Source of the DNA: a virus
Lineage: Duplodnaviria > Caudoviricetes
Strand: one strand, 5' to 3'
Virus record (IMG/VR): IMGVR_UViG_3300011334_000360
Span: 1-32,789 of that record
Length of the DNA stretch: 32,789 nt
The translations under genes were made by a program, and so were the position numbers. The notes below the pieces were generated by a model. The model saw nothing but the letters and a program-made list of their open reading frames with translations. It was not told where the DNA came from and searched no databases. This document shows, one piece after another, positions 1 to 32,789 of this stretch (positions are counted from its first letter, which is position 1; each line of letters opens with the position of its first letter).

Positions 1-39
1 CGCTTGAATCACCCGCTGGCATTACCTACCGAGACAGCG

Positions 40-183
40 CCTGGCATGACCGAGTATTGGCACGGCACTGCATCGCCTGACATGACACCGGCACGACAGC
101 CCAACAGAGCCGGCACGACATCGCCTAGCATCGGCTGAGACAGCACCCGCTCACACGTCCACACCCGCACCGCTCACACATCC
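40..183. repeat. GC-rich non-coding region with short imperfect direct repeats, possibly near a genome end
   Basis: CCGGCACGACA occurs twice, CCGCTCACAC twice and CATCGCCT twice; no credible ORF; lies upstream of the first promoters. Confidence 0.5.
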
Positions 184-251
184 AACGATCGTTTAAATCA
201 CTCGCTTGCTTGTCTTGGCATCGTCCCAAACCTAACGAAAAAATTATTTGC

Positions 252-281
252 TTGACATGTTTTAGAAATGCTGTGTAAAAT
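252..281 (+). promoter_or_regulatory. sigma70-like promoter
   Basis: TTGACA (252-257), 18 nt, TAAAAT (276-281); A/T-rich upstream; TGCTGTGTAAA shared with the promoter at 20296-20323. Confidence 0.6.
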
Positions 282-383
282 CAGTACAAGAAAGAACGGA
301 TGATAATGCTTGTGTTGTGTGCATCTCATGCTTGGTGATTGCCTCGCGTGTATTGAGTAAATTCTTTGAAGTGGATGAATAGG

Positions 384-464
384 TTTCCCTGATGCTTTCC
401 CTGATGCTTTCCCTCAATACTTTCCCCTTGATTCTTCCCTTGATTCTTCCTCGCTTTCCCTCGC
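384..464. repeat. degenerate ~12-bp pyrimidine-rich tandem repeat
   Basis: TTTCCCTGATGC x2, TTTCCCTCAATAC, TTTCCCCTTGATTC, TTCCCTTGATTC, TTCCTCGC, TTTCCCTCGC. Confidence 0.85.
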
Positions 465-559
465 TGATTCTCTGCCGATCATGCCTCGAATTGATGCTTT
501 GCGCCTCGATTTCCCCGCTTGTCTTGTGAAATGCTGAAAAAATCTTGCGCAATAAAGCC

Positions 560-637
560 TTGATAATCAACGGTAAATGAGAAAAGTGAAAATAATTGTT
601 AAAATGTTGTAGACATTGCTCGCGAATCGGTTATCTT
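560..637 (+). promoter_or_regulatory. early promoter with A-rich UP-like region
   Basis: TAGACA (610-615), 16 nt, TATCTT (632-637); upstream A-rich tract resembles 7431-7486. Confidence 0.5.
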
Positions 638-688
638 TTGCCTGTCGCCGCGATTGGCGATCACAACAACTTGAAAATATACTTGAAT

Positions 689-1063
689 ATGAAACACACG
701 CTGAATACCTACGACATTGCAAATGCACTCCTCGCTGACACTAACGCAGCTTGGTCGCACGCTGGAGCTTACGCGCTCGCCGAATACCTGGAGGATTATG
801 AGGAGTCAACTGGCGAGGAGCTAGAGCTGGACGTTGTGGCTATCCGCTGCGACTTCTCAGAATACGCCTCATTGCAAGATTGGGCGAGCGAATACTTCGG
901 CGACGAGTCACAAGCGGCTGATGCACTAGGTCTTGATATTGATATGGACGGCGTGACAGTCGCGAATGACGAGTCAGAGATCGAGGAGGCAATCCGCGAA
1001 TATATCCAAGACCACGGTACACTGATCGAATTTGATGGCGGCATTATAACCTCCAGCTTCTGA
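689..1063 (+). CDS. acidic early phage protein (possible DNA-mimic/anti-restriction type)
   Basis: ATG 689 (MKHTLNTY...); very D/E-rich (YLEDYEESTGEELELDVVAIRCDFSEY); first gene after the promoters; function inferred. Confidence 0.75.
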   Translation: MKHTLNTYDIANALLADTNAAWSHAGAYALAEYLEDYEESTGEELELDVVAIRCDFSEYASLQDWASEYFGDESQAADALGLDIDMDGVTVANDESEIEEAIREYIQDHGTLIEFDGGIITSSF

Positions 1064-1114
1064 GCCGCTGACGAGTCCCAGGCAAGGGACGAAATCCCCG
1101 CAAGGGGATACGGC
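1064..1114 (+). ncRNA. type I hammerhead ribozyme (HH1)
   Basis: GCCG-CUGACGA-GUCCC(AGGCAA)GGGAC-GAAA-UCCCC(GCAA)GGGGA-UA-CGGC; complete catalytic core, three perfect stems, AUA cleavage triplet (cut after 1110). Confidence 0.93.
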
Positions 1115-1120
1115 ACAAGC

Positions 1121-1144
1121 CACAACACAACACAACACAACACA
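1121..1144 (+). repeat. (CACAA)n tandem repeat forming an unstructured leader
   Basis: CACAACACAACACAACACAACACA between HH1 and ATG 1147. Confidence 0.85.
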
Positions 1145-1146
1145 GA

Positions 1147-1389
1147 ATGAAAACTAAAACATCCGCAATCAAACACGCTCGCCAAATCGTATCGACACTG
1201 TCAGTCTTTGGAGATGGTTACTATTTCGCAACCTATGACGAAAAAATGAATGCATGGTGGCAACATGTCCCCAAATCATTCCACGCATCAACATTTGACC
1301 GCTCGCAAGCGTTGATCGACGCAGCCCGAGACTATCTCGATTTGCCGCCCGCGCAATATGACGGCGGGGCATGGACCGACTATGTTTAA
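1147..1389 (+). CDS. hypothetical early protein
   Basis: 80-aa ORF, ATG after A/C-rich leader, co-oriented with neighbours. Confidence 0.75.
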   Translation: MKTKTSAIKHARQIVSTLSVFGDGYYFATYDEKMNAWWQHVPKSFHASTFDRSQALIDAARDYLDLPPAQYDGGAWTDYV

Positions 1390-1429
1390 ACCCACTATCA
1401 CGGAAACCATACACAGCACAACACATACC

Positions 1430-1807
1430 ATGCAAACCATAGACCTACCTGAAATACTAAAGCTCCACAAATTGTGGCTAGAAAAACACCCCGACGGGAG
1501 ACGTGCCGACCTGCGCTGTGCCAACCTGAGCGGTGCCTACCTGAGCGGTGCCTACCTGAGCGGTGCCAACCTGAGTAGTGCCAACCTGAGCGAAGCACAT
1601 GGAATAAGATTAGCCGCGTGCCATTGGACAGCTCACGGAGAGAGGGGGAGACTGTTAAGTGCGGTTGAGATTGAAGGGGAGGTAACATTTTTTTGCGGAT
1701 GCTACCAAGGCAACGAGAGAAGCCTACGCGAGTATATCTCAATGCACAACCCTGAACATGCGAGCAGCCGCACCAAAGCCCTTGAGTTCCTGCTATCCTG
1801 CTTCTGA
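1430..1807 (+). CDS. pentapeptide-repeat protein
   Basis: ADLRC-ANLSG-AYLSG-AYLSG-ANLSS-ANLSE repeats after the typical ILKLHKLWL...GRRADL N-terminus; C-terminal FFCGC motif. Confidence 0.88.
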   Translation: MQTIDLPEILKLHKLWLEKHPDGRRADLRCANLSGAYLSGAYLSGANLSSANLSEAHGIRLAACHWTAHGERGRLLSAVEIEGEVTFFCGCYQGNERSLREYISMHNPEHASSRTKALEFLLSCF

Positions 1808-1851
1808 TTCCTCCCTACAACACAACACCCATGCACAGCACAACACATGCC

Positions 1852-1995
1852 ATGCAACCGACCTGCCAACTAATCCGCCGTCCTATCCGCCGTAACCAAT
1901 GGCGTAAATGGCTCACTGTCACCGCCGAAATCATCGGGGGAGTCGTCACGATTGCCCTACTTGTAACATTAACCCTCCTATGCTTAGCACTGTGA
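1852..1995 (+). CDS. small membrane protein (not in ORF track)
   Basis: MQPTCQLIRRPIRRNQWRKWLTVTAEIIGGVVTIALLVTLTLLCLAL; basic N-terminus plus one hydrophobic helix; stop overlaps next GTG (GTGA); ATG 1831 is an in-frame alternative start. Confidence 0.7.
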   Translation: MQPTCQLIRRPIRRNQWRKWLTVTAEIIGGVVTIALLVTLTLLCLAL

Positions 1996-2333
1996 CCACG
2001 TACGCAGCACTATCCCAGCGCATCCGCGCCGCCGTATCCACCGCTGATCTCGAAGCCTTAGAGAAGCGATGCGATAGGCACTATGCAGCAGGCACTATCA
2101 CGCCCCACGAGCTTTCCCGCTTGGATGAATTAACCATGGATCGCATAGCCAAGAACGGCGTCATAATTGACGAGCTTCACATCGCCCTCAGCGTATTAGA
2201 GCGGCGAGAAATTGATTTTGCCATGCGCGGCATGGTAGAGCACAGAAACTCCACGAGGCTGGCAACGCTGCCGATCAAGCGAGAAATCAACAAACTTGAG
2301 GGGAGGGAAATCTACCCCGAAGCAAGCCACTGA
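1992..2333 (+). CDS. hypothetical protein
   Basis: GTG 1992 coupled to the upstream stop; 3' part of track ORF 1908-2333; its stop codon is the UGA of the HH2 core. Confidence 0.7.
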   Translation: MTTYAALSQRIRAAVSTADLEALEKRCDRHYAAGTITPHELSRLDELTMDRIAKNGVIIDELHIALSVLERREIDFAMRGMVEHRNSTRLATLPIKREINKLEGREIYPEASH

Positions 2334-2373
2334 TGAGCCTAGGCAATAGGCGAAACCGCGCAAGCGGTCTGGC
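2326..2373 (+). ncRNA. type I hammerhead ribozyme (HH2)
   Basis: GCCA-CUGAUGA-GCCUA(GGCAA)UAGGC-GAAA-CCGC(GCAA)GCGG-UC-UGGC; canonical core, GUC triplet (cut after 2369). Confidence 0.95.
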
Positions 2374-2392
2374 ATGAGCCAAATCAAAATAT

Positions 2393-2635
2393 ATGATACT
2401 ATACCAAAAAACAGAAGATCCCCTCGTAATCGTAACCGACTCCAAAACAAAAGACGTGCAGACGAAAAAGCTAACTGGCACTTATTTTCGGATCATTCCC
2501 CCCGCAAATGATCGCGTAAATTGGGTGTTGACATGCTCAGAAATGCACGTTGACCGCTGGGCATCGGCTACAGACTCCACTATGATCATCTCCGAAAATC
2601 TACGCAATCAACTCGTAGCACTATTCCAATGTTAA
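2393..2635 (+). CDS. hypothetical protein
   Basis: 80-aa ORF just downstream of HH2, overlapping the next start. Confidence 0.7.
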   Translation: MILYQKTEDPLVIVTDSKTKDVQTKKLTGTYFRIIPPANDRVNWVLTCSEMHVDRWASATDSTMIISENLRNQLVALFQC

Positions 2636-2946
2636 TAGACAACAAAAGCGCGTTGATACAGTCCGTTGCTGATGTCGTCGGGGTAAAACCTGAAGCCATC
2701 ACTGGCAAGCGGAAACGGTATTCCGAGGCACTAGCTAGGCAGCTCGTTATGACACTCTGGAGTGAAGCACACTCGCTCCAAGACTCAGCCGAAATCGTAA
2801 ATCGAAACCATCACACAGCAGCATTTTATGCGCGGACAAAAACCTACGAGAAATTGCACTATTGCGAGAAATCAAAGGAGCAAATGCGCAAGATATTGCA
2901 AAGATATTCACAGATTATTCTTGAACAAAATGAAACAAGCCACTAA
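2629..2946 (+). CDS. DnaA C-terminal (domain IV)-like HTH DNA-binding protein
   Basis: VADVVGVKPEAITGKRKRYSEALARQLVMTL...SLQDSAEIVNRNHHTAAFYA follows the DnaA_C pattern. Confidence 0.75.
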   Translation: MLIDNKSALIQSVADVVGVKPEAITGKRKRYSEALARQLVMTLWSEAHSLQDSAEIVNRNHHTAAFYARTKTYEKLHYCEKSKEQMRKILQRYSQIILEQNETSH

Positions 2947-2994
2947 AACACTCTTGTGCAGGACATTACTGCACTATCACAACACCAAAATATA

Positions 2995-3573
2995 ATGAAC
3001 CTAGAACACAGCACACCTGAATTGTTTACTGCCCTAGCAAAAATGCAAGGAGAAGTAGAAAACGCCACAAAAGGCTCACTAAATCCACATTTCAAGTCGA
3101 AATACGCGGATCTAGCCGAGGTCTTGAACACCGTTCGCCCAGTATTGGCAGCGAATGGATTATCCGTGATCCAATCGCCCTCGTTTGACGGCGCGATCTG
3201 TCACGTCACCACCACTATCGCCCACAGCGGTGGTGGTTACATTTACGGCACTATGTCCTGCGTCCCTGCTAAAATGGACGGGCAGGGCGTAGGTGCTAGT
3301 ACTACATATTTGAGGCGGTATAGCTTAGCGGCCGTGTGCGGGGTAGCTCAGGAGGATGATGACGGGCAATCTGCCGCGCATAATCGCCCAGTAGTCTATC
3401 CGCTGATCTCCAGCGGTGAAGCTGCCAGAATTCGCGAGAACATCGAAGCACTTGCTATCGACGAACTCGCATTTCTGAAGCACTACGGGGTAACATCTGT
3501 GGCACAGCTAACCACTGACAAAATCGCCAGCATTGACAAAGCGTTCGCAATCAAAGCCAAAGCCAAGCCATGA
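2995..3573 (+). CDS. erf: ERF-family ssDNA annealing protein
   Basis: ALAKMQGEV..ATK...NPHFKSKYADL, QGVGASTTYLRRYSLAAVCGVAQEDDDG. Confidence 0.92.
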   Translation: MNLEHSTPELFTALAKMQGEVENATKGSLNPHFKSKYADLAEVLNTVRPVLAANGLSVIQSPSFDGAICHVTTTIAHSGGGYIYGTMSCVPAKMDGQGVGASTTYLRRYSLAAVCGVAQEDDDGQSAAHNRPVVYPLISSGEAARIRENIEALAIDELAFLKHYGVTSVAQLTTDKIASIDKAFAIKAKAKP

Positions 3574-4376
3574 AAAACGCAACTATTGAATACAATCTAG
3601 GTAGAGCTTACTACTCACGCTCCGCATCGCCGACAAACCTGTCAGGACCTGTCAGCAAGTCGCTACTATGGGATTTCAATCAATCCCCTTACAAGTGGAG
3701 ACACAGCGCCGGCAAGGAATCGACCCGTGCCATGGATCTAGGCACGCTGATTCACGCAGCGATCTTAGAACCCAACATCCCTCTGGATGTCATCGCCGCA
3801 GTATCGCCATTCTCTGATTTCCGCACAAAAGCAGCCCAGGAGTGGAGAGACGATGCGCGAGCAATGGGAAAAATGATTGCTACAGATGACGATATTCGCG
3901 CTGCTAGCGGGTGTGAAGCGGTCTTTTCTGAGGACTATGCGCAACGCTTTGCTGGTGGCTACAAATCCGAGGTGGCAGTTTTTGCCACTATCGGGGCAAC
4001 GGACATAAAAGGCATGATTGACCTTGTGCCTGACAATCTCGACCTGCTTGTGGATCTGAAAACGACTGCCAAAATCGGCAATCTGCGCAACATCACCAAC
4101 ACTATCATTGACCGAGGCTATCACTGGCAAGCAGCGTTATACTTGGATCTGTGGAACGCAGCAAGCGGTGAGAATCGCACTCGCTTTGTTATCTGTTTTA
4201 TCGAGGTAACAGCACCGTATGAATCGGCATGGGTGGAAGTATCACCCGAGTTGATCGAGGCGGGGCGAGTCGGCTACATGAACGCGCTTGCGAAATGGCA
4301 ATCCTGCGTAGCTGTAGGCGTATGGCCTCGACAACATGAGGGCATCACCACTATCGAGAAACCCGCTTACCTATAA
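3570..4376 (+). CDS. PD-(D/E)XK RecE/exonuclease VIII-like nuclease (DUF3799 type)
   Basis: SKSLL, AMDLGTLIHAAILEP, KGMIDL...VDLKTT, GYHWQAALY; adjacent to ERF with ATGA overlap. Confidence 0.9.
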   Translation: MKNATIEYNLGRAYYSRSASPTNLSGPVSKSLLWDFNQSPYKWRHSAGKESTRAMDLGTLIHAAILEPNIPLDVIAAVSPFSDFRTKAAQEWRDDARAMGKMIATDDDIRAASGCEAVFSEDYAQRFAGGYKSEVAVFATIGATDIKGMIDLVPDNLDLLVDLKTTAKIGNLRNITNTIIDRGYHWQAALYLDLWNAASGENRTRFVICFIEVTAPYESAWVEVSPELIEAGRVGYMNALAKWQSCVAVGVWPRQHEGITTIEKPAYL

Positions 4377-4421
4377 ACCAAAAAAGAGGGGGCGCGCATC
4401 TCACACCACGCGTTTTATATT

Positions 4422-4649
4422 ATGAAGAAAAAATATGATGCAGTCGCCACCGTGGGCAAATACACGAAGGACGGAATAGAGAAAAAGCGATATTTGACCG
4501 TAGGAGCGGTTTTTGAGAGCGACGAGGGTAAACTTACCCTAAAGCTGGAAGGAGTGCCTGTATCGCCCGATTGGAGCGGTTGGATCGCATTCTACGAGCC
4601 GAAGTTGGGTTACACTGGAACAACTGAGAACGATACACCGCCATTCTGA
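4422..4649 (+). CDS. small beta-rich protein with acidic C-terminal PF tail (SSB-like)
   Basis: follows recombination genes; ends ENDTPPF; SSB role inferred. Confidence 0.6.
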   Translation: MKKKYDAVATVGKYTKDGIEKKRYLTVGAVFESDEGKLTLKLEGVPVSPDWSGWIAFYEPKLGYTGTTENDTPPF

Positions 4650-4885
4650 TGAACTCTCCAACTCTCACGATTGAAGAAATCAAAAGTAATCTTTGTTATT
4701 ACGACCCAGAGAACCCGAACAATTATCTCGACGGTTTTGATGACGAAGACAGCATCACCCCCAGAGAGAGCGACTGTGCTTGCGACAACTGCTTCTATGG
4801 TCGCGACAAACTTGCTCTATATATCTTGTCGACCGCTTTAATAGGGTCTTCATTCTCTCCACAGAACGAAACACCTCCATTCTGA
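4649..4885 (+). CDS. hypothetical protein in a repeat-flanked cassette
   Basis: 78 aa with CACDNC; ends QNETPPF, duplicating the previous gene's end. Confidence 0.7.
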   Translation: MNSPTLTIEEIKSNLCYYDPENPNNYLDGFDDEDSITPRESDCACDNCFYGRDKLALYILSTALIGSSFSPQNETPPF

Positions 4886-5142
4886 TGAGCATCTTCGACG
4901 ACACGCCGCTGGAAATCGGAACGCAATACTACGATAAGGAAATCATCGGGTGGAATCCTGATGAGAGAAAATATCTAATTGCTTGCCCACGCTTTCGCAC
5001 GAAGGAGCTTTGGCTCTCCAAGGAGAAAGTGGATGCTGAATATGGGAATAGTCTCATGGCAGGAGTAGTGTGCCGCGAGTCGAAGCCAGGAAGCAGCTAC
5101 AACACCCGATATTTCAGAAGTCGGGTAGATAGCCCAGAATGA
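4885..5142 (+). CDS. hypothetical protein
   Basis: ATG 4885 in TGATG overlap (MSIFDDTPLE...). Confidence 0.7.
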   Translation: MSIFDDTPLEIGTQYYDKEIIGWNPDERKYLIACPRFRTKELWLSKEKVDAEYGNSLMAGVVCRESKPGSSYNTRYFRSRVDSPE

Positions 5143-5170
5143 AAAATATCCTTGCCACCTCCATCCAATC

Positions 5171-5383
5171 ATGCAAACTGACCATATGAAAACGCCAACG
5201 TATTCACCCGAAGAGGCAGAGAAAAACGGCTACAAGTCGATTACTACGCTTTATTTCTTCAATGATGAAGCAGACATGAAATATCTCTCTGCTGTTTTGG
5301 CTGATATGGCAAATGTTAAACATTGCCTGATAAAAACGCTCCGAGGAGTGGAGGTGGCAAGGCTTAAAACCGAGATCCTATGA
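5171..5383 (+). CDS. hypothetical protein
   Basis: 70-aa ORF with ATGA overlap to the next gene. Confidence 0.65.
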   Translation: MQTDHMKTPTYSPEEAEKNGYKSITTLYFFNDEADMKYLSAVLADMANVKHCLIKTLRGVEVARLKTEIL

Positions 5384-5583
5384 ACTTGTTCCCAGAATTA
5401 CCAGAGGAGGAATCGCCCCGCCTAAAATGGATGAAAGCGAAGAACATCCACACGCTGAAAACCAAGGATAACAGATGGGTAGCATATAAAAGCGAGACAC
5501 AGCACAATTTCACCCACGAAGATGAGATTGACGCTGTTGTAGGTCTTGCTAAGAAGCTAAAAATCAAACTCTGGAAAGAGTGA
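5380..5583 (+). CDS. hypothetical protein
   Basis: 67-aa ORF (LFPELPEEESPRLKWMK...), translationally coupled. Confidence 0.7.
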   Translation: MNLFPELPEEESPRLKWMKAKNIHTLKTKDNRWVAYKSETQHNFTHEDEIDAVVGLAKKLKIKLWKE

Positions 5584-5611
5584 TTGACTCCGCGCCCGAT
5601 TGTGCTACTTT
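5584..5611 (+). promoter_or_regulatory. promoter for sRNA-1
   Basis: TTGACT, 16 nt, TACTTT, with TG upstream of the -10. Confidence 0.55.
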
Positions 5612-5616
5612 TGCGC

Positions 5617-5763
5617 GTCTGCTATTGTTGAAAGTTGTCTCCATGACATGCGCAAGCTAGGCAATAAAGGACACATCTCATTTACCATGCGTAAAATGAG
5701 ATACGAACACGCTTAGGCGTTTTCAGCAGACCCCGTCAGCACCCACTGGCGGGGTTTTTGTTT
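5617..5763 (+). ncRNA. putative structured small RNA (sRNA-1) with three-way-junction motif
   Basis: GUCUGC/GCAGAC closing stem; core UAUUGU-UGAAAGU-UGUC(UCCAU)GACA-U-GC(GCAA)GC-UAG-GCAAUA; extra hairpin AUCUCAUUUAC/GUAAAAUGAGAU; no ORF; covaries with 7218-7262. Confidence 0.75.
5730..5763 (+). terminator. intrinsic terminator
   Basis: ACCCCGTCAG-CACCCA-CTGGCGGGGT followed by TTTTGTTT. Confidence 0.85.
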
Positions 5764-5806
5764 ACTTTCCCGCGCCTCAATTAAAGAGATTCGCGCTTTT
5801 GTTTAA

Positions 5807-6097
5807 TTAGTGCCATTTTGTGCGATAAACAAAGCAAGTCACAACAACATTGTCTTTCACCACAAAAACCCAATCCTCGGCAGTCGCGTAAAAATACCCG
5901 CTATTTTGATGAACTAGGTGCGCGTGATAAGGGCAGGTTTTACGAATCACCTTGCGCATCTTTTTCCCACATCGACGGCAACCGTTTTCCAGTCGCCGCC
6001 GCGTGTATTCATTATCGCATCCGTGGTATTCTTTCCATCGGTCAAGCGCGTGGTAAGACCATTTCCATAGTATCGGCTTTGAAACTGTAATTGTCAT
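5807..6097 (-). CDS. hypothetical protein with HA..RW.E nuclease-toxin-like motif
   Basis: WSYHALDRWKE...WVFVVKDNVVVTCF resembles small RelE/BrnT-like folds; inference only. Confidence 0.6.
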   Translation of the reverse strand: MTITVSKPILWKWSYHALDRWKEYHGCDNEYTRRRLENGCRRCGKKMRKVIRKTCPYHAHLVHQNSGYFYATAEDWVFVVKDNVVVTCFVYRTKWH

Positions 6098-6282
6098 TTC
6101 GTTCCCTTTCTCAAATCAAGCTCTCCAGTTCTAACGCCGTCAACAAAGGACTCGGTATCTACACCGTGCCAAGCGTTTTGATCCGTGACCGTATTCAAGC
6201 GCGATTCAGTCTTATGGCGAATGCTTTCAATCTCCGCAATGCGTTTCAGTATCGCGATTTCTTCAGGTGTTACTTTGTTCAT
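6094..6282 (-). CDS. hypothetical protein
   Basis: 62 aa, ATGA overlap with the downstream gene, leader GAAAGAACGATATG. Confidence 0.65.
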   Translation of the reverse strand: MNKVTPEEIAILKRIAEIESIRHKTESRLNTVTDQNAWHGVDTESFVDGVRTGELDLRKGTK

Positions 6283-6333
6283 ATCGTTCTTTCTTTCTTC
6301 TGTATTCTAATCTCCACGACAATCAGAGCGGGT

Positions 6334-6729
6334 TCAAAACTCCGTTGTTGCGAAAAATCCGCAATCTCTGCCGCTTGCAATATCTTTTTCAAGCTTTTGG
6401 CGAAACGTGAGCTTGTGTATATTCACCATGTCAACGTGTCCAATCGGATACCCGTGGTGACACTGCCATGCCGACCCGTTCCATCGACTGTAACCGTTTG
6501 GAGTTTTGCCGCATTCGCACTGCCAATGTTCAGGATGGCTTTCATTTGTGTTTTCACTATCCCAATAAATGAGCGAGTCCATCTCATTGTCTGTAATCGC
6601 TCTGGCATCTACAGGTTCAAAATTCAGTGTTGACTCTTGATAGAGAGCGATTGCTTGCTCTAGCGATTTGGCGAAATACCACTCGCAATCGTCAATTTGA
6701 TAAATCCATATTTCTTTTTCTGTATGCAT
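6334..6729 (-). CDS. hypothetical protein
   Basis: ATG 6729 (MHTEKEIWIYQIDDCEWYFAKSLEQA...); leader GAAAGAACAAACGATATG. Confidence 0.7.
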   Translation of the reverse strand: MHTEKEIWIYQIDDCEWYFAKSLEQAIALYQESTLNFEPVDARAITDNEMDSLIYWDSENTNESHPEHWQCECGKTPNGYSRWNGSAWQCHHGYPIGHVDMVNIHKLTFRQKLEKDIASGRDCGFFATTEF

Positions 6730-6994
6730 ATCGTTTGTTCTTTCCTTGTTTATTTCTGTACACAATTAGTCTCATAACCTCCCTAGAGCACACACGATGA
6801 GAAACAATATCTACCATGTGCTTTTATGATTCGGAAACCAGCCCCTTAGGAGTCAACCTCCTGCCACCTCTGCTTAGTCTCATGGTGACAACTCGTTAGC
6901 CCCTTTCGAGCGTTTCAAGCCTAGTGATGAGTGTGGAAGATTCACGTCTTCTCGCGGTGTCCTTTGTTTTGGTCTGTCTTCAGAATCGAACAGG

Positions 6995-7096
6995 GGAAAA
7001 TGAAAAGCCCGTTCGAGATACGACCTTCGAACGGGCTTCCAATGCTATTTGAACACACAGCAAGAAATCTTTGTTAGGCGGTCGTATCGCGCGAAC
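6995..7096 (-). ncRNA. leader A: terminator hairpin whose loop pairs with the transcript 5' end
   Basis: perfect 12-bp stem 7005-7016/7027-7038 plus U-tract on - strand; loop 7017-7025 is the exact reverse complement of 7080-7088; middle hairpin 7043-7062. Confidence 0.75.
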
Positions 7097-7102
7097 GAGA
7101 GA

Positions 7103-7130
7103 ATAATAGAACAAGATTGGGAAAACGCAA
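7103..7130 (-). promoter_or_regulatory. promoter for leader A and the leftward operon
   Basis: - strand TTGCGT, 16 nt, TATTAT. Confidence 0.65.
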
Positions 7131-7150
7131 GAAATAATTTTCAAGCGGTG

Positions 7151-7307
7151 AAAAAATATCTCCCAAAGTGTGCATCGTTGAGAGGCATGGGAGATCTGCT
7201 GTGATTGGAGACCCGCACCCGATCTAGCTTTCGCGATGACATGGAGTCAACTTTCAATCGGGGCAGGAATCCCACCTACTACGCGCAATGCTGCGTTTCG
7301 CAAGTTC
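7151..7307 (-). ncRNA. putative structured small RNA (sRNA-2), second copy of the three-way-junction motif
   Basis: core CCCGAU-UGAAAGU-UGAC(UCCAU)GUCA-UC-GC(GAAA)GC-UAG-AUCGGG; extended CCUGC/GCGGG stem; ends in AUCUCCCA/UGGGAGAU hairpin plus AUUUUUU. Confidence 0.75.
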
Positions 7308-7313
7308 GCGAGA

Positions 7314-7341
7314 ATAATACCAGAGAATCTGGCGAATTCAA
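7314..7341 (-). promoter_or_regulatory. promoter for sRNA-2
   Basis: - strand TTGAAT, 16 nt, TATTAT; TATTATTCTC shared with the 7103 promoter. Confidence 0.65.
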
Positions 7342-7368
7342 GATCAAATATCGCGCATGATCGGTATC

Positions 7369-7403
7369 ATCGGACGTAAATCGGACGTATGGTAGACGTA
7401 AAT
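7369..7403. repeat. three GACGTA repeats with 11-bp period
   Basis: GACGTA at 7373, 7384 and 7395; ATCGGACGTA x2. Confidence 0.8.
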
Positions 7404-7480
7404 TCTCTAACAAAATACACGCTGGAGGCATTGATTTTGCAAGGAAAGTGAAAAAGATTGAAAATAAATGAGAAAAAGTA

Positions 7481-7510
7481 TTGACCTAGGTCATGAGCCG
7501 ATGTAGAAAT
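7481..7510 (+). promoter_or_regulatory. rightward promoter of the middle-gene operon
   Basis: TTGACC, 17 nt, TAGAAA(T); long A-rich upstream tract. Confidence 0.6.
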
Positions 7511-7518
7511 CCCCCGCT

Positions 7519-7698
7519 ATGAACGAACACATCGCCAACCTCACCGAAGCCGAAGCCAAGATGCTGCTGCAATTCGCAATGCAGGATCTACGCTCCGCTA
7601 TTTATGACCCGCAAGCAAGCTATGATGCCGCACAGCTCGGTTGGCTGTCTGGCAAGATCGAATCACTCTCCAAAGAAAATACAACCAAACAACCATGA
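7519..7698 (+). CDS. hypothetical protein (not in ORF track), near-leaderless
   Basis: MNEHIANLTEAEAKMLLQFAMQDLRSAIYDPQASYDAAQLGWLSGKIESLSKENTTKQP, 59 aa; ATGA overlap with the next gene. Confidence 0.7.
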   Translation: MNEHIANLTEAEAKMLLQFAMQDLRSAIYDPQASYDAAQLGWLSGKIESLSKENTTKQP

Positions 7699-7895
7699 GC
7701 AACACTAAACAAAACCGAGCGCAGAAACGCGCCATTATCGCCGCCTCAATCCAAGAGCGCACACACCGAGCCATCAGCGTTAAAATGCCGATTGCGCTTG
7801 CTGATCGCTTAAAACTAGAGGCAAAGGAAGACAACAAGATTTTTACTGGCTACGTGCTGGAGAAGATCGAACGGGGAATGGAGGTGTCGAAGTGA
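7695..7895 (+). CDS. ribbon-helix-helix-like DNA-binding protein
   Basis: RAISVKMPIALADRLKLEAKEDNKIFTGYVLEKIE fits the RHH pattern. Confidence 0.6.
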   Translation: MSNTKQNRAQKRAIIAASIQERTHRAISVKMPIALADRLKLEAKEDNKIFTGYVLEKIERGMEVSK

Positions 7896-8194
7896 GCATG
7901 TCACACGACGAAATGATTGCGGTGATTCAGGCGGCAAAAGAAGGGAAGGTGATTGAAAGCGCGCTTAATAACGGCTTTGGAATGAATTGGAGTGAAGACT
8001 CCGAACATCAAAAAGATGGCTTTGATTTCCAGACTTACATTTACCGCATCAAGCCAGAGCCTCGCAGCCTGTGGGTGGTGCGAAATCAAAGTGGAAATTT
8101 GATAATTTCGCACGAAACAAAAGACGCCGCGCTATTTGCTTCCGCATCAATTAGTAAAGCAACAATCCACCAATACAAGGAGGTGCTGCCATGA
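7892..8194 (+). CDS. hypothetical phage protein
   Basis: MIAVIQAAKEGKVIE...FDFQTYIYRIKPEPR; GGAGG SD; GTGA overlap. Confidence 0.8.
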   Translation: MSMSHDEMIAVIQAAKEGKVIESALNNGFGMNWSEDSEHQKDGFDFQTYIYRIKPEPRSLWVVRNQSGNLIISHETKDAALFASASISKATIHQYKEVLP

Positions 8195-8310
8195 TTGACT
8201 TCATAAAAGCGCATCCCGTTTTTGTGGTGTTTTGCCTCATCGTGGGGTTTTACATCGTAGCATTCGCACTAAGCCTTATTGACCCAATTAAAGATGACTA
8301 TGAAGACTAA
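8191..8310 (+). CDS. small membrane protein (not in ORF track)
   Basis: MIDFIKAHPVFVVFCLIVGFYIVAFALSLIDPIKDDYED; AAGGAGG SD; ATGA overlap. Confidence 0.7.
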   Translation: MIDFIKAHPVFVVFCLIVGFYIVAFALSLIDPIKDDYED

Positions 8311-8419
8311 AATCCTAGAAGTATTACACACGTTCGCCATCACATTTTTGGCTGGACTATTTTACACCCTATTAACAGCATTCGCGGCTGGGCTAGTCGC
8401 CTGGATAATTCTACCATAA
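8300..8419 (+). CDS. small membrane protein (not in ORF track)
   Basis: MKTKILEVLHTFAITFLAGLFYTLLTAFAAGLVAWIILP; fills the gap up to 8425. Confidence 0.65.
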   Translation: MKTKILEVLHTFAITFLAGLFYTLLTAFAAGLVAWIILP

Positions 8420-8424
8420 CAAAC

Positions 8425-8676
8425 ATGAACACACAGAACACACCATCACACGCATACAGAATGCAAGAAGTTATTGACATCGGTTTCAACGCTGAAAATA
8501 CACTGGATGAAAATGACACCGTGTCACTAAAGGTTGGACAGCTTGCTGATTTTGTCAGACACTACTGCGAGTTGTGCCAAGCACTAGTCGACCATGAGAT
8601 TGAGGCGTTATCTCACGCTGAGATATTGCGCCAACAAAGCAAGAAGATTGCAAGAATACTGAAAGGAGAGTCATGA
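8425..8676 (+). CDS. hypothetical protein, paralog of 8673-8939
   Basis: shares RMQ...TVxxKVGxxxxFxRHYCE...LKGE with the next gene. Confidence 0.8.
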   Translation: MNTQNTPSHAYRMQEVIDIGFNAENTLDENDTVSLKVGQLADFVRHYCELCQALVDHEIEALSHAEILRQQSKKIARILKGES

Positions 8677-8939
8677 ACAAAGATGCACACGAACGCAGGA
8701 TGCAAGCCATGTTGAACATTGCTTGGGAAGTTGAGAACCTCATGGACGTTGAGAACCGACTAAAGGATAACGAAACCGTGCAGATCAAAGTCGGCGAGTT
8801 TGTCGAGTTTGCGCGGCATTATTGCGAAATGCAACAAGAGCTAGCCGAATGCGTCAACTACTATAAATCAAACGCGAAATCCTCGCTTTATGTCGCAGAA
8901 TCAATCGAAAAACTACTGAAAGGAGAAACAACGAAATGA
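8673..8939 (+). CDS. hypothetical protein, paralog of 8425-8676
   Basis: same motif as 8425-8676; AAGGAG SD; ATGA overlaps. Confidence 0.8.
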   Translation: MNKDAHERRMQAMLNIAWEVENLMDVENRLKDNETVQIKVGEFVEFARHYCEMQQELAECVNYYKSNAKSSLYVAESIEKLLKGETTK

Positions 8940-9223
8940 GCCCACAACTAAAAGAATTTATCACTGTAGTTCTGCTAGATTTAGCGGAGAATTGCGACTG
9001 GACAATCTCGCCAACTGGACAAATTGAGCATAGTCCGTTTTTCGAGTATGCTGAAAAACATGCGCACATCATCGAAACCGAGCTTGCCGACATGCGGGAG
9101 ATGCTTCGCGAGTATGTTGAAGCTCAGGAATTAAGAGACGTGACTAGCGGAAAATCGCATGTAATGGCTGTCGTTAGATCTGTGCAGATCCATGAAAAAG
9201 CAAAGGAGGTGCTAGGGTTATGA
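8936..9223 (+). CDS. hypothetical protein
   Basis: 95 aa, coupled by ATGA overlaps on both sides. Confidence 0.75.
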   Translation: MSPQLKEFITVVLLDLAENCDWTISPTGQIEHSPFFEYAEKHAHIIETELADMREMLREYVEAQELRDVTSGKSHVMAVVRSVQIHEKAKEVLGL

Positions 9224-9606
9224 TAATCACACTCCCAATCCCCGACCGTGAAGTATCGCCTAACGCTAGCCGAGGGCAATCGCGCTGGGCGGCGATGAAA
9301 AAGGGCAAAGCAGTAAAGGCTCATCGCGAACGTGCAAAACTGGCAACGCTAGATCAAATCTATTTGCACGAAAACACTGCCTTGCGTTCATCGTTGCCCG
9401 TAGGCTACTCCCTAGCGCACTTCTTCCCAACTATGGCGTTTAGAGACGAAGACAACGCAGACGGGGCTTGTAAGGCTTACAGGGACGGAATCTGCGATGC
9501 GTTCGGAATGAGCGATAAGAACTTTTGCAAACTTGCGCTTTCAACCCGCGCAAAGGATGCATCGAATCCAAGGGTTGAGATTACCATTTATTTTGAGAAG
9601 CCATGA
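9220..9606 (+). CDS. RusA-like Holliday junction resolvase
   Basis: ITLPIP...SPN, RDEDNADGACKAYRDGICDAFGMSD, NPRVEITI follow the RusA D-x-D-N...K...D pattern. Confidence 0.75.
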   Translation: MIITLPIPDREVSPNASRGQSRWAAMKKGKAVKAHRERAKLATLDQIYLHENTALRSSLPVGYSLAHFFPTMAFRDEDNADGACKAYRDGICDAFGMSDKNFCKLALSTRAKDASNPRVEITIYFEKP

Positions 9607-9821
9607 TCCACTACAAAGACAAAACCTTTTGCCCGTTTTACGAAACGTGCGACAAGCAAAACGATTGCAATCGACCGCTAACGCCGCAGGTGAAAGCTGA
9701 CGCTGTTAAGTGGTGGGGAATCGATGCTGCGCCTGTTGCAGTGTTTGTAGAAAAACCCGAATGTCATTCAGATAACACGAACAGCAACAGCGCAGACACC
9801 GCCGAACTCCAGCACAAATAA
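9603..9821 (+). CDS. Cys-rich hypothetical protein
   Basis: YKDKTFC....C.....C.R motif; coupled start. Confidence 0.75.
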   Translation: MIHYKDKTFCPFYETCDKQNDCNRPLTPQVKADAVKWWGIDAAPVAVFVEKPECHSDNTNSNSADTAELQHK

Positions 9822-9835
9822 CAATTACCAAAACA

Positions 9836-10198
9836 ATGAACACAGAAACATATTCATGCCCCCATTGCGGGTATACAGAGACACACCAACCGTACGCTGC
9901 AAGCCCCCAAACAAGGGAGTGTAATAAGTGCGCAGGAACGTGGGAGGTAAAATTCAAATCTGATAGGGCAGAAGGGCGTAGAGTGCCCGCAAATTCAGTC
10001 CATCTGAAAACGCTCTGCACGGGATGCAAGAAGCCGATGGACTGCTACTGGCCCCCAACAACAACATGGGGCGGAGAGCCATGCACTGCTGCTGAATACA
10101 TGGCGAAGGCGTTGCAATCGGAAAATCATGGTATCTATTGCGATGACTGCCTAGAGAAGATGTCAGACGTAAAACTTGAAGACCTTTGCTATGAATAA
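9836..10198 (+). CDS. putative zinc-binding protein
   Basis: four CxxC pairs (CPHC, CNKC, CTGC, CDDC). Confidence 0.7.
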   Translation: MNTETYSCPHCGYTETHQPYAASPQTRECNKCAGTWEVKFKSDRAEGRRVPANSVHLKTLCTGCKKPMDCYWPPTTTWGGEPCTAAEYMAKALQSENHGIYCDDCLEKMSDVKLEDLCYE

Positions 10199-10388
10199 GA
10201 CAATACTACTCTTAAGTCTCCTAACAATGATCTCCTGCGAAAAACCACCCGTTTGCACGACTGGAAAAGATCACGAATACGACAAATGGAAACCAGATGG
10301 TCGCACGTCATTAGGCGGACAGCCAAACATGATACGCAATTGCAAAAAGTGCGGTTGGCAACAACAAAAACTTACTGAAATGCCATGA
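10191..10388 (+). CDS. small lipoprotein-like protein in a repeat-flanked cassette
   Basis: MNKTILLLSLLTMISC: basic N-terminus, hydrophobic core and Cys (lipobox-like); C-terminal RNCKKCG. Confidence 0.65.
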   Translation: MNKTILLLSLLTMISCEKPPVCTTGKDHEYDKWKPDGRTSLGGQPNMIRNCKKCGWQQQKLTEMP

Positions 10389-10424
10389 AATGCCCGACAT
10401 AAAACTTGAAGACCTACAATACAA

Positions 10425-10805
10425 ATGAAAACGCACAAATGCTACATGGCGAGTATCCCCCACATTTGGGATGAACCAACCGACCATATCGTTGACGCCA
10501 ACAAAAAGGTTTCTGAGCCGAACGCCGATGTGGAGGCATCCCCACCACTAACCACCCCAAAAATCATGAACACACAAGAAGAACAACTTACGCAATACCG
10601 ACGACTAGAAATGGGCGAAATCGTCTTAGCAACGGATGAAATCTACGATGACATCACGCGGGAATGGGTGGAGCCAGAATGGAGCGTTGGAAAGCCTGCG
10701 CCAGACCCCGACTACACGTCTCACCGCCAATTCCGCCGCAAGATCAATTCTTTGCCGAACGCCGATGTGGACGCATCCCCAACACTAACCACCCCAAAAT
10801 CATGA
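10425..10805 (+). CDS. hypothetical protein; internal ATG 10566 (MNTQEEQ) marks a cassette gene fused in frame
   Basis: PNADVxASPxLTTPK occurs twice because of the DNA repeat. Confidence 0.65.
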   Translation: MKTHKCYMASIPHIWDEPTDHIVDANKKVSEPNADVEASPPLTTPKIMNTQEEQLTQYRRLEMGEIVLATDEIYDDITREWVEPEWSVGKPAPDPDYTSHRQFRRKINSLPNADVDASPTLTTPKS

Positions 10806-11257
10806 ACACACCAGAACAACTATCGGACTCCCTGCTTGCAGCCTGTAAAGCAGCGGGGATTGAGGAGCCAAAATACATCGCTCAAGATAAGGATGAACCG
10901 TATGTTTGGCACTATGACTTAAAACCAGACACAAAGGAATCAGGCATATGGGCTGTTGACAACGGGGACGCAACGAAAATTCGCCACCCACGCTACGCTA
11001 CCGACTGGAAAGAAAGCTTGCTTGAGTGGGTTGATCATATTGCTGACACCAGCAAAAAGATACCAAGCGGCATCGAAGCCCTAGTTTGCGCCGACATCGC
11101 CAAACGGCAGCAAGTGGGCATTGCCAAGTATGGCACCACCGTAGCTGAAAACCCGCTTTCCCACATGCAATGGTTGCAACATGCCTACGAAGAATGCTTA
11201 GACATGGCTGTATATCTGAAACGAGCCATGGCGGAGAAAGGAGGCAGTGATGACTAA
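10802..11257 (+). CDS. two-part protein with C-terminal MazG-superfamily-like helical domain
   Basis: ATG 10802; RQQVGIAKYGTT...WLQHAYEECLDMAVYLKR is a common phage all-alpha NTP-pyrophosphatase-like motif. Confidence 0.7.
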   Translation: MNTPEQLSDSLLAACKAAGIEEPKYIAQDKDEPYVWHYDLKPDTKESGIWAVDNGDATKIRHPRYATDWKESLLEWVDHIADTSKKIPSGIEALVCADIAKRQQVGIAKYGTTVAENPLSHMQWLQHAYEECLDMAVYLKRAMAEKGGSDD

Positions 11258-11414
11258 CAAACAAAAGCAAGCGCGGATCTCACACCTTTTCCGCAAGCGC
11301 AAGAGCATTTGGTATGCGTTGCTGAAAAAGGACGAAGCAGCATGGGAGTTATATTACCAGCTCTCATGGGACGGAATGGCGAAACGGCACAAACAACAAA
11401 TCAACAATCAATAA
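11250..11414 (+). CDS. small basic protein (not in ORF track)
   Basis: MTNKQKQARISHLFRKRKSIWYALLKKDEAAWELYYQLSWDGMAKRHKQQINNQ; AAGGAGG SD. Confidence 0.6.
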   Translation: MTNKQKQARISHLFRKRKSIWYALLKKDEAAWELYYQLSWDGMAKRHKQQINNQ

Positions 11415-11419
11415 TAAAT

Positions 11420-11776
11420 ATGAACGAACTAATCGACAAAACAAGACAATGGTTTCACGACAAGGGGATCATCGCGAACAGCACACCGCTAAAACAATTA
11501 AACAAAAGCCAAGAAGAACTGACCGAGACGCGAGATGCTGTGGTCAAACTTGAGCATTTCAATTCAGAATTCTATGAATCTCTTGGAAAGATTGGCAATA
11601 TGCGTTACAATTTACACGAAGAAATCAAAGACGGCATAGGCGACACCGTTGTGACACTCATCGGGGTCTGCGAAATGTATGGATTTTCGCTGGAAGAATG
11701 TCTCCAGATGGCTTACGATACAATCAGCAAGCGCAACGGGACGATGATCGACGGCGTTTTCGTGAAATCAAAATAA
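11420..11776 (+). CDS. MazG-like nucleotide pyrophosphohydrolase
   Basis: QWFHDKGI...KQLNKSQEELTE...IKDGIGDTVVTL...LEECLQMAYDTISKRNGTMIDGVFVK. Confidence 0.88.
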   Translation: MNELIDKTRQWFHDKGIIANSTPLKQLNKSQEELTETRDAVVKLEHFNSEFYESLGKIGNMRYNLHEEIKDGIGDTVVTLIGVCEMYGFSLEECLQMAYDTISKRNGTMIDGVFVKSK

Positions 11777-11795
11777 TCTCCAACCAACAAACAAC

Positions 11796-12128
11796 ATGCA
11801 AATACTAAAAGCAAACATTGGACTACAGAAGATCGAAGGTGTGAAAGTTTTCGATACAAAAACAGGCGAGAAATTCGTCGCAATCCCAGTAAAAGCAGCG
11901 AACATCTTTGTCTCTGACAAGGGTGGGATCTACTTGAATGTGGATATTATCGAGGGTAAAAACGGCGAGGATCAATATGGGAACTCCCACATGATTACGC
12001 TCGACATCGGCAAGGATCGACGCGCTGGTGGCGAGAAGGGTCCTATCCTTGGAAACTGCAAAACGCTCACGTTTGGGCAATCTGCGAAGTCGTTGAAAGA
12101 TGACCAGGTAGATGACATTCCCTTTTAG
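11796..12128 (+). CDS. SSB-like protein
   Basis: beta-rich; DQYGNSHMI and PILGN motifs; acidic tail DDQVDDIPF typical of SSBs. Confidence 0.65.
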   Translation: MQILKANIGLQKIEGVKVFDTKTGEKFVAIPVKAANIFVSDKGGIYLNVDIIEGKNGEDQYGNSHMITLDIGKDRRAGGEKGPILGNCKTLTFGQSAKSLKDDQVDDIPF

Positions 12129-12140
12129 CCTTTACAAACT

Positions 12141-12230
12141 TTCCCCCGTCGAGTGACGATCGGGAATACCGCCCCGTCAAGGTGACATCGAACATATATT
12201 TGATGTATCAGGCAAACCACCTTGGCGGGG
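12141..12230 (+). ncRNA. structured intergenic element
   Basis: 13-bp stem 12172-12184/12218-12230 enclosing hairpin 12185-12206; upstream hairpin 12141-12166; G-U pairs favour the + strand. Confidence 0.5.
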
Positions 12231-12260
12231 ATAACTTTACAGAAATGAACACACTGCAAT

Positions 12261-12464
12261 ATGAATAAACAACCAAGCACAACGAAGAAGATAGAAGCAT
12301 GGCTTCTCAAAGGGCATAAGATCACGCCACTGCAAGCACTCCAGAAGTGGGGATGCATGAGACTGGCAGCGCGGATTGCGGAGCTCCGTAACAAGGGGAT
12401 TGCTATCAGCACCACTAAGGTCAAATCCAACGGTAAAACCTACGCACAATACAAGGCACTATGA
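12261..12464 (+). CDS. winged helix-turn-helix protein
   Basis: ITPLQAL..WGCMRLAARIAELRNKGIAIST...YAQY. Confidence 0.85.
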   Translation: MNKQPSTTKKIEAWLLKGHKITPLQALQKWGCMRLAARIAELRNKGIAISTTKVKSNGKTYAQYKAL

Positions 12465-12754
12465 AAAAAAGAGCCAAGAGAGCGAGCGATAAAGGCTTTA
12501 GCATGATTTGCGGCAGACCGAGATACAAGCCGTGGGAGCAGAAGGCTACGATTGTCTTGCGCTTGTCACAGGAGACGTATCAGCGTATCAGGCGGCTATC
12601 GTTGCACAGAAGATGCAGCGTAAGCCAAGCGGCAGAGTTACTCATGCGCACGGAGGAATCTGAGAAGATCGAGCCGACAATGCCGATTGACTACTCATTC
12701 CTAGAAAAGAAAGGCAACAGCTACACAGTATTAGACATTCTTAATTTACCATGA
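12461..12754 (+). CDS. putative RHH/CopG-like DNA-binding protein
   Basis: GRPRYKP...TIVLRLSQETYQRIRRLS....SVSQAAELL. Confidence 0.6.
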   Translation: MKKRAKRASDKGFSMICGRPRYKPWEQKATIVLRLSQETYQRIRRLSLHRRCSVSQAAELLMRTEESEKIEPTMPIDYSFLEKKGNSYTVLDILNLP

Positions 12755-13338
12755 ACACACTACGAGGATTTCCAAAACGCTACGAGGATGCCCCACCAGC
12801 AGGGGGGGATGAATGGTTGGCAAACTATGCCAAGTGCCTCTCTAAAACCGATTCTGGGGGCATTACGATCCTTTACGGGGGATATGGCACAGGCAAGACG
12901 CGCATGGCATGGGAGGCGGCTAGAGCGCATAAGTCGAAGAATCCAACAATGAGCAATGGTGGTATTGGGTGGACGATAAACACGAAGAAGCGTCCGATGC
13001 TTTACACTACGGCAATGAATCTGTTTACGTCGATCAAATCATGTTACTCACCTAATTCACAGAAGTCAGAAAAGGAAGTGATACAAGAGTATTGTGAAGC
13101 TGCCTTGCTGGTGATTGATGAAGTGCAGGTGCGAGCAGAGACGAAATTTGAGGATGACAAGCTAACCGCTATCATCGACGCACGATACGCTGCTGACATG
13201 CCGACCATCTTGATTTCCAATTACACATGGGAGAAGCTGGCATCCACGCTGTCACCTGCGGTGATTGATCGGATCGAGGAGAATGGGGCTAAACTACTAT
13301 TCAACTGGGAATCATTCAGGAGAAAGCAACAAGCCTAG
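12751..13338 (+). CDS. DnaC/IstB-like AAA+ ATPase (helicase-loader-like)
   Basis: Walker A GGYGTGKT, Walker B LLVIDE, IIDARY...PTILISN, DRI...FNWESFR. Confidence 0.9.
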   Translation: MNTLRGFPKRYEDAPPAGGDEWLANYAKCLSKTDSGGITILYGGYGTGKTRMAWEAARAHKSKNPTMSNGGIGWTINTKKRPMLYTTAMNLFTSIKSCYSPNSQKSEKEVIQEYCEAALLVIDEVQVRAETKFEDDKLTAIIDARYAADMPTILISNYTWEKLASTLSPAVIDRIEENGAKLLFNWESFRRKQQA

Positions 13339-13568
13339 CCGTCAACCTTCTTATAAACATTGACGTATCGACCTTTAATTAGGAGCTTTCGACATGTCAA
13401 ATCCCCCTTTTCGTGCATCCTTTTCATCCTGTTTCTTACGGAGTGATAAGGACTGCCTAGTTTTGCAACAACCATCTCGACTGTAAATTCATCTGGAGAC
13501 ATTTCTACTTGATTGAATTGTTCCAGAATCCAGTCCATGCCTGTTACTTTTGGGATGCTCTTTGCCAT
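13335..13568 (-). CDS. small wHTH-like protein
   Basis: start MAKSIPK at 13568, coupled to the upstream stop; DEFTVEMVVAKLGSPYHSVRNRMKRMHEKG. Confidence 0.65.
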   Translation of the reverse strand: MAKSIPKVTGMDWILEQFNQVEMSPDEFTVEMVVAKLGSPYHSVRNRMKRMHEKGDLTCRKLLIKGRYVNVYKKVDG

Positions 13569-14368
13569 TACGGGATGTATTTGCGTTGGTGAAATAGTGG
13601 CAGGTCGCCTTTGTCGGTCGTTCTTGCGTCTAGGATGATGCAGGAAGGCTCCGAGATAGCATCGGGGACTACTTTGTAGCCATGGCGAGTAAGACCCTGC
13701 CACGCGCCTGTGATGAGCGATGCTTGGTTGCCGTCTGTCCAGATGCCGTGACGGTGACGGTGCGCTCTGCAGATGACGGATGGCACGCGTCTGCCTACTC
13801 TAGCACGGGTATGAGTGATGACACCGAGGGCAATGCTGTGCGCTCCTGCTTCCAGATACGGGCGGGATGTTGCGGAGATGTGGTGCGCAAAGTTGATTAG
13901 CGTTCCGTTAATCTCGATGTCTAGGTTATCCCATGCGTTCTGACCATTCTCAGGATTCTTGGATGCACCTAGTGCTTTACCGAGACGAATCTCGTCATTG
14001 CGGGTGTGGCACTCTGTCCCCTTGATAATGTGAACACCTGATGCTTTGCTTGCCACTGGCTCTAGGATCTCCATGACGGCAGCGGACTGATCTCCGATGT
14101 CTGCACTCATAACTTGAGTGGTGCGATGGTGTAGCCCCTCTACCAAGTCACCATTGATGACTAGCTCATATGGCTCATCGCCTACGATTTTAGATACCCA
14201 CTGATGGCAGTCTTGCCAGCAAGCCCATAGCCATTTCTGGAACGGGTTTTGACCGATGGGGAATCCTTCGTTGGACACGAAGTTGGCTGGCCATAGTCCC
14301 ACGACAGAACCAATATGCAGGTCTGACAGTAGAACGATGATTTTAGACTTGCTTTTTATTGGTTTCAT
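13568..14368 (-). CDS. calcineurin-like metallophosphoesterase
   Basis: LSDLHIG, NGDLVEG, KGTECH, FAHH and RAHRH metal-binding motifs. Confidence 0.9.
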   Translation of the reverse strand: MKPIKSKSKIIVLLSDLHIGSVVGLWPANFVSNEGFPIGQNPFQKWLWACWQDCHQWVSKIVGDEPYELVINGDLVEGLHHRTTQVMSADIGDQSAAVMEILEPVASKASGVHIIKGTECHTRNDEIRLGKALGASKNPENGQNAWDNLDIEINGTLINFAHHISATSRPYLEAGAHSIALGVITHTRARVGRRVPSVICRAHRHRHGIWTDGNQASLITGAWQGLTRHGYKVVPDAISEPSCIILDARTTDKGDLPLFHQRKYIP

Positions 14369-14425
14369 TTGTGTATAATGTTGCTCAAACTAGGCATTAT
14401 TGCCCATTTTTGCGTAGAATATTAC

Positions 14426-14920
14426 TCAGATTGTAAAGCGGATGCGTGAACGAATCTTGGAAACGTGCCGAGATTTGAGATAAACCCCACCGCCTTCTCT
14501 CGATCCTGCTGCGTCAGTGTTTCCTTCAACTACCTTGACGATGCCATCATCATCAGGAGATGATACAGCAATGCCGATATGGGAGAATGTGAATATCACG
14601 ATGTCTCCAGGGAGAATGTCGCCACCGTGAGGTTTCTTCGTATTAGTCGTAGAGTCTTGTTCAAGTGGCCAGTTCTCAAAATCCCATGCGGCAGCGGTGC
14701 GGGGGCGTTTGAACGTCTTGGTCTGCTTGACTCCCGTAGATGCCATGGCTTCGCGAACTACCCAGCAGACGAACGCAGCGCACCACGCCCATCCTTTCTT
14801 GGGATTGAGCCATGTAGCCGCCTTGTATTCGTCAACGCGAACTCCACAGTTGGTGTCTCTAATCTCTCGCACACCGACTTCCTCCTTGGCGATGCGAACG
14901 ATTTCTTTTGCGAGACTCAT
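14426..14920 (-). CDS. CHAP-domain endolysin
   Basis: AWCAAFVCW, PGDIVIF, SHIGI, EGNT catalytic motifs; ATG 14920 overlaps the upstream stop. Confidence 0.9.
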   Translation of the reverse strand: MSLAKEIVRIAKEEVGVREIRDTNCGVRVDEYKAATWLNPKKGWAWCAAFVCWVVREAMASTGVKQTKTFKRPRTAAAWDFENWPLEQDSTTNTKKPHGGDILPGDIVIFTFSHIGIAVSSPDDDGIVKVVEGNTDAAGSREGGGVYLKSRHVSKIRSRIRFTI

Positions 14921-15102
14921 AGTTTTTTGATGATTTGCCATAGGCTTAGTAACCCTACAATCAGGCCGACTAATAGACCGCTGATGCGCAGTCCATACTC
15001 AACTTGCTCTTGTAGAGATGTGATGACGCCAAGAAGCGGCGCAATCGTGCCGATAGTGCTATGACCAATGTCCTTCACTTTTGTTGAGCTTGGGATTTGC
15101 AA
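14917..15102 (-). CDS. holin-like membrane protein (start could be GTG 15078)
   Basis: hydrophobic segments, basic C-terminus, directly upstream of the endolysin. Confidence 0.65.
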   Translation of the reverse strand: MQIPSSTKVKDIGHSTIGTIAPLLGVITSLQEQVEYGLRISGLLVGLIVGLLSLWQIIKKL

Positions 15103-15103
15103 T

Positions 15104-15256
15104 TTATTTTGCGTCAGCAGCTTTGATTAGCCCGACACCAGCAATGACAGCGGCAAACGCTGCGGCAAAGTCTGGAGATTCACCAGAGATGATCTGGATA
15201 GCTACGTTGGAAGCTGTTGCTACGATTGTAAGAATGCCTAATACGGTAGTTTTCAT
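15104..15256 (-). CDS. holin-like two-helix membrane protein
   Basis: MKTTVLGILTIVATAS...FAAAFAAVIAGVGLIKAADAK. Confidence 0.7.
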   Translation of the reverse strand: MKTTVLGILTIVATASNVAIQIISGESPDFAAAFAAVIAGVGLIKAADAK

Positions 15257-15273
15257 AATTTTATTTAGTTGTA

Positions 15274-15597
15274 TCATGCCCACCATGCGGATGGAACATC
15301 GTCTGAGATTGGTTTAGGGACGGGGACTGGATCTCCGTTTTCGTCATCAAAGGTGAAGTCGGACGCCCAAAAGATATACTTTTCTGCACCGCTAGGAATA
15401 GGAATACCAACGAGGTCGCGGAACAATACCCACCATTGACCATCGCCGTTATGCTCGCCAATGACGCACAGTGCGTGTTCGTGACTGGCAAGGGATGATT
15501 GCACCTCGCCGTTCTCGTCAACGGTTGCAAAGCCGTTGGCAAGCCCGAACTGTTTGGCGACTTCTTTGCTTGGAAATTTCAAGATGTAGTCGATCAT
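15274..15597 (-). CDS. fibre-associated hypothetical protein
   Basis: MIDYILKFPS...; ATGA overlap with the fibre gene. Confidence 0.7.
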   Translation of the reverse strand: MIDYILKFPSKEVAKQFGLANGFATVDENGEVQSSLASHEHALCVIGEHNGDGQWWVLFRDLVGIPIPSGAEKYIFWASDFTFDDENGDPVPVPKPISDDVPSAWWA

Positions 15598-16784
15598 GGT
15601 GTGGTGATGGATTGGAGCTTCGCGTTAGGGAGACGTTTTTTGAAGTATTGAATGTGAGTGATATGACCATTATGAGGCGCAACCCCTAGTGATTGGCTCC
15701 CAATATTCAGAGTTGTTAAATTTAAAGGAATAGTAACCGTAGTATCTTGAGTACCTAACACCCCATTGAATGCGGCTCTAACATTGTTTGTTGCATAGGC
15801 TCCCGCAATCTTGTTGTATGAATCGCCAATAATTGTTGACCCGTTAATTTGCGCGCCGTATGAGCCTCCAACGGCTACATCGAAGCGCATGTAGAGTGGA
15901 GAAGGATTTCTGAAAATCGCAATTTGATTGGCGTTTGCCCCAGACGAAGCCATGGCCAAATAGCCCTGAGTTATCCCGCTGGCAAAAAGCGTTCCTTCAC
16001 TTGGATTCCAGAAGCTCGTGAAATCCGCTCCCGTAATACTACACACATCCGCGCTGCGGGGTGCTGCTGTGCTAGTTGTCGGGATGTAGGAGGTGGGGAA
16101 GGAGCCTGCTTCTAGTTGTGCGCCCCAAAGATGAACGCTGCCAACACCATCATCGTTTCGAATTCGGAGTTGCACAACTGTGCATCCAACTGGAGCAGTG
16201 AAAGGAATAGAAACCCTAGTCCATGCAGAAGTTGTAACTTGAGATGAATAATCTAGAAGAAGAAAAATGGTTGCATTTGTTTGGTTGCGAATTCGCGCAA
16301 TAAAACTCGATCCTGTGCCTTTCTTTGCATAGAAAGAAAAAACATAGGAAGTTCCAGCAGTAACATTTACATCTTGAGCTAGGAAGTTTGCACCAGCAGT
16401 TGAATTATCAACTGTGTCTGCGGTAAGTGTTCCATCGGGTGCTATTTGGGCATTTGCAGTTACAGTTATGGCTGCATTTTTAATCCATGGTGAAACATTA
16501 AACTCCTCGCTCCTCAAGCAAAGATTCGTCCTTTGCTCCTCAATCAACAGTCCTTTGCAAGCAAGCGTCACAGGGTCGTGGTCGAAGCGTGGGGTGTTGA
16601 TTGCTGCCGATTGGATTAGCCCGTTGCTTCCCACGAACGTAGCAGTAGATGCTCGCGTGAATGTGGGAGTTGGACCTTTACGGGCAGTCAGGGTTTTATC
16701 CGCAGCAAACGCAAGATCAAGCGATAATCCATCAGGATTCAACGCTCCACCGCGACTAAGCATATTTCCAAGTGAGTAATTCAT
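15594..16784 (-). CDS. head-spike/tail-fibre protein with carbohydrate-binding-like domain
   Basis: TFTRASTAT...PRFDHDPVT...GLLIEEQRTNL, WGAQLEAGSFPTSYIPTT....RSAD. Confidence 0.85.
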   Translation of the reverse strand: MNYSLGNMLSRGGALNPDGLSLDLAFAADKTLTARKGPTPTFTRASTATFVGSNGLIQSAAINTPRFDHDPVTLACKGLLIEEQRTNLCLRSEEFNVSPWIKNAAITVTANAQIAPDGTLTADTVDNSTAGANFLAQDVNVTAGTSYVFSFYAKKGTGSSFIARIRNQTNATIFLLLDYSSQVTTSAWTRVSIPFTAPVGCTVVQLRIRNDDGVGSVHLWGAQLEAGSFPTSYIPTTSTAAPRSADVCSITGADFTSFWNPSEGTLFASGITQGYLAMASSGANANQIAIFRNPSPLYMRFDVAVGGSYGAQINGSTIIGDSYNKIAGAYATNNVRAAFNGVLGTQDTTVTIPLNLTTLNIGSQSLGVAPHNGHITHIQYFKKRLPNAKLQSITTP

Positions 16785-17398
16785 CAGTAGCGCATTTGCA
16801 TGTTAGCGTTAGTAAAGACACGGTTGGCAACCATTTGCAAAGTGTGTTGTTCGTCGATGCGAATCATTTCTTCCTGGAGCAGCATGTCTGCTTCTTGGTC
16901 TGCCAGTGCAGCTTTCTCTTGCTGCCCTTCCGCACGAAGGTAGTCAGCGTATGTGCCGTGTGCCATGTATTGAAACCACTCCGCAGGGATTGCTGTGGAC
17001 TCTCCCGAAGCATCTCCGAAGGTATCGGTAAACTGCCGCTTGTATGTTACATAGGCTTCCGTGGGATTCAAGTCTCCAGCGACCAACGTAGCACCTTCAG
17101 CGGTAACCATGATGTCGTATTCTTGGACTGATCGGTTAAGCCACGGTGCTTGCTTGTGGATGCGCAGGTATGTGTCAATAGGGTCTTTCCCAGACTCAGT
17201 ATATGGCACAACGCTACCTGTTACCGCTCTTTCTTCCCCGATTTTCAGAAAACGAGGCCAGTAGTTTGTTGAACGGAATGCTCTTAATGCTCGGCGATTG
17301 ATTAGTGCCTTAATCCGCCCAAGCTCTAGCGTAGCAAAGACAACCCCGCTTAGTGCTTGGATCAAAGAAAGTAGCTCGGCGTAGGTTCTGGTTTGCAT
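16784..17398 (-). CDS. putative head-tail adaptor/tail tubular protein
   Basis: 204 aa downstream of the capsid genes; helical N-terminus (INRRALRAF...WP); call by synteny. Confidence 0.55.
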   Translation of the reverse strand: MQTRTYAELLSLIQALSGVVFATLELGRIKALINRRALRAFRSTNYWPRFLKIGEERAVTGSVVPYTESGKDPIDTYLRIHKQAPWLNRSVQEYDIMVTAEGATLVAGDLNPTEAYVTYKRQFTDTFGDASGESTAIPAEWFQYMAHGTYADYLRAEGQQEKAALADQEADMLLQEEMIRIDEQHTLQMVANRVFTNANMQMRY

Positions 17399-17676
17399 TA
17401 AATGTTACCTGCTTTCAGGTGTGATTGTGATTTGAAAAAGTCACGAACGAATTGACGGTCATCCCAGCATTCGTTTCCGTATTTGTTTGCGAGTAGTAGA
17501 TACTCACGTTGCGGGATAGATCCAACTGGCTTACCAGCAATGGACTTCACTTCACGCATTTTTCTTGCTTCTGCCGCTGCTTCAATTTCCCTGCGTTTCT
17601 CTAAGCTCTCTACGAACTTACGACCTGAGCAAAGCTCGCGAACTAGGGCAGCGTTAATTTCTTCGTTAGCAAACAT
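17398..17676 (-). CDS. conserved virion-module hypothetical protein
   Basis: PVGSIP..EY......YG.ECWDD..F motif; coupled stop/start. Confidence 0.7.
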   Translation of the reverse strand: MFANEEINAALVRELCSGRKFVESLEKRREIEAAAEARKMREVKSIAGKPVGSIPQREYLLLANKYGNECWDDRQFVRDFFKSQSHLKAGNI

Positions 17677-17682
17677 AAGTAA

Positions 17683-17715
17683 GAAAGGGGAGAGAGATTT
17701 TACCCTCCCTCCCCA
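17683..17715 (-). terminator. terminator after the capsid/decoration genes
   Basis: - strand GGGGAGGGAG-GGTAAAAT-CTCTCTCCCC-TTTCTT. Confidence 0.7.
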
Positions 17716-17723
17716 GTTATGAA

Positions 17724-18140
17724 TTAAGGCGTGATGTCAAATGGGTTGAGAATCGTCAAAGCGATCACAACTTCTCCAGCGGTGATGCTGGCAACAGTTC
17801 CACCGAGAGTCGCAATAACATTGACTGCGGATGTAGTGTTGTTGACGTAACCAGGCTCGGTATCAAGCAGTGTGCCGCTGTTAAAGGCAGTTGCTGTCAA
17901 AGCGTCAAGGTCGGTTGAGGCAACAAAACCAGCGGCAGTTCCAGTAACGCCAAGCGTAATGGTGATGTCGCTAGCTCCTGCGATTGGAGTGATAACGGTT
18001 ACACATGCATTGGTGACAATGCCGCCGCGAGGCACTTGTGCAACTGTTCGTGCTGCCGTGCCGCCAGAAACAAGTTCGGAAGCAGCGATACGGAAGTAGT
18101 GAGTAAACCCACGGGATTCATTGTTAGCTAATTGAGGCAT
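17724..18140 (-). CDS. putative capsid decoration/minor capsid protein
   Basis: T/A/V/G-rich beta protein directly after the MCP and before a terminator. Confidence 0.65.
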   Translation of the reverse strand: MPQLANNESRGFTHYFRIAASELVSGGTAARTVAQVPRGGIVTNACVTVITPIAGASDITITLGVTGTAAGFVASTDLDALTATAFNSGTLLDTEPGYVNNTTSAVNVIATLGGTVASITAGEVVIALTILNPFDITP

Positions 18141-18164
18141 AATATATTTTGTTCTTAGTTAGGA

Positions 18165-19160
18165 TTAGTAAGCGATTTTGCCGTGGGCTTGTGGATGCTT
18201 GACGCACAGTGTGCCAGCAACGTCGATGAATCCGCGCTCGCCACCACCTTGGTTCTCAAGGCGAGTAGCACCCATTGGGATAAGGGTGTTGAAGCCAAGA
18301 TACTTAGGATTGAGAACGTAGCCAACGTTAGTGCTGCCAGTTGGCATACAGCTTGGGTTGCCATTGACGATCTTCACAAGACCGAAATCGGAGTCATACA
18401 AGTTCACCGAAAGGGTGATTTGCTTGCTCGTAGCGTCTTGGTTGACGTGATAGGTAACACCAGCGGAAGCAGGAGTTGCACGGGTGAAGTTGCTGATAAG
18501 CTGACGAAGTGCTACGTTAGCAACAAGTGTCAAGCTGTTCATCTCGCCGTTCTTGGCGAAGATCGAACCGATCATCGTGTTGAACGAGGACTCGCTAAGG
18601 GTCGATGCGATAATCGAACCAGATGGAGTGCGGTAAGCGGCAGGAACTGGGTTAGTTGCTTGTGCAGTAGCTTGAATCCACTTGCCAAGACCACGCATAC
18701 CGTAAGGAGTGCCAGCACCGTTCTCAACAGTCATCTCGTTGTCGGAGGCGATTGTTGCTTCGATGTCACGTTTGATTTCGCGCATCGACTTAGCTTCAGC
18801 TTGTGCTACGTTGGCAGGACCAACGCTAGTTACAGCTTGTTGCAGGTTCGATACGATGTAGTCACGACGCATCAGTTGGATGTAGTTACCAAGGCGAGCG
18901 CGGTCGGCGAACTTGTCACTGAACGAAGTCACATCGGAACCTTCACTGATACCAGTCGTTGCTGGAGCAGCCAAGGAGTCAACAGTCCACTCAGTATAGG
19001 TGGCACTTGCTTTACCTTTACCGCAGAGCGATAGGATTGGGGTTTCTTCTGGAGCAAGGATGGAAAGCTCATTGCTGAGATCCTCGCGGTTGGATACGGC
19101 GGAACCCTGACCTGTTTTTGCGGTAGGGGCGGATGGTTGATAAGTATTTGAGATGGGCAT
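18165..19160 (-). CDS. major capsid protein (DUF5309/SU10-like)
   Basis: NREDLS...APEETP.LS, EWTVDSL, EGSD, NYIQ, KRDIE, YDSDFG; follows the scaffold. Confidence 0.9.
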   Translation of the reverse strand: MPISNTYQPSAPTAKTGQGSAVSNREDLSNELSILAPEETPILSLCGKGKASATYTEWTVDSLAAPATTGISEGSDVTSFSDKFADRARLGNYIQLMRRDYIVSNLQQAVTSVGPANVAQAEAKSMREIKRDIEATIASDNEMTVENGAGTPYGMRGLGKWIQATAQATNPVPAAYRTPSGSIIASTLSESSFNTMIGSIFAKNGEMNSLTLVANVALRQLISNFTRATPASAGVTYHVNQDATSKQITLSVNLYDSDFGLVKIVNGNPSCMPTGSTNVGYVLNPKYLGFNTLIPMGATRLENQGGGERGFIDVAGTLCVKHPQAHGKIAY

Positions 19161-19178
19161 AGTCTTAGTTAGTTAAAA

Positions 19179-20195
19179 TTATTTGTATTTAGCGATTCTT
19201 GCAGCAATCCATTCCTCTGGACTTCCGCTCTTTTCAAAGCGGGTGTAAGCATCGACAACTTTGCTCTTCGGGGATGTCGAGGACTTCGCAGCTCCCGCTC
19301 CAAATGGGGAAGATGATGGACTGACTTTCAGTCTATTCCCCACCGCAGGTTGCTTCTTAATCCTTGTTCCTCCGTTGATGGAGTTGGCGGCGTGTGCCAG
19401 GATATATTCGATTTGGTAGCCAATTTCAGGAACTTGTTTGCGTAGCTTTTCGATAAGCGGGTCAGACACTAAACTTCGGAATTGTTTCCCTACGACTGAG
19501 GTTTCATCCTTAATGTCGGGAACTTCTTCTTCTGCGGCTGCGATGTATTGACCTTTCAGTTGCTCCAGTTGGGCGATCTGCTGGAGATGCGCTTGCTGGG
19601 CAGGTAAGAATTTAGTCAACGCCTCGCGGGAGTTGCGGTTGGCTTTACGAATCTGCTGCTTGGTGAACTCCTTGTCTCCAACTAAGATTATATCCTCGGC
19701 GCGATAATCTTCGTATTCCTCCAGTAGTTCATCTGTTGTTTCAAGGGTTCGCTCAAGCTCTTGATATTTCGCTTTCAAGTCATCGAATGACTGGATTTCA
19801 CGAAATGGATTCTCGTCTTGAGGGACTTCCTTGACTGCTGGTTGAGATTGAATCTTCTCCTCCAAGGCTTTCTTCTGAGCGGTTAGCTCGCCAATGCGTT
19901 GAAGCAATCGGCTCTTACCTTTTTTGGCTAAGGATTGAATCTGTTCAGCCGTCAACGACAGTAGATCAATTTCACTTTCCTGCTCCTCCTCTTCTTCTTC
20001 GGCTTCCTCCTCGGGTTCGGCTTCTTCTGCTTCAGCGGGAATTTCTTCCTCCTCGGCTTCGGACGCTTCTTCTTCGGGTTGCTCCTCAGATTCAGGTTCG
20101 GGATTATGTCTTGCCGTTCTCTGAGCTACAAGCTCTTCAAATGACAGGTTGGACACTGATTCAATAGCTTCAGCGGTAGCTTCTGGATTACTCAT
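19179..20195 (-). CDS. capsid scaffolding protein
   Basis: ATG 20195; long Glu-rich N-terminus, RIGELTAQKK coiled coil; directly upstream of the MCP. Confidence 0.85.
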   Translation of the reverse strand: MSNPEATAEAIESVSNLSFEELVAQRTARHNPEPESEEQPEEEASEAEEEEIPAEAEEAEPEEEAEEEEEEQESEIDLLSLTAEQIQSLAKKGKSRLLQRIGELTAQKKALEEKIQSQPAVKEVPQDENPFREIQSFDDLKAKYQELERTLETTDELLEEYEDYRAEDIILVGDKEFTKQQIRKANRNSREALTKFLPAQQAHLQQIAQLEQLKGQYIAAAEEEVPDIKDETSVVGKQFRSLVSDPLIEKLRKQVPEIGYQIEYILAHAANSINGGTRIKKQPAVGNRLKVSPSSSPFGAGAAKSSTSPKSKVVDAYTRFEKSGSPEEWIAARIAKYK

Positions 20196-20295
20196 AATTA
20201 AAACGCCATTTACGCTCGGCGGTGCGAGTCGAGAAAAATTAATCATAATTTCCAAACAATGTCAACAAGCAAGATAAATTTGTTAAAGATTTTTC

Positions 20296-20323
20296 TTGCG
20301 TTCTGAAAAGTGCTGTGTAAACT
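20296..20323 (+). promoter_or_regulatory. promoter for leader B and the inverted cassette
   Basis: TTGCGT, 16 nt, TAAACT; same TTCTTGCGTT -35 context as the leader A promoter. Confidence 0.6.
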
Positions 20324-20327
20324 CGCG

Positions 20328-20435
20328 GCGACGAGAGGTCGAATTCATCGTTGTAAATTTTGCTCCATTACTCATGGCTTGGAGTTAAGGGCTAGCACAG
20401 GTATTTCGACCTCCTTGTGCTAGTCCTTTTTCTTT
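20328..20435 (+). ncRNA. leader B: terminator hairpin whose loop pairs with a 5' hairpin loop
   Basis: AGGGCUAGCACA/UGUGCUAGUCCU plus UUUUUCUUU; loop UUCGACCUC (20405-20413) is the exact complement of GAGGUCGAA (20335-20343); middle hairpin 20362-20385. Confidence 0.75.
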
Positions 20436-20460
20436 GGGCTAGATTAACCAAGAAATAATT

Positions 20461-20670
20461 ATGAAACAATTCCACACAACACAATACCATTATGAAATGG
20501 AGACGCAACGCTTCGATTGTCCCGTAGAAAACGTAGGCGAATGGTTAAACGACAGAGCAATTAAACAAGCGTTTAGACAACAAGAAGTATTTTGGGAGGT
20601 TTGCGAAACAACTTTAATCAAACAAGAAGATGGCACGCATATCTACCAAGTCACAGTATCCGCAAATTAA
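20461..20670 (+). CDS. hypothetical protein (inverted cassette)
   Basis: 69-aa ORF with A-rich leader. Confidence 0.7.
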   Translation: MKQFHTTQYHYEMETQRFDCPVENVGEWLNDRAIKQAFRQQEVFWEVCETTLIKQEDGTHIYQVTVSAN

Positions 20671-20688
20671 CCGAACCAAGAAACAACC

Positions 20689-20904
20689 ATGAACGAAGAG
20701 CAATCAAAATACATTGTGCGAGTCCTTACATTTCAGTGCAATCCAAGCACCGCAACTGACGATATTCAGCAGGACCTATTTTTGATCCGCAACCGATACA
20801 GCGAGCTAAAACAAAGCAGAAGCTACGAAGACGCTTCAATTTTGGCAAAAGCTGAATGGTTGCAAAACTACATCAACCAAACCAAGAAACCAACGAACTA
20901 CTAA
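20689..20904 (+). CDS. hypothetical protein (inverted cassette)
   Basis: 71-aa ORF with AACCAAGAAAC leader. Confidence 0.7.
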   Translation: MNEEQSKYIVRVLTFQCNPSTATDDIQQDLFLIRNRYSELKQSRSYEDASILAKAEWLQNYINQTKKPTNY

Positions 20905-20937
20905 AACATTGACAATTAGCATTTAACCAACCGAACA

Positions 20938-21174
20938 ATGAAAACAGAATACTACTACAAAGAAAAAGGATGCGATGATTTCAATGGACCTTATCCGTCT
21001 ATTTCAGCAACAGAAAAAGCAATCTTAAAAGAACACAAAGAGATTTGGGAGACATCCTGTAACTGCCTTCAGTCAGCATCATCTAAATCTTGGTGCGATC
21101 CAGTTCAAATTTTCAAAGTGGTTAAAACCGTCAAACTTGAAGTTACCGCAAACATAAAATTACAAGAACAATGA
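20938..21174 (+). CDS. hypothetical protein (inverted cassette)
   Basis: 78-aa ORF with ATGA overlap. Confidence 0.7.
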   Translation: MKTEYYYKEKGCDDFNGPYPSISATEKAILKEHKEIWETSCNCLQSASSKSWCDPVQIFKVVKTVKLEVTANIKLQEQ

Positions 21175-21530
21175 ACACAGAATCAGACACACCGAGGACG
21201 GATGCGCTAATGCCAGACCAAGGACAGAAGCGAACCATGCTTGAGCACATCGAGGCCATGGAAGCGCACGCGCGTCAGTTGGAGCGAGAGCTAAACGACG
21301 TGACAACAGATCGCAACAATCTCGACGCGAGTTTGACGGCGGCGATAAGTTCATCCAATGCACGACATTTTGAGTCGATGGAACATGAAGCTAAAAGCAA
21401 GCAACTAGAGCGCGAGCTAAACGCCGCCATGCAAGCAATACGCGAGATTTACGCCAACGAATACAACTCATTGGAGACCTACACAATTTGCGAGAAAATC
21501 CTACCAAAAGAAGAACATTTGAAGCCATGA
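21171..21530 (+). CDS. coiled-coil phage protein (SDTPRTDA / ARQLERELN type)
   Basis: SDTPRTDA N-terminus and QLERELN twice. Confidence 0.8.
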   Translation: MNTESDTPRTDALMPDQGQKRTMLEHIEAMEAHARQLERELNDVTTDRNNLDASLTAAISSSNARHFESMEHEAKSKQLERELNAAMQAIREIYANEYNSLETYTICEKILPKEEHLKP

Positions 21531-21796
21531 AAACATACCGAAAAATCACGATCCTATTTGCTGACGAAGAACCAGCAGCGGCATACAGCGACGAAACCAT
21601 TGCGCAGACCGTGCTGGAGCGTTGCGAGGAATGGCAACAGAAAGACATGGAGATGTTCGCCTATTGCATGTGCGATGAGGTCACTCCCACCGAATATCGC
21701 GACAAATTACAGGCTTATGCAGACTCACATCCACTCGATCCAAGCTATGCAAGCGCTCAATACTACGCGCTGAAAACAGTTTTTTTGCACGAGTGA
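21527..21796 (+). CDS. hypothetical protein (inverted cassette)
   Basis: ATG 21527 (MKTYRKI...) in ATGA overlap. Confidence 0.7.
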   Translation: MKTYRKITILFADEEPAAAYSDETIAQTVLERCEEWQQKDMEMFAYCMCDEVTPTEYRDKLQAYADSHPLDPSYASAQYYALKTVFLHE

Positions 21797-21806
21797 TTCA
21801 CAGAGA

Positions 21807-21846
21807 CAAGAAACCCGTAGAGATTAAATTTCCCTACGGGTTCTTG
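21807..21846. terminator. hairpin between convergent genes, probably a bidirectional terminator
   Basis: AACCCGTAG...CTACGGGTT flanked by CAAGA/TCTTG. Confidence 0.7.
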
Positions 21847-21903
21847 GAACACAGAACGCTGAAAACACACAGCGAGAAAATAAAAGCAGAATAGTGACGA
21901 ATG

Positions 21904-22116
21904 TCAATCTTCTTTTTTCAATAGAGTCAAAAGCTCGTCCAGCGTAGCAACACTACCGACGATCTTCATGACCTCGTTTGGCTCTACGCACTGGCGCAGG
22001 TCACCGAAAAAACGCTCGCGCTCATCTCGGATGAACTGGATAATAGCTTTGAACTCATCACGGTCGGATAAAGCTTCGACAGCTTGGATAATAGTTGGTT
22101 TAGGCAGTGGTGTCAT
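21904..22116 (-). CDS. small portal-adjacent protein
   Basis: 70-aa helical protein (EFKAIIQFIRDERE...KIVGSVATLDELL); typical podovirus position between portal and scaffold. Confidence 0.75.
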   Translation of the reverse strand: MTPLPKPTIIQAVEALSDRDEFKAIIQFIRDERERFFGDLRQCVEPNEVMKIVGSVATLDELLTLLKKED

Positions 22117-22238
22117 TTACGTTTTGCTTTCTTTTTTGGAGCGCGAACCATCTTGATTTCAACCTCAACATAGCCTTTGCTTTTTCCTTTACGTTCCATC
22201 TTTTCGTGATTGCAACCACCTGATTTAGTTTTCTTCAT
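22113..22238 (-). CDS. small Lys-rich protein (not in ORF track)
   Basis: MKKTKSGGCNHEKMERKGKSKGYVEVEIKMVRAPKKKAKRK; ATGA overlap. Confidence 0.6.
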   Translation of the reverse strand: MKKTKSGGCNHEKMERKGKSKGYVEVEIKMVRAPKKKAKRK

Positions 22239-22242
22239 AAGA

Positions 22243-22488
22243 TTATTTTATTGATTTATTGCCTTTGCAACGCCATTTTTTGCGGGATAGGTTATTCGGC
22301 GAGTTGGGGTCACTGCGCCAGTTGCCTTTGATAGCGTTGCTTCTAGCGCAATAGCTGTCGCCTTTTGCCGTGCCTGGGCGAACACGATCACCACCGTCAG
22401 CAGCTTTACCAGCCTGACCATACTTGATCGTTTTCTTTCGCCCAGTCGCGGGATTGGTTACTACTTTTGTGAAACGCTTTTCCATCAC
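22243..22488 (-). CDS. basic virion-module protein (DUF6321-like)
   Basis: KYGQAG...PGTAKGDSYCARS...DPNSPNNLSRKKWRC. Confidence 0.7.
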   Translation of the reverse strand: MMEKRFTKVVTNPATGRKKTIKYGQAGKAADGGDRVRPGTAKGDSYCARSNAIKGNWRSDPNSPNNLSRKKWRCKGNKSIK

Positions 22489-22631
22489 TTCATCTTTCGC
22501 TTGATTTTTTGCTCTTGCTTCAGCATCTCTTTTGTTGGTTTTTTACCAGAGCCTTTAGCATCGCGGATGTTATCCCACATTCCCCGCTGAGAGCGAGAGC
22601 CGTCTGCACGTTTGATTAGTTTCTTCTTCAT
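22485..22631 (-). CDS. small Lys-rich protein (not in ORF track)
   Basis: MKKKLIKRADGSRSQRGMWDNIRDAKGSGKKPTKEMLKQEQKIKRKMK; coupled on both sides. Confidence 0.65.
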   Translation of the reverse strand: MKKKLIKRADGSRSQRGMWDNIRDAKGSGKKPTKEMLKQEQKIKRKMK

Positions 22632-22912
22632 TACTTAATGACCCTTCGAACAGAAGATGATTGCGTTCCTCTAGATTTTAAAAGCTGGGATCGCGAGGGA
22701 GATGAAGGTCCTTGCACCTGTGAAACTGGTCTAATTGCAGGATATTTCATATCAGTAAGGTAACCTTCATATTTTACTTTTGAATTTTTCGTAGCTGCTT
22801 CAGCTTGGGTATCTGCTTTTTTTCTTAAAGCCTTCTCCTGCTCCATTATTTTCATTCCAGTTATATAAGCTGGATTCTTCGTGATATCGTATTCTTTTCT
22901 TTTTGCTGGCAT
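22631..22912 (-). CDS. basic hypothetical protein
   Basis: 93-aa ORF downstream of the portal. Confidence 0.65.
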   Translation of the reverse strand: MPAKRKEYDITKNPAYITGMKIMEQEKALRKKADTQAEAATKNSKVKYEGYLTDMKYPAIRPVSQVQGPSSPSRSQLLKSRGTQSSSVRRVIK

Positions 22913-22948
22913 ATTTTTATTGAGTTGATTGTTTGTTGTTGTTTGAAA

Positions 22949-25015
22949 TTACTGTTCCATTCCTTGTGTTGTTACGCCACCCATTTCAGCGGGTGCTGTT
23001 CCGATACGTCCAATCTCAGCGTTCTGAGCCTGTTGTAGCTGGAATTGGTACTGGCTGGCATATTTCTGCAAGCGAGCAGCAAAAGCCTCGTCTTGCTGCG
23101 CTCTAGCCGCAACATCGGGTTGTTGGACGTATGCCTGAACCATCTGCATGGCAATTTGCGCTCCGTTTGGTTGTGCAGGAACTTCGATGCCAGAGAAGAT
23201 CTTGGAAAGGTCATCGGTGACGTTCTTAGCAATCTTCTGTTGCGCTTCCTCCACTGGTTGCAGGACGTAGTCAGCAAAGATTGGATTGATAGAAGATGCA
23301 GCGAACTCAAGTAGTTTGTTTACATCGAGGATGCCATTGCGATCCAACTGGACAAGAGATACCATATTCTTCAACTGAGTCTCTGCTGTTTCTGGATCAC
23401 TTGCCAAGGAGTCAAACGATACCATGATCGAATAGTTCTCATCTGGACTACCCTTGGTCATTACTTGGGGATTGGGATTCCCTGTAACTTGGAAGAAGAT
23501 TTCATCAGGACCCATACGCTGATACAGCTTCCATGCCATTGTCAGAACGTCTTTAACGTGGTCAAGAAACTTACCAATAAAGAATTGCTGGAGAGCAGCA
23601 GAAAGAGGATTTGTAAGATCTAACCCAACAGCACGATCCGCTTGTCCACGCATTGACATTTCACTCTCTACAGAGCCGTCATCTCGCGGAGGAATTGGAC
23701 CGAATGCAATTTCACCTAGTCGGCGATATGGCACTCTGCGTCCAGGACCCCAATCTGATGGAGGGCGACCAGCAGGGTGCATAATCGGAGGCAATGTTGC
23801 CAAAGACGCACGGTCGATACGACTGTCACGCTCGGTCTTGATTTGCATCTGTGGACCACGGAGAATGTCAGAGAATGTCTGAACTTCATACATCCGCTTT
23901 TGGTTGTTAGCAAGACAAGTCACCACGAATGGATAGTCATCGTAACCGTTGAGAAGTTCATGCTTGGCATAGCCGTCTGTTTGCGGATGGAACACAGTGC
24001 AGTAAATACCCTCAGAACCATCATCCTCGTCGATTAGACGCTGATACGCATAGACCACCATAACAAGATCGTTGTCATCGGTGATTGGCAAGCGAGTCTG
24101 AGTCTTTACTTTCTCGCCATCGAGATACATGGAGTCTTTACCACGAAGGGTTTCGATAGCGTTATCTACCCATTTACGATCCCATCCTTCGTTCGTCACC
24201 TTCTTCTCAAGCTCTTGAGCCGTGAGGAATGTTCGCCAGAACATGTATGGTGCGCGTTGTGGATCTGAGATGTAAGATGGATACACTACCTCGCCATCGG
24301 GAGCGCAAGCATAGACTATAGGACAGTCAACAGTTTGGCGTGATAGAGGAATTTCAGCAACACCCATCTTGCGTAGGTCTTTAATTGCTTTCTTCGCGCG
24401 CTTAGTAGAAAGGTCAGGGAATGAGTCTTGAATCAATTCAAGCAACATCTCGTCATCTTGCTCACTGAGAATTAACTCCACAAGATCAGGCGATGCTTGT
24501 TGGATTTGCTCTAGGCTAACGCTCTGGAGATATGTGCGCTTCTCGCGATTCCAACCAACGTAGGTAACCATGATGCCCTTCTCCATGAGATAGTTACCAC
24601 CAAGCTCCATTTGACGCTTGAAGTCAGGAATGTAGGATGCTCGCATCCATTTCAGGAAGCCAGAAACCACCGCTGCTTTTGGCATTGCTGCCATAGACGT
24701 TGGGAACGCTTTGATGTGAGAGCGAGATAACGCTTGGTCAAACAACGCAACATACATGTCGATGCGCTCACCAACTACGTTTACTTCTTGGTCGGATGCT
24801 CCTTGCCATGGAAAAGCATTAGCTCCGTTCTTGCGTAGGTCATCCGACTTGCCATCCCAGATGTTTCTACGGTCGTTGTAAGAGCGTAGGCAGGATTCAA
24901 AGTAATAATCCAGATCAACCAAGCAGGTGTCGTAAGCATTGGATAACGCACCAATATCAGGCTTCTTGTCTAAATAAACAAGGGACTCGTCTTCAATTTG
25001 TTGAATGTCATTCAT
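22949..25015 (-). CDS. portal protein
   Basis: 688 aa after TerL; FPWQGASD, YPFV, Gln-rich C-terminus ending QNAEIGRIG. Confidence 0.88.
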   Translation of the reverse strand: MNDIQQIEDESLVYLDKKPDIGALSNAYDTCLVDLDYYFESCLRSYNDRRNIWDGKSDDLRKNGANAFPWQGASDQEVNVVGERIDMYVALFDQALSRSHIKAFPTSMAAMPKAAVVSGFLKWMRASYIPDFKRQMELGGNYLMEKGIMVTYVGWNREKRTYLQSVSLEQIQQASPDLVELILSEQDDEMLLELIQDSFPDLSTKRAKKAIKDLRKMGVAEIPLSRQTVDCPIVYACAPDGEVVYPSYISDPQRAPYMFWRTFLTAQELEKKVTNEGWDRKWVDNAIETLRGKDSMYLDGEKVKTQTRLPITDDNDLVMVVYAYQRLIDEDDGSEGIYCTVFHPQTDGYAKHELLNGYDDYPFVVTCLANNQKRMYEVQTFSDILRGPQMQIKTERDSRIDRASLATLPPIMHPAGRPPSDWGPGRRVPYRRLGEIAFGPIPPRDDGSVESEMSMRGQADRAVGLDLTNPLSAALQQFFIGKFLDHVKDVLTMAWKLYQRMGPDEIFFQVTGNPNPQVMTKGSPDENYSIMVSFDSLASDPETAETQLKNMVSLVQLDRNGILDVNKLLEFAASSINPIFADYVLQPVEEAQQKIAKNVTDDLSKIFSGIEVPAQPNGAQIAMQMVQAYVQQPDVAARAQQDEAFAARLQKYASQYQFQLQQAQNAEIGRIGTAPAEMGGVTTQGMEQ

Positions 25016-25272
25016 GCTGTATATTGGTAGTAATCCTCAGGCTCGGAATTGACGAGAATAACATTAACTTGCTTTCCTAGCAAGCCTTTTGATATTTGAG
25101 CGGGACATTTTACGTTGACGCTAAATCCGTCAATACGCGCTTTTAGCCATGTCGGGTTATTGCAGATTCCTACAATCAACGCTTTCAATGGCGACTCTTG
25201 TATGTCTTGCACAATTTCTTCAACAACCTTAGCTGGTCGTCCTCGTTTCTTTGCTTCTTTTTTTGTATTCAT
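25012..25272 (-). CDS. hypothetical protein with KKRGRPAK (AT-hook-like) motif
   Basis: ATG 25272 (MNTKKEAKKRGRPAK); between TerL and portal. Confidence 0.7.
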   Translation of the reverse strand: MNTKKEAKKRGRPAKVVEEIVQDIQESPLKALIVGICNNPTWLKARIDGFSVNVKCPAQISKGLLGKQVNVILVNSEPEDYYQYTA

Positions 25273-25273
25273 A

Positions 25274-26875
25274 TTAGTAACCTCCACCTCCTTGGATTGT
25301 GGCTAAACTGACGGAACTGTCAACATGATCTATTCCTGAGATTGCAGCATAGCGTAAAACATCTATAGGATCTTTCCAAGCTTCCTTTAATCCGCCATCT
25401 CCCGTGTATTCTGACAATGCTTGAATAATGTTCTCGCAATCGGAACTGATGTAGAAATGTGGACGGTTTATTGCATCCAGCGGCTTGGATGTGTCCCATG
25501 CCATTTTGCCAATCAATGCTTGTAACCCGTCATCAATATCAAGACCTGGGGCTGGAATGCAAACCATGCCAGCATCGTTCAAATCTTCGATAATCGAGGA
25601 TGAACCATCTTGCACCTGATACTTTGCAGCACCAAGTCGCGGGTCGATCAATCGCTCAAAGATTTCTTCTTCGCCCTCTAGTTCTTCGATAAGCTCAACA
25701 TAGTCGCGAATACCGTAGCCTTGTCCTTTCGCTCCCTCTCCAGGCATCCACTTGCCACCGCGCCACTCAGCCCAGTCACCAACATCGACTCCAGGCCATT
25801 CACGATAAACCCACATCGTTCCAGTCTCATCCACTGCAATCCAGCACATGAACCAGTTTTTAGAGCCAGCGGGGTCGATAACGTGATACTTGGTGATGTT
25901 GTTTCTAGGAATCTTGTCTGGATCTACCACGTTCACGATCTTGTTGAATTTTGGTAACTTGGTAGCGGCAGCCTTGGTTGGGATTCCGTATGCCCTAATT
26001 AAGATTTCCTCTCTAGTTTTTCCAACAAGCGTTTGCTTAATGCGTTCATATCCACCAAAAGGATTATCTTGCGAGTGAAAGTAATGAATTGTTCCCTTGA
26101 TGTTCTTACATTCAAGTATTGTCGGAACAATTTCACCACCAAGCAACTCAGCTTCTCTGCTTTCAAGAACTTTTGCTCCATCAAGATACTGCTTGATTAA
26201 CTCCGTATATCCAAAGATTGGAGTAAACGTTAGCATCATCTTGCTATTTCTTGTCGCCAACCTAAACCTAAGTGTATCAACTAGCTCTGGACCTCCAAGC
26301 ATCTCATCACACCATGCACCAATGTTAAGCCATGTTGCCTCCTTGGAACCAAGTTCTGCACCTTCTAGGATGGTCTGGTTGTTTGCAAATGCAGCATACG
26401 TCTTGAATGAAATCCTTGATCCATTCGGGAGAATCAACGAGTTATCAGTCCATCCGTTTTTTCTAGAGTAAGACAGATAGGTATTCTGACTTGTCTGCTT
26501 GCTCTTAAACTCAGCTGGCATCCAATCATACACGGCGGCTTGCTGCTGTCTAATAGATACTTCGGCATTCTGAGCAAAGCAGAATATGTCAGAGTTTGGA
26601 TTTTCGATAGCGGCTTTTACTACAAAATAAGCACCAACCTGCGTTTTCGATGATCTATTTCCACCACTGATAAGTGCCTCGTTTCTAGTCTCAAGACACT
26701 TTTCAAGCTTTCTCCAATTCTCAAATTTCCATCCATATCTAAATGGATCTTTTATGGAATTGCGAATAGCTTCCTCGCGGATTTGATGAACCTCCATCAA
26801 TTCCTCTGCGGTCATTTCAGTAATTTCCTCATCCGTGGGGATAGGAAGAACTGGATGTTCAGTCCATTTTAACAT
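25274..26875 (-). CDS. terL: terminase large subunit
   Basis: Walker A SGGNRSSKT, Walker B AWCDE, TFTP coupling motif, nuclease IDPAG...KDPIDVLRY. Confidence 0.93.
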   Translation of the reverse strand: MLKWTEHPVLPIPTDEEITEMTAEELMEVHQIREEAIRNSIKDPFRYGWKFENWRKLEKCLETRNEALISGGNRSSKTQVGAYFVVKAAIENPNSDIFCFAQNAEVSIRQQQAAVYDWMPAEFKSKQTSQNTYLSYSRKNGWTDNSLILPNGSRISFKTYAAFANNQTILEGAELGSKEATWLNIGAWCDEMLGGPELVDTLRFRLATRNSKMMLTFTPIFGYTELIKQYLDGAKVLESREAELLGGEIVPTILECKNIKGTIHYFHSQDNPFGGYERIKQTLVGKTREEILIRAYGIPTKAAATKLPKFNKIVNVVDPDKIPRNNITKYHVIDPAGSKNWFMCWIAVDETGTMWVYREWPGVDVGDWAEWRGGKWMPGEGAKGQGYGIRDYVELIEELEGEEEIFERLIDPRLGAAKYQVQDGSSSIIEDLNDAGMVCIPAPGLDIDDGLQALIGKMAWDTSKPLDAINRPHFYISSDCENIIQALSEYTGDGGLKEAWKDPIDVLRYAAISGIDHVDSSVSLATIQGGGGY

Positions 26876-27387
26876 TTTGCAAACTCCCCCCTAAATTGTT
26901 GAGCTTTTTCCATATAAGCACTTGCGGCTTCTTCTTTTGTTTTGAATCGCCCAATATTTACGCTTTTTCTATCAATAGTTATTTGCGCTCTCCATCTTCT
27001 TGTAGCTTTACAAAAAGTAACTCCCTTAATGCCAGAAGTGTTATTTTTGTTTTTCCCTCGATTAAACATGTTTTCAGACCTGCTTGCAATTCTAATATTT
27101 GCAATCCTATTGTCCGACTTGTTTTCGTTAATGTGGTCAATGTCGCCACAGGGAAAACTTCCGTGGCAAAACGCCCAAGCTAATCTGTGCGCGTAGTATT
27201 GTAATCCATTAATCCAAATTGATGTATATCCACGCCAATTTGTGTTTCCTGCAACACCACCAATATTGTTTGTTTTGGTTTTCACCTTCCAAACAAAAAT
27301 TCCAGTTTCGGGGTTGTAATCCAAATATTTGAATATATTATTGACATCAAGCAATTCTTCTGACTTATTTTTTTCAGCACTTTTCAT
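26869..27387 (-). CDS. HNH homing endonuclease with AP2 DNA-binding domain
   Basis: YNPETGIFVW, AHRLAW, IDHINENKSDNRIANIR, NTSGIKGV...WRAQI...GRFKTKEEAASAY; AT-rich. Confidence 0.93.
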   Translation of the reverse strand: MKSAEKNKSEELLDVNNIFKYLDYNPETGIFVWKVKTKTNNIGGVAGNTNWRGYTSIWINGLQYYAHRLAWAFCHGSFPCGDIDHINENKSDNRIANIRIASRSENMFNRGKNKNNTSGIKGVTFCKATRRWRAQITIDRKSVNIGRFKTKEEAASAYMEKAQQFRGEFAKC

Positions 27388-27410
27388 ACTTATTTATGTA
27401 TTGTGTTAAA

Positions 27411-27441
27411 GCGTTAACTAGACCACACATCTAGTTGACGC
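27411..27441 (-). promoter_or_regulatory. hairpin upstream of the HNH gene
   Basis: - strand GCGTCAACTAGA-TGTGTGG-TCTAGTTAACGC-TTT. Confidence 0.5.
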
Positions 27442-27451
27442 TTGTTTTTTA

Positions 27452-28033
27452 TCAAGATTCTTTAGTTACGTCAACAAATTCAATGTCAATTACTTTTTCT
27501 TTTATTTTGTTTGCAATTCTAGCTTTTGCTTCAGAGATCATTTTTGCAGCGTCATCAATACTCGCGCCTTTGCGATGCTCTACCACGGTCGTTGCCATAC
27601 CGGTAAGCTGTGCTGCTTTGTCTGTGAGAATGCCAACGGTGATTGCCAGCTTCTCAGGGGAGATTTTAGCAAGGCTATCAGGGTCGTCAAATAGCTGACC
27701 AGCACGTTCAAACAATAGATCAGTGTATTCCTGCGCTGCGATAGCGTAACGCATGGAGAACTCCTTACGTTTTGTCTCTAGGGTATCGTTATGCCGCCAT
27801 TCTAGTTGACGAATAGTCTCCCTGCCAACTCCAGTTTTCTTGGATATTTCGGTAATCTTGGCTCCTTGAGATAAGAGAAACAATGCTAATGCAGCCTTAT
27901 GCGGAGCGTAATGTTCTATGTTGTTCCGTGGCAGCAACTTAGCACGTTCTCTTACCTCAAGAAACCACTCGCTCTTGTCGGGACGATCATCGTAGTAATT
28001 GTCTTTCAGTTTTTGGAGTTGTTCTTCATTCAT
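27452..28033 (-). CDS. putative terminase small subunit
   Basis: HTH (AKITEISKKTGVGRETIRQL) plus LAITVGILTDKAAQLTGMAT...EH; upstream of TerL. Confidence 0.7.
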   Translation of the reverse strand: MNEEQLQKLKDNYYDDRPDKSEWFLEVRERAKLLPRNNIEHYAPHKAALALFLLSQGAKITEISKKTGVGRETIRQLEWRHNDTLETKRKEFSMRYAIAAQEYTDLLFERAGQLFDDPDSLAKISPEKLAITVGILTDKAAQLTGMATTVVEHRKGASIDDAAKMISEAKARIANKIKEKVIDIEFVDVTKES

Positions 28034-28051
28034 GGCGAATGGGATCGAATA

Positions 28052-31000
28052 TTACTTTGACCCAGAATTCAAGTTTTGTTTTCGTTGAAGGTCAAATTTT
28101 TGATTTAATCTATCAAATTCAGGATTGTAATTTGCACTTTGTTTTTCCTCAAGTTGTTTTGCGTCAAATTGTTTTGCCATGTTAATCAACTCAGCAGAAA
28201 ACTCTGGATCGCTGGATGCTTGGTGAGCTAGTGCTGTCGCCCCAGTTCTACTCAAGAACATCTGCTTTGCCATTTGGTTGTATGCGTCATTAGCCTTGCC
28301 AGGAATAGCCGTCTTAGCAAGAGCCGATTTAATCATGTTGCTATTAACGCCAGATGAAAGCATTGCAGTAAGAAATCTATTTCTGGTTGAATCAGCCATT
28401 TTTTGAAGTGAAACGATTACTGTTCCACCTTGTGGGCTTCCAATCATCCTAAAGGTAGATCCTGTCTTTGCAACATCAGCAATAGCGTTTGCTTCGGCTG
28501 TCGCAGCCAAGTCATAAAGGAAATCAGCTTCTTCCTTGCCAAGCACGATTTGTAGCTTTTTGGCAAATGTAGTCACATTACCGCTAGATGGTCGATAATC
28601 GTTCATGAATCTTTTTGTGTCAAAAATCGCCTCAAAAGGAGTGTTGGCATTTGGATTTCCACCTGAATAAGCATCAAGAAGTTCTCGCCTGAAATCCCCT
28701 TTATAAAGATTTCTCGACTCCAGTGACGATTTGCTTAATTGAAGCATTGCGTTTTTAGTATCTTCAATAATGCTTGACGGAGACAATATTGATTTTGAAA
28801 GAGCATCTGCATAAATGTTTTTGAAGTCTCCTTGTTTTGCAAGATCAAATATCTTTTGATTCACTAATACTGCATCGTCTTTTTCTGCCTGAATTCTTTT
28901 AGCGATTGTTTTTGCTAGAGATTTTCTTTCAACTTCAGAAAGAGGTTTGCCCATTTTTTGCAAATCATCCATTGTCAGCTTGCTTGAACCAAGATCGCCA
29001 ATGTTTTTTAGGTTATTATTCAAATCAGAAATTGCTCTTAATTGAGCATCTGCTTGTCCTCCAAAAAGAGTTCTTACTATATTCTCATCTGCCTTGATAC
29101 TTCTTGCTCCTTTTCCACGCAAACTTGGCTTAATGCCGATTTTATTCATGTATTCCAACTGGAGTAATCCAAGAATTTTATTAGTTTGCCCAGCTTTAGT
29201 TGGTTCGGCAACTTCAAGTTCACGCAAAGATTGAACAACCTTTTTAATTGTTTCTGGTTCACGCATTACTGCGGCTACAATAGCTCTTGGATTTGTGCTT
29301 TGTTCGCCCCCAGCCTCCTTCAATATACCACCAAGAAGATTGTTATTGTATTTTTGACGAGTTTCAACCTCATCTGCATATTTACTAAAAAGATCTCCAA
29401 CATTTACATCTTGTCCATTAGGAAGTTTTGTATCAATGGAGTTGAAAACATTTCTACGATAACGGGACAAACCTGATGCAATCTTATTAGCGAATACGTC
29501 TCGACTTTTCCCACTAGATGCATTATCAGATTTTGCTTCTTGGAAATTTTTTATAAACTCATCAAAGTCTTCTGATCTTAATGGTCTAGATAATAATGTA
29601 AGATCATCAATCTCTTTACGCAAATCCTGAGGAATATTTAAATTCTGTTGATTTAATATTGCTGCTTTTGCCTCTGCTGCCTTAAGAAGCTCTGGAGCAT
29701 CTCTCCGTATTCTCAATCGACTAATTACGCCTTCAGCGGCAGATCTATTAGCTGCTCCAGATGGATCTGCTTGTCTGCTTATTGCAAAAACTTGATCCAG
29801 CATTTCTTCTGGAGTTACGCTGAATCCAGCATTATCAGCTAAATCAAAAATTTGTTTGCGTGCTGTTTTGACGTTTTCTATTGCTTGTGTTCTAGCATCT
29901 TTAATAGAACTAAATAATATTTTGCCAAGTTCATCTGTATCACTTAACGCGCCTCTTGTCTGACGATCTAACGCTCCCTCAATAAGTCTAGCATTTCGTC
30001 CAGTTGCCGATGCAATTTGTTGAGCTAAAGCTTTTTGTTGCTCCTCTTTCTGCAATGCAATATCTGCATAATTATTTGGATTTGCTGGAATGTTTGATCT
30101 CCAGTCATCAGATAGTCGTAACAATGTTTCTTGAGTTTTGCGAGCAGACGATGCAATATTGGATGTGGGATATATTCCAGCAAGTTCAGATTGAGCCTCT
30201 AATCCTACTGGACCAGCCAACTTGGCTGCAAAGGGAACATTTACCTCTCCTGCTGCTCGACGTTGCTTAGCTGCTAACCTCTGCTCTCTAACCATCAAGT
30301 TTTCTGCTGACCTCTCAAGGTTTTGGGCAAATCTATTAACAAACTCGTCGCCTATTCTTGCCGCTGCAAATCGTGGAACAGCAACATCAGTAATACCACC
30401 CATGCCAGCACTGATTACAGCTTGAGTTCCCCGTCTTGCAATTGTTCCGCCAATATCAGGCTTAAGACCATAAGCGTATCTTAATCCTTCATCCATAAGC
30501 GCACCTGTTGCTGCACCAGCGGCAGAAGATAGCCCTACTGCTGCCACTGGGCTTTTTGTTACACCAAGTGTTCCTAGGAATGTCCCAATCTCTACTGCTG
30601 TTGATGGGATTTCAGCGGCTACTCCTGCAAGTTCTGCTGCTCCTTTGTTTAGAGTTGTCTTTACACTGCCATCAGGTTGGGTAATGAAGAACTCAGTATT
30701 ACCAGCAACATTTAATGGTCTTACGTTTCCTTCTCCAAAGTAATTTGTCAGAAGTTGAGCTTTACTTGTTGGATCGTAAAGCGTTTCTAATTGTGCCATT
30801 AGCGAAGTAGGTAGCTTTTCAGCTTCTTTTCCTTTACTAGGAGGTAAGCTTAAATACTGCCCAGCAATATCGCGTTTTTTTTCTATTTGCTGCTCAACAG
30901 ATGGTTGTTGTGTGTCATATACTGGTGGATTTGCACCAACACCAGGCATTCCATACATTGCCATGTAGTTAGCTGTCGGGCTAACTATTGGAGCGCGAAG

Positions 31001-31270
31001 TTCTTTGCCAAGTGCTTGAATCCTTTCTAGATTAGGTTTTTCTTCCTTCTCTTTAAGCGAGTCATATTGAGATTGTCTTCGATTTAACAAATCAGTTAAT
31101 TTAACTGCCTTGTCAGCAATTTGATTAGCTAATTCAGTATTGCCAGTTTTTTTCGCTTCAGCAAGTTGAGAAATGGCTTCTTTGCGAGACGCAAATATGC
31201 TTTTGATATCATCATAAGCAATAGATATCTCTTTAGATAAGTCAATATTTGATGATTGTTTTTCACTCAT
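28052..31270 (-). CDS. large helical virion/DNA-ejection (internal) protein
   Basis: 1072 aa, Ala/Lys/Gln-rich, with a Gly/Ala hydrophobic stretch (AAVGLSSAAGAATGAL); function inferred. Confidence 0.6.
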   Translation of the reverse strand: MSEKQSSNIDLSKEISIAYDDIKSIFASRKEAISQLAEAKKTGNTELANQIADKAVKLTDLLNRRQSQYDSLKEKEEKPNLERIQALGKELRAPIVSPTANYMAMYGMPGVGANPPVYDTQQPSVEQQIEKKRDIAGQYLSLPPSKGKEAEKLPTSLMAQLETLYDPTSKAQLLTNYFGEGNVRPLNVAGNTEFFITQPDGSVKTTLNKGAAELAGVAAEIPSTAVEIGTFLGTLGVTKSPVAAVGLSSAAGAATGALMDEGLRYAYGLKPDIGGTIARRGTQAVISAGMGGITDVAVPRFAAARIGDEFVNRFAQNLERSAENLMVREQRLAAKQRRAAGEVNVPFAAKLAGPVGLEAQSELAGIYPTSNIASSARKTQETLLRLSDDWRSNIPANPNNYADIALQKEEQQKALAQQIASATGRNARLIEGALDRQTRGALSDTDELGKILFSSIKDARTQAIENVKTARKQIFDLADNAGFSVTPEEMLDQVFAISRQADPSGAANRSAAEGVISRLRIRRDAPELLKAAEAKAAILNQQNLNIPQDLRKEIDDLTLLSRPLRSEDFDEFIKNFQEAKSDNASSGKSRDVFANKIASGLSRYRRNVFNSIDTKLPNGQDVNVGDLFSKYADEVETRQKYNNNLLGGILKEAGGEQSTNPRAIVAAVMREPETIKKVVQSLRELEVAEPTKAGQTNKILGLLQLEYMNKIGIKPSLRGKGARSIKADENIVRTLFGGQADAQLRAISDLNNNLKNIGDLGSSKLTMDDLQKMGKPLSEVERKSLAKTIAKRIQAEKDDAVLVNQKIFDLAKQGDFKNIYADALSKSILSPSSIIEDTKNAMLQLSKSSLESRNLYKGDFRRELLDAYSGGNPNANTPFEAIFDTKRFMNDYRPSSGNVTTFAKKLQIVLGKEEADFLYDLAATAEANAIADVAKTGSTFRMIGSPQGGTVIVSLQKMADSTRNRFLTAMLSSGVNSNMIKSALAKTAIPGKANDAYNQMAKQMFLSRTGATALAHQASSDPEFSAELINMAKQFDAKQLEEKQSANYNPEFDRLNQKFDLQRKQNLNSGSK

Positions 31271-31274
31271 TTAA

Positions 31275-32789
31275 TTATTTTTTAGTTCTGAATTCATCAA
31301 TTAGCTGTTGCTCTGCTGGTGTTAATCCCATAGCTTCGCTTGGAGTAGCTGTTGGCGTAGTTCTTGATTTAATTTCACCTTGTTCATCCAAATACTCAGC
31401 AGGTGCATTAGCCATAGCTTGGCTAAATTGCGATTGAGTAATTTCACCTTTATCTAGCTTAGATTTAAGCACTCGTTCTGATCCATAAATAAGATCATGT
31501 TGGAGATTCTTTAATCTAACCAATTCACGCTTAAACGCTGCTGGACTTTGAGCATTTCTAAGGGCTGTTACAGAAGATCGTAAAACAGCCATGTCTTTAT
31601 CGGATACATTGCCAAGTGCTGCACCAGTAGGGTTATTCGCCCTCATTTCCTGAATACCAGAAAGCGTAAGCATTGAATTAACTCGATCGATAATGTCTTT
31701 GGTTTCAGCTTGTTGAGTTGCAGGAATCTGTTCAGCAACCATACGACCAGCCGCGCCAAGAACTCCAGGAGCCATTGACTGTGAAGCTTTTTCAAGCAAA
31801 TTAAGGTCTTGCATAAGCCCCATAGCTTTATCAATTTTGGCATCTTCTGCTTTTTGTGCTTGAGCTGCTTTTCCGCCAAGCGAAATATCACGTTTTGTTA
31901 CAGTTCCATCAGAATTAAAAATTATTTCTTCTCCTTTTTGTGGAGCTAGAGATTGGATATCAGTAACAAAGATTTGACCATTTTCTGCTGGAGTGCCACT
32001 TATTTTGTATCCTTGTTGAATTAGCTTACTAACTTCTTCTGGAGACATAACTTGTCCTTGTTTTTCATCAGCTTCTACTGGAATTGCATACGAAGGAACT
32101 GATGTATTTGGTTGCGATCCTTCAAATGGAAGCAATGTAGGAACTTGACTTTCTACTCCAGTATTAAGTGGTGGCAGCAAACTTGTATCGTTAGTATAAA
32201 GATTGTCAGTAGGAAGCTCTAATGCGTTAGCGATTGCATTAGATTTACCTTGAAGTCCACCTGTCGCCTGAGGAATAGGTAAGCTTGCGGCAGAAGCAAT
32301 TCCTGATGCTGTCGCAGAAGTTCCAAAAACTGTTCCATCGGGTCTTGTTCTTGTTCCTGTTGCTGGGTCGAAAACAACTGGCACCTTGTATTGTTTGCCA
32401 TTTATTGTTTCAATAATCTCACCTTGTTGGAGATTTACATTTCTTTCTCCTGTAGTGTTCCTTGCTTCCATTGCAGCTTTCTCAATCAGCATAGCCTGAT
32501 TCTTATCAAATCGACCAAAAACGTTAGGAATCATCGCCTTGCCCTCATCCAGCAATGCAGCTTTCTCAACAGGACTAAGGTTAGGGTTATTATATGATTC
32601 TAGGAATGGATTTAGCGTTTCTTCCACTCCTTTAATCTGATACGATTTACCTAGGGTGATCGCAGCTTCAATAGACTTGGCAGACGCTTTGTTGTAAGCG
32701 TCAACTTTCTTCTGCTCTTTTTTGACATCACCGTAGTTCTGAATAGCACCTCCGATGCTCTGCCCAAGGCTAGCTAAACCCTGTGCTTG
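31275..32789 (-). CDS. putative ejection/internal virion protein, 5' end outside the window
   Basis: frame stays open from 32627 to the window edge (QAQGLASLGQSIGGAIQNYG...); TGAALGNVSDKDM motif. Confidence 0.65.
   Translation of the reverse strand, partial: QAQGLASLGQSIGGAIQNYGDVKKEQKKVDAYNKASAKSIEAAITLGKSYQIKGVEETLNPFLESYNNPNLSPVEKAALLDEGKAMIPNVFGRFDKNQAMLIEKAAMEARNTTGERNVNLQQGEIIETINGKQYKVPVVFDPATGTRTRPDGTVFGTSATASGIASAASLPIPQATGGLQGKSNAIANALELPTDNLYTNDTSLLPPLNTGVESQVPTLLPFEGSQPNTSVPSYAIPVEADEKQGQVMSPEEVSKLIQQGYKISGTPAENGQIFVTDIQSLAPQKGEEIIFNSDGTVTKRDISLGGKAAQAQKAEDAKIDKAMGLMQDLNLLEKASQSMAPGVLGAAGRMVAEQIPATQQAETKDIIDRVNSMLTLSGIQEMRANNPTGAALGNVSDKDMAVLRSSVTALRNAQSPAAFKRELVRLKNLQHDLIYGSERVLKSKLDKGEITQSQFSQAMANAPAEYLDEQGEIKSRTTPTATPSEAMGLTPAEQQLIDEFRTKK

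Follow-up and report, generated by a model that had tools for sequence, protein, structure and literature searches.

A type I hammerhead motif behind the first early gene of a tailed phage as a probable member of a set of interchangeable mRNA-cutting elements

The early region and its two hammerhead motifs

The window analyzed here, a stretch of 32,789 bases, is the whole assembly of a tailed phage. The minus strand holds the genes for major capsid, terminase, tail and endolysin, and the plus strand carries small early genes together with those for an Erf-like annealing protein and exonuclease VIII. Gene 1 (689..1063, plus strand) encodes 124 amino acids and falls into PHROG 9974 (unknown function); its UGA stop codon (1061-1063) abuts the ribozyme motif described below. 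It is followed by gene 2 (1147..1389, plus strand; 80 amino acids, unknown function) and by gene 3 (1430-1807), which contains pentapeptide repeats (Pfam PF00805). A promoter-like site precedes gene 1 (610..637, plus strand), with a stronger match at 252-281, and a terminator-like hairpin with a U tract (5728..5757, plus strand) is a candidate end of the early transcript. These promoter-like and terminator-like sites are consensus matches only, and their frequency in the window is not above that in shuffled sequence. Short imperfect repeats of a TTTCCC-containing unit are located at 383-450, between two promoter-like sites. The 20 start regions inspected are mostly A-rich and lack a clear Shine-Dalgarno sequence. 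On the minus strand, an Rfam match to the abiF RNA was observed at 7158-7194 (41.5 bits, gathering score 37) in a mostly non-coding stretch.

The gene 1 protein is very acidic, with 30 aspartate or glutamate residues compared to 3 lysine or arginine residues, and its fold was predicted with confidence (pLDDT 90). A Pfam ArdA match is absent in all 37 members of the gene 1 family. Resemblance to the ArdA structure 2w82 is weak, both in Foldseek (E 1.3, TM 0.38) and by structural alignment (Z 4.5, rmsd 4.1, 86 aligned positions). This weak ArdA-domain likeness, together with the acidity, makes the product of the first early gene a candidate DNA-mimic antirestriction protein.

The sequence at 1064-1114 (plus strand) reads as a complete type I hammerhead, termed HH1; stem I is open, and loops close stems II and III. 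The 5' arm of stem I (1064..1067) pairs with 1111-1114. It is followed by the core segment CUGACGA (1068..1074; consensus CUGANGA), by stem II (1075..1090), which consists of five base pairs (1075-1079/1086-1090) and the 6-nt loop AGGCAA (1080-1085), and by the core segment GAAA (1091..1094), both core segments being direct readings. Stem III (1095..1110) comprises the pairs 1095-1099/1104-1108, a GCAA tetraloop and the AUA triplet (1108-1110), which is the less common triplet among hammerhead copies, and gains an A1094-U1109 pair. The cut is predicted between A1110 and position 1111, and the 3' arm of stem I (1111..1114) would form the 5'-OH start of the downstream RNA. A GCC tail (1119..1121) is the predicted pre-cut pseudoknot partner of loop II positions 1081-1083. 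An A/C-rich, unstructured leader without a Shine-Dalgarno sequence (1122..1146) leads up to the ATG of gene 2, 36 nt past the predicted cut.

A motif scan of the whole window for three topologies returned two matches, one with its core at 1068 and one at 2330. Dinucleotide shuffling (100 sequences) gave on average 0.09 matches (maximum 2) with stems of at least 3 pairs and 0 with at least 4 pairs. The full core, the stems and the two matches compared to none in 100 strict shuffles uphold the hammerhead identity proposed in a first-pass annotation of this DNA. The Rfam check suggested there had a negative outcome: no hammerhead reached the gathering score in the window, and both HH1 and the second motif, HH2, were missed. 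For HH1, Hammerhead_3 (RF00008) matched partially at 1052-1094 with 25 bits versus a gathering score of 48.5, and Hammerhead_HH9 (RF02275) gave a weak partial match of 18.1 bits versus 52. A model built from the family and run on the window with filters off returned only HH1 and HH2, which both belong to its training set, and the next match scored 10.6 bits. The minimum-energy fold of the strand does not contain stem I, and the nearest-neighbour probability of this stem is 0.14, which is low because pairings of 1054-57 with 1067-70 and of 1112-14 with 1119-21 compete; the folding models used cannot score pseudoknots or the tertiary core. Overall, HH1 is a real and, on sequence grounds, very probably active hammerhead.

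HH2 (2326..2380, plus strand; predicted cut after 2369) is also a type I hammerhead and shares the subtype of HH1. Its body spans 2326-2373 with the core at 2330, and the UGA of this core (2331-2333) is the stop codon of the upstream 113-amino-acid gene (GTG at 1992). HH2 heads a conserved block consisting of gene 6, gene 7, the Erf gene and the exonuclease gene. A hammerhead precedes gene 6 in all 17 related contigs that extend to this gene, some of which are near duplicates: 16 were found by the strict scan and one is a variant with a stem II mismatch. On one of the related contigs, L044, the gene 6-exonuclease block occurs a second time in inverted orientation, together with a partial hammerhead (3249-3313, minus strand); this copy may be an assembly artefact.

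Covariation and a loop-tail contact in related copies

Pattern and protein searches of viral contigs yielded 79 distinct type I contexts, including HH1 and HH2. The covariation alignment comprised 53 distinct copies selected for a GGC in loop II and a GCC in the tail, and, as stem lengths vary, counting was restricted to the inner 3-4 pairs in stems II and III. Stems I, II and III were paired in 100% of the counted cells, and two-sided changes occurred in 6 of 11 counted pairs, with each stem represented; as the copies are related, these counts are not independent. The rarer G-C pair in stem I and U-A pair in stem III of HH1 are such compensated changes. Conservation of the core in related phages, which the first-pass annotation had named as a test, was found as well, the core being invariant in the 53 copies. 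One contig (L010) carries HH1 and its leader at 92% identity between different genes.

Several further observations were made in these searches. Two hammerheads (L115:2240-2310 and L044:3650-3717) have a U at the base of stem II, where a G is usual, so that the first pair is mismatched. At least 11 type I hammerheads lie in one gene array of a G+C-rich phage with Shine-Dalgarno leaders (contig IMGVR_UViG_3300015371_000033; loci L043 and L162), three of which are of the GGC/GCC subtype. No type I hammerhead was found in C75C1, the nearest annotated phage by capsid (54%). Prokaryote genomes gave 30 pattern matches, of which two passed the type I stem test, neither with the GGC/GCC pair.

The co-occurrence of the two short motifs was assessed in 72 hammerheads found by searches with neither the loop nor the tail fixed; in the 53-copy alignment, selected for both motifs, the pairing rate is circular. 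Loop GGC and tail GCC were both present in 48 hammerheads and both missing in 20, and only 4 had one of the two. A fourth pair was Watson-Crick in 29 of 51 copies compared to 23.9 expected (p about 0.02). The best loop-tail duplex had a mean length of 3.32 bp compared to 2.94 bp with shuffled tails (0 of 2000 shuffles as high), and in some copies it reaches 5-6 bp with matching changes. Because the copies are related, the p-values here are overstated. The contact in HH1 is only 3 bp long (1081-83/1119-21). The GGC of loop II and the GCC of the tail thus likely pair as a conserved pseudoknot between stem I and stem II, as far as comparative sequence data can tell. According to the parts of Perreault et al. 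2011 available to us (PMC3088659), about 40% of hammerheads have such a pseudoknot, each of the three types includes examples, and one tested type II hammerhead needed it for fast cleavage.

The pseudoknot uses the same bases as an extension of stem I through the gene 1 stop codon and therefore excludes this extension in HH1. The extension, put forward in the first-pass annotation, can be drawn in HH1 and is not conserved: 31.1% of cells were paired compared to 28.8% after shuffling, 73 of 500 shuffles were as high, and its pairs in HH1 have a predicted probability of 0.02-0.05. We rejected it on account of this near-shuffled pairing level and low probability; the pseudoknot fits better. A looser test of pairing between upstream sequence and tail gave a slight excess (2.66 versus 2.50 bp; 66 of 2000 shuffles as high; at least 4 pairs in 11 of 73), in line with an upstream-tail extension in single copies at most.

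Gene junctions and their exchangeable elements

The junction behind gene 1 was compared in related phages. Of 54 loci with a gene 1 relative, 53 were examined (one ends inside the gene), and six duplicate another. None of the 53 has a type I hammerhead after the gene 1 stop. A long hairpin takes this place in five loci, with the two closest full-length relatives (84% and 77%) among them, and a type II hammerhead in four. Short hairpins of 6-8 bp with a T-loop-like loop were recognized in eight loci by pattern and in four further ones by eye. Most of the remaining loci have no recognized element, which also applies to other junctions of the window. Since many junctions are without an element, cutting at the HH1 junction is dispensable. 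The two closest relatives carry a type I hammerhead 5' of gene 1, which is not the first gene there. The association of HH1 with gene 1 itself, as initially annotated, is therefore not retained; HH1 is a swappable junction module. Sequence comparison makes it most likely that HH1 belongs to a group of interchangeable devices for cutting the early polycistronic mRNA.

The short hairpins (L046:4389, L048:4392, L054:4389, L065:4343 and others) have a 7-nt loop resembling the tRNA T-loop, and are located at early gene junctions with up to three per locus; some end in CCA and others in U tracts. Those with U tracts are possibly terminators.

The position of type I hammerheads relative to the neighboring genes is narrowly confined. 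We collected 45 distinct upstream protein ends, of which four ambiguous ones were dropped, and took stops from the longest open reading frame. In 34 of the 41 genes, the upstream stop begins between -12 and +1 relative to the core; it is at -7, as in HH1, in eight of the 41. In 18 of 41, the UGA of the core ends the longest upstream reading frame, as it does in HH2. Owing to the type I topology, the stop codon and the ribozyme body stay on the upstream piece. On the other side, each of 35 distinct downstream genes has its ATG 20-49 nt past the cut (search range 12-80 nt). The leaders after the cut are 78% A or C, and a Shine-Dalgarno-like word occurs in 4 of 35. This constant placement at gene junctions, together with the compensatory changes described above, supports two earlier predictions, namely the cut after A1110 and, as far as can be judged from sequence, processing of the early polycistronic mRNA by HH1.

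The proximity of stop codon and ribozyme raises the possibility that the ribosome terminating on gene 1 controls the folding of HH1 and thereby couples cleavage to upstream translation. In the 34 of 41 genes mentioned above, the stop is inside the ribozyme or at most 12 nt from its 5' edge, i.e., within the ribosome footprint, and the 18 reading frames ending on the core UGA point in the same direction. Masking the bases through 1063 lifts the stem I probability of HH1 from 0.14 to 0.44; however, masking through 1067 abolishes stem I, so the two masking results oppose each other. Moreover, the offset drifts within one family (-10, -7 and +1; KTCAVPE-type protein ends), the upstream pairing is not conserved, and tight gene packing predicts the same stop spacing. 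The long hairpin also begins at the stop, and the junction holds non-hammerhead elements in relatives. We consider such control by the ribosome unlikely.

The cassettes might also serve mainly as repeated DNA homology for the shuffling of early genes, with cleavage being secondary. In 14 of the 17 contigs, homology of the gene 6 block begins at 2319-2326, where HH2 has its 5' edge, the flanking genes of the L010 copy differ in spite of its high identity, and the phage encodes both an Erf-like annealing protein and exonuclease VIII. However, breaks of homology at gene boundaries are general in phages, the compensatory changes preserve RNA structure and erode DNA identity, and the same slot is filled by unrelated folds. 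A recombination function may exist alongside cleavage instead of replacing it, and as the main purpose of the cassettes it seems quite improbable.

The long hairpin was further characterized in 16 distinct copies (among them L045:4110-4190, L044:4373-4445 and L057:4364-4440). Its consensus has 21 pairs, 12 of which show two-sided changes, and a 2x2 internal loop. The center is invariant (CCC-RU-UG / CA-UA-GGG) and accompanied by an alternative 3' hairpin. In all 16 copies, the CCC lies 9-16 nt past the stop and an ATG 24-49 nt downstream. Seven lie behind a gene that has a homologue in front of a hammerhead elsewhere, six of these genes being gene 1 homologues, and three lie ahead of a gene with a homologue behind a hammerhead elsewhere, one of these being a gene 2 homologue (81%). 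Accordingly, both neighbors of HH1 occur with the hairpin instead. The alternative hairpin forms when the 3' arm pairs with a downstream CCGC, and this short hairpin might cap the downstream product; it has a GAAA tetraloop in L047 and is changed on both sides in L087, as seen by eye.

From its size, the long hairpin is a putative RNase III site, as it corresponds to an irregular helix of about 22 bp. The proximal and distal box determinants of such sites are degenerate. It might instead be an undescribed small self-cleaving RNA that occupies a plug-in slot for RNA-cutting devices. If this were true, the whole toolkit would be host-independent mRNA punctuation. An Rfam search of eight related loci, at least five with the long hairpin, gave no hairpin match at E up to 1. 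Compared by eye, the hairpin did not fit the layouts of HDV-like, pistol, twister or hatchet ribozymes, which were rejected. We regard a self-cleaving hairpin as very unlikely. Finally, that the cut destabilizes the RNA or that this copy of HH1 is misfolded and inactive is highly improbable: competing hairpins dominate the predicted ensemble, the pseudoknot has only 3 bp next to the less common AUA triplet, and all gene 1 relatives examined lack a type I hammerhead at the junction, but the core bases of HH1 are all intact, its rarer G-C and U-A pairs are compensated, and a near-identical copy persists in another phage.

Proposed role and relation to known systems

We therefore favor, with a probability of roughly 0.7, the view that HH1 is an intact type I hammerhead that cuts the early polycistronic mRNA after A1110 and so defines the ends of gene blocks. 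HH1 would cut soon after transcription and without a host enzyme, and the pairing between loop II and tail would form the pseudoknot that fast hammerheads need. Together, HH1 and HH2 would split an early transcript of approximately 5 kb (about 645 to 5760) into three pieces carrying gene 1, genes 2-5, and everything from gene 6 on. Hammerhead cleavage generates 2',3'-cyclic phosphate and 5'-OH ends, an end chemistry that is protective. The upstream piece would keep its stop codon and end in stems II and III with a 2',3'-cyclic phosphate, and the downstream piece would begin with a 5'-OH and possibly an end hairpin of 3 bp, and would carry a leader of 36 nt. Once the RNA is cut, the tail (1119-1121) can refold with 1112-1114 into this end hairpin (-4.1 kcal/mol), which would aid product release. 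Each gene block might thereby gain defined ends, stability and a translation start whatever its upstream context, an autonomy that would suit a region of constantly shuffled small genes. In the early mRNA of T7, RNase III sites fulfil this task. Opening of the next start codon by cleavage was rejected, as the predicted access changes little on cutting (from 0.81 to 0.38 kcal/mol for gene 2 and from 6.55 to 6.37 kcal/mol for gene 6). This makes stability or insulation likelier than translational activation.

Clustered phage hammerheads are already published (Perreault et al. 2011), and HH1 adds a member to a layout known since then. In the parts of that paper available to us, prophages and phages carry multiple hammerheads around single genes or short blocks of variable identity, for which the authors propose a processing into shorter mRNAs; one cluster flanks ardA, and three tandem arrangements cleave in vitro and one in E. 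coli (PMC3088659). The present case is similar in that at least two same-strand hammerheads are located between genes of varying identity. It differs in that the phages swap the hammerhead with a non-ribozyme hairpin, an interchange that does not appear in the passages of that paper considered here (PMC3088659). A 2019 review, as far as its accessible part goes, notes that purposes of phage hammerheads have been proposed and are still to be defined (PMC6765202). Our literature search, with most subscription papers outside its reach, found none on the GGC/GCC subtype or on the swap. The gain is modest, as the phenomenon is published. The same junction carrying a type I hammerhead, a type II hammerhead, an RNase III-like hairpin or nothing nevertheless represents a set of natural swaps, which support mRNA processing by comparison and could serve as matched constructs in a direct test.

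HH1 shares its catalytic core with the hammerheads of Rfam clan CL00010. Its subtype, with a 4-bp stem I, loop GGC and tail GCC, is below all Rfam gathering thresholds, so a pseudoknotted subtype is missed by Rfam. HH9 has a long stem I, in place of which HH1 has a short stem I and the tail pseudoknot. Three short motifs of the subtype are absent from the text supplements of Perreault et al. that were searched, whose gapped alignments could hide matches (PMC3088659).

A comparable use of folded RNA is known from T7, where the early mRNA contains five RNase III signals according to the accessible part of the source (PMC3867540). These mark cuts in a long early transcript, as HH1 and the hairpin of its relatives would. 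The relatives' hairpin, with about 21 pairs and an internal loop, is near the 22 bp given for a two-turn RNase III substrate in the same part of that source (PMC3867540). HH1 needs no host enzyme and would leave a 5'-OH and a cyclic phosphate, whereas the T7 sites use RNase III. The products of RNase III carry a 5'-phosphate and a 3'-OH. In RiboJ-type insulators, a hammerhead placed before the leader fixes the downstream 5' end regardless of the upstream sequence. Unlike RiboJ, HH1 is natural and intergenic, and the A/C-rich leader behind it lacks a Shine-Dalgarno sequence.

Follow-up and report, generated by a model that had tools for sequence, protein, structure and literature searches.

What might two self-cleaving ribozymes be doing on one strand near the start of a phage genome, their predicted cut sites bracketing four genes? 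The stretch of DNA at issue, here called the window, is the whole 32,789-base contig of an uncultured, tailed dsDNA phage, and the first-pass annotation took the pair to excise a 1259-nt RNA, thereby segmenting or stabilising early mRNA independently of the host or else yielding a circular message. Cutting of early phage mRNA has its precedent in T7, where host RNase III cleaves at long stems (~2 turns) and leaves 5'-phosphate ends. The two would have in common a long early transcript cut between genes into shorter messages, but the would-be cut in the window is RNA-catalysed and would leave 5'-OH and cyclic phosphate ends, and in place of a T7-type long stem both of its sites fold as short three-way junctions; the window works like T7 processing without being a member of it.

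The layout itself has been known since 2011. Perreault et al. (PMC3088659) described prophages in which several hammerheads flank genes, or short gene blocks, whose identity varies, with a pseudoknot in all three hammerhead types, proposed processing to operon- or gene-length mRNAs and demonstrated cleavage for three clusters, activity of such clusters being seen both in vitro and inside E. coli; a 2019 paper by Weinberg et al. (PMC6765202) repeats the processing proposal and regards the roles of bacterial ribozymes as largely elusive. With such clusters the window shares several hammerheads near short non-constant gene blocks in phage DNA: its two hammerheads are in a contig with terminase and capsid genes, relatives have up to four, and the identity of the flanked genes is not constant. 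In that respect the locus leaves the known picture unchanged.

Both sites have the type I core features, namely CUGANGA, GAAA, the A15.1-U16.1 pair and an NUH triplet, with three stems of 4, 5 and 5-6 pairs around the core, stems II and III being closed by loops and stem I open (Table 1). Of the 23 CUGANGA words on the two strands they alone match the descriptor, and 300 dinucleotide shuffles yielded no match at their quality and five single matches at the descriptor's loosest setting. Their Rfam scores are below the gathering thresholds (25 bits against 48.5 for Hammerhead_3 and 18.1 against 52 for HH9; families RF00008 and RF02275). At the level of sequence the two are confirmed as type I hammerheads, and what had been noted of them holds: the motifs are both on the + strand, with predicted cuts after 1110 and 2369 to either side of the four ORFs. 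No coreless cleavage half-sites were seen on reading the window's early spacers as printed. In public data, two runs from one study (share 0.06, their being RNA only guessed) gave contig pieces of relatives; coverage of the two ribozymes was slight and nothing joined 2369 to 1111, an outcome that counts neither for nor against a circle.

Table 1. Features of the early region of the window and of related loci (positions are those of the window unless a locus is named)
Feature	Position	Strand	Details
Sigma-70-type promoter-like site	252..281	+	TTGACA-18-TAAAAT, 11/12; similar sites at matching place in relatives
Second promoter-like site	610..637	+	TAGACA-16-TATCTT, 9/12; hairpin next at ~644-661
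First early ORF, 124 aa	689..1063	+	TGA stop abuts HH1 stem I
Type I hammerhead HH1	1064-1114	+	3' tail GCC (1119-1121); predicted cut 1110/1111 after triplet AUA; stem I GCCG 1064-1067 / CGGC 1111-1114; core CUGACGA 1068-1074; stem II 1075-1079/1086-1090; GAAA 1091-1094; stem III 1095-1099/1104-1108
Predicted new 5' end	1111..1146	+	3-bp hairpin 1112-1121, then (CACAA)4 and CACAGA leader
ORF, 80 aa	1147..1389	+	Homologs in 5 related early regions
ORF, 125 aa, pentapeptide-repeat protein	1430..1807	+	Pfam, PF00805
ORF, 47 aa, hydrophobic C-terminus	1852..1995	+	Commonest variable early gene of close relatives
ORF, 113 aa, GTG start	1992..2333	+	Fusion of 57- and 60-aa genes, separate in relatives; TGA stop is U4-G5-A6 of HH2 core
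Type I hammerhead HH2	2326-2373	+	Tail GCCA (2378-2381); predicted cut 2369/2370 after triplet GUC; stem I GCCA 2326-2329 / UGGC 2370-2373; core CUGAUGA 2330-2336; stem II 2337-2341/2347-2351; GAAA 2352-2355; stem III 2356-2359/2364-2367
Conserved 80-aa ORF	2393..2635	+	Start 23 nt past HH2 cut
DnaA C-terminal-like helix-turn-helix (HTH) protein	2629..2946	+	PF08299
Hairpin, 6 bp, 7-nt loop, then TATCA	2956..2974	+	Spacer before Erf; degenerate loop; T-loop hairpin there in sister phages
Erf-family ssDNA annealing protein	2995..3573	+	
Exonuclease VIII / PD-(D/E)XK nuclease	3570..4376	+	
Intrinsic-terminator-like site, 12 pairs	5728..5757	+	Terminator-like sites as a class at chance level in region
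T-loop hairpins, loop UYCNAYC, stem 5-8 bp	L109:1965-2012, L124:3338-3385, L129:2377-2424 and 38 other distinct copies	sense	
Hairpins, 15-16 bp	L048:4410-4497, L153:1166-1251, L174:3736-3821		Examples

A scan of 49 ORFs against PHROGs gives the names terminase, major head protein, tail protein, endolysin, DnaC-like loader, RusA, Erf and exonuclease VIII. From the two promoter-like sites a series of small + strand genes runs on to the terminator-like hairpin, a layout that reads as an early operon whose transcript likely ends at that hairpin. The second promoter-like site scores at chance level when taken alone; two sites ~320-350 nt apart recur in many close relatives. Between the two, at 378-515, are five imperfect 12-24-nt pyrimidine-rich repeats of the TGATGCTTTCCC type, and in a long stretch with few ORFs the Rfam abiF RNA motif scores above gathering on the minus strand (7158-7194; 41.5 bits against 37), as it also does at L048:8915-8950. 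As to who the host may be, scans of genome contigs with the exonuclease and with the capsid found no relative; the nearest phage record, Phage C75C1 (capsid 54%), names no host, homologs of the capsid had uninformative names, a DNA search with HH1 against 50,697 phage records gave no match, and the searches made found no close cultured relative.

The predicted fragment, 1111-2369, has four ORFs. The starts at 1147, 1852 and 1992 match those of homologs in relatives, and the ORF at 1430 has no homolog within the early-region set of relatives. (The 57- and 60-aa genes fused at 1992-2333 have a 105-aa gene between them in L101 and L183.) The fragment's 5' leader had been described as an unstructured (CACAA)n run; (CACAA)4 is indeed at 1121-1140, but 1112-1121 folds as a 3-bp hairpin (-4.1 kcal/mol). 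Positions 1111-1146 are without a Shine-Dalgarno-like purine run. Such A/C-rich leaders are also found ahead of ribozyme-free genes (1412, 1834), and most early genes are preceded by a similar one without a Shine-Dalgarno-like run.

Is the pair a unit? For an answer 184 loci were fetched by a ribozyme-pattern scan together with scans with three proteins, and 107 of them plus the window could be anchored, giving 70 distinct groups. The strict descriptor misses variants with a mismatched first stem II pair (L091, L146, L148 and one in L102), and counts use a looser pattern, in which only stem I and the core are fixed and stems II and III need not pair, and which yields 57 distinct ribozymes; L028, an opposite-orientation copy of the L035/L102 contig, was excluded. 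Among 21 distinct close relatives that reach the early promoter, type I hammerheads number none in one, one in six, two in eight, three in five and four in one. Immediately ahead of the 80-aa gene, the first of the HTH-Erf-exonuclease block, is a site that HH2 occupies in the window and that holds a ribozyme in 20 of the 21. It is the conserved site, and the first is one of several variable positions. The 34 consecutive pairs have cut-to-cut spacings of 265-2246 nt, the window's four-gene block is in none of the 28 relatives mapped, and 53 ribozyme junctions have 28 gene families or singletons upstream and 23 downstream. The hammerhead pair is not a conserved unit. The first-pass annotation had held that a single ribozyme at unrelated positions in relatives would refute its reading; single copies do occur, which goes part of the way to such a refutation, but they lie at the conserved second site. 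Elsewhere, two other phage contigs of 8027 nt each (L034 and L033) have 11 and 5 type I hammerheads within 8 kb, those of L033 with a GCAA-like tail unable to form the 5' hairpin of the window's family. In L091 (860 nt before the HTH gene) and in L146 and L148 (305 nt before it) the hammerhead variants have the first stem II pair (10.1-11.1) mismatched or altered.

These counts bear on the most striking version of the original proposal, that the pair releases the 1259-nt RNA and that this then becomes a working circular mRNA, either by ligating itself or with the help of an RtcB-type ligase of the host. Two cuts on one strand would yield termini (5'-OH and cyclic phosphate) of the kind joined by RtcB-type and plant tRNA ligases (PMC4344496, PMC5680766), and in 32 of the 34 consecutive pairs the junction would restore stem I pairing. 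The two exceptions are a pair in L180 and the window itself, whose junction sets A2329 against C1111, an A-C mismatch beside the scissile bond; that HH1 has both sides changed to G-C fits selection on pairing in cis. Further against a circle, the fragment's two ends are unpaired in the predicted fold, no long direct repeats flank it, six of the 21 close relatives have a single ribozyme and one has none, spacings vary with no conserved gene block, and no RNA ligase is named among 49 ORFs (PHROGs) or 23 ORFs (Pfam). Circular or spliced products of such clusters were looked for in 2011 and none came to light (PMC3088659). We therefore set aside paired excision with closure to a working circular message as very unlikely indeed; a host RtcB could still turn some molecules into minor circles (PMC4344496).

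Retrozymes, which also have two same-strand hammerheads ~1 kb apart and release RNA with ligatable ends, are characterised by 300-400-bp LTRs, a primer-binding site, a polypurine tract, target-site duplications, non-coding content and the build-up of circular RNA (PMC5680766). The window differs in lacking long repeats and in its unconserved pair, and where a retrozyme has a non-coding centre it has four ORFs, of which three have homologs in relatives and one contains a Pfam domain. No LTR-like repeats of retrozyme length were found in 200-3000, the longest repeats there being a 45-nt pentapeptide unit and a 29-nt leader pair.

If the pair is not conserved, the structure is. Stems II and III, at five tested positions, are 98-100% paired in the 57 ribozymes against 43-94% when shuffled, and none of 2000 shuffles reached the observed level. 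A MAFFT alignment of 43 strict-descriptor members shows two-sided changes at 8 of 15 pairs (score 0.247 against 0.094), its rows having been chosen for pairing and sharing ancestry. Stem I is a less simple matter. Without the 3' tail it is in the predicted fold of 58 of 58 members; with it, a UGGC/GCCA hairpin beats native stem I in 45 of 58 (median 1.1 kcal/mol, the pseudoknot not counted), the two being -1.2 to +2.8 kcal/mol apart in all 58. In longer context, with the tail present and folding pseudoknot-free, stem I has a probability of 0.01-0.02 at both window sites. This modelled weakness is the main doubt about ribozyme activity: as the tail hairpin outcompetes stem I, an unmodelled loop II-tail pseudoknot must make up the difference. 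Loop II GGC and tail GCC are present in 57/57 ribozymes, with a flanking fourth pair often unpaired; being invariant, they lend the pseudoknot no covariation support, though as sequences they fit that of PMC3088659. A 5' hairpin is predicted on all 57 products. The success of the tail hairpin over stem I suggests, on the folding model, that after the cut the 3' product would fold on itself, favouring release over religation.

Where does translation of the upstream gene end? Its stop codon is written into the core UGA in 29 of 60 ribozymes, an observation newly added here; in 12 it directly adjoins stem I, in 16 it is found 8-44 nt upstream and in three it is downstream, which puts it at or before the core in 57 of 60. 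Downstream, the first usable ATG is 4-46 nt past the cut (median 21; 44 strict-set members), with eight values of 4-6 nt that are probably ATGs inside the tail and not true starts. Such intimacy of stop and core invites the thought that a ribosome, on terminating at the upstream stop, masks the core together with the 5' strand of stem I while the 3' strand is trapped in the tail hairpin, the cut then occurring mainly when the upstream gene is untranslated. The 29 stops in the core and the 12 next to stem I would suit such gating, as would the near balance of native stem I and tail hairpin in all 58 members and the keeping of GCC/GGC at four places in 57/57 (two of the four being in the search pattern). 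However, compact packing and the need for a stop on the 5' piece explain the overlap as well, the loop II pseudoknot needs the tail GCC anyway, and the 16 stops lying 8-44 nt upstream are out of place for it; we think translation gating unlikely.

The reading we prefer, and consider probable, is that the hammerheads cut a long early transcript into linear pieces with protected ends, and not into a circle. Of the original proposal the segmentation or stabilisation of early mRNA is thus what survives as the best reading here, one already proposed and tested in vitro in 2011 (PMC3088659), and the circle is what falls away. A transcript running from the promoter-like sites to ~5760 would be cut as it is made, after 1110 and after 2369, giving a first-gene piece, the 1259-nt four-gene piece and a ~3.4-kb piece with the HTH, Erf and exonuclease genes. 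Upstream pieces would keep their stop codon and end in stems II and III with a 2',3'-cyclic phosphate. Downstream pieces would begin with a 5'-OH, their first 11-12 nt folding as the small hairpin that favours release and disfavours religation, and have an A/C-rich leader 20-45 nt ahead of the start codon. The conserved job would be at the second site, at the border of the variable genes and the conserved recombination module, with the 1259-nt piece a by-product of the genome's current gene mosaic. RiboJ-type insulators offer a likeness, since in these too a self-cleaving ribozyme fixes the 5' end of the downstream gene with a terminal hairpin, and in E. coli such a 5' ribozyme raised transcript abundance ~twofold; they are engineered and one per transcript (PMC6206723).

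Would a 5'-OH end lengthen the life of a message or shorten it? RNase E can cleave 5'-hydroxylated RNA fast by direct entry (PMC2948425) and cleavage by glmS leads to decay (PMC6765202); the consequence of such an end would depend on the host. The glmS case is also a recommendation for the converse of protection, in which cleavage makes the message of the downstream genes less stable or damps their expression, or in which the motifs ride along almost neutrally, some of them inactive. The number per genome is labile, and the first stem II pair is non-canonical or wobble in four of 57 ribozymes (T-T in two, T-C in one, G-T in one). Yet neither core nor triplet is damaged, the second site has been retained as described above, and the genes behind it are recombination functions that the phage would presumably need early; down-tuning or passenger status strikes us as improbable.

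The presence of Erf and exonuclease genes directly downstream brings to mind another use altogether, with the ribozymes persisting mainly as dispersed DNA repeats by which these enzymes shuffle early-gene cassettes. The same ribozyme-encoded Ser-His-stop terminates upstream genes that are unrelated to one another, and variants of stem II are combined now with one, now with another variant of stem III. If ribozymes were crossover sites, neighbour swaps should cluster at them; gene order is highly mosaic, yet among pairs sharing a downstream gene swaps are seen in 194/226 at ribozyme junctions against 294/363 elsewhere (pairs being non-independent and the 80-aa gene dominating), and among those sharing an upstream gene in 38/70 against 283/352 (again non-independent). 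As swaps are not clearly commoner at ribozyme junctions, a recombination hot-spot role is not supported, and the stem covariation points to selection on RNA structure, superfluous for a mere DNA repeat; cassette shuffling as the main reason for their persistence is very improbable. One gene of the window, that for the HTH protein, ends Glu-Thr-Ser-His-stop (GAAACAAGCCAC) like the hammerhead-fused genes; what follows it is a plain hairpin and no ribozyme (gene end and hairpin are both within 2932-2974).

It is in the sister phages that linear segmentation acquires a broader setting. In a tree of the exonucleases of 43 loci, with 3.6 kb examined per locus, a single clade (support 97/98) takes in all 19 loci that have type I hammerheads, and T-loop hairpins are absent from their 3.6 kb. 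Among the remaining 24, T-loop hairpins are present in 19 and a type II hammerhead in 12. As a point against linear segmentation, five of the 43 have neither type I hammerhead nor T-loop hairpin in the 3.6 kb, and three of these five are also without type II. The hammerhead/T-loop split is one evolutionary event, not many. (L004, outside the tree as it is without the exonuclease, has both a hammerhead and a T-loop hairpin.) Defined as G-UYCNAYC-C on a stem of at least five pairs, T-loop hairpins were counted in 69 distinct loci: the early 3.5 kb has 46, the rest of the sense strand 11 and the opposite strand none, and each of the 41 distinct early copies has a stop codon 6-14 nt ahead of it and an ATG 8-45 nt behind it. 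Compensatory changes are seen in their stems, albeit in copies chosen for pairing; an H-type pseudoknot reading of the element was not preferred, as the hairpin stem covaries. Three gene families have a hammerhead behind them in the window's clade and a T-loop hairpin in sisters (L101 vs L121, L102 vs L120, L095 vs L124). One T-loop subfamily (L109:1965-2012, L121:4680-4727) begins CCAGGCAAGG and ends UUGCCA, ends that echo hammerhead loop II and tail (window 1075-1090, 1119-1121), and a hairpin before Erf in L112 begins CUGAUGAG.

More distant relatives (L110, L120, L037, L045, L055, L056, L057, L065, L127, L129, L132, L135, L138) have single type II hammerheads, 0.9-3.1 kb before the HTH gene and with an A/C-rich leader and start codon next. 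Other early gaps of 12 related loci hold yet another element, a hairpin of 15-16 bp interrupted by a 2x2 internal loop, which may be an RNase III-type site. Across 12 loci that lack type I hammerheads nothing in Rfam reached gathering level, and a scan of six loci by E-value gave only abiF and three chance-level rows while missing hammerheads visible to the descriptor, which makes blanks in Rfam weak; neither the T-loop hairpin nor the 15-16-bp hairpin (L048) matched an Rfam that is blind also to some descriptor hammerheads. A search of the main text of mostly open-access papers turned up no account of phage early operons in which T-loop hairpins and hammerheads alternate; the covered text of PMC5737381 has nothing on T-loop elements, and its supplement or that of PMC3088659 could list them.

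Compared with the 2011 clusters, then, the window's hammerheads are of type I, belong to an uncultured tailed-phage group and have an activity that is predicted only; they have a conserved site before a recombination module, often with a stop inside the core, and their sister lineages use T-loop hairpins or type II hammerheads instead. That the hammerheads mark one clade, and that the sisters have T-loop hairpins past the stops behind three of the same gene families, is newly added here. The common position of hammerheads and hairpins suggests, as far as sequence can, a common job, whether punctuating the message or protecting it. One might go further and suppose that a single lineage swapped an uncatalogued tRNA T-arm-like hairpin, read by host enzymes, for type I hammerheads in the same slots, with the stop codon in the core letting terminating ribosomes gate the cut; put together in this way the proposal is a doubtful one.

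The value of the locus is in the comparative set and not in the 1259-nt fragment. It would be a much greater surprise if a phage were to have a working circular mRNA, but the evidence here points away from that. What the set provides are near-identical phages with one to four ribozymes, one conserved site before the recombination genes and T-loop hairpins or type II hammerheads in the sisters, among which swaps of one element for another could tell which common job is done: cutting, 3' protection or 5' insulation, with whatever effect each may have on mRNA lifetime or translation. Should the exchange of hairpin for hammerhead prove true, Nature would have left in this group a swap experiment on what bacterial and phage ribozymes are for.

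Follow-up and report, generated by a model that had tools for sequence, protein, structure and literature searches.

Why should a phage gene end inside the catalytic core of a self-cleaving ribozyme, and does the ribosome that stops there influence whether the RNA is cut? The question arises in DNA from an uncultured tailed phage (Duplodnaviria; Caudoviricetes; IMG/VR record IMGVR_UViG_3300011334_000360), where positions 1 to 32,789 were analysed and are referred to below as the window. An earlier note on this DNA had described a hammerhead ribozyme, HH2, whose core contains the stop codon of the gene upstream, and had suggested that cleavage may be coupled to translation of that gene. The stop in the core proved to be true and recurrent, and it is most simply explained by creep of the gene into the ribozyme under tight packing. 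The overlap is thus likely to be a by-product of the way in which these genes are packed, rather than a dedicated translation switch.

Anatomy of the ribozyme and of the gene that ends in it

The core consensus of hammerheads is C3-U4-G5-A6-N7-G8-A9 together with G12-A13-A14, in agreement with the Rfam consensus line. HH2 contains both segments (Table 1), as well as three stems, of which II and III are closed by loops and I is open, paired G10.1-C11.1 and A15.1-U16.1 positions, and an NUH triplet, GUC, that is found in 66 of the at least 93 family copies described below. The canonical, GUC-cleaving hammerhead claimed previously could therefore be read directly from core, triplet and stems, the cut site being predicted, and the minimum free energy fold of HH2 is also the hammerhead fold. 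The window contains two full motifs, whereas 200 first-order Markov windows averaged 0.005, so that chance is not the explanation. The Rfam hammerhead models (RF00163, RF00008 and RF02275) did not match HH2 at E values up to 1, and they gave HH1, a paralogous copy, only 25 bits against a gathering threshold of 48.5 bits, so that there was no gathering-level hammerhead in the window. In six related loci Rfam hammerheads scored 21-33 bits, all under gathering (the best being 33.1 against 34 bits for RF00163). Because HH2 has the defining anatomy of a hammerhead, we read this shortfall as a limit of the models; with a clade model (which includes the HH2 sequence) it scored 67.7 bits. To judge by its sequence, HH2 is a real hammerhead of a known kind that is probably active; background on type I hammerheads and their triplets is available elsewhere (PMC13725137, PMC1636495).

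Table 1. Features of the early region of the window
Feature	Position	Strand	Basis and remarks
Promoter-like site	252..281	+	11/12 consensus match only; ahead of early genes
Stop (TGA) of gene upstream of HH1	1061-1063	+	Abuts stem I; offset -7
HH1, paralogous type I hammerhead	1064..1114	+	Structural scan, clade model; AUA triplet, predicted cut after 1110
Upstream gene of HH2	1992..2333	+	113 aa; GTG start overlaps TGA of ORF 1831-1995
HH2, type I hammerhead	2326..2373	+	Sequence and structural scan, fold; complete core, three stems
HH2 stem I	2326-2329/2370-2373	+	4 pairs, open end; read from sequence
HH2 core CUGAUGA	2330-2336	+	Read from sequence
Stop TGA = U4-G5-A6 of HH2 core	2331..2333	+	Sequence, frame analysis
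Second in-frame TGA	2334-2336	+	Directly after the 2331-2333 stop
HH2 stem II	2337-2341/2347-2351	+	5 pairs
HH2 loop II GGCAA	2342-2346	+	Read from sequence
Loop II GGC, likely 5' strand of pseudoknot	2342..2344	+	35/35 protein-anchored copies; flanking-pair covariation
HH2 GAA	2352-2354	+	G12-A13-A14
HH2 stem III, loop GCAA	2355-2359/2364-2368	+	5 pairs
HH2 triplet GUC	2367-2369	+	C17 = 2369; predicted cut between C2369 and U2370
Tail GCCA	2378..2381	+	35/35; likely loop II partner via 2378-2380, or 4-bp hairpin with 2370-2373
Downstream gene	2393..2635	+	80 aa; conserved in 22 related loci; ATG 23 nt after predicted cut
erf	2995-3573		In predicted early transcript
Exonuclease VIII-like gene	3570-4376		In predicted early transcript
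Terminator-like hairpin	5728..5757	+	Consensus match only; closes predicted early transcript

HH1 and HH2 both lie inside a predicted early transcript of 5.5 kb, between the promoter-like and terminator-like sites. As the earlier note had stated, all three stems differ between the two yet remain paired, which a direct comparison bore out. Its statement that loops II and III are both kept calls for small corrections. The GGC of loop II was present in 35/35 protein-anchored copies, but loop II of HH1 is AGGCAA (six bases, not five), and a GCAA loop III, found in 8/35, is no constant of the family. A structural scan of the window revealed no third copy, and nothing else in it scored above 11.6 bits with the clade model.

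The reading frame that ends in the core of HH2 is real by its codon-position pattern. Among five homologues, 19 of the 34 variable columns in the last 168 nt of the gene are third positions, synonymous changes exceed non-synonymous ones in 10/10 pairs, and each of the other two frames contains 3-7 stops over the same stretch, so that the claimed identity of the stop codon with the UGA of the core stands. The gene itself is an in-frame fusion: in relatives, residues 1-53 and residues 53-113 belong to two distinct genes that are separated by a third. The junction is at about 2146, where 376 nt are missing compared with relatives, and the deletion also removes a 105-aa gene; the parts that were joined are the 5' part of a 57-aa gene (a weak match to phrog_32338) and a 60-aa gene. 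In one relative, two further early genes seem to have been joined in a comparable way (L278:85-510). In two of the five database homologues of the protein the C-terminal residues are different (short contigs, compared at the protein level), and a search with a differently ending homologue (P0005) found no new locus of the 3' end of the gene. The leader of the downstream gene was taken as the 23 nt to the ATG at 2393, a script value of 4 referring to an overlapping, off-frame ATG.

A compact hammerhead family in related phages

Related loci were drawn from three protein-anchored searches and four pattern scans, those from pattern scans being the matches listed. A family scan that required core, triplet and three stems was applied to the 538 sequences, and it revealed at least 93 distinct full hammerheads in this related phage DNA. 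Three of the pattern scans fixed GCCA in stem I, which biases the collection as regards stem I; this bias does not affect the 35 protein-anchored copies. There were one to three copies, on the gene strand, in 22/22 related loci. By contrast with the viral loci, the 120 pattern loci listed from cellular genome contigs (24/64 parts scanned), which were among the 538 sequences, contained no full hammerhead, and no prophage or host was found there. Cultured phages gave no DNA match other than three 24-nt chance hits, and the nearest cultured relative by capsid, C75C1 (54% identity, host not given), had no copy scoring above 12.7 bits. A pattern that fixed both loops as in HH2 matched nothing in viral contigs (from which the window's own record may be excluded), and identity of loops II and III was therefore rejected as a family signature.

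For alignment we used 62 copies with GGC in loop II, GCC in the tail and short stems. Although 98.3% of the 921 stem cells were paired, compared with 18-42% in slid controls, the scan that found the copies had itself demanded pairing, and the evidence is therefore the covariation rather than that percentage. Changes on both sides were seen at 4/4 counted pairs of stem II and 3/4 of stem III, with a total of 122 compensatory cells in the two stems. In the 35 copies found without a pattern, the GCCR/YGGC of stem I, the GGC of loop II and the GCCA of the tail were constant (35/35), while stem II took 19 forms and stem III 15. Four degenerate copies that had escaped the strict scan were recovered with the clade model (L277:4933-4993, L279:4378-4437, L297:2438-2495 and, on the minus strand, L297:2031-2086). 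The first pair of stem II (G10.1-C11.1) is broken in three of these, while the fourth lacks the core and, along with the beginning of a gene of the 2393 type, lies in inverted orientation ahead of the early region.

The conservation of loop II had been noted earlier, but not the partner for which it is likely to be kept, i.e., a 3' tail at 2378-2380, which extends the element to about 2381 once the conserved GCCA is counted. The three central pairs of this putative pseudoknot are conserved and never changed on both sides in the 62-copy alignment. The pair flanking them was Watson-Crick in 31/52 combinations, compared with 22.5 by permutation (p = 0.00015, with relatedness ignored), and in 7/8 combinations where the loop base was not A; in HH2 itself the pairing is limited to the three central pairs. 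A permutation test on the longest run of pairs was not significant either for the GGC/GCC subset (139/2000) or for the non-GGC subset (293/2000). The contact is likely to be the type of pseudoknot described by Perreault et al. (2011, PMC3088659).

Because the tail has the same sequence as the 5' strand of stem I, it can also pair with 2370-2373. In models that do not allow pseudoknots, this tail hairpin is preferred to stem I in HH2 (0.85 versus 0.15) and in 57/68 copies, although HH1 is predicted to have no such preference (0.14). Since these models favor the hairpin, self-cleavage by HH2 is not guaranteed. Folding also suggests that after the predicted cleavage the hairpin would cap the downstream RNA. 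That a product hairpin is the only role of the tail was rejected, because the GCCA tail persists in copies where stem I differs.

Clusters of hammerheads around individual genes or runs of a few genes in prophages have been reported to cleave both in vitro and in E. coli, and it was proposed that they cut long transcripts into gene-length messages; a stem I-II pseudoknot was present in about 40% of representatives, and one type II example depended on it for fast cleavage (Perreault et al., 2011, PMC3088659). As in those clusters, several hammerheads lie here between small, variable phage genes. In the window there are two, flanking single genes that are not constant among relatives, and the window also carries phage hallmark genes (these encode terminase, capsid, endolysin, Erf, and exonuclease VIII-like and DnaC-like proteins). 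Unlike the published clusters (PMC3088659), however, the compact clade of HH2 scores under the Rfam gathering thresholds. The purpose of hammerheads in phages has been described as still open (PMC6765202).

Stop positions and the origin of the overlap

We expressed the position of each upstream stop codon as an offset from the core C, and counted one gene family at one offset as one event. Under a strict rule (the longest ORF also having the best codon score, a score that was not negative, and at least 40 codons), the at least 93 copies yielded 49 events. The codon model was trained on this window and most upstream genes have no PHROG match, so that calls of singleton genes are uncertain. The earlier note had suggested looking for the overlap in related phages, and there it recurs, the core UGA being the stop codon (+1) in 14/49 strict events. 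Other stops were at -7 (10 events), -6, -8 and -12 (three each), -9, -10 and -20 (two each) and +17 (one), with nine others found singly upstream and none past the cut. Looser rules placed +1 in 22/68 and 18/67 events from the same copies, with two or three calls past the cut that scored poorly or were outcompeted, and in the protein-anchored loci +1 accounted for 10/20. Altogether 39/49 strict stops fell within -12..+17, and 10/49 were at -15 or further upstream. The share of the core frame was 23/49 under the strict rule (p = 0.033), 34/68 by longest ORF (p = 0.003) and 30/67 by codon score (p = 0.034).

The stop is at +1 in 5/5 DNA-level members of the gene family that precedes HH2. Across orthologues, however, its position relative to the ribozyme is not conserved, since it flips inside three families (+1 in five and -7 in two members; +1 in three, with -7 and -10; and +1 with -44). 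The genes found before the ribozyme where a gene of the 2393 type follows include at least seven unrelated ones, with stops at +1, -7 and -8. In one family with a +1 stop, PHROG profiles 2656 and 5664 fall short of that codon by five residues. In three loci a deletion a few bases behind the core has removed the rest of the ribozyme, yet the UGA still serves as the stop codon (L276:4279, L281:2203, L282:3463). Two genes in other frames, with stops at +17 (L252) and +11 (L192), read through the core and end in stem or loop II; the former belongs to PHROG 32338, as does the N-terminal half of the fusion gene in the window.

Ribozymes that overlap a gene could not be distinguished from those that do not, either by N7 (Fisher p = 0.32) or by cleavage triplet, and a second UGA in tandem was not significantly favored (11/14 versus 21/35, p = 0.32). 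We also considered whether genes that stop in the core usually retain a relic, out-of-frame stop at -6/-7, but there was little support for this (2/14). Leaders from cut to ATG were 19-39 nt long in 15/17 cases and so match ordinary stop-to-ATG gaps, which were 17-37 nt in 23/44 (with overlaps in 12), the commonest class of leader being 20-24 nt (37/87).

A stop before the cut was offered in the core frame by 84/84 ribozyme bodies, but in the other two frames by only 14/84 and 23/84. If their upstream stop were lost, 9/9 core-frame genes would land on +1, whereas 16/25 genes in other frames would pass the cut. Consistent with this, stops lay inside the ribozyme in 14/23 core-frame events but in 1/26 of the others. 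C-termini differ within families, as would be expected of a variable and apparently dispensable extension that ends at the next in-frame stop.

In these phages stop codon, ribozyme and next leader are packed with almost no spacer. A core-frame gene that lost its stop codon would gain a few residues and be rescued at the core UGA, whereas a gene in another frame would mostly run past the cut, giving an RNA without a stop codon, and would be purged. HH2 would cut the early, polycistronic RNA, leaving an upstream message that ends in stems II and III and a downstream message that starts with a 5'-OH, a short hairpin and the 23-nt leader; we infer this cleavage, and the stability of its products, from the structure. 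A ribosome that terminates in the core would unfold stem I and the core briefly and so delay cleavage, a side effect that would be shared with stops at about -6 to -12 rather than a gate. We infer the direction of creep from the positions of the stops and the asymmetry between frames. Taken together, we think it probable that the stop codon in the core of HH2, a type I hammerhead with a likely pseudoknot and a predicted cut site, arose by creep of the gene after loss of its own stop. Some excess of the core frame is expected anyway, because creep predicts it and ORF calling favors that frame, but the excess may leave room for weak selection.

The term "core creep" has been proposed for ORFs in introns, i.e., for homing-endonuclease ORFs, such as I-TevI in the td intron of T4, that extend into group I cores (PMC3073962). 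In both situations the ORF runs to the next in-frame stop within a ribozyme and acquires a variable, seemingly dispensable extension; the difference is that in the present phages a self-cleaver of 48 nt lies downstream of the gene, and its cut site filters the frames that may creep. The main text of PMC3088659 does not contain the words "stop codon" or "translation", and the stop overlap is undiscussed there. A literature search, of mostly openly accessible papers and of the main text of PMC3088659, listed no description of a phage gene that ends in a hammerhead core. The tandem UGA of the hammerhead core has been remarked upon in an argument about the origin of the code (preprint 10.64898/2026.03.05.709948), and ORFs of Zeta viruses overlap hammerheads, mostly without stops (10.1101/2020.08.07.241729).

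Ribosomes, gene shuffling and the early region

By established ribosome geometry, termination at 2331-2333 would be incompatible with a folded core, and a ribosome that terminates anywhere from -12 to +17 would mask some or all of stem I. The proposal that cleavage is coupled to upstream translation survives in part: the overlap behind it is real and recurrent, but flips within families, and retention of the UGA after loss of the ribozyme, argue against the core as a selected device. Any coupling would act via stem I and the competing tail rather than via the core overlap itself. Such coupling would moreover be family-wide, including HH1, because the 5' strand of stem I would likewise be covered by a ribosome stopping at -6 to -12.

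One such scheme is that ribosome-gated cleavage has been selected throughout the family. The GCCA of stem I and that of the tail would compete for a single UGGC, and cleavage would follow upstream translation: a ribosome terminating at about -12 to +17 would cover the 5' GCCA and promote the inactive tail hairpin, or on leaving would reset a misfold. This would explain why just these strands are fixed while stems II and III vary, why the tail hairpin is predicted over stem I in most copies, and why 39/49 stops lie where they would keep the ribosome on stem I; there is also a precedent in the T4 td intron, where translation of the upstream exon aids folding (PMC3017892, PMC3073962). However, copies with another stem I retain the GCCA tail (L023, L049, L103, L104, L127), which makes the tail independent of stem I, HH1 is predicted to lack the hairpin preference, the remaining 10/49 stops are too far upstream, and ordinary gene junctions are equally tight. 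A 4-bp hairpin should, in addition, exchange quickly. We regard selected gating as unlikely. Its more specific form is a register-swapping hammerhead, in which two GCC and two GGC strands would form either the active fold or the tail hairpin, as chosen by the finishing ribosome; this we rate as quite unlikely. If it were true, the translation of each gene would set the rate at which the early transcript is processed, and the family would represent a natural translation-sensing switch spread over dozens of unrelated genes.

Like the T4 td intron, HH2 is a phage ribozyme beside translated sequence, with a stop codon that keeps ribosomes off most of the structure. Translation-assisted folding of td was, however, established by experiment (PMC3017892, PMC3073962), whereas the present case is built from sequence and the position of the stop is not conserved.

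The clade supplies matched pairs that arose naturally. For a given combination of gene and ribozyme, stops at +1 and at -7 both occur (+1 at L283:4935, against -7 at L278:2352 or L287:3103), and loci that keep the ribozyme can be set beside others that have lost it, so that any influence of translation on cleavage is open to a direct test. Were coupling to emerge, the family would provide a naturally occurring self-cleaving RNA that senses ribosomes; otherwise it would be a clean example of core creep in which the cleavage site acts as the filter, in a compact hammerhead clade missed by Rfam.

It seems very improbable that HH2 is slow or inactive in its context, and that the copies persist as joints for gene shuffling driven by Erf and the exonuclease, and as a source of stops. 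Gene content between ribozymes does differ among relatives, and the ribozyme body tends, on sequence comparison, to move together with the gene upstream: the same stem III and triplet were seen in 29/42 pairs with the same upstream family, 29/111 with the same downstream gene and 128/595 overall, although these pairs are non-independent. The three copies with a broken first pair in stem II, the core-less copy and the three deletions would also fit inactive ribozymes. Against this, the compensatory changes in stems II and III (122 cells) lower DNA identity yet keep the fold, and the core of HH2 is intact. Recombination at the ribozyme repeats is suggested, but stays a lead because junctions without ribozymes have been shuffled too. 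The arrangement resembles the PeSL cassettes of T4-type phages, in which short repeated elements lie among variable early genes whose content is shuffled around them (PMC2839356), but PeSLs consist of a promoter and a terminator, whereas the repeat here is a ribozyme and its recombination is only suggested.

Finally, we give hardly any credence to the idea that the core overlap itself was selected to couple cleavage to termination of this particular gene since, despite its recurrence (14/49 strict events and every DNA-level member of the family preceding HH2) and the modest enrichment of the core frame (p = 0.03), it is opposed by the flips within families, by loss of the ribozyme with the stop kept, by an upstream gene that is itself a fusion and is replaced elsewhere by at least seven unrelated ones with stops at +1, -7 or -8, and by the lack of a detectable difference in N7 or triplet between overlapping and non-overlapping copies. 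Creep under tight packing accounts for the overlap most simply.

Repeats of other kinds are also present in the early region. CA-rich leaders with no obvious Shine-Dalgarno sequence, themselves short repeats, precede many early genes in the window (1115-1146, 1410-1430 and 1810-1850) and in related loci. Pyrimidine-rich short tandem repeats lie 3' of the promoter-like site (375-480 and 1505-1590), and in the ORF at 1430-1807 repeats of 15 nt encode pentapeptide repeats. Beyond the early transcript, an abiF RNA scored 41.5 bits with Rfam, above the gathering threshold of 37 bits, on the minus strand at 7158-7194, and the same RNA was found in 3/6 related loci scanned (L287:6977-7013, L283:9472-9508 and L276:9094-9129). 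There was no AbiF-like gene next to it among the few ORFs scanned; a lone phage copy could, we presume, act as a decoy antitoxin RNA. One relative has a tRNA gene (L287:7396-7469), and none is present in the window. Two large ORFs occupy the virion region of the window, at 28052-31270 and, on the minus strand, 31275-32627, the second of which weakly matches a PHROG of proteins released on infection.

Follow-up and report, generated by a model that had tools for sequence, protein, structure and literature searches.

A kissing-loop leader with a terminator-type hairpin ahead of large phage noncoding RNAs: a candidate antitermination gate

The window analysed here is a phage contig of 32,789 nt, taken at its full length and rated 89% complete, whose genes include those for a capsid, a terminase, Erf, an exonuclease and a DnaC-like protein. 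The capsid protein shares 54% identity with that of phage C75C1, for which no host is stated, and at most 33% with those of the other 14 phages among the matches listed. No relative of the phage was found in a GTDB scan, and a plasmid search gave no match to the stretch. Relatives were collected by pattern scans (11, 19 and 11 loci) and through the neighbouring exonuclease (62 loci) and capsid (80 loci) genes; the exact-pair pattern scan matched 11 viral loci, six of them homologous and five unrelated. Tyrosine integrase and serine recombinase domains were absent from all four complete relatives.

On the minus strand the locus comprises, in the direction of transcription, a small-RNA unit ending in an abiF motif, a leader (Leader A), a promoterless structured RNA and three small ORFs. 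A second leader (Leader B) lies elsewhere on the plus strand (Table 1). The leader cassette is accessory, being present at 38/75 capsid loci and 12/26 exonuclease loci with enough flank.

Table 1. Features of the two leaders and their surroundings in the window.
Feature	Position	Strand	Basis
Upstream small-RNA unit, separate from the leader; own predicted promoter, abiF motif (7194-7158) and U-tract at its end	7150..7341	-	Rfam RF03085
Predicted sigma-70-type promoter of Leader A, TTGCGT-16-TATTAT	7103..7130	-	sequence; promoter matrix
P1, weak 5' hairpin from the predicted +1, with a 9-nt segment in its loop	7073..7096	-	folding prediction
Segment a (GAUACGACC), kissing partner on the 5' side	7080..7088	-	9/9 match; compensatory variants
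P2, middle hairpin after an A-rich, then pyrimidine-rich linker	7043..7062	-	alignment
Terminator-type hairpin, 12 bp, loop carrying a' (GGUCGUAUC, 7025-7017)	7005..7038	-	sequence
Interrupted U-tract UUUUCAUUUU	6997..7006	-	sequence
Promoterless structured noncoding RNA of about 240 nt (type 1), conserved cargo; approximate ends	6755..6996	-	alignment, motif search
Three small accessory ORFs (6729-6334, 6282-6094, 6097-5807)	5807..6729	-	ORF calls
Leader B, same architecture as A; a = GAGGUCGAA (20335-20343), hairpin 20389-20426	20296..20434 (leader 20330-20434)	+	structure-only scan

A sequence-only reading of this DNA had described Leader A as a pseudoknotted attenuator, and all elements that it named are present at 7096-6997. 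The promoter, which a generic promoter scan missed, predicts a +1 near 7096; it is the top site of the window under our promoter matrix (PWM), though it was part of the training set, and such a promoter was found in 43 of the 47 distinct leader upstream regions. Given this predicted start, segment a begins at about +9, close to the 5' end as had been claimed, and its nine letters all pair with 7025-7017. The middle hairpin UGCUGU/AUAGCA lies at 7062-7057 / 7048-7043, and the 12-bp stem of the terminator-type hairpin is Watson-Crick throughout (7038-7027 / 7016-7005), with the loop AGGUCGUAUC at 7026-7017 and the tail UUCAUUUU. The U-tracts behind the hairpin are interrupted across the family. 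By the folding model, segment a forms the loop of the weak hairpin P1, so the pairing joins two loops in a kiss, an arrangement that has been proposed for guanidine-IV riboswitches; a P1 of at least 3 bp was predicted in 41/43 leaders. A hairpin of at least 10 bp with a 9-nt loop match occurred in 0/40 resampled windows, which held three hairpins in all, and the analytic chance of such a loop match is about 3e-4 per hairpin.

Covariation in homologues had been named as a check of this pairing, which is indeed kept under letter changes, here among close kin. Across an alignment of 12 A-type sequences, 99.1% of the kiss is paired and 2/9 of its pairs have changed on both sides, as have 3/12 pairs of the terminator stem. 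Cells with double changes numbered 15, against 4.6+/-1.6 after shuffling (0/500) and none in slid controls; taken by itself, the number of pairs with double changes does not reach significance (5 vs 3.2, 42/500), and the 12 sequences are close kin. The 5' strand of P1, GUUCG, can alternatively pair with the 3' arm of the terminator; all cells of the 12 sequences are compatible with this helix, and its changes are one-sided only. Divergent A-type kisses, in which most letters differ, are GCUGAUCCC in locus L096 and GCUAGCCCC in L118 and L133. An A-type covariance model run on 51 sources found nothing distant and missed Leader B.

Leader B, whose sequence is unrelated to that of Leader A, was found solely by a structure-only, sequence-blind scan that covered 184 sequences. 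A looser version of the scan gave one match in 462 kb of resampled sequence. The final tally, in which a promoter was required (a filter that excluded L118, L133 and L176), contains 146 matches at partly redundant loci and comes to 65 distinct leaders with 27 kiss sequences. The kiss is 9 bp long in 49 of them, 8 bp in nine and 10-11 bp in seven, the spacing from a to the stem is 48-63 nt, and no kiss position is invariant among 17 distinct 9-mers. In B-type leaders a P2 of other sequence is predicted. Six loci (L112, L118, L123, L133, L146 and L147) carry A-type leaders at the B site, so that the leader types are interchangeable. The idea of a fast-changing address was rejected, since 49 B-type leaders hold 19 distinct 8-mers in the kiss, 16 in the terminator arm and 34 in the P2 region, and so show no excess diversity. 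We also dropped the anti-Shine-Dalgarno likeness of some B loops, which is absent in L108, L160, L178, L179 and L181.

According to the sequence-only reading, the genes at 6729-5807 lie downstream of the leader, with no other recognisable promoter. The statement on promoters holds: the best family-PWM site between the terminator and the ORF at 6729 scores 6.9, and the window contains 290 sites scoring at least 6. That reading did not mention that the approximately 240 nt past the terminator are a conserved structured RNA. The genes thus remain downstream without another promoter, but the conserved cargo is the noncoding RNA, and the ORFs are swapped for other ORFs in relatives or are absent. 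Pfam gave no family for these ORFs, there was one weak match to an unnamed PHROG, and no match of at least 0.9 was found in the Atlas for the first of them (6729-6334). In L107, L135, L178 and L182 there is no ORF of at least 50 aa within 900 nt downstream. An ORF lies 34-40 nt behind the leader at Leader B of the window and in L104, L105, L111, L129 and L149, and in the window the ORFs follow Leader B after a 10-nt stub of a type 3 large RNA. We also observed A-rich segments ahead of the ATG that are repeated before accessory ORFs (window 6270-6330 and 6717-6744). The segment 6330-6300 is similar to the L016 type 2 RNA at its 3' end, which suggests recombination joints for cassette exchange.

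The type 1 RNA shows double changes at 7/66 predicted pairs in eight sequences, and its single-sequence fold is no better than shuffles (z -0.40). Across the family, noncoding RNAs of 240-330 nt and of five types stand behind leaders. Homology is seen between types 2 and 4, with E values as low as about 1e-8, and types 1, 3 and 5 show no cross-match, which leaves four groups; none of these had an Rfam match, type 5 included. When type 2/4 loci were searched by their own motifs, an intact leader stood directly upstream in 40/41 assessable copies (6/47 were truncated), and 14/15 viral copies of type 1 RNA lie directly behind an intact leader. Together, 54/56 assessable large-RNA copies have an intact leader upstream, an association that is inflated and partly circular, because the motif patterns were derived from leader-linked copies. 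Three exceptions were seen, namely a leader with a swapped terminator and no kiss (L089), a leader missing its 5' half (L102) and a leader with one kiss mismatch (L029), each with a large RNA behind it.

Some details of the individual types may be of use. The type 2/4 RNA, about 290 nt long, was found at 47 viral loci (L185-L231; 40 distinct copies aligned), often without a nearby ORF downstream. Type 3 (about 285 nt) stands behind B-type leaders in L107, L108, L110, L122, L128, L131, L138 and L176, and type 5 (about 330 nt), which has a hairpin resembling a tRNA T-loop, behind B-type leaders in L106 (8090-8420, minus strand), L113, L127, L134 and L135. Three GTDB pattern matches, considered as cellular homologues of type 2/4 RNA, had a best E of 0.51 and were rejected. 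Resemblances to an HDV-like ribozyme, a group I intron and omega-RNA found no support. Three sequencing runs with small shares, which consist of contigs only, were retrieved by this stretch and may contain DNA; their pieces lie mostly over noncoding stretches. One contig of 169 nt covers 6813-6981; being assembled, it shows no ends and is not evidence of expression. One RNA-library contig covers 7201-6738, and this is likewise not evidence of expression, as contigs cannot reveal single transcripts.

The unit upstream of Leader A has a promoter-like site at 7341-7314, and its abiF motif (RF03085) scored 41.5 bits against a cut-off of 37. It was the sole Rfam match in the window, Leader A itself being without an Rfam motif. 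Among relatives, the Rfam searches gave no match in 11 loci, four abiF matches in 15 loci and two in seven loci (E<=5). As described in the accessible part of PMC12373285, abiF RNA neutralises the AbiF toxin through direct binding, and in abiF loci the antitoxin RNA comes first, followed by a terminator and then the gene. An Abi_2 gene was found neither in the window nor in any of five relatives, of which four are rated complete and two (L027 and L030) carry the abiF motif. The abiF-motif RNA without a toxin gene is a candidate antitoxin mimic and may act as a decoy. The motif was also seen above the cut-off without an Abi_2 gene in L075, L080, L081 and L086, where L080 has two tandem units. 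The match of the stretch to cultured phages is restricted to this part, and 26-28 nt of the motif have matches in intergenic stretches of Salicola phage CGphi29 and of the Aeromonas phages PZL-Ah8 and PT2.

Small-RNA units are gained, lost and stacked among the relatives. Further promoter-RNA-terminator units were seen near leaders in L006 (2690-2800, plus strand), upstream in L106 and L110, in L118, and downstream in L075; some of the stacked units have abiF-like loops, and the arrays vary between genomes. In the window, a unit at 5584-5765 (plus strand) consists of a predicted promoter with a score of 12.1, a structured RNA of about 150 nt and a terminator at 5728-5757, which is turned towards the ORFs following Leader A as well; in relatives the body of the unit is exchanged and the terminator kept. 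A 9-nt match between the loop and arm of Leader A and this RNA (5608-5765) is within chance expectation and was discarded. An uncatalogued stem-loop motif of about 35 nt is present in two copies, at 7222-7257 (minus strand) and 5628-5661 (plus strand), each in a separate small-RNA unit. The copies differ by a compensatory change (UGAC/GUCA vs UGUC/GACA), and the exact pattern occurs at 11 viral loci on six contigs already tied to the phage family.

The folding models used here are nested, that is free of pseudoknots, and describe equilibrium, so kiss and terminator together cannot be represented in them. The best nested fold of the Leader A region is not the terminator; instead, the 9-bp pairing continues into the 3' arm of the terminator, giving one long helix (z -2.35). 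Two nested folds can be set against each other: P1, P2 and the terminator in one, and in the other the a:a' pairing, extended by the 5' strand of P1 into the 3' arm. After removal of duplicates and of six off-position matches of 7-8 bp, 43 leaders were folded. The read-through and terminator folds are close to isoenergetic, with medians of -32.6 and -33.2 kcal/mol respectively, and the read-through fold is the lower one in 23/43. Only A-type leaders extend strongly into the 3' arm, with -5.1 kcal/mol; B-type leaders reach -2.8 against -2.5 for cross-family pairs; overall, 7/200 shuffles were equally low.

A growing-chain model, in which 9 nt are kept in the hybrid, adds the aspect of timing. 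For Leader A the model predicts a:a' with a probability of 1.0 in chains of 90-96 nt, dropping to 0.48 when the chain is 99 nt long and to 0.01 once it has 105 nt. In the family, a:a' is predicted to be dominant at the U-tract in 51/65 leaders and in the whole chain in 2/65. Since at most one linker base separates the 9-bp and the 12-bp helix, we read the kiss and the full terminator as successive, competing states. Judging from this linker length, full coexistence of both helices is unlikely, and they are probably alternatives in time rather than one static pseudoknot. The earlier proposal of an RNA switch controlling read-through therefore keeps the backing of the covariation, the near-isoenergetic folds, the growing-chain model and a promoterless RNA in need of read-through, while the cargo has to be amended and the static pseudoknot probably gives way to states that succeed one another.

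With moderate confidence we propose that Leader A is a ligand-free, co-transcriptional gate, in which a kissing loop brings about antitermination ahead of a large noncoding RNA. The complementarity, the covariation, the second copy and the coupling to large RNAs are observed, and the gating is predicted from the folding models. As the folding predictions have it, the host polymerase would start near 7096, and P1 would fold and present segment a. Once the terminator loop emerges, segment a would capture it and the helix would zip into the 3' arm of the terminator. The hairpin would then be blocked as the polymerase reaches the U-tract, and transcription would continue, while molecules without the kiss would close the hairpin and release an RNA of about 100 nt. 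The fraction of read-through may be set by the race between kiss and terminator, and with it the amount produced of the large RNA and of any genes that follow, and whatever occupies or cuts segment a would be expected to shut the gate. A ligand is unlikely as the trigger because a conserved pocket is lacking in the sequences. The most economical candidate for an off-signal would be the short RNA itself, acting on new transcripts, and the short leader product is the remaining candidate RNA partner. P1 might also be the target of a protein or nuclease.

Other explanations have to be weighed against this proposal. In line with the compact nuclease-resistant sRNA that the sequence-only reading gave as its alternative, the terminated RNA of about 100 nt might be the working product itself, closed by P1, terminator and kiss, a stable decoy or sponge for which read-through is a leak. 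Its position in an array of small-RNA units that have their own promoters and terminators and are swapped as cassettes would suit this function, as would the neighbour with an antitoxin motif and no toxin, the accessory presence of the cassette at capsid and exonuclease loci and the order antitoxin RNA, terminator, gene given for abiF loci in the part of PMC12373285 at hand. We nevertheless regard it as unlikely: the A and B types have no common sequence, with P2 and the kiss free to vary, which would leave little for a protein to read, the near-constant placement of promoterless large RNAs behind the leader goes unexplained, and helices of 9 and 12 bp without a linker would hardly coexist in full. 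Alternatively, leader and downstream RNA may form one RNA of about 350-430 nt, with the kissing module as a 5' structural or protective domain and the hairpin mainly as a stabiliser or processing signal. The near-obligate adjacency, with few nucleotides between the U-tract and the next domain, the interrupted U-tracts and the RNA-library contig over 7201-6738, within the limit that contigs cannot reveal single transcripts, all agree with such a molecule. Against it, every leader counted has a U-tract behind its hairpin (as the scans demanded), each of the two leader types is attached to several RNA groups without detectable mutual homology, and B-type leaders also stand directly before ORFs, as in the six cases listed above, so that we find this reading quite improbable.

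Two further explanations concern the trigger. Attenuators under antisense control typically display complementary segments in loops. An antisense RNA encoded elsewhere, either a counter-transcript or a third matching site, could act on Leader A, and P4 CI RNA, which acts on seqA/seqC in the section of PMC4825925 available, would be a precedent. The best plus-strand promoter site in 6700-7060 scores 3.8 and a generic scan found none, extra exact copies of a leader's 9-mer occur at background level (0.16 per locus vs 0.14, 31 loci), and 4/4 whole records, two of them rated complete, hold just the two intra-leader copies. We regard this as the least probable of the readings considered. A small-molecule riboswitch of the guanidine-IV layout, whose ligand would stabilise the kiss, matches the topology of the guanidine-IV model. 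According to the accessible text of PMC7736828, guanidine-IV relies on highly conserved loop nucleotides, whereas here no position is invariant among the 17 9-mers. The duplex already amounts to about -13 kcal/mol, Rfam gave no riboswitch match, and the cargo has no metabolic logic, which makes this explanation very improbable.

The antitermination gate can be extended to a bolder case, which we put forward tentatively and consider rather unlikely. Ligand-free, self-addressed kissing attenuators might operate phage-wide, in that the terminated RNA of about 100 nt would display the terminator loop, pair with the first loop of transcripts newly made at its own promoter and close the gate by feedback. 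The 9-nt address would insulate cassettes and co-infecting phages from each other, and metered RNAs of 240-330 nt together with the toxin-less abiF RNA would form an RNA-based counter-defence array. The computed duplex energies, -13.4/-13.7 kcal/mol for cognate and -2.0/-2.7 kcal/mol for A-B cross pairs, indicate that A and B are orthogonal. The feedback stays a bold case because the diversity of the address is not above that of the terminator arm and because an intramolecular kiss could mask the loops.

If the proposed gate is true, transcription would be controlled by an exchangeable 9-bp loop-loop pairing alone, without a ligand pocket, a leader peptide or an antisense gene. Natural matched variants exist by the dozens, which makes the question of how a kiss blocks a terminator testable and offers orthogonal parts for synthetic regulators. 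Moreover, the leader is a search handle for four groups of large phage noncoding RNAs that are unmatched in Rfam, and accessory cassettes beside a toxin-less, antitoxin-like RNA would point to RNA-based counter-defence beyond the known RNA anti-CRISPRs.

On the evidence of the alignments, the leader is a real, covarying and uncatalogued RNA element. We found no description of it in the literature covered, with most subscription papers outside the search, nor in the accessible parts of PMC9964418, PMC5737381, bioRxiv 10.64898/2026.09.22.753630 and PMC10690425. A search combining kissing loop, intrinsic terminator, bacteriophage, leader and antitermination likewise returned nothing. Three motifs were absent from the covered part of the supplementary material of PMC10690425, and overlap with its unnamed candidates is possible.

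Among known systems, the guanidine-IV riboswitch (GGAM-1/mepA) resembles the leader in having two hairpins with proposed kissing loops, the second of which is an intrinsic terminator; in the model given in the available portions of PMC11611296 and PMC7736828, the kiss favours read-through, rises at the end of the aptamer and falls as the terminator is completed. The leader shares the pairing of a 5'-hairpin loop with the terminator loop, supported by covariation and the predicted P1. It lacks conserved pocket nucleotides and a match to an Rfam riboswitch model, and in place of guanidine-related transporter genes it precedes noncoding RNA and small ORFs that belong to no family. Unlike guanidine-IV, it shows no conservation of loop nucleotides, forms a kiss of 9 bp for which a ligand should be unnecessary, has an extra P2 and occurs in integrase-less phages.

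For P4 CI (seqA/seqC) and Gifsy-1 IsrK, the part of PMC4825925 that could be consulted describes one promoter that gives a short and a read-through RNA, complementary boxes in the leader, and a short or processed RNA acting in trans on the longer transcript. Our leader is likewise predicted to give a short and a long RNA from one promoter. In contrast to these systems it has two boxes alone, one of them in the terminator loop, with no third box and no Rfam match, and trans action is hypothetical; instead of a small RNA complementary to two flanking boxes, there is one a/a' pair per leader. The opposite-strand promoter of antisense attenuators was not found either. The abiF or type III-like antitoxin RNAs (RF03085; PMC12373285, as far as accessible) share the succession of promoter, small structured RNA, terminator and read-through cargo, whereas Leader A carries neither an abiF nor any other Rfam motif, is free of repeats and is not followed by a toxin gene, the abiF motif belonging to the upstream unit. 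DUF3800-I, drum, FuFi-1 as well as skipping-rope are also compact structured RNAs that end in an intrinsic terminator; as presented in the accessible part of PMC5737381, they are conserved in sequence and linked to particular proteins, while the leader is conserved in structure alone, linked to further RNAs and without an Rfam match. Leader A comes closest to an intrinsic-terminator attenuator, with which it shares a promoter-proximal GC-rich hairpin, a U-tract and a predicted, mutually exclusive alternative fold.

Follow-up and report, generated by a model that had tools for sequence, protein, structure and literature searches.

Leader B, at positions 20,296 to 20,435 of the window (the whole 32,789-nt stretch of DNA analysed here, which is the entire record of a 32.8-kb phage), is, as far as sequence comparison can tell, a real structured RNA element of about 105 nt whose loops are conserved in their pairing. 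The loops of its 5' hairpin and of a terminator-like hairpin are complementary, this complementarity has evolved by compensatory change, and behind most relatives' leaders there is a structured noncoding tail. The leader is an uncatalogued, strongly covarying predicted phage RNA switch. It would be a further form of the known kissing-loop antitermination, and the larger structured RNAs to which it is joined make up a family that is so far undescribed. We give an even chance to the reading that leader B is a ligand-free kissing-loop attenuator, fixing the share of transcripts that read through.

The phage record is 89% complete and carries genes for Erf, exonuclease VIII, RusA, MazG, a DnaC-like loader, terminase, capsid, and tail. 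Among named phages, C75C1 comes closest, with 54% capsid identity; no leader was found in it. No capsid relatives were found in GTDB genomes, and a pattern scan of GTDB gave 43 matches, none of them a leader. Leader B opens a plus-strand island between the minus-strand portal block and a putative scaffold gene. In 80 relatives fetched by their capsid protein, the distance between portal and scaffold genes varies from about 0.5 to 4 kb where both genes are present; relatives that have no island carry hairpins resembling the island-closing one right at this site. The small ORFs of the island, which are likely to be reached by read-through only, have no significant Pfam family and a single weak match, to a PHROG of unknown function.

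Table 1. Coordinates of leader B, its island, and the leader A unit in the window (feature, position, strand, basis or remark)
Predicted promoter	20296..20323	+	-35 TTGCGT 20296-20301, 16-nt spacer, -10-like TAAACT 20318-20323
5' hairpin P1 (GACGA/UCGUU)	20330..20352	+	RNAalifold pairs 10-13/30-33; 83.9% of cells paired
Helix K 5' strand, variable "address" GAGGUCGAA	20335..20343	+	6/9 pairs covary; own-versus-cross matrix
Middle hairpin P2 (GCTCCA/TGGAGT, arms 20362-20367/20380-20385)	20362..20385	+	folding
Intrinsic-terminator-like hairpin	20388..20435	+	14-bp stem, arms 20388-20401/20414-20427
Helix K 3' strand in terminator loop UUCGACCUC	20405..20413	+	complementarity, covariation
Predicted read-through-only helix P4 (20420-20426 with 20436-20442)	20420..20442	+	shuffle test, kept in tail-less copies
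Small ORFs, predicted read-through only	20461..21773	+	ORF list; no promoter-like site between terminator and first ORF
Island-closing hairpin, terminator-like on minus strand	21811..21843	.	between portal block and putative scaffold gene
Leader A, layout as leader B, address GAUACGACC/GGUCGUAUC	6995..7130	-	sequence, shuffles
Structured noncoding tail, type t5, behind leader A	6760..6994	-	window's only intact leader-plus-tail unit

The promoter, hairpins, terminator, and 9-nt complement of the original prediction are all present at the predicted positions. The -35 context TTCTTGCGTT (20293-20302) is common to leaders A and B, as had been claimed, and its sole other copy in the window is the one in leader A (7124-7133, minus strand). 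Scored against a training set of 55 distinct promoters at equal distance in relatives, the window included, the leader B promoter reaches 12.9, compared to a 10th percentile of 11.9 for the set. The 16-nt spacer holds for leader B and is not a constant of the family, since spacers of 16, 17, and 18 nt occur in 29, 21, and 5 of the 55 promoters. Promoter spacing in these 55 distinct relatives puts the predicted transcription start at G20330 +/-1. The inverted arms GCGACGA/TCGTTGT (20328-20334/20348-20354), read earlier as the 5' hairpin, do exist in the DNA; given that start, the transcribed stem is probably only the 5-bp GACGA/UCGUU. Its loop presents the element GAGGTCGAA (20335-20343). P2 exists in relatives but aligns poorly, varying in both sequence and length.

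The terminator-like hairpin of leader B is GC-rich and ends in a T tract (20427-20435), the arrangement that defines an intrinsic terminator; a stock terminator scan missed it because the loop is longer than 8 nt. This loop, TATTTCGACCTC, has 12 nt (20402-20413), nine of which are the exact complement of 20335-20343. In relatives, 88% of the cells of the terminator stem are paired, with compensatory change in 9 of 14 pairs. The leader B region folds with z = -4.6, and none of 200 shuffles is equally stable. It had been feared that such 9-nt matches might be as frequent in shuffled sequence, and they are rare there: when the upstream 58 nt were dinucleotide-shuffled 20,000 times, a complement of at least 9 nt to the terminator loop came up 22 times for leader B and 3 times for leader A. 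Rfam gives no significant match to leader B. Assembled contigs from 8 of the 24 listed runs, at low depth, cross the promoter and flanks, with no ends called.

Searches in related phages bore out the expectation of a conserved promoter-proximal RNA with loop-to-terminator-loop pairing, which is widespread in the phage group. A scan with the two 9-mers returned 52 loci, of which 18 are true leaders and 34, being unrelated chance or coding matches, were dropped; a scan with the 5' part only returned the same 18 contigs, with a matching loop in all. One scanner match, L125, was a false positive and was also dropped. At the capsid-gene loci of the 80 relatives, a leader is present in 39, B-type in 33 and A-type at the same site in 6; among the others, four stop short of the site and the rest have only an ORF promoter or nothing. 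Seven of 12 near-complete relatives have a leader, and five have no credible leader of either type. Leader-plus-tail units have no blastn match in INPHARED or PLSDB. No description of the motif was found in the literature; the phage-RNA survey PMC10690425, with 10,000 candidates and mostly unsearched supplements, may include it.

The letters of helix K change while the complementarity is kept. In an alignment of 24 B-type leaders, several rows of which are out of register, K has compensatory changes in 6 of its 9 pairs, no invariant column, and 26 cells with double-sided changes, compared to 8.6 in shuffles. Its covariation score of 0.364 compares with 0.08-0.22 when the helix is slid, and 0 of 500 shuffles reach it. 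The 81 distinct leaders, which are related sequences and so do not count as independent events, use 27 non-nested addresses, each matching its own loop: a 5' segment pairs with its own loop over 8-9 nt and with the loops of other leaders over a mean of 4.1. The pairing also appears in a test blind to the loops, which scanned for motifs inside the downstream tails and gave 84 loci, partly on the same contigs and many of them close kin. Of the 77 that could be scored, 74 have at least 8 perfect pairs, two have 7, and one has 5, a shortfall owed to a single mismatch; two further loci are truncated, and in the five that the script passed over the pairing is visible on inspection. A chance origin of the loop match is ruled out by the folding, shuffles, covariation, and tail-anchored scans.

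Leaders A and B share a layout. Covariance models of the two types do not find each other, and the types have no shared invariant core; B-type leaders have a conserved 5' GAC plus its partner, and in A-type terminator loops only about 1 nt remains to span the 9 bp. Even so, the two types appear to belong to a single class of cassettes and to be interchangeable, because A-types are found at the B site and in L065 the tail behind a B-type leader is of A type. The same two observations, with A-type leaders at the B locus in six relatives, make the supposed "independent" origin of B doubtful. Two other proposals concerning the pair did not survive the comparison. A common GGUCG/CGACC core is not general, as only 4 of the 27 pairing variants contain GGUCG or CGACC. 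The cis helices have 9 bp (-13.7 and -13.4 kcal/mol), whereas A with B in trans would pair over 6 bp (-8.6 kcal/mol), and over just 4 bp (-3.7) with the A and B leaders of G005 and G026. L291, L305, L306, L319, and L320 carry leaders of a third type, which are shorter (in L306, about 86 nt) and have 7-8-nt addresses ahead of t4-like tails.

In most relatives, the U tract leads directly into about 250-300 nt of conserved noncoding sequence, of five types, seen only where a leader precedes it. Such tails fold on the leader's strand, with compensatory pairs in 8/72, 18/89, 10/72, and 5/106 cases in four alignments. A further alignment has compensatory change in 18 of 38 pairs and includes a misplaced row, L301, the source of the single broken cell in most pairs. 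Types t2 and t4 are homologous through L289/L321 (E about 1e-16), the t3-t4 link being marginal (E 0.007); a common origin of all tails was set aside, as t1 and t5 are unlinked. ROOL, GOLLD, HEARO, and ARRPOF are large structured noncoding RNAs of bacteria and phages, and the tails resemble them as multi-helix, covarying, gene-free phage RNAs of a few hundred nucleotides. They differ in lying behind an internal terminator, in having no Rfam match among the tails scanned, and in the lack of tRNA and tmRNA genes (none found by ARAGORN in 10 loci). The t4 tails (L278-L322), together with L289 and L321, form a structured RNA family of about 300 nt with a near-invariant internal-loop hairpin close to the 5' end.

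No promoter-like site was found between terminator and tail, and a search for countertranscripts revealed no conserved antisense promoter-like site across the leader, opposite-strand scores exceeding the threshold in only two listed leaders, at different places; the tail therefore needs read-through. Among the 53 tail-anchored loci with a convergent late gene in view, 32 have no sense ORF of at least 40 aa behind the unit, which makes the RNA itself the apparent product at those loci, and no downstream gene is common to the loci. The proposal that the leaders gate accessory operons thus fits the window's own lineage and not these 32 loci; as a rule, it is a structured noncoding tail that follows the leader. 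In t1/t2 loci, a site of the type TTCTTGA-16-GAAACT recurs right before the first ATG; it mostly scores below threshold, and as evidence for another promoter ahead of the ORFs it is only suggestive. In the window and 16 near-identical copies, leader and P4 are present and the tail is absent, with an ATG about 30-40 nt further on. The loss of the tail from the window's B copy is probably a deletion, and "leader of an accessory operon" is a locally apt description in this tail-less lineage.

Genomes whose B leader is tail-less have an intact A-type unit, which is found at another site in the window, G005, and G026, and near-complete relatives have at most one leader-plus-tail unit each. Such counts would also be expected if leader and tail together were a replication-primer or origin cassette, by analogy with ColE1 RNA II, with the attenuator setting the supply of primer; the AT-rich DNA downstream of t4 tails and the failure to recognise an initiator protein beside the DnaC-like gene fit as well. 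We nevertheless consider this highly improbable, since 5 of 12 near-complete relatives have no detectable unit, the four of these that were examined have the same DnaC module, and the units show neither a shared G tract nor a plasmid match in PLSDB. Replication genes do not separate genomes with the unit from those without it.

For the attenuator reading of leader B, we propose the following sequence of events. When polymerase stands at the U tract, about 14 nt of RNA are still inside the enzyme. The 9-bp helix K would form as the terminator loop exits polymerase, before the 3' arm is free, and would hinder closure of the terminator. Should the terminator win, an RNA of about 105 nt would be released; should K hold, polymerase would continue and the freed 3' arm would pair downstream, forming P4. 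Read-through would then yield a structured noncoding RNA of about 350-420 nt or, in the tail-less lineage of the window, the switch would dose the small ORFs. No signal that modulates the switch was identified.

Folding of the RNA exposed at the U-tract pause, in a nested-fold model, has K dominant and the terminator top unformed in 75 of 75 leaders, and folding of the released RNA has the terminator dominant in 71 of 75; the program forbids pseudoknots, so that the exclusion between K and terminator is partly built into these figures. Once the address is scrambled, only 38 of 75 leaders form the terminator top. In this model K can form first, and mutual exclusion with the terminator lies beyond its reach. 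The linkers that bridge K are short, measuring about 1 nt in A-type loops, and this suggests that K puts strain on the stem. The downstream partner of P4 lies past the U tract, so P4 could exist only in read-through RNA. It beats shuffles at p<=0.05 in 24 of 37 distinct leaders and is retained in 16 of 16 tail-less copies, one with a mismatch; by comparison with relatives, P4 in leader B appears as the last remnant of their tail. Extension of K by strand invasion into the terminator 3' arm is possible but was rejected, as it reached p<=0.1 in 2 of 37 leaders, no better than shuffles.

The same structures could be read the other way round, with the terminated RNA of about 105 nt as the product, a compact stable small RNA such as a decoy, K locking its ends and read-through being leakage. 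The strong 14-bp stem would suit such a molecule, further RNA cassettes made of promoter plus terminator occur in the islands, as do abiF-family RNAs, and the window's lineage retains the leader without the tail. This reading seems to us distinctly unlikely, as it leaves the promoter-less structured tails and P4 unexplained and the bridge of about 1 nt over 9 bp in A-type loops is likely incompatible with a fully closed stem.

The closest known parallel to the proposed attenuator is the guanidine-IV riboswitch (GGAM-1/mepA motif) with its variant Gd4v, in which a kissing contact between a 5' hairpin and a Rho-independent terminator's loop competes with terminator completion, giving read-through (PMC7736828, PMC11611296, PMC9788692). 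Judged by sequence, the phage leaders likewise pair a 5' hairpin loop with a terminator loop. The guanidine-IV kissing loop needs a ligand to win, whereas the phage leader is proposed to be ligand-free; the phage leaders also have an extra middle hairpin, and their context is a noncoding tail or unrelated small ORFs rather than a sugE/mepA-type gene. In place of a conserved core, they have 27 address variants and a hypervariable K. Related pseudoknots are used by the ZTP (pfl) and fluoride riboswitches (PMC10687018, PMC12667848), in which a long-range pseudoknot from the 5' subdomain resists terminator nucleation (PMC10687018) and terminator formation breaks the pseudoknot by strand exchange; these are ligand-bound aptamers with conserved cores, of which the phage leaders show none.

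The shared topology with guanidine-IV raises the question of whether the leader is itself an orphan riboswitch or a protein-dependent switch, in which a metabolite, ion, or phage protein would stabilise K, and the conserved 5' GAC with its partner in B-type leaders would fit this as well. We judge this very unlikely. The nucleotides of K are precisely the variable ones, whereas those around the guanidine-IV pseudoknot are highly conserved, no invariant core is common to A and B types, and a common downstream gene is lacking.

A different role for the variable addresses would be feedback in trans, with terminated RNAs or terminator fragments binding the 5' loop of new transcripts and blocking K; read-through would then be shut off as time passes or when kin co-infect, with specificity coming from the variable address. 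The 27 addresses are mutually near-orthogonal, and in all three genomes with two leaders (the window, G005, and G026) the two addresses differ. There are precedents in PMC4825925, which describes short and long isoforms of Gifsy-1 IsrK acting on each other and pairing of the P4 CI RNA with seqA and seqC. These too are promoter-proximal phage RNAs with an internal terminator and short and long isoforms, in which complementary segments control termination (same source); for the phage leaders, such control is what we propose. The leader differs from them in that its complement lies in the terminator loop itself and in that no kil/antirepressor-type genes were recognised downstream. In contrast to P4 CI and P1 c4, neither leader nor tails match Rfam C4. 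The complement exists upstream only, and across the whole window each 9-mer has a single partner, its own. This last finding weighs against feedback in trans, as do the lack of any recognised integrase or repressor in the window and the ability of the intact short RNA to pair its own loops, which would make processing necessary; neutral compensatory drift, moreover, would yield many addresses too. We hold feedback of this kind to be unlikely. Equally doubtful is the broader notion of an address-coded attenuator class, in which a swappable 9-nt lock and key would set the yield of the 350-420-nt RNA (approximate length) and short RNAs would feed back on templates of the same address; if true, it would amount to an RNA-only timer or kin-recognition circuit.

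For the attenuator reading itself, the interest lies in the variety of the natural leaders. Kissing-loop antitermination has been tested in one riboswitch class, where it is ligand-driven, and these phages supply dozens of variants conserved in pairing only, a set suited to studying how pairing of a terminator loop controls release from RNA polymerase. The 27 near-orthogonal natural addresses could become tunable parts. The comparison also reveals uncatalogued structured phage RNAs of about 300 nt, whose production would depend on the leader switch.

Several other elements lie near the leaders. No replication initiator was recognisable in the window or the relatives scanned; in the DnaC-like loader region (12261-13338), a winged-helix protein and a small protein precede the loader, as they also do in relatives G002-G014. 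The intergenic gap 1050-1112 (plus strand) holds a hammerhead-like core with two perfect short stems, matched by Rfam Hammerhead_3 only at E=0.3. An abiF RNA (RF03085) scores above the gathering score at 7158-7194 (minus strand), directly upstream of the leader A promoter; of eight loci scanned in relatives, two also have abiF RNAs near their leaders (L265, 1045-1081 and 1172-1208; L289, 938-974). No AbiF protein was recognised in the window, and the RNA near leader A is possibly an antitoxin-like decoy. A 22-nt inverted repeat (91%) at 5628-5649 and 7236-7257 marks two related noncoding cassettes flanking the leader A island. In L073, L101, L102, and L077, more promoter-plus-terminator noncoding cassettes, of two kinds, are stacked upstream of the leader.
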